Of a stretch of DNA of 20,000 bases, positions 1 through 20,000 are shown in pieces. Position 1 is the first letter of the stretch; every line of letters starts with the position of its first letter. The notes below the pieces were generated by a model. The model was given only the letters and a program-made list of their open reading frames with translations. It was not told the DNA's origin and ran no database searches. The stretch is from Pseudovirgaria hyperparasitica. Taxonomy: Eukaryota. The stretch lies in NCBI GenBank assembly GCA_010093815.1, contig ML996592.1; one strand, 5' to 3'. Position numbers and translations under genes: made by a program.

Positions 1-3000
1 ATAATATCTAAAGTCTTTATAATATAGATAAGATATTACTATTATATATAGAGGTTAGGGTATATAGCTAGATAGTAGTATATTATACCTCTCCGGCTAT
101 ACGCCTTATACTATAGAGAGATATTAGAAACGCCTCTCTTATAGAGGTAGTATAGAAGTTCTATAGTATCTATTCGGGCTTAGATAAGTATAGATACTTA
201 GGCTTTTATTAGCCCTTTATATATCTATTTACTTAGTTCCTTCTATAGTCCTTAAATCTACTCTAGATATCTATTCTACTAGAAGGTCTAGTAGATATAG
301 AGTATCTCTTTCTATTTATCTTAGATCTATAACTATATATTTTTTATAAGTTCTTAAAGACTCTACTAGTCTAGAAAAGTATCTAGGTTATCTTAGACTT
401 CTTATATTACTTAACTAGAGTCGGCTTCTATTAAGTATCTATACTATATTTAATTCTAGTCTATATATAGAAGTACGCGGTAATATATACTAATTTATAT
501 ATATAGTATAGTAAAAGTATATTCTATATTTTCTATATATTTCTATACTTATTATTTAGTAAAGTATACTACCCTCTATATCTAGTAGAAGTTATATATA
601 CTTATAATATTTATCTTACGTTATAGTAGTACTATGTTAGTAGCTTTATATATACCTAATATAAGATAGAGTATATAGTTCTATATAGATTTAAGCTTTA
701 TTTACCTAGTCTATATAAGGGCTATATACTAGTACTCGTGTCTATACGTGAAGGCGGGTCGTACTATAGATATATATAGCTAGCGTGCCTTATCCTAGGC
801 GGCTCTCTATATAGAGACTATAATCTATTATATAGCGGCTTCTATCTAGAGGGCCCTAGAGATAGTATATACTACTTATAGTTCCTATTTAAGCTTATTA
901 TCTAGTATAACCCTAAGTATACGTATACTCTATACTAGCTATTTATTAAATTTATTAATCTAGAGACGATATTTACCTTTTCTAGTTATCTATTTCCCTT
1001 AATAGTTAATAAAGTATATAAGCTAGTATTTCTCTAGAGCGAACTTTACTCTATAGTATTTTACCTACTAGAGATATCTCTTATAGTTCTATTCTAGTTA
1101 TCTATATATTTAGTTAGTATTATTATTAATAGCTAGAAGGTATATATTATTAGCATATCTAACTATCTCTATATACCTTATCTCTTAAAGAAGGTCTACT
1201 ATAAAGAAAAGAAATAGAATTAGAGAGATAGTACTCTCTTATAGAATACTATATACTATCTCTTTATATTTACTCTAGTATCTAGAGATATATATCTAAG
1301 TTATTCTTTCTATAAGAAATAACTATATAAAGCGTATAATCTATTCTAGTATTTATCTTATCTAGAGATTATAAATAAGTCTTATATAGTTTACTTTATT
1401 AAACGCTCTAGCTATATTAAGAGAGAGAAGTAATACTACCCGTCTCTATTTCTATACGGCCTAGACGACCTTAAGAATATATTAGATAGCTATTATTAGA
1501 GAGCTATCTATCTTTACCTTCTAGTTTAGAGAGAGAAGATTATATTTCTATACTACGGTACTTATCTTCTTTACTATTATAGTCTCTAGTATCTTATCTA
1601 GGTAGAAGAGAAGAACGATTAGTCTCTATCCCTTTAGAGAGTTAGAGCTCTTTTCTAGTTTTAGAAGTATAATAGTATAGATAACTTAGAAGCTCTAGGG
1701 GTAGTACCCCTATGTAATATATACTTAGAATATATAAGTAATAAGTAGTAGAGTTGCTTGTATAGTACTTTTTAGATATTAATTTAGAATTCTATCTAGT
1801 CTAGATACTTTATTATTTAGGAGTATCTTAATAATATTAAGTATATTCTCCTCTATAACTTCTTTAGAGATATCTACTATATATAGATATTTAGTACTAT
1901 AAATATCTAATAGATCTACTAGTTCTAGAAGAGAGAATATAGTCTTCTATAGAGTCTTAGTTTTCTTAAGACTTATAGAGTATATTCTTCTCTAATATAT
2001 TAGAGAAGGTATAAGTAGTAGGGGTATTAGAGTATCTACGCCCTTAGTCTATCTTACTATATACTATAGCTCTATTATATATTATATCTATTAACTAGTA
2101 ATTATATACTACTATTTACGCCTTTTATTATAGAGGACTTTATCGCGTTATTATATTACTTCCTTCTATTCTTTCTATAACTTAGGTATTCTTATACGGT
2201 ATACGTATATATATAGCCTTTAGATATCTTATCTACTTTTCTATACTTAAGGAATTCTCTTTACTTCTAGAGACTAGTGTATTTAGTATAGTATATATTT
2301 ATTTCTTATATTCTAGTATATTTATAGGAGTATCTATATAGCCTAGTCTATAGCTAGGTTATTAGATATATTAACTATAGAGGGATTTAGAATCGCTAAT
2401 TCTAGGTCCTTTAGATACTTTTCCTAGTTAGTATTCTTCTATATCTATTATCTCTATTATTTATTTAGAGTATATATATTTATTATAGTTTCTATATATT
2501 TATAGTCGGAATCCGTCTATATCTAGTCTAGATAGTAGTATTAGATCTAGTAGCTAATATACTCCGTAATAAAGGTAAGGTTAAGTATAGATCTATCTTT
2601 ATTCTATTTATATTTTTTCTATATAACTTATTCTATAGATATAAGTAGATATAGAAAGTTATAGTAACGGGTACGTAGTTCCCTTACTCTAAGTTCTTCT
2701 CTAACTACGGCTAGGTCTCTCTACTATTAGTAGTAGAGGTTAAAGTCTCCTAGAAGAATATATTACTCTAGTTTTATAGTACTCTTAAGTATCTTATCTA
2801 GTATAAGTATATATTATTAGTTATATATTATATATATATAGAGGGCCTATATCTATTTATAGGTATAGTATTATTCTAAGGTTATTATACTTAGTATATA
2901 ACTATAATAAGAGTAGTATCAACCTATAAATATAGAAGAGAACTTATCTTTCTAGTCCTAGGGGGTATATAGTATAGTATCTAGGGTATATAGTTAGTTT

Positions 3001-3133
3001 ACTTATCTAGTAGTATTTATAGAGTTCCTAGATAGTAAGTATTATAGCCCTAGTCTCTCTAAGAAGCGTCGCCTAGTTCTCTCTTTTATATTATATTTAT
3101 CTATATAATTTAGAGTATATTCTAGTCTCTTAT
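1..3133 (-). pseudogene. LINE copy 1 ORF2 (APE endonuclease + reverse transcriptase), RIP-inactivated, partial
   Basis: RT catalytic motif reads YANN at 1146-1157 (from YADD). Homologous to copy 2 ORF2, with many TAA/TAG stops and small indels relative to copy 2. Confidence 0.88.
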
Positions 3134-4581
3134 TAGATACTAGGGAGTATATATATCTATATACTTATTTCTTAGAGACGCGACTATCCTTACGCGGTAG
3201 CGGCTTTAACTATACCTTTTAGTTATTCTATTATCTTTAGAATAGTCTACTATTCTATCTAACTATCTTCTAGAGAGGAGGTTAGAGATATTATAAAGAA
3301 AGGGCCTATAGTAGATATTATATTCTATAACTATCTTATATCTCTTACTTTTATTATATAAATATATTCTATAATCTATTTATATTTTATATACGTTAAT
3401 AACTATAATAGATATTTTCTATTATAGTTTAAATACTATACTATATCTCTATTTCTTAGTCTATCTCCTTATGGTTTATAAGAGTATCTCTAGATAGTAT
3501 AGTCCCTACGGTACTATCCGCACTTAGTCTACTATAAATACCTTTATATAGTATATCTATACCCTTAATAGTTAAAGTACTATATTATTATCTATACTCT
3601 ATTCTATAGCTCGGCTATAAGAAGCTCTTCTTCTACTAGGAATCCCTTCTATATAATATATTATATAATAGCGGGGTCTTAGAGCTCTATAATTATAGTA
3701 GAGTGTTTTTTTACTATTATCTTAATTATCTATAGGTTCTTCTACTACGCTTTTATAATCTTAATCCCTAGATACTTTTATATATTAGATTATTCTATAT
3801 ATATAATATCCTCTACTCTAATAGTCTATCTCTATATAGATACTATATAGACTAGAATCGAGTATATAGCTACTCTAATAGACGCGCTAGGGAAGATACT
3901 ATCTATTATATTTAGATCTTATAAGATGTTTTACTATATAGTATTTATTATAGTAGTAAGTACTACTCTACCTTATATAACTTTAGTAGCTATAATACTT
4001 AACTATATTTCTTTCTATTTATTAATCTTATTTATAATTTTCTTTAGAGATATCTATTAGACCTACGCTAGTATATTCTTATTCTAGATTATAATATATA
4101 TACTATATACTCTATCTATGGTTCTAGTAGTCCTTAGTATAGTAGCTCCGGGTATTACTATAATCTAAGTCTATATATTAGGGCGCTTACCTTAGAATAG
4201 CTCTTTCTAGATTCTCTATAGACTAGCTTCTATTTAGTTAAGTCTACTACTAGGTTTCTCTTATAGTAACTTTCTTTCTTCTTCTATAATTTCTCTTAGA
4301 TTCTAGATAAGGTTCTAGAATATATAAAGAAGGGTCTTCTTTCCCTTCTTAGCGTCCCTCTCTATATATATTATTTAGTATTTAATTTTATCTAGAAGGG
4401 TCTCCTCTTATAGAGTTCCCTTAGTCTAGATTATCTATAGTACTTCGTACCCTTAGTTAGTTTCTATATTTTAGATAGGTATCTAGCTATCTATATTAAT
4501 ATTACTATATAGCCGTTTCTACTATACTAGTAGGGGTATATCTAGTATATACTAGGGTATTACGGTACCTAAGGCCGCTAT
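3130..4581 (-). pseudogene. LINE copy 1 ORF1 (gag-like), RIP-inactivated
   Basis: Homologous to 8413-9864; the start codon is ATA (4581-4579) where copy 2 has ATG. Confidence 0.85.
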
Positions 4582-4583
4582 AG

Positions 4584-4614
4584 TTATTAGTTAAGGGCTA
4601 CCCTTAACTAATAA
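4584..4614. repeat. 31-bp palindrome (14-bp arms, loop CTA) in the 5' UTR of LINE copy 1
   Basis: ttattagttaaggg-cta-cccttaactaataa is a perfect inverted repeat. Confidence 0.95.
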
Positions 4615-4841
4615 AAGGGAGTTAGTATATTAGCGTTTATTAGATATAGTCTATACTTATATTATTAAAGAGTCTTTAAGCGTATATATATAGTATCTCT
4701 ATATATTAGTATTATTATATATTATATACTATACGTATATACGTATAATAGAGGTTATTATACTTAGTATACTCTATTACTTAATGTATATAAATTACTA
4801 TTTTACCCCGAGTTAACTAGTCTAGTCTATTAGAGTATAAG

Positions 4842-4854
4842 AAGTAGATCTATA
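4842..4854. repeat. Left copy of a 13-bp direct repeat (putative target-site duplication) flanking LINE copy 2
   Basis: aagtagatctata, identical to 10134-10146. Confidence 0.7.
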
Positions 4855-5089
4855 ATAATAATAATAATATTATATAACTAGGTAGAGTAGTACTCTATAG
4901 GCCTATGCCTTCTCTAGTCTAAGCCACTATATAAGAAGAAACCCCATAGGGAAAAACTTCCTTATGTCTATAACTACATCTCGTTAAACCTCTATTTCGT
5001 CTTAAGTATATAGCTATAGGGTACGCCTATTAGTCTATAGCCTATATTACTATTATTTCGCCCTTAGGTAGCACGTGTAGATGCGGAGG

Positions 5090-5120
5090 TTATTAGTTAA
5101 GGGCTGCCCTTAACTAATAA
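5090..5120. repeat. 31-bp palindrome (loop CTG) at the 3' end of LINE ORF2
   Basis: ttattagttaaggg-ctg-cccttaactaataa; arms identical to those at 4584-4614 and 9867-9897. Confidence 0.95.
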
Positions 5121-8100
5121 TTGGGGTTCTCCCGGGGTTCTTCCGGTATATATTAGGTTACTACCGGCGTATACCGGGTCTCTTCCGGTATATATTTCTA
5201 GGTCCACTAGTACTAGAGGAGTGGTAGATATGTAAGTATCTATTAGGAGACGTCCTTAGGGTACTTATTAAGCTATCGTATAATATCTAAAGTCTTTATA
5301 ATGTGGATAAGCCATTACCGTTATATATAGAGGTTAGGGTATATAGCTAGATAGTGGCGTATTATACCTCTCCGGCCGTACGCCTTATACCATAGGGAGA
5401 TATCAGGAATACCTCTCTTATAGATATAGTATAGGAGTCCTATAGCGCCCGTTCGGGCTTAGATAAGTATAGATACTTAGGCTTTCGTCAGCCCTTTATA
5501 TATCTATTTACTCGGTTCCTTCTATAGCCCTCGAATCTACTCTAGATACCTATTCTACTAGGAGGTCTAGTAGGCACGGAGTGCCTCTTTCTACTTATCT
5601 TAAGTCTATAACCGCATGTTTTTTACGAGTTCTTAAAGGCTCTACTAGTCTAGGAGAGCGTCCGGGTTATCTCGGACTTCTTATACTACTTAGCTAGAGT
5701 CGGTTTCTATTAATCACCTATACTATATTTGATTCCGGCCTATATATAGGAGTGCGTGGTAATATATACTAATTTATACACGTAGCGCGGCGAAAGTATA
5801 TTCTACGTTTCCTATATATTCCTATACTTATTATTTAGTAAAGTATACCACCCTCTATATCTAGTAGAAGTTATATATACTTATAACGTCTATCTCGCGT
5901 CGTAGTAGCACCGTATTAGTAGCTTTATATACGCCTAATATAAGACGGAGTATACGGTTCTATATGGATTTAAGCTTTATTCGCCTAGTCTATATAAGGG
6001 CCGTATACTAGTACTCGTGTCTATACGTAAAGGCGGGTCGTGCTATAGATATATATAGCTAGCGTACCTTATCCCGGGCGGTTCCCCACGTAGAGACTAT
6101 AATCTATTATATAGCGGCTTCTATCTAGAGGGCCCTAGAGACGGCGTATACCACTTATAGTCCCTATTTAAGCTTGCTATCTAGTATGACTCTAAGCGCG
6201 CGCATGCTTTATACTAGTAGTTCGTTAAACGCGTCGATTCGGGGGCGTCGTTCGCCTTCTCTAGTTACCTATTTCCCTTAACGGTTAATAAAGTGCATAA
6301 GCTGGTATTTCTCCGGGGCGAACTTTATTCCGTGGCGTTTTACCTACTAGAGGCACCTCTCGTGGTTCTATTCTAGTCGTCTATACGTTCGGTTAGTATT
6401 ATTATTAATAGCTAGGAGGTATATATTATTAGCGTATCCGACTACCTCTATATACTTTATTCCTTAAAGAAGGTCTACCATAAAGAAGAGGAATAGAATC
6501 AGAGAGATAGTGCTCCCTTATAGGATGCCATATACCATCTCTTTATATTCGCTCTAGTACCTAGGAATATATATCTAAGTTATTCTTCCTATAAGGAATA
6601 ACTATATAAAGCGTATAATCTATTCTAGTATTCGTCTTATCTAGAGGTTATAAATAAGTCTTATATAGTTTACCTTATTAAACGCTCCGGCTATATCGAG
6701 GGAGAGGAGCGATACTACCCGTCCCTATTTCTATGCGGCCTAGACGACTTTAATAATATATTAGATAGCTATTATTAGGGAGCTATCTATCTTTACCTTC
6801 TAGTTCGGAGGGAGGAGATTATATTCCTATACCGCGCTACTTATCTTCTTCACTACTATAGCCTCTAGTATCTTATCTAGGTAGGAGAGAAGGGCGATTA
6901 GTCTCTATCCCTTTAGAGAGTTAGGGCTCTTTCCTAGTTTCGGGAGTATAATAGTATAGATAACTCGGAAGCTCTAGGGGTGGTATCCCTACGTGACGTA
7001 TGCTTAGAATATATAAGTAATAAGCGGTAGGGTCGCTTTTATAGTGCTTTTTAGACATCGATTTAGAATTCCATCTGGTCCGGGTGCTTTATTATTTAGG
7101 AGTGTCTTAATAATATTAAGTATATCCTCCTCCGTAACTTCTTTAGGGATATCTACTATATATAGATATTCGGCGCCATAAACGTCTAATAGGTCTACTA
7201 GTTCCGGGAGAGGGAACATGGCCTCCCGTAGGGCCTTAGTTTTCTTAAGGCTCGTGGAGTATATTCTCCCCTAATATATTAGGGGAGGCATAAGTAGCGG
7301 GGGTGTCGGAGTATCTACGCCCTTAGCCTATTTCGCTATACGCCATAGCCCTATTACGTATCGTATCTATTAGCTAGTAATTATACGCTACTATTTACGC
7401 CTTTCGTTACGGAGGACTTTATCGCGTTATTATATTACTTTCTTCTATTCTTCCTACGACTCGGGTATTCTCATACGGTATACGCGTATATATAGCCTTC
7501 GGGCGTCTTATCTACTTTCCCGTACTTAAGGAATCCCCTTTACTTCCGGGGGCCGGTATATTTAGTATAGTACGTGTTTATTTCTCGCCTTCTAGTATAT
7601 TTATAGGAGTATCTATACGGCCTAGTCTATAGCTAGGTCGTTAGATATATCGACTATAGAGGGATCTAGAATCGCCGATTCTAGGTCCTTTAGGTACTTT
7701 TCCTAGTCGGTGTCCTTCTATATCTATTATCCCCGTTATTTATTCGGGGTATACACGTTTATTACGGTTTCTATATATTCATGGTCGGAATCCGTCTATA
7801 CCTAGCTTAGGCGGTAGTATTAGATCTAGTAACTAATATACTCCGTGGCGAAGGTAAGGTCAAGCGTGGACCCGTCTTCGTCCTATTTATATTTTTTCTA
7901 TATAACTTATTCCATAGGTATAAGTAGGTATAGAAAGTCGTGGTAGCGGGTGCGTAGTTCCCTTACTCTAAGTTCTTCCCTTACCACGGTTAGGCCTCCC
8001 TACTATTAGTAGTAGAGGTTAAAGTCTCCTAGAAGGATGTGTTACCCTAGTTCCGTAGTACCCTCGAGCATCTCGTCTAGTATAAGTATATATTATTAGT

Positions 8101-8416
8101 TATATATATTATATATATATAGGGGGCCTATATCTATTTATAGGTGTAGTATTATTCTAAGGTTATCGCGCTTAGTATACGACCATAATAAGAGTAGTAT
8201 AGACCTATAAATATGGAAGAGGACTCGTCTTTCTAGTTCTAGAGGGTATATAGTATGGTATCCGGGGTATATAGTTAGTTTACTCGTCTAGTAGTATTTA
8301 TAGGGTTCCTAGATGGCGAGTATTATAGCCCTAGTCTCTTTAAGGAGCGTCGTCTAGTTCTCTCTTTTATATTATACGTTTACCTATATAATTTAGAGTA
8401 TATTCTAGTCCCTTAT
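5093..8416 (-). pseudogene. LINE copy 2 ORF2: APE endonuclease, reverse transcriptase and C-terminal Zn finger; no RNase H seen; RIP stops
   Basis: One frame of ~1100 codons. Motifs: ILAI*EP (APE), KAPGPDGI (the supplied ORF 7004-7219 is a fragment of this frame), *RLIALLSYLDKILEA, GIL*GSTISLILFLF, YANN at 6425-6436 (YADD), and LI*ARTGAIGL followed by a degraded CCHC-type finger. Exact start and stop are inferred. Confidence 0.92.
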
Positions 8417-9864
8417 TAGGTACTAGGAAGTATATATACCTATATACTTATTCCTTAGAGGCGCGACTGTCCTCGCGCGGTAGCGGCTTTAACTATACCT
8501 TTTAGTCGTCCTATTATCTTCGGGATAGTCTACTATTCTACCTAACTACCTTCCGGAGGGGAGGTTAGGGGTGTTATAAAGGAAGGGCCCGTAGTAGGTA
8601 TTATATTCTATAACTATCTTACGCCTCTCGCTTTTATCGTACGAATGTATTCTATAATCTATTTATGTTTTATACACGTTATTAACCACGACGGGTATTT
8701 CCCGTCATAGTTTAAATACTATGCTATGTCCCTATTTCTTAGTCCGTCTCCTCGCGGTTTATAAGGGCACTCCTAGGTGGCGTGGTCCCTATAGTACTAT
8801 CCGTACTTGGTCTTCTATAAGCACCTTTATATAGTGTGTCCATACCCTTAATAGTTAAAGTACTATATTATTATCTATGCTCTATCCTATAGCTCGGCCA
8901 TGAGGAGCTCTTCTTCTACTAGGAATCCCTCCTATATAATATATTATACGAGGGCGGGGTCTCGGAGCTCTATAATTATAGTAGAGTGTTTTTTCGCTGT
9001 CGTCTTAATCGCCTATAGGTTCTTCCACCACGCTTTCACGATCTTAATCCCTAGGTATTTTCGTGTGTTGGATTATTCCATGTACGTAATATCCTCCGCA
9101 CCGATAGCCTATCCCCGCATGGGTACTACGTATACTATAATCGGGTATATGGCTACCCTAATAGACGCGCTAGGGAAGATGCTATCTATCGCGTTTAGAT
9201 CTCGTGAGATATTTTACTACGTAGTATTCGTTATAGTAGTAAGTACTATTCTACCTAGCGTAACTTTAGTAGCTATAACGCTCGACTATATTCCTTTCTA
9301 TTCGTTAATCTTATTTATAATTTCCTTTAGGGATACCTATTAGACCTACGCTAGCGTGTTCTTATCCTAGATTATAACACGTATACTATATGCTCTATCT
9401 ATGGTCCTAGTAGTCCTTAGTGCGGTGGCTCCGGGTATTACTATAATCTAAGCCTACGTGTTAGGGCGCTTACCTTAGAATAGCTCTTTCTAGATTCTCC
9501 GTAGGCTGGCTTCCATTTAGTCGAGTCTACTACTAGGTTCCTCTCGTGGCGACTTCCTTTCTTCCTCCGTGATTCCTCTTAGATTCTAGATAAGGTCCCG
9601 GAATATATAAAGGAGGGTCTTCTTTCCCTTCTTAGCGTCCCTCTCTACACGTATTACCTGGTATTTAATTTTATCTAGGAGGGTCTCCCCTCTCGGGGTC
9701 CCCTCGGTCTAGGTTATCTATAGCGCTTCGCACCCTTGGTTAGTTCCTATATTTTAGATAGGTGTCTAGCTATCTACATTAATATCGCTATATAGCCGTT
9801 TCTACCGTACTAGTGGGGGTATATCCGGCGTCTACCGGGGTATTACGATACCTAAGGCCGCCAT
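8413..9864 (-). pseudogene. LINE copy 2 ORF1, gag-like nucleic-acid-binding protein with three CCHC knuckles, RIP stops
   Basis: ATG at 9864, 484-codon frame. ~8670-8870 reads YFNY*GYGHTI*RC / YG*YYRDHAT*EC / YLNYDGKYPSWLITC, i.e. de-RIP CX2CX4HX4C-type knuckles. Confidence 0.88.
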
Positions 9865-9866
9865 AG

Positions 9867-9897
9867 TTATTAGTTAAGGGTAGCCCTTAACTAATAA
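9867..9897. repeat. 31-bp palindrome (loop TAG) 2 nt upstream of the LINE copy 2 ORF1 ATG
   Basis: ttattagttaaggg-tag-cccttaactaataa. Confidence 0.95.
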
Positions 9898-10299
9898 AAG
9901 GGGGTTAGCGTGTTAGTATTTATTAGATATAGTCTATGCTCGTGTTATCGAAGAGTCTTTAAGCGTATATATATAGTATCTCTATACGTCGGTATCGTCG
10001 CGTATTATATACTATACGTACGCACGTGTGTTGGAGATTATTATACTCGGTGTACTCTATCGTTTAATGTGTGTAAATCGCTGTTTTACCCCGAATTGAC
10101 TAGTTTAGTCCGTTGGGGTGTAAGAAGTTTTTAAAGTAGATCTATATAATATAATAGAAATAGTATAATATTAAGTTATAATCTATTAAATTAATAGAGA
10201 TTAGAAGAATATCCTTTAAGAAGATTAAAGAGATATTTATAACTACTCTATTACTAGTATACTTTAATCTAACTAAATCTATTTATATTAAAACTAATA

Positions 10300-10309
10300 N
10301 NNNNNNNNN
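10300..10309. other. Assembly gap (10 N)
   Basis: Run of N in the sequence. Confidence 1.
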
Positions 10310-11179
10310 TTAAGACTAGATATACTATTTATAACTAAGAGCTACTAGTAATAGTAGAGTTATTTAAGTAGTAGTAATATTATCTTAAAGATACTATATA
10401 TAATATTAAGTTACTAACTAATTACTATAACTTAAAGGAGTTTAGAAGTATAATAGTTTTAAATTATTAATAGATCTAATAGACTAAGTAGCTTATAAAT
10501 TTCTACTTTATAATCTACTATTAATCTAGAAGTATAAATCTAGCTAATAGAATATTAAGAAGATCTAACTATAAAGAAGGCGTCTAGAATTATAGTAGCT
10601 ATAGAGTTCTAGAGTAGCTATAGATCTAACTCTTAAGAATAAGGTTAGATAATAAGTTATCTAATAATTAGTAAGATACTAATACTAATACTAGTAATAG
10701 AATTTATAAGACTAAAGCTAGTAACTAAAGATATAGTACTAAAGTCTCTAGTAAGCTATTTATTAGCGCTATTAGAGAGGGCGATAGTACCTAGTATATA
10801 TATTAAGTAGATCTTATCTAGTTAATTATAGATCTATAAAAGATAGATCTAATAGTTTTAAAGTTATATAAAATATAGTAAGATAGATTATTATAGACTA
10901 AAGTAGACTATAAGTAGACCTTTATAGATAGCTTACTCTACTATAATAGAAAGTATTATATACTAATAGATAATATATAATTTACTATAGTTAGCTAATA
11001 CTATAATACTAATCTAGTAAGATATTTGAGGTATATACGTACCCTAAGCTTAATTTATTAGTACTATTTTTAGAAAGATATATCTAAGTATATTAAAGAA
11101 TAGATAGCTACTTATCTAATTTATTAAAGAATAAAGGTACCTAGATATAAGCTATATAGAAATTTATAGTCTCTACTAG

Positions 11180-11319
11180 TATAAGGAGGCGGGCTCCACG
11201 CACCAACCAACTATACTAAAAGGACCGAATCTTAAAGCTACTACTTTAAGGGTGGAGCATACTACTTATATACGACTACTACACACATGTATAATTAACT
11301 AGTAGGCACGTGCCTAACA
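11180..11319 (-). mobile_element. 140-bp solo LTR inserted in the Gypsy A integrase region, 5-bp TSD ACTAG
   Basis: actag at 11175-11179 and 11320-11324; termini TATAAGG (de-RIP TGTAAGG) and CCTAACA. Removing it plus one TSD restores the frame SLLVPLFI*KDIIIDF. More GC-rich than its flanks. Strand inferred from the termini. Confidence 0.85.
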
Positions 11320-12949
11320 ACTAGTCCCTCTCTTTATATAGAAAGATATTATTATAGATTTTATAGTTAACTTACCTTTAAGTAAGATACTTAGAATAAG
11401 TTATAATTTAATTCTTATTATTATAGATAGACTTATAAAGATATCTAGATATATCTCTATATAGAAGATAATTATATTAAAAGAACTAGTATAAGTATTC
11501 TAGAATAAGATTATTAAGGTCTATAGTATACTAAAAAGAATTATTATAGACTAAGGAAGTATATTTAAATCTAAATTCTAGATATTATTCTATAAAATAG
11601 CTAGTATAAATAGAAATATATTAATAGTATTCTATCTATAAATAGATAGTTAGATAGAATAATAGAACTAAATACTTAAGGCCTATCTTTATATATTCTA
11701 TAATTTTAAATAAGATAACTAGGTCTCTCTACTAAGTATAGTAGAATTTATATATGATAATAGTTATTATAGTATAATAGGTATTACGCCCTTCTAGGTA
11801 AATCTAGAATATAGTCTAAGAATAGATTTTAAACCTTATATAGTTAAGTTTAACTAAATAATAGATATTAATATCTATATATAGAAACTAGTAATTAAAA
11901 TCTTCGAAACTATATATAACTATTATATAATAATCTAGAAAGTAAATAAGTTATATATAAAGTACTATAATAGATTAGTTAAAGATTAAATATATAAGAA
12001 GAAAGATAAAGTTCTTCTTAATATCTATAATATATAAATATTATAAGTAAATAAAAAGCTTAATTATAAAATGGCTAGTCCCTTCTAAATTATATTTTAT
12101 ATTAGTATAAGAGTCTATAAGCTTAACCTAGGAAAATATATAAAAGTCTATAATATATTCTATATCTTATTACTTAAAAGGTTTTAATCTAATATATATA
12201 ATTATATAAACTTATAATTATACTCTATTATACCCTAAGATAGACTAGATATATATAAAGTAAACTATATTATTAAATATAGACTCGATAAGAATAGTAT
12301 CTAGAAGTATTAAATCTATTAGAAGAACTATACTAAGAATAAGAATATCTAGAAACCTATAGTATATATCTTAAGTACCGTAATATCTATATATAAATAG
12401 AGGTTATAGAATAATATATTACTACTATAAACCTAGTACTATTAGAGCTATTATAAAAAGAAGAAGAATACTATAGAGAATAAAGTATTAAGTTATAAAT
12501 CTTAAATATATACTAGGAAAACTCTATAAGATAGCCCTATAATTTAAGTAATATATAGTTACTAAACACGAAGAAAATATAAATAACTATTATAGATATA
12601 TAATATAATATATTATAATAGAATAATATAGAAAAGTCTAGAATAGACTAATATAGACTATTATATATAAGAAAAATATAGAACTAAGAATCTAAAAAGG
12701 TACCCTACTATAGAATTAAACTTATAATATATAATATAAAAAGTTAGAGTATCTAAACTAATAACTACTAGACTACTAGTTTAGATACTCTAATGTAATT
12801 TAGAGAGATAAACTAATTTATATATAATATCTATACTTTAGTAACTAAAAGAAAATTAGAATCTAGAATTTAATAGTTATAGAATAAATAAGAGTATATA
12901 TAATATTATTAAGTTAAGAATTAAATTACTAGAAAACTAGTAGATAGAT

Positions 12950-14349
12950 ATTTAAATAGTCTTAAAAGAACTAAAATAGATAGAAGCTAGATAAATAGAG
13001 CTAGTATATACCCTATAGAAACCCTAGTATATAAAGCTATAGAGCTACTTCTCTATCTTATTCTTACTTTTAAAGTATAATAAATAAACTAGCTAAGTAA
13101 TAAAGTAGCGGAGGTCTAAGATCTTATTCTCTAGAGTAACTATATACTTAGTTAGAGTCTAGTAAGATAATAACTAAGTACTAGAGTAGAGTAACTAGGC
13201 CTAAAGTTAGCTAATATAGTCTAGAATAATCTAGAATAAAATATATACCTTCTTATAAGGTAACTTAGAAGAAGAAATAGTAGATCTCTTATAAGATCTA
13301 TTAGTAGTATAAGATAGATAGAAGAAGATACTATAAATCTCTTTAATAGTCTTAGTAGCTAAAACTAACTCTCTAGAATAGATAGTCTAAGTACTAGAAA
13401 TCTTATAGTAACTAAAAATTATAAGCTAAGGTCAAGAGTAATTAATAGTTTCTAAACTTATACTTTAATAATCTCTAGAAAGAGCTTATAGTACTCTCTA
13501 AACTCTCTATATATAGAGGCTAGATAACTACTAGAACTACTAAGAGTCTTATAGATATAAAGATTATTATATATATCTTATATATAAATAGAAATCTAAA
13601 AATATATTAATATAGATAACTTTAGATTACTCTAGACTAAAATAGTCTAATAGACTAATCTAAAGATAAACTTTACTAAGAATAGTATAGTAGTAGTAGT
13701 AAATAGATAGTTTAAAGATTAAATATATAGATCTATTATAATTAGTAGAGTAGTAGCTAATACTAGAGTTAGAGTAGAAAAGATACTTAGAGCTAGTTAT
13801 ATAAGTCTTAATATACTTAAAGTATATTAAACTATAGTTTACTATTTTCCTATAGTATAAGCTATAACTATATTTAGTATCTTTAGTAATCTAGACCTTA
13901 TTATTAGTAGAGCTAGACTTAGAATAAATAGTAAGATTCTAAAAGAATCTAGAATAACTAAATTAGTCTATATTAGACTAGAAAGAGAAATAGTATTTAG
14001 AGTAGAGTAGTAAGAGTATAAACTCTTAATTATTATCTATAATAAGATCTTCTTTATTCTCTAAAGAAGATAGAGTAGATAAATAGTATAAAAAAGTATA
14101 AGTAGACTTTATAGCTACTTCTTCTATAATATTAGTACTAGAATTATCTAGATTAGAGTAATTAGTAGCTATATTAGTAGTAATAGTAGTAGTAGTCTTA
14201 GCTATCTTCTTCTCTAACTTAGAATATATCTTTATACTACTATAATAGATAGATTTTTTAGATAGTATAGCTAGAGTAGAGATAATCTCTTTAGAGTAAG
14301 TATTATAAGAGAAGAAGATAGACTTAGAAATAGAACTAGTATTAGATAT
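12950..14349 (-). pseudogene. Probable additional antisense ORF in the Gypsy A 3' region, unknown function
   Basis: Stop-poor, protein-like minus-strand stretches, e.g. ISNTSSISKS...KLEKKIAKTTTT...LENKEDLIIDNN and YKRSTISSSKLPYKKV...LENKILDLRYF. Boundaries and frame continuity are uncertain. Confidence 0.5.
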
Positions 14350-14824
14350 CTATATATATATATTAGCTAGAGATCTAAGAATAGAATACTTATTTAGTCT
14401 TAAAGATAATTAGAAAAGCTAAATTAGTAACTATAATAATATAAATAGATTATATAGAACTAATTCTAATAAGAATAGACTACTCTAGATCTAAATAGAT
14501 CTAAACTAAAGAAGATAGTATATAAATTAATAACTTATCTTAAGAGTAAGATAGATATACTAGAGAAGAAAATTTAGAATAAGAGAACTAAATATAAGCT
14601 TAGTTAATATAGTAGTTATATAATCTACGGAGCTATCTCTAAGATAGTAGCTAGAAAGTAAGAGATAAGTATATATATAAGTTAATAAAAGTAAACTAGA
14701 GTTTTAAGTTTACTAATATAAAGGCTATTAATAATATTATATAGATTTACTTAGATATATATATAAATATAATACTTATAGAATTATAGATTTATATATA
14801 GTTAAGTACTTTAGAGTAAAGTAT

Positions 14825-14838
14825 AAAAAGAAGAAGAA
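14825..14838 (+). promoter_or_regulatory. Polypurine tract of Gypsy A
   Basis: aaaaagaagaagaa, 3 nt upstream of the LTR. Confidence 0.7.
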
Positions 14839-14841
14839 TAT

Positions 14842-15082
14842 TATTAAAACTAGTACTAGAATAGACTTAACTAGACTACTATAGTCTAGTATAGTTCTAT
14901 AATAAATAGATCTAGATTGAGTTAGCTAGATTAAGTAAGAGTACTATATAAGTAGACTATATATACTTAATTCCTACTCTTTAGAAATTAATCTTATTAT
15001 AAGAGTAGACTATTCTTTTAAATATATTTCTAAATTCTTCTATAATCTATTAGACTACTATTCTATATCTATAATTCTTATA
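14842..15082 (+). repeat. 3' LTR of Gypsy A (~241 bp)
   Basis: Aligns end to end with 16878-17117, mostly via transitions; termini TATTAAA...TCTTATA are RIP forms of TGTTAGG...CCTTACA. Confidence 0.88.
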
Positions 15083-15453
15083 TCTAGAGAAGAGTATATA
15101 GATAAAAAAAATACGTAGAGACTTAATACTAACTATATTAACTAATATTTAATAGTATATATATATTTAGACCTTATATAGCGATAAGTATATAATAAAA
15201 TACTAGAATATATCTATCTTATATAAATTTAGGTAGGGGAGACATAGCGCGATATCCGAATACTAAGAGAGTTAGGTTCTAGGTAAACGATAAATTATAG
15301 TAATATAGTATTTAAAGACGTACTTTTACTCTCTATATTTCAATCTCTTACTAAAAAGAAGTTATTAAGATATACTCCCGAAATAAACTACTCTAATAGT
15401 AGCTATATTAAAGAATAGAAGATAGATAGAGACTTAAGAAATAGAAGAAAGCT

Positions 15454-16716
15454 ATAAGTATTTTAAGTAATCTAGTAGTAAAAGTAGTTTATATAATCTC
15501 TATTCTCTCTATACTATATCTTACTACCATTGTATATACTATTCCGGCCGTACTAGAGGTATCTAGCTACTATATTTATAAGAAGGTAAAAGACCATAAT
15601 TATAAGAAGATAAAAAACCATTAATCTTATAAAATAGAATAGAGAAATAAAGAGAGATATAAAGAAGTAATAGAAATCGTACTACTACCCTAGCGCTTCG
15701 AAGAGTTAGTATATAATAATAGAGTATATAGTTTTAAAGAATTGCTTGACTTTTCTATGCCGGTAGATAATCCGGTAGTTTACTTAGAGTAGTTACTAGG
15801 TGCTTAGAAAGATACTCTAGTAGTATTACCTAAGTAGTTATCTAGGCCTCTAAATCTATAAAAGATAATAGAGGTATTATTATTTTTTACTATACTTCCT
15901 TTTAATATCCGCTTTATAGTATATAAGCTCGTGTATAGTAGCTACTATTTATTACTTTAAACTAGACTTAGAGGCCTCTATCATCTAATTAGAAGGTAGC
16001 TATATATAGACTATTCTATATAATTATCTACTAATATATTAGAGTAGCTATTAGTACTAGTCTAATAGATCTTAATCTAGTACTAGCTATATTCTAAGTC
16101 TAACTATATATCTTAATAAGTACCCGTTAAATCTAGATAATTAGAATCTTAAGCTACTACTTACTCTAAGAAGAGACTATATATATATATATATAGCCTT
16201 ACTACTCCCTTAACTATCTACTATTAGATATAAGATAAATCTATTTATACTATAATAAGATTCTAATTATTATAATAGATATTAAGAGTCTATCTATATA
16301 CTCTATAGAACTAATATATTTAACTTCTAGATTTATATAGAGCTACTACCTTCTTTCTTAAACTTTATACTACTAAAGAGAATCTATAGTATCTATAAGA
16401 TTTCTATTATTACTACTATAGTAGATATTATAAATAAAGATAATAATTAGAATATTTTATAGAGTTTATAAGGGCTAGTAGAACTATAAATTATTATTAT
16501 AGATAATATACCTAAGTTAGCTAGCGATAATCTATTCTTTATTAAATAGTTTAAGAGATCTAAGAGCTTAAGGGTCTTAGAAGTATAGATTCTATAGGGT
16601 TTAGATAAGAGACTAGAGTCTATAGTAGAAGAAAATAAGTAGTAATAATAGATTATAAAGTATATCTTCTAGTATAGTAAATAAATATCTAATATTACTA
16701 TTAATAATCGGGTATA
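15454..16716 (+). pseudogene. RIP-destroyed host-type fungal gene (F-box-like/DUF7730-type uncharacterised protein) with a 49-nt intron at 16230-16278
   Basis: Single frame from ATA (ex-ATG) at 15454: a hydrophobic N-terminus, then FFTILPFNIRFIVYKLVYSS, then PLTIYY*I / intron / Y*ESIYILYRTNIFNF. The intron has ataag (ex-gtaag), branch ctaat and terminal tag. The family name is from motif memory, and the stop position is approximate. Confidence 0.68.
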
Positions 16717-16877
16717 ATAAAGGTATAACTATATCTCTTTCTATTACTACTACTAAGGAAAAAGTAAATTCTAGTAGAATTTATATTGGGTTCCGCTTAA
16801 TCCTAGTTAATATATATAATATATATACCTTTTAGATTACTCTCTAGATATATAGTTAAACGTTACTAGTTACTATA

Positions 16878-17117
16878 TGTTAGGGCTAACACTAGGATAG
16901 ACTTAACTAGAATACTATAGTCTAGTACGGTCCGTGATAGGTGGACCTAGGGTAAGCTAGCTAGAATAAGCGAGACCACTATATAAGTAGACCGCATATA
17001 CTTAATTCCTACTCTTTAGGAATTAACCTTATTAGAAGAGTAGACTACCCTTTTAAATATATTCCCGAATCCTCCTATGACCTATTAGACTACTATTCTA
17101 CGTCTATAATCCTTATA
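16878..17117 (+). repeat. 5' LTR of Gypsy B (240 bp)
   Basis: TGTTAGG...CCTTATA termini, TATATAAG box at 16980-16987, homologous to 14842-15082. Confidence 0.9.
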
Positions 17118-17317
17118 TTTTAATTCCTCTTTATATAGCACGATAGTAGTTTATAGAAATAGCTCTAACCACTCGTTATAATACTCGTGGCACTACCTCT
17201 TATAGTAGACCTTCTCCTAACCTAAACGAGGAGAATAGTCTACCTATAACTACCTCTACTAATAACTATACCTTATAGGCTATCGTACCGATAACTCGTA
17301 TAATATTCCGTATAACT

Positions 17318-18541
17318 ATGGAAGATATTATAGAACACGAGGATAGAGTCTATTATACTCTATCTTAGTCTAGTTCGAACTATACTAGACCTAACCTTAA
17401 TACGAGGCTAGACCATATTAATATTAACGAGTTAATCCGTTAGAATCGCCTAACGTTAACTATACCTTATAACGATATATATACTAGACTACACGAAGAG
17501 AGGTAATAATAGGTTTAACTCGAGTAATAACTATATGAACTCGACGAAGCTTAAGGACGTACTACGAGACTTAAAGCTATATTATACGCTTTAGTTCTAG
17601 TAATAACTAATCTATATTTATATAGACCTATACTAACTAAAACGATCTATCCTAGTCTACTACTATCCTAATTACCCCGATCTAAGAAACTACCTTACTT
17701 CGATAGTAAAAGTAGAAAGAGTTTCCATATATAGACTTACTAATATAGCCGATTCTTCTATCTATTCACGAACGATAGCGATAAAATTAGATTCGCCTAG
17801 AACTACCTCGACCCGACGCCTTTAGAACGTTAGATAGTATACTAAATCGAATATCCTAAGGATGCCTATAACTAGGACACGTTTACCGAATTTCTTCTCT
17901 AATGTTTTAGCGATAGGGCTAAACGATATAACTAGGCCTAGGGCTATATCTTCGAGACTCGATAACGAGATAATTAGTTACTATTATAACTCCTTAAATA
18001 CCTTCGGCCCCTCTAGAGAGAAGCCGAAGAAGATCGTATAATTTAATAGTACGATAACTTTAAATAGTCCCTCGCCCTAAATATAAAGGACCGTCTCGAC
18101 CTTATAATAATAATCTCTATAGACCTCTAAGCTCTTATAAACCTCGCGGAGCGATACTAGCGTATAATGAATAATTAACGCCGCGCTAGTACACGACTAT
18201 CTCTAACGATCCAATCTAACGTAAAATCGTCTAACTAAAACCAATTTAGTAATAGATCTCGCGGGACATCACGAGGCTACTACCATGCCTTAAATTCAAA
18301 ACCACGCGGATCGTATTGTGGATCTCCCTACTAATTAATATATTAAGATATAAGGACCGACTTATATAAATAACCTAAAGTTACTTACTATACCTATGGT
18401 AGAATAGACTATATAGCACCTAAGTACTATTTAGGGAAGCTACTAAGTGCTAATATAACTAACTAACTAGTCATATACTATAAGTGCTAGTAGCTAGGAT
18501 ATATCGCGCCTAACTACCTAGTATAGAATATAAAAAACTAA
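17318..18541 (+). pseudogene. Gypsy B gag with two CCHC zinc knuckles, RIP stops
   Basis: ATG 17318 to TAA 18541 in frame (408 codons). Capsid-like DKIRFA*NYL...N*DTFTEFL; knuckles YYTYGRIDYIAPKY and YYKC**LGYIAPNY. Confidence 0.85.
18532..18538 (+). promoter_or_regulatory. Putative -1 ribosomal frameshift heptamer A AAA AAC
   Basis: Directly before the gag stop; the protease frame is -1 relative to gag. Confidence 0.7.
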
Positions 18542-20000
18542 TAGCCTACGAGAACCCCTTGCGACTTATAGATATAACTATAATAGAGGGGTAATCCGCT
18601 AAATAGTATATTAAACTATAGGCTAGACCTATCGAGGTCCCTTATAGATAATATTAGACTATAATACTTAATAGTAGATCGGCTACTAACGTTATATCGA
18701 CCTAACAAGCACGAGAACTTAACACCGATATCCAAGCTCTAATAGGTGCCATGTTCTATAGTATCGACGGTCCTATTAAGTTATACGGTACCTATACTAT
18801 TAAATATAGTATCTAGGATAGCGGAGGGAAATAGAAACTCTACTACTTAACCTTTATCGTGGTAGATAGTCCCTTTAATATAATTCTAGGTATACCGTAG
18901 CTTAAGAAATATAACCTAAAACTAGACTTCCTTAAGAAGATAGCTAGCTAGCGTATAAACCTACCTTAATAGAATTTACTTAAAGTCTTAATTCTATACT
19001 TACTCGCTAAGCGACTCTAATAAATATACTCTAAACACTTATCGGACTTTACGAATACCACTCTATAAGTTAAACTATATTTCTTATAGAACGAGTAAGG
19101 GAAAGGTATTTCATTACCCTTATAATTAATTAAAATAGATAAAGTAACTCTCCGTTTTACTAGATTAGATTTAGAAGGCTTAACTAATTTTATAACTCTA
19201 GGTATAATAGAAGAAAAGGAAGAAGAGCTCCTTACTAAAGAAAATTAGAATAACTCCCTACTTATAAGTAACTATAGAAGTACTTTAGAACGAAGTACCT
19301 TAGGAGGGGCATTATATAATAAATCACTAGCTAGAGCCGTAGAAAGATACGTAGACTCTAGCACGAGTAGTATAAAAGATAGTATAATATATAGAAGGGG
19401 TACCTATAATATAATAGATAGCCCTAGGTAGTAACCTAAGGCTAAGATAGACACCTATAGGAAGAGCTAATTATAGGTACTTAGAATAGGTATTCTAAGT
19501 AACCCACCTAGTAATTAGGAATAGAATATTAGTATTCTAAGTAACGCACTAAACGCTTAGAATAAGTATTCTAATTAAAGAACCTTAGCCGAACTATATA
19601 GACCCTTTAAACGTAACCTCTAGAGATAGTTCTATAGTAATTAATTTAAACTTATACTACTATAATTACTACTTCACTTGCCTACTAGCTAGTTACTATT
19701 TATACCCTATTAATACTTACTATAAACCTACTTACACCTCTTAGAGCCTTCTAAGTACCTTTATCTATAGAAAAGCCGGGACACCCTATAGAACGGACTA
19801 CTTTAGGGATAAGCCATACCCTTATCAAGGAAGGTTTATTATATAATCCTCTACTCTTTTCTACTAAAGTATAATATATTTTATTTAGAGAATAATATCT
19901 AGACTTATAATTCTATAATTAATAGAATAGATAGAAGGAAGTATAGCTACTATCTACGATAACCTAGAAATATTTAGCTATATTTATACTAAATACCCTT
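18538..20000 (+). pseudogene. Gypsy B pol, N-terminal part: aspartic protease plus long linker; RT not reached
   Basis: ILNSRSATNVIS at ~18664-18699 (LDSG-type motif) and NIILGIP*LKKYNLKLDF (DxILGMPWL) at ~18877-18930. Confidence 0.85.

Follow-up and report, generated by a model that had tools for sequence, protein, structure and literature searches.

A 31-bp palindrome is a conserved, inherited component within two unrelated elements, a Tad1-type LINE and a Gypsy element; it occupies fixed positions in both, and no recombination products of it were found. We consider it possible, at a probability of roughly one in three, that the palindrome works in both elements as an RNA module that switches between hairpin and duplex. 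Our search, which left most subscription papers and supplements outside its range, found no published description of the palindrome.

In the window, the stretch of 20,000 nucleotides that was analysed, the palindrome is perfect and has three exact matches, as the preliminary description had reported. The window contained no other perfect palindrome with arms longer than 12 bp, and the motif did not arise in 200 shuffles of its sequence. All three matches lie in two LINE copies that are arranged head-to-tail on the minus strand with a period of 5279-5283 (table). The LINE, 5.28 kb long, has an (ATT)n tail and normal target duplications: a stretch of 12-21 bases is common to both ends in 12 of 12 copies, and one is likewise present in the window copy and the RIP-free copy L067. 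ORF2 matched PF14529 and PF00078, as expected of an APE-type LINE, while the zf-CCHC match in ORF1 was weak and no match to RNase H was found in ORF2. With its ORF1 zinc knuckle, endonuclease-RT ORF2, target-site duplications and repeat tail, the element resembles Tad1-clade LINEs, to which we provisionally assign it by this domain layout. Its best homologues are fungal (29-42% identity). All copies examined, whether of the LINE or of Gypsy, were dead or deleted. The 2-nt spacing between the palindrome and the ORF1 start was confirmed for copy 2, where the ATG is at 9864-9862, while the same codon in copy 1 (4581-4579) is ATA. Both in-frame stops reported inside the 3′ palindrome, TAG and TAA (5095-5093), were likewise present. 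The palindromes bracket the LINE coding region as had been proposed, but they do not mark the ends of the element, as they are internal and lie ∼235-240 nt from each end. This position ruled out a terminal repeat, and the 5′ and 3′ untranslated regions showed no similarity beyond 10 bases.

Table. Features of the two LINE copies and their palindromes in the window
Feature	Position	Strand	Remarks
Full-length Tad1-type LINE copy 2, RIP-inactivated	4855..10133	-	inserted directly upstream of copy 1
LINE copy 1, RIP mutation heavier	1..4845	-	3′ palindrome just left of the window (L016:9811-9841, one mismatch)
ORF1, zinc-knuckle protein	8413..9864	-	interrupted by RIP stops; 483 aa in RIP-free copy L067
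ORF2, endonuclease and reverse transcriptase	5114..8416	-	interrupted by RIP stops; AUGA overlap with ORF1 in L067
LINE 5′ untranslated region	9898..10133	-	ATG-free in RIP-free copy
LINE 3′ untranslated region	4855..5089	-	conserved ∼45-nt block after the palindrome; (ATT)n tail
Target-site duplication, one copy, 13 bp	4842..4854	.	
Target-site duplication, other copy, 13 bp	10134..10146	.	
Palindrome, LINE copy 2, 5′ site	9867..9897	.	ends 2 nt before the minus-strand ORF1 ATG; exact match
Palindrome, LINE copy 2, 3′ site	5090..5120	.	nt 5-7 are the ORF2 stop TAG (5116-5114); RIP-free copies L048, L067
Palindrome, LINE copy 1, 5′ site	4584..4614	.	centre orientation opposite to copy 2; start codon RIP-mutated

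The ancestral palindrome arm, as given by RIP-free copies, is TTATTAGTCAAGGG. An ancestor with C at arm position 5, in which ORF2 would end with TGA TAA, had been guessed earlier; this was contradicted by the 19 least-mutated arm matches, none of which has C at that position, and by the RIP-free copies L047, L048 and L067, which have T. The first TAG is therefore the natural stop, and ORF2 terminates within the palindrome.

When ORF1 starts were located without use of the palindrome, 30 of 30 carried it exactly 2 nt upstream, so that the motif is not missing from the 5′ end. The corresponding count for two-ended LINE copies (21/21) is biased, these copies having been selected by their palindromes. 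The arms are kept in five LINE subfamilies and in divergent old relics. Because background invariance among the subfamilies already amounts to 85%, the subfamily data alone are modest evidence; in the divergent 3′ relics L047, L095 and L066, 26-30 of the 31 palindrome bases are kept versus 20-36 of 54 upstream. The proposal of a fixed, conserved signal bracketing the coding region therefore stood on the starts, subfamilies and relics. Conservation in related Tad1-type elements, on the other hand, was not borne out for distant ones: among the loci of the 80 nearest relatives obtained (23-44% identity), none had such a palindrome, and a single core match with 4 mismatches lay outside any landmark. 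Hairpins of at least 10 pairs were found at none of 22 ORF2 stops and none of 9 ORF1 starts of these relatives, counts that exclude loci without an intact stop or start. Metagenome and viral contigs yielded no motif, prokaryotic genomes one match, which is near chance, and Rfam no match above the gathering score in four RIP-free loci.

Genome-wide, 484 palindrome sites were found, and ∼127 of these lie in the Gypsy element, at its protease/RT break and where a dioxygenase-like ORF ends. Gypsy has a third, imperfect site in 62 copies, additional to the ∼127. An element always holds two or three palindromes, two in the LINE and three in Gypsy. The motif is not restricted to LINEs, and a recognition signal for ORF1p/ORF2p in the LINE alone would leave the three fixed Gypsy places unexplained; there is also no covariation, and distant Tad1-type elements are without the palindrome. 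Among the 342 listed sites, of which 242 came from complete lists, 341 fell into four fixed LINE and Gypsy contexts when classified by eye. Together with the full occupancy of ORF1 starts, this ruled out a MITE or free micro-element, which would have refuted the earlier proposal. Including the 62 third-site copies, retroelements are the sole carriers among these sites. No host-promoter copy was found, as all 30 sites of a relaxed search lay in elements or relics.

The Gypsy host resembles fungal Ty3/Gypsy elements in its LTRs and its gag-protease-RT-RNaseH-integrase order, and it also encodes a PhyH-like dioxygenase ORF. Its first palindrome lies ∼500 nt after the LTR, inside the open gag frame, and its middle one 9 nt ahead of TAA-ATG at the protease/RT break. 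Judged from homologues, the middle site coincides with a real, clade-typical ORF break: 20 of 24 RT-RNaseH-integrase homologues begin at query residue 929-1033, and the ATG here is residue 986. The stop preceding this ATG is TAA in 19 of 19 copies, although four other comparable positions are equally universal, so that the TAA may have originated by RIP; mapping of the Gypsy frames by universal stops is confounded by RIP saturation. The middle and end sites have the LINE 3′ flanks GA..TCCG in common, which together with retention at the 3′ end of relics suggests an origin at the LINE 3′ end. One instance of a captured palindrome is present at G000:C47:11014, where the RT of a third, chromovirus-like Gypsy stops exactly in a LINE 5′ palindrome.

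For an RNA module speak, next to its confinement to retroelements, the predicted pairing energies. A duplex between two copies is predicted at -49 to -54 kcal/mol, compared with -36 for two hairpins, and the local hairpins are themselves predicted to be stable (z -3.8 to -8.3). The stabler intermolecular duplex expected of a dimerisation signal is thus predicted here, as it would be for any long palindrome. Furthermore, in both spacer types (GCWGC, and GATTC of relic L066) the bases adjoining the centre, which a hairpin could not pair, are symmetric too; this agrees more with a duplex or with recognition of a dyad than with a simple stem-loop. On the sense strand, each of the two single-base arm variants not due to RIP (L067 group; L066) is an A>G change facing U, consistent with pairing, but this G-U support comprises two variants only. 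The suggested compensatory changes did not appear, as none of 14 pairs was changed on both sides in 8 sequences. Perfect complementarity between the 5′ and 3′ copies is seen in two subfamilies; it is absent where the two centres have the same orientation, and from Gypsy. A 31-bp RNA duplex could also feed Dicer and harm the element, and no requirement for RNA dimers is known in LINEs.

As an RNA module, the palindrome would have originated at the LINE 3′ end, been copied to the 5′ end before the subfamilies split and been captured by Gypsy through template switching. In the transcript, a copy folded into a local hairpin could open and pair with another copy into a 31-bp duplex, 5′-to-3′ or between two RNAs, aided by the zinc-knuckle chaperones ORF1p and Gag, and such pairing may help to assemble RNPs, to dimerise the RNA or to circularise it. 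Such a module would benefit LINE and Gypsy alike, as pairing does not depend on a protein specific to one family, and it would lie at ORF edges because coding sequence tolerates it there.

Ty1 PAL and CYC5/CYC3 are self-complementary RNAs that pass from a hairpin to an intermolecular or long-range duplex; we know of no signal of their kind, or of the retroviral kind, in a LINE or common to two classes. The retroviral dimer initiation site, mentioned in PMC5445492, behaves likewise. These signals are short, occur singly or as a pair close to the 5′ end and have a self-complementary loop, unlike the palindrome here. PMC5445492 also describes the CHS of GalEa elements, a fungal retroelement hairpin with a palindromic part that is conserved above its surroundings and common to distant families in one species. 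These traits all apply here. However, the CHS, as described there, is single, takes the position of the primer site next to the 5′ LTR, is restricted to Copia and has arms of 9 bp, a loop of 12-41 nt and a conserved A/A mismatch, whereas here two or three copies lie at ORF edges of LINE and Gypsy, with arms of 10-14 bp, a 5-bp spacer and no mismatch. An assignment to the CHS was rejected on the distance of the first Gypsy site from the LTR and on the hosts. Stringent-type LINEs carry 3′ stem-loops (UnaL2, ZfL2, SART1), and Tad1 is among the LINE/SINE pairs listed in PMC5135761. As in these, a stem-loop begins a conserved 3′ block; unlike these, which in that account have bulged stems and a recognised loop near the 3′ tail, the stem here is perfect, the loop varies, there is no conserved bulge, the distance to the end is ∼240 nt, and further copies of the palindrome are present at the 5′ end and in an LTR element.

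Nearly as likely as the RNA module, and thus also tentative, is a DNA site for a homodimeric protein, host- or element-encoded, that reads 10-bp arms across a 5-bp spacer and activates, insulates or de-silences both families via the same factor. The spacer is always 5 bp (spacers of 6-10 bp, or with central G/C, occurred at no site), which suits a DNA-binding dimer at least as well as an RNA; its three types vary in sequence while the arms are conserved, and the orientation of the centre differs between LINE subfamilies. The identical sequence in unrelated classes and the extra dioxygenase ORF in Gypsy also argue for such a site, but host promoters lack it, RIP is not locally reduced near it (observed/expected 0.89-1.06 at all distances) and no DNA-binding protein was identified in LINE or Gypsy. 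A symmetry of 25-31 bases is also longer than fungal transcription factors are known to recognise. An analogy is offered by the VANC anti-silencing proteins of Arabidopsis (PMC5735166).

An unlikely alternative is that the palindrome forms a local RNA hairpin and thereby regulates translation where ORFs begin or end, through start-site selection, stop-restart coupling or shielding from decay. Starts or stops account for four of the five sites, a pair of unrelated ORFs terminate in the same TAG register, and the Gypsy middle site precedes a TAA-ATG, in the manner of the upstream structures of victorivirus reinitiation (PMC5972666). The predicted hairpin stability is in line with this, but stops occur in two of three frames through the palindrome, so that stop overlap can follow from insertion. 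Moreover, no palindrome is present at the AUGA junction between ORF1 and ORF2 of the LINE itself, the loop sequence is not kept, the first Gypsy site lies inside the open gag frame, and complementarity to the 18S rRNA of the same genome was not above shuffles. A branch-point-like ACTAAT in the 3′ arm had, on inspection by eye, no consistent acceptor after the five sites. Of the four functions offered earlier, the RNA pairing site and the dimeric-protein site remain as candidates.

There is a similarly small chance that the palindrome is a functionless, self-repairing passenger that was copied to five places where it did no harm and then multiplied along with its hosts. Palindromes are breakpoints in L046, L096, L074 and L077, which, with the high subfamily background and its absence from distant LINEs, would suit a passenger; its retention in relics with decayed flanks, three separate fixed places in Gypsy and the lack of empty ORF1 starts or free copies argue against one. 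Rather improbable is a portable cis module that couples the two classes, whereby LINE RNA would pair with Gypsy RNA and ride in Gypsy particles, or both would share an element-encoded anti-silencing system (dyad site plus Gypsy dioxygenase) exploited by the LINE. A lox-like site, at which a site-specific recombinase would excise or invert the coding cassette, is suggested by a fixed-length dyad of varying centre orientation flanking coding blocks but is largely refuted, since the complete lists (242 sites) held no Gypsy excision, inversion or LINE-Gypsy hybrid, none of the 127 Gypsy sites was flipped, the LINE 5′ flank had one non-cognate partner, the C47 orphan, and the 13 matches of the ORF2 flank (loci seen for 7) included none of recombinant type; for 130 further sites, the coverage came from these two flank searches. 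Sequencing-run contigs showed no joint between the two sites, an absence that carries no weight.

The cis signals of LINEs and those of LTR elements are generally regarded as separate. That one exact module is kept at five landmarks across both classes implies either a factor common to them or a way of pairing from which any retroelement could profit, and it offers a 31-base handle on RNP assembly, downstream-ORF expression and silencing resistance of fungal retroelements. Even as a passenger, the palindrome would clearly exemplify the exchange of sequence between element classes.

The first 10 kb of the window is filled by a head-to-tail pair of 5.28-kb copies of a Tad1-type LINE on the minus strand, which are 84% identical and carry strong RIP signatures. 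Translated through its stops, copy 2 matches reverse transcriptase and endonuclease families, and it carries an (ATT)n tail. The 31-bp perfect palindrome reported in the preliminary description was indeed present at three places as exact matches, against none in 200 shuffles of the sequence. It had also been said to bracket the LINE coding region; this held for both edges, but the sites are not terminal repeats, because the target duplications and the tail of copy 2 place the element ends ~240 nt further out. The 12 further LINE copies tested all have 12-21 bases common to both ends. In the RIP-free LINE copy L067, the sequence outside each palindrome is exactly 240 nt long on both sides (~235-238 nt in the window copy), and these two stretches show no likeness to each other. 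We conclude that the palindrome observation is real and well bounded.

Coordinates of the palindrome sites and associated elements
Sequence	Position	Feature	Remark
Window	4584-4614	Exact palindrome match	
Window	5090-5120	Exact palindrome match	
Window	9867-9897	Exact palindrome match	
Window	4842-4854	Target duplication of copy 2	13 bp
Window	10134-10146	Target duplication of copy 2	13 bp
Window	10310-20000	Mosaic of other repeats	Heavily RIP-mutated; without palindrome
L067	892-5912	RIP-free LINE copy	270-bp ORF2 deletion shared with L098
L098	2937-5259	RIP-free LINE copy	270-bp ORF2 deletion shared with L067
L066	4996-5100	Old LINE 3' relic with palindrome	Between two convergent host genes
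L094 (contig C8)	3003-4940	Extra Gypsy ORF after integrase	35% identity to PhyH-like dioxygenase
L046	5997-7500	RIP-free chromovirus-like Gypsy RT with 49-bp LINE 5' palindrome fragment	9-bp inverted repeat around fragment
L096	5230	Element cut off or duplicated within palindrome	Breakpoint-like
L074	1509	Element cut off or duplicated within palindrome	Breakpoint-like
L077	428	Element cut off or duplicated within palindrome	Breakpoint-like

L067, which is deleted but otherwise open (ORF1 of 483 aa, ORF2 of 923 aa, AUGA overlap), and the RIP-free LINE 3' fragments L047 and L048 read TTATTAGTCAAGGG-CWG-CCCTTGACTAATAA, with a single A>G departure in the 3' palindrome of L067. Because these copies disagree with the ancestor first proposed, and C at arm position 5 occurs in 0/19 least-mutated arm matches, that de-RIP ancestor is wrong, and ORF2 stops not in the suggested TGA TAA but in TAG at palindrome positions 5-7. 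The A>G variant was seen at four places and is common to L067 and L098, a type that represents a non-autonomous LINE lineage, mobile after deletion. At arm position 9, ~98% of the arms in the genome are RIP-changed (17/968 keep C), a marginal excess over the 91% that eight LINE copies show in this 5-base context; no RIP shelter was detected around the palindrome.

A RIP-tolerant pattern found 484 sites in the genome. Extended by nine flanking bases it counted 472, of which 342 (three complete lists and 100 of the 230 sites in a fourth) were sorted by eye. The proposed search beyond LINEs did find the motif elsewhere, in an unrelated Gypsy element, while 341/342 of the sites listed fall into four fixed contexts (LINE 5', LINE 3' and two Gypsy places), which leaves a free micro-element unsupported. 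With a query lacking the palindrome, the LINE 5' site lay exactly 2 nt upstream in 30/30 ORF1 starts, one being the window copy. The Gypsy element (11.4 kb, 364-bp LTRs, RT, RNase H and integrase) has 61 middle sites and 66 end sites; an imperfect fifth site (spacer CAATC; 62 copies) lies close to where its gag frame begins. A TAA-ATG follows the middle site by 9 nt in 19/19 aligned copies, with RIP saturation leaving the stop ambiguous. Since 20/24 homologous RT proteins start near this break, it is typical of the Gypsy clade; in 20/24 of these proteins (P0124-P0147) the RT-RNaseH-integrase ORF is separate from gag-protease, an unusual layout. The extra ORF stops in the same palindrome register (TAG, positions 5-7) as LINE ORF2. 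It has two homologs found and no Pfam or PDB match itself, and homology and atlas features suggest a PhyH-like dioxygenase.

Outside this genome, the palindrome was absent from the metagenome, viral and prokaryotic collections searched, save one near-chance prokaryotic match, and among 80 distant LINEs such a hairpin was absent at 22 ORF2 stops and 9 ORF1 starts. A published description was not found in the literature searched. On these comparisons the palindrome is lineage-specific.

The 21 long LINE copies form five groups at 2-9% transversion distance. Across them the arms show RIP-type changes only, plus one added base, and the orientation of the centre varies by group; this conservation alone is modest, because background invariance is already 85%. 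Older relics provide the stronger evidence, with 30/31, 26/31 and 27/31 palindrome bases kept in L047, L095 and L066 at upstream identities of 36/54, 29/54 and 20/54. The genes flanking the L066 relic are presumably Myb/chromodomain-like and Zim17-like, judging by sequence motifs.

In eight sites that are free of RIP or lightly mutated, 10-bp arms and a 5-bp spacer of three types make up the core. In two types the symmetry reaches bases beside the centre that cannot pair in a hairpin, and two copies are predicted to pair with each other far more strongly than each alone. The compensatory changes sought did not appear: in an ungapped alignment of the eight sites, 0 pairs are changed on both sides, and in two pairs the sense strand has A>G facing U. 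A putative self-pairing RNA module, which this symmetry and the predicted copy-to-copy pairing would support, is the most likely reading, with a probability of roughly one in three; it is favoured because no shared protein is required. A site on DNA bound by a dimeric protein is only slightly less likely, with no host promoter copy among 30 relaxed matches. We regard a translation hairpin, as the positions at ORF starts and stops might suggest, as improbable, with rRNA pairing at chance level. It is just as doubtful that the palindrome is a passenger, given its retention in the relics. A recombination site is very unlikely, with no excised, inverted or hybrid arrangements in the three complete site lists, 0/127 flipped centres at Gypsy sites and no ORF2 flank partners of recombinant type.

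Dimerisation palindromes are among the nearest known systems. Others are GalEa CHS (PMC5445492) and stringent LINE 3' stem-loops (PMC5135761), whose defining features the palindrome lacks, and reinitiation structures (PMC5972666) and VANC motifs (PMC5735166).

LINE 3' flanks are common to the two perfect sites of Gypsy, and the LINE 5' flank has one orphan partner, in which a third, chromovirus-like Gypsy RT runs directly into the LINE 5' palindrome (L046). This junction indicates that the module is able to move from LINE into LTR sequence; transfer would have run from LINE to Gypsy, and may have involved template switching.
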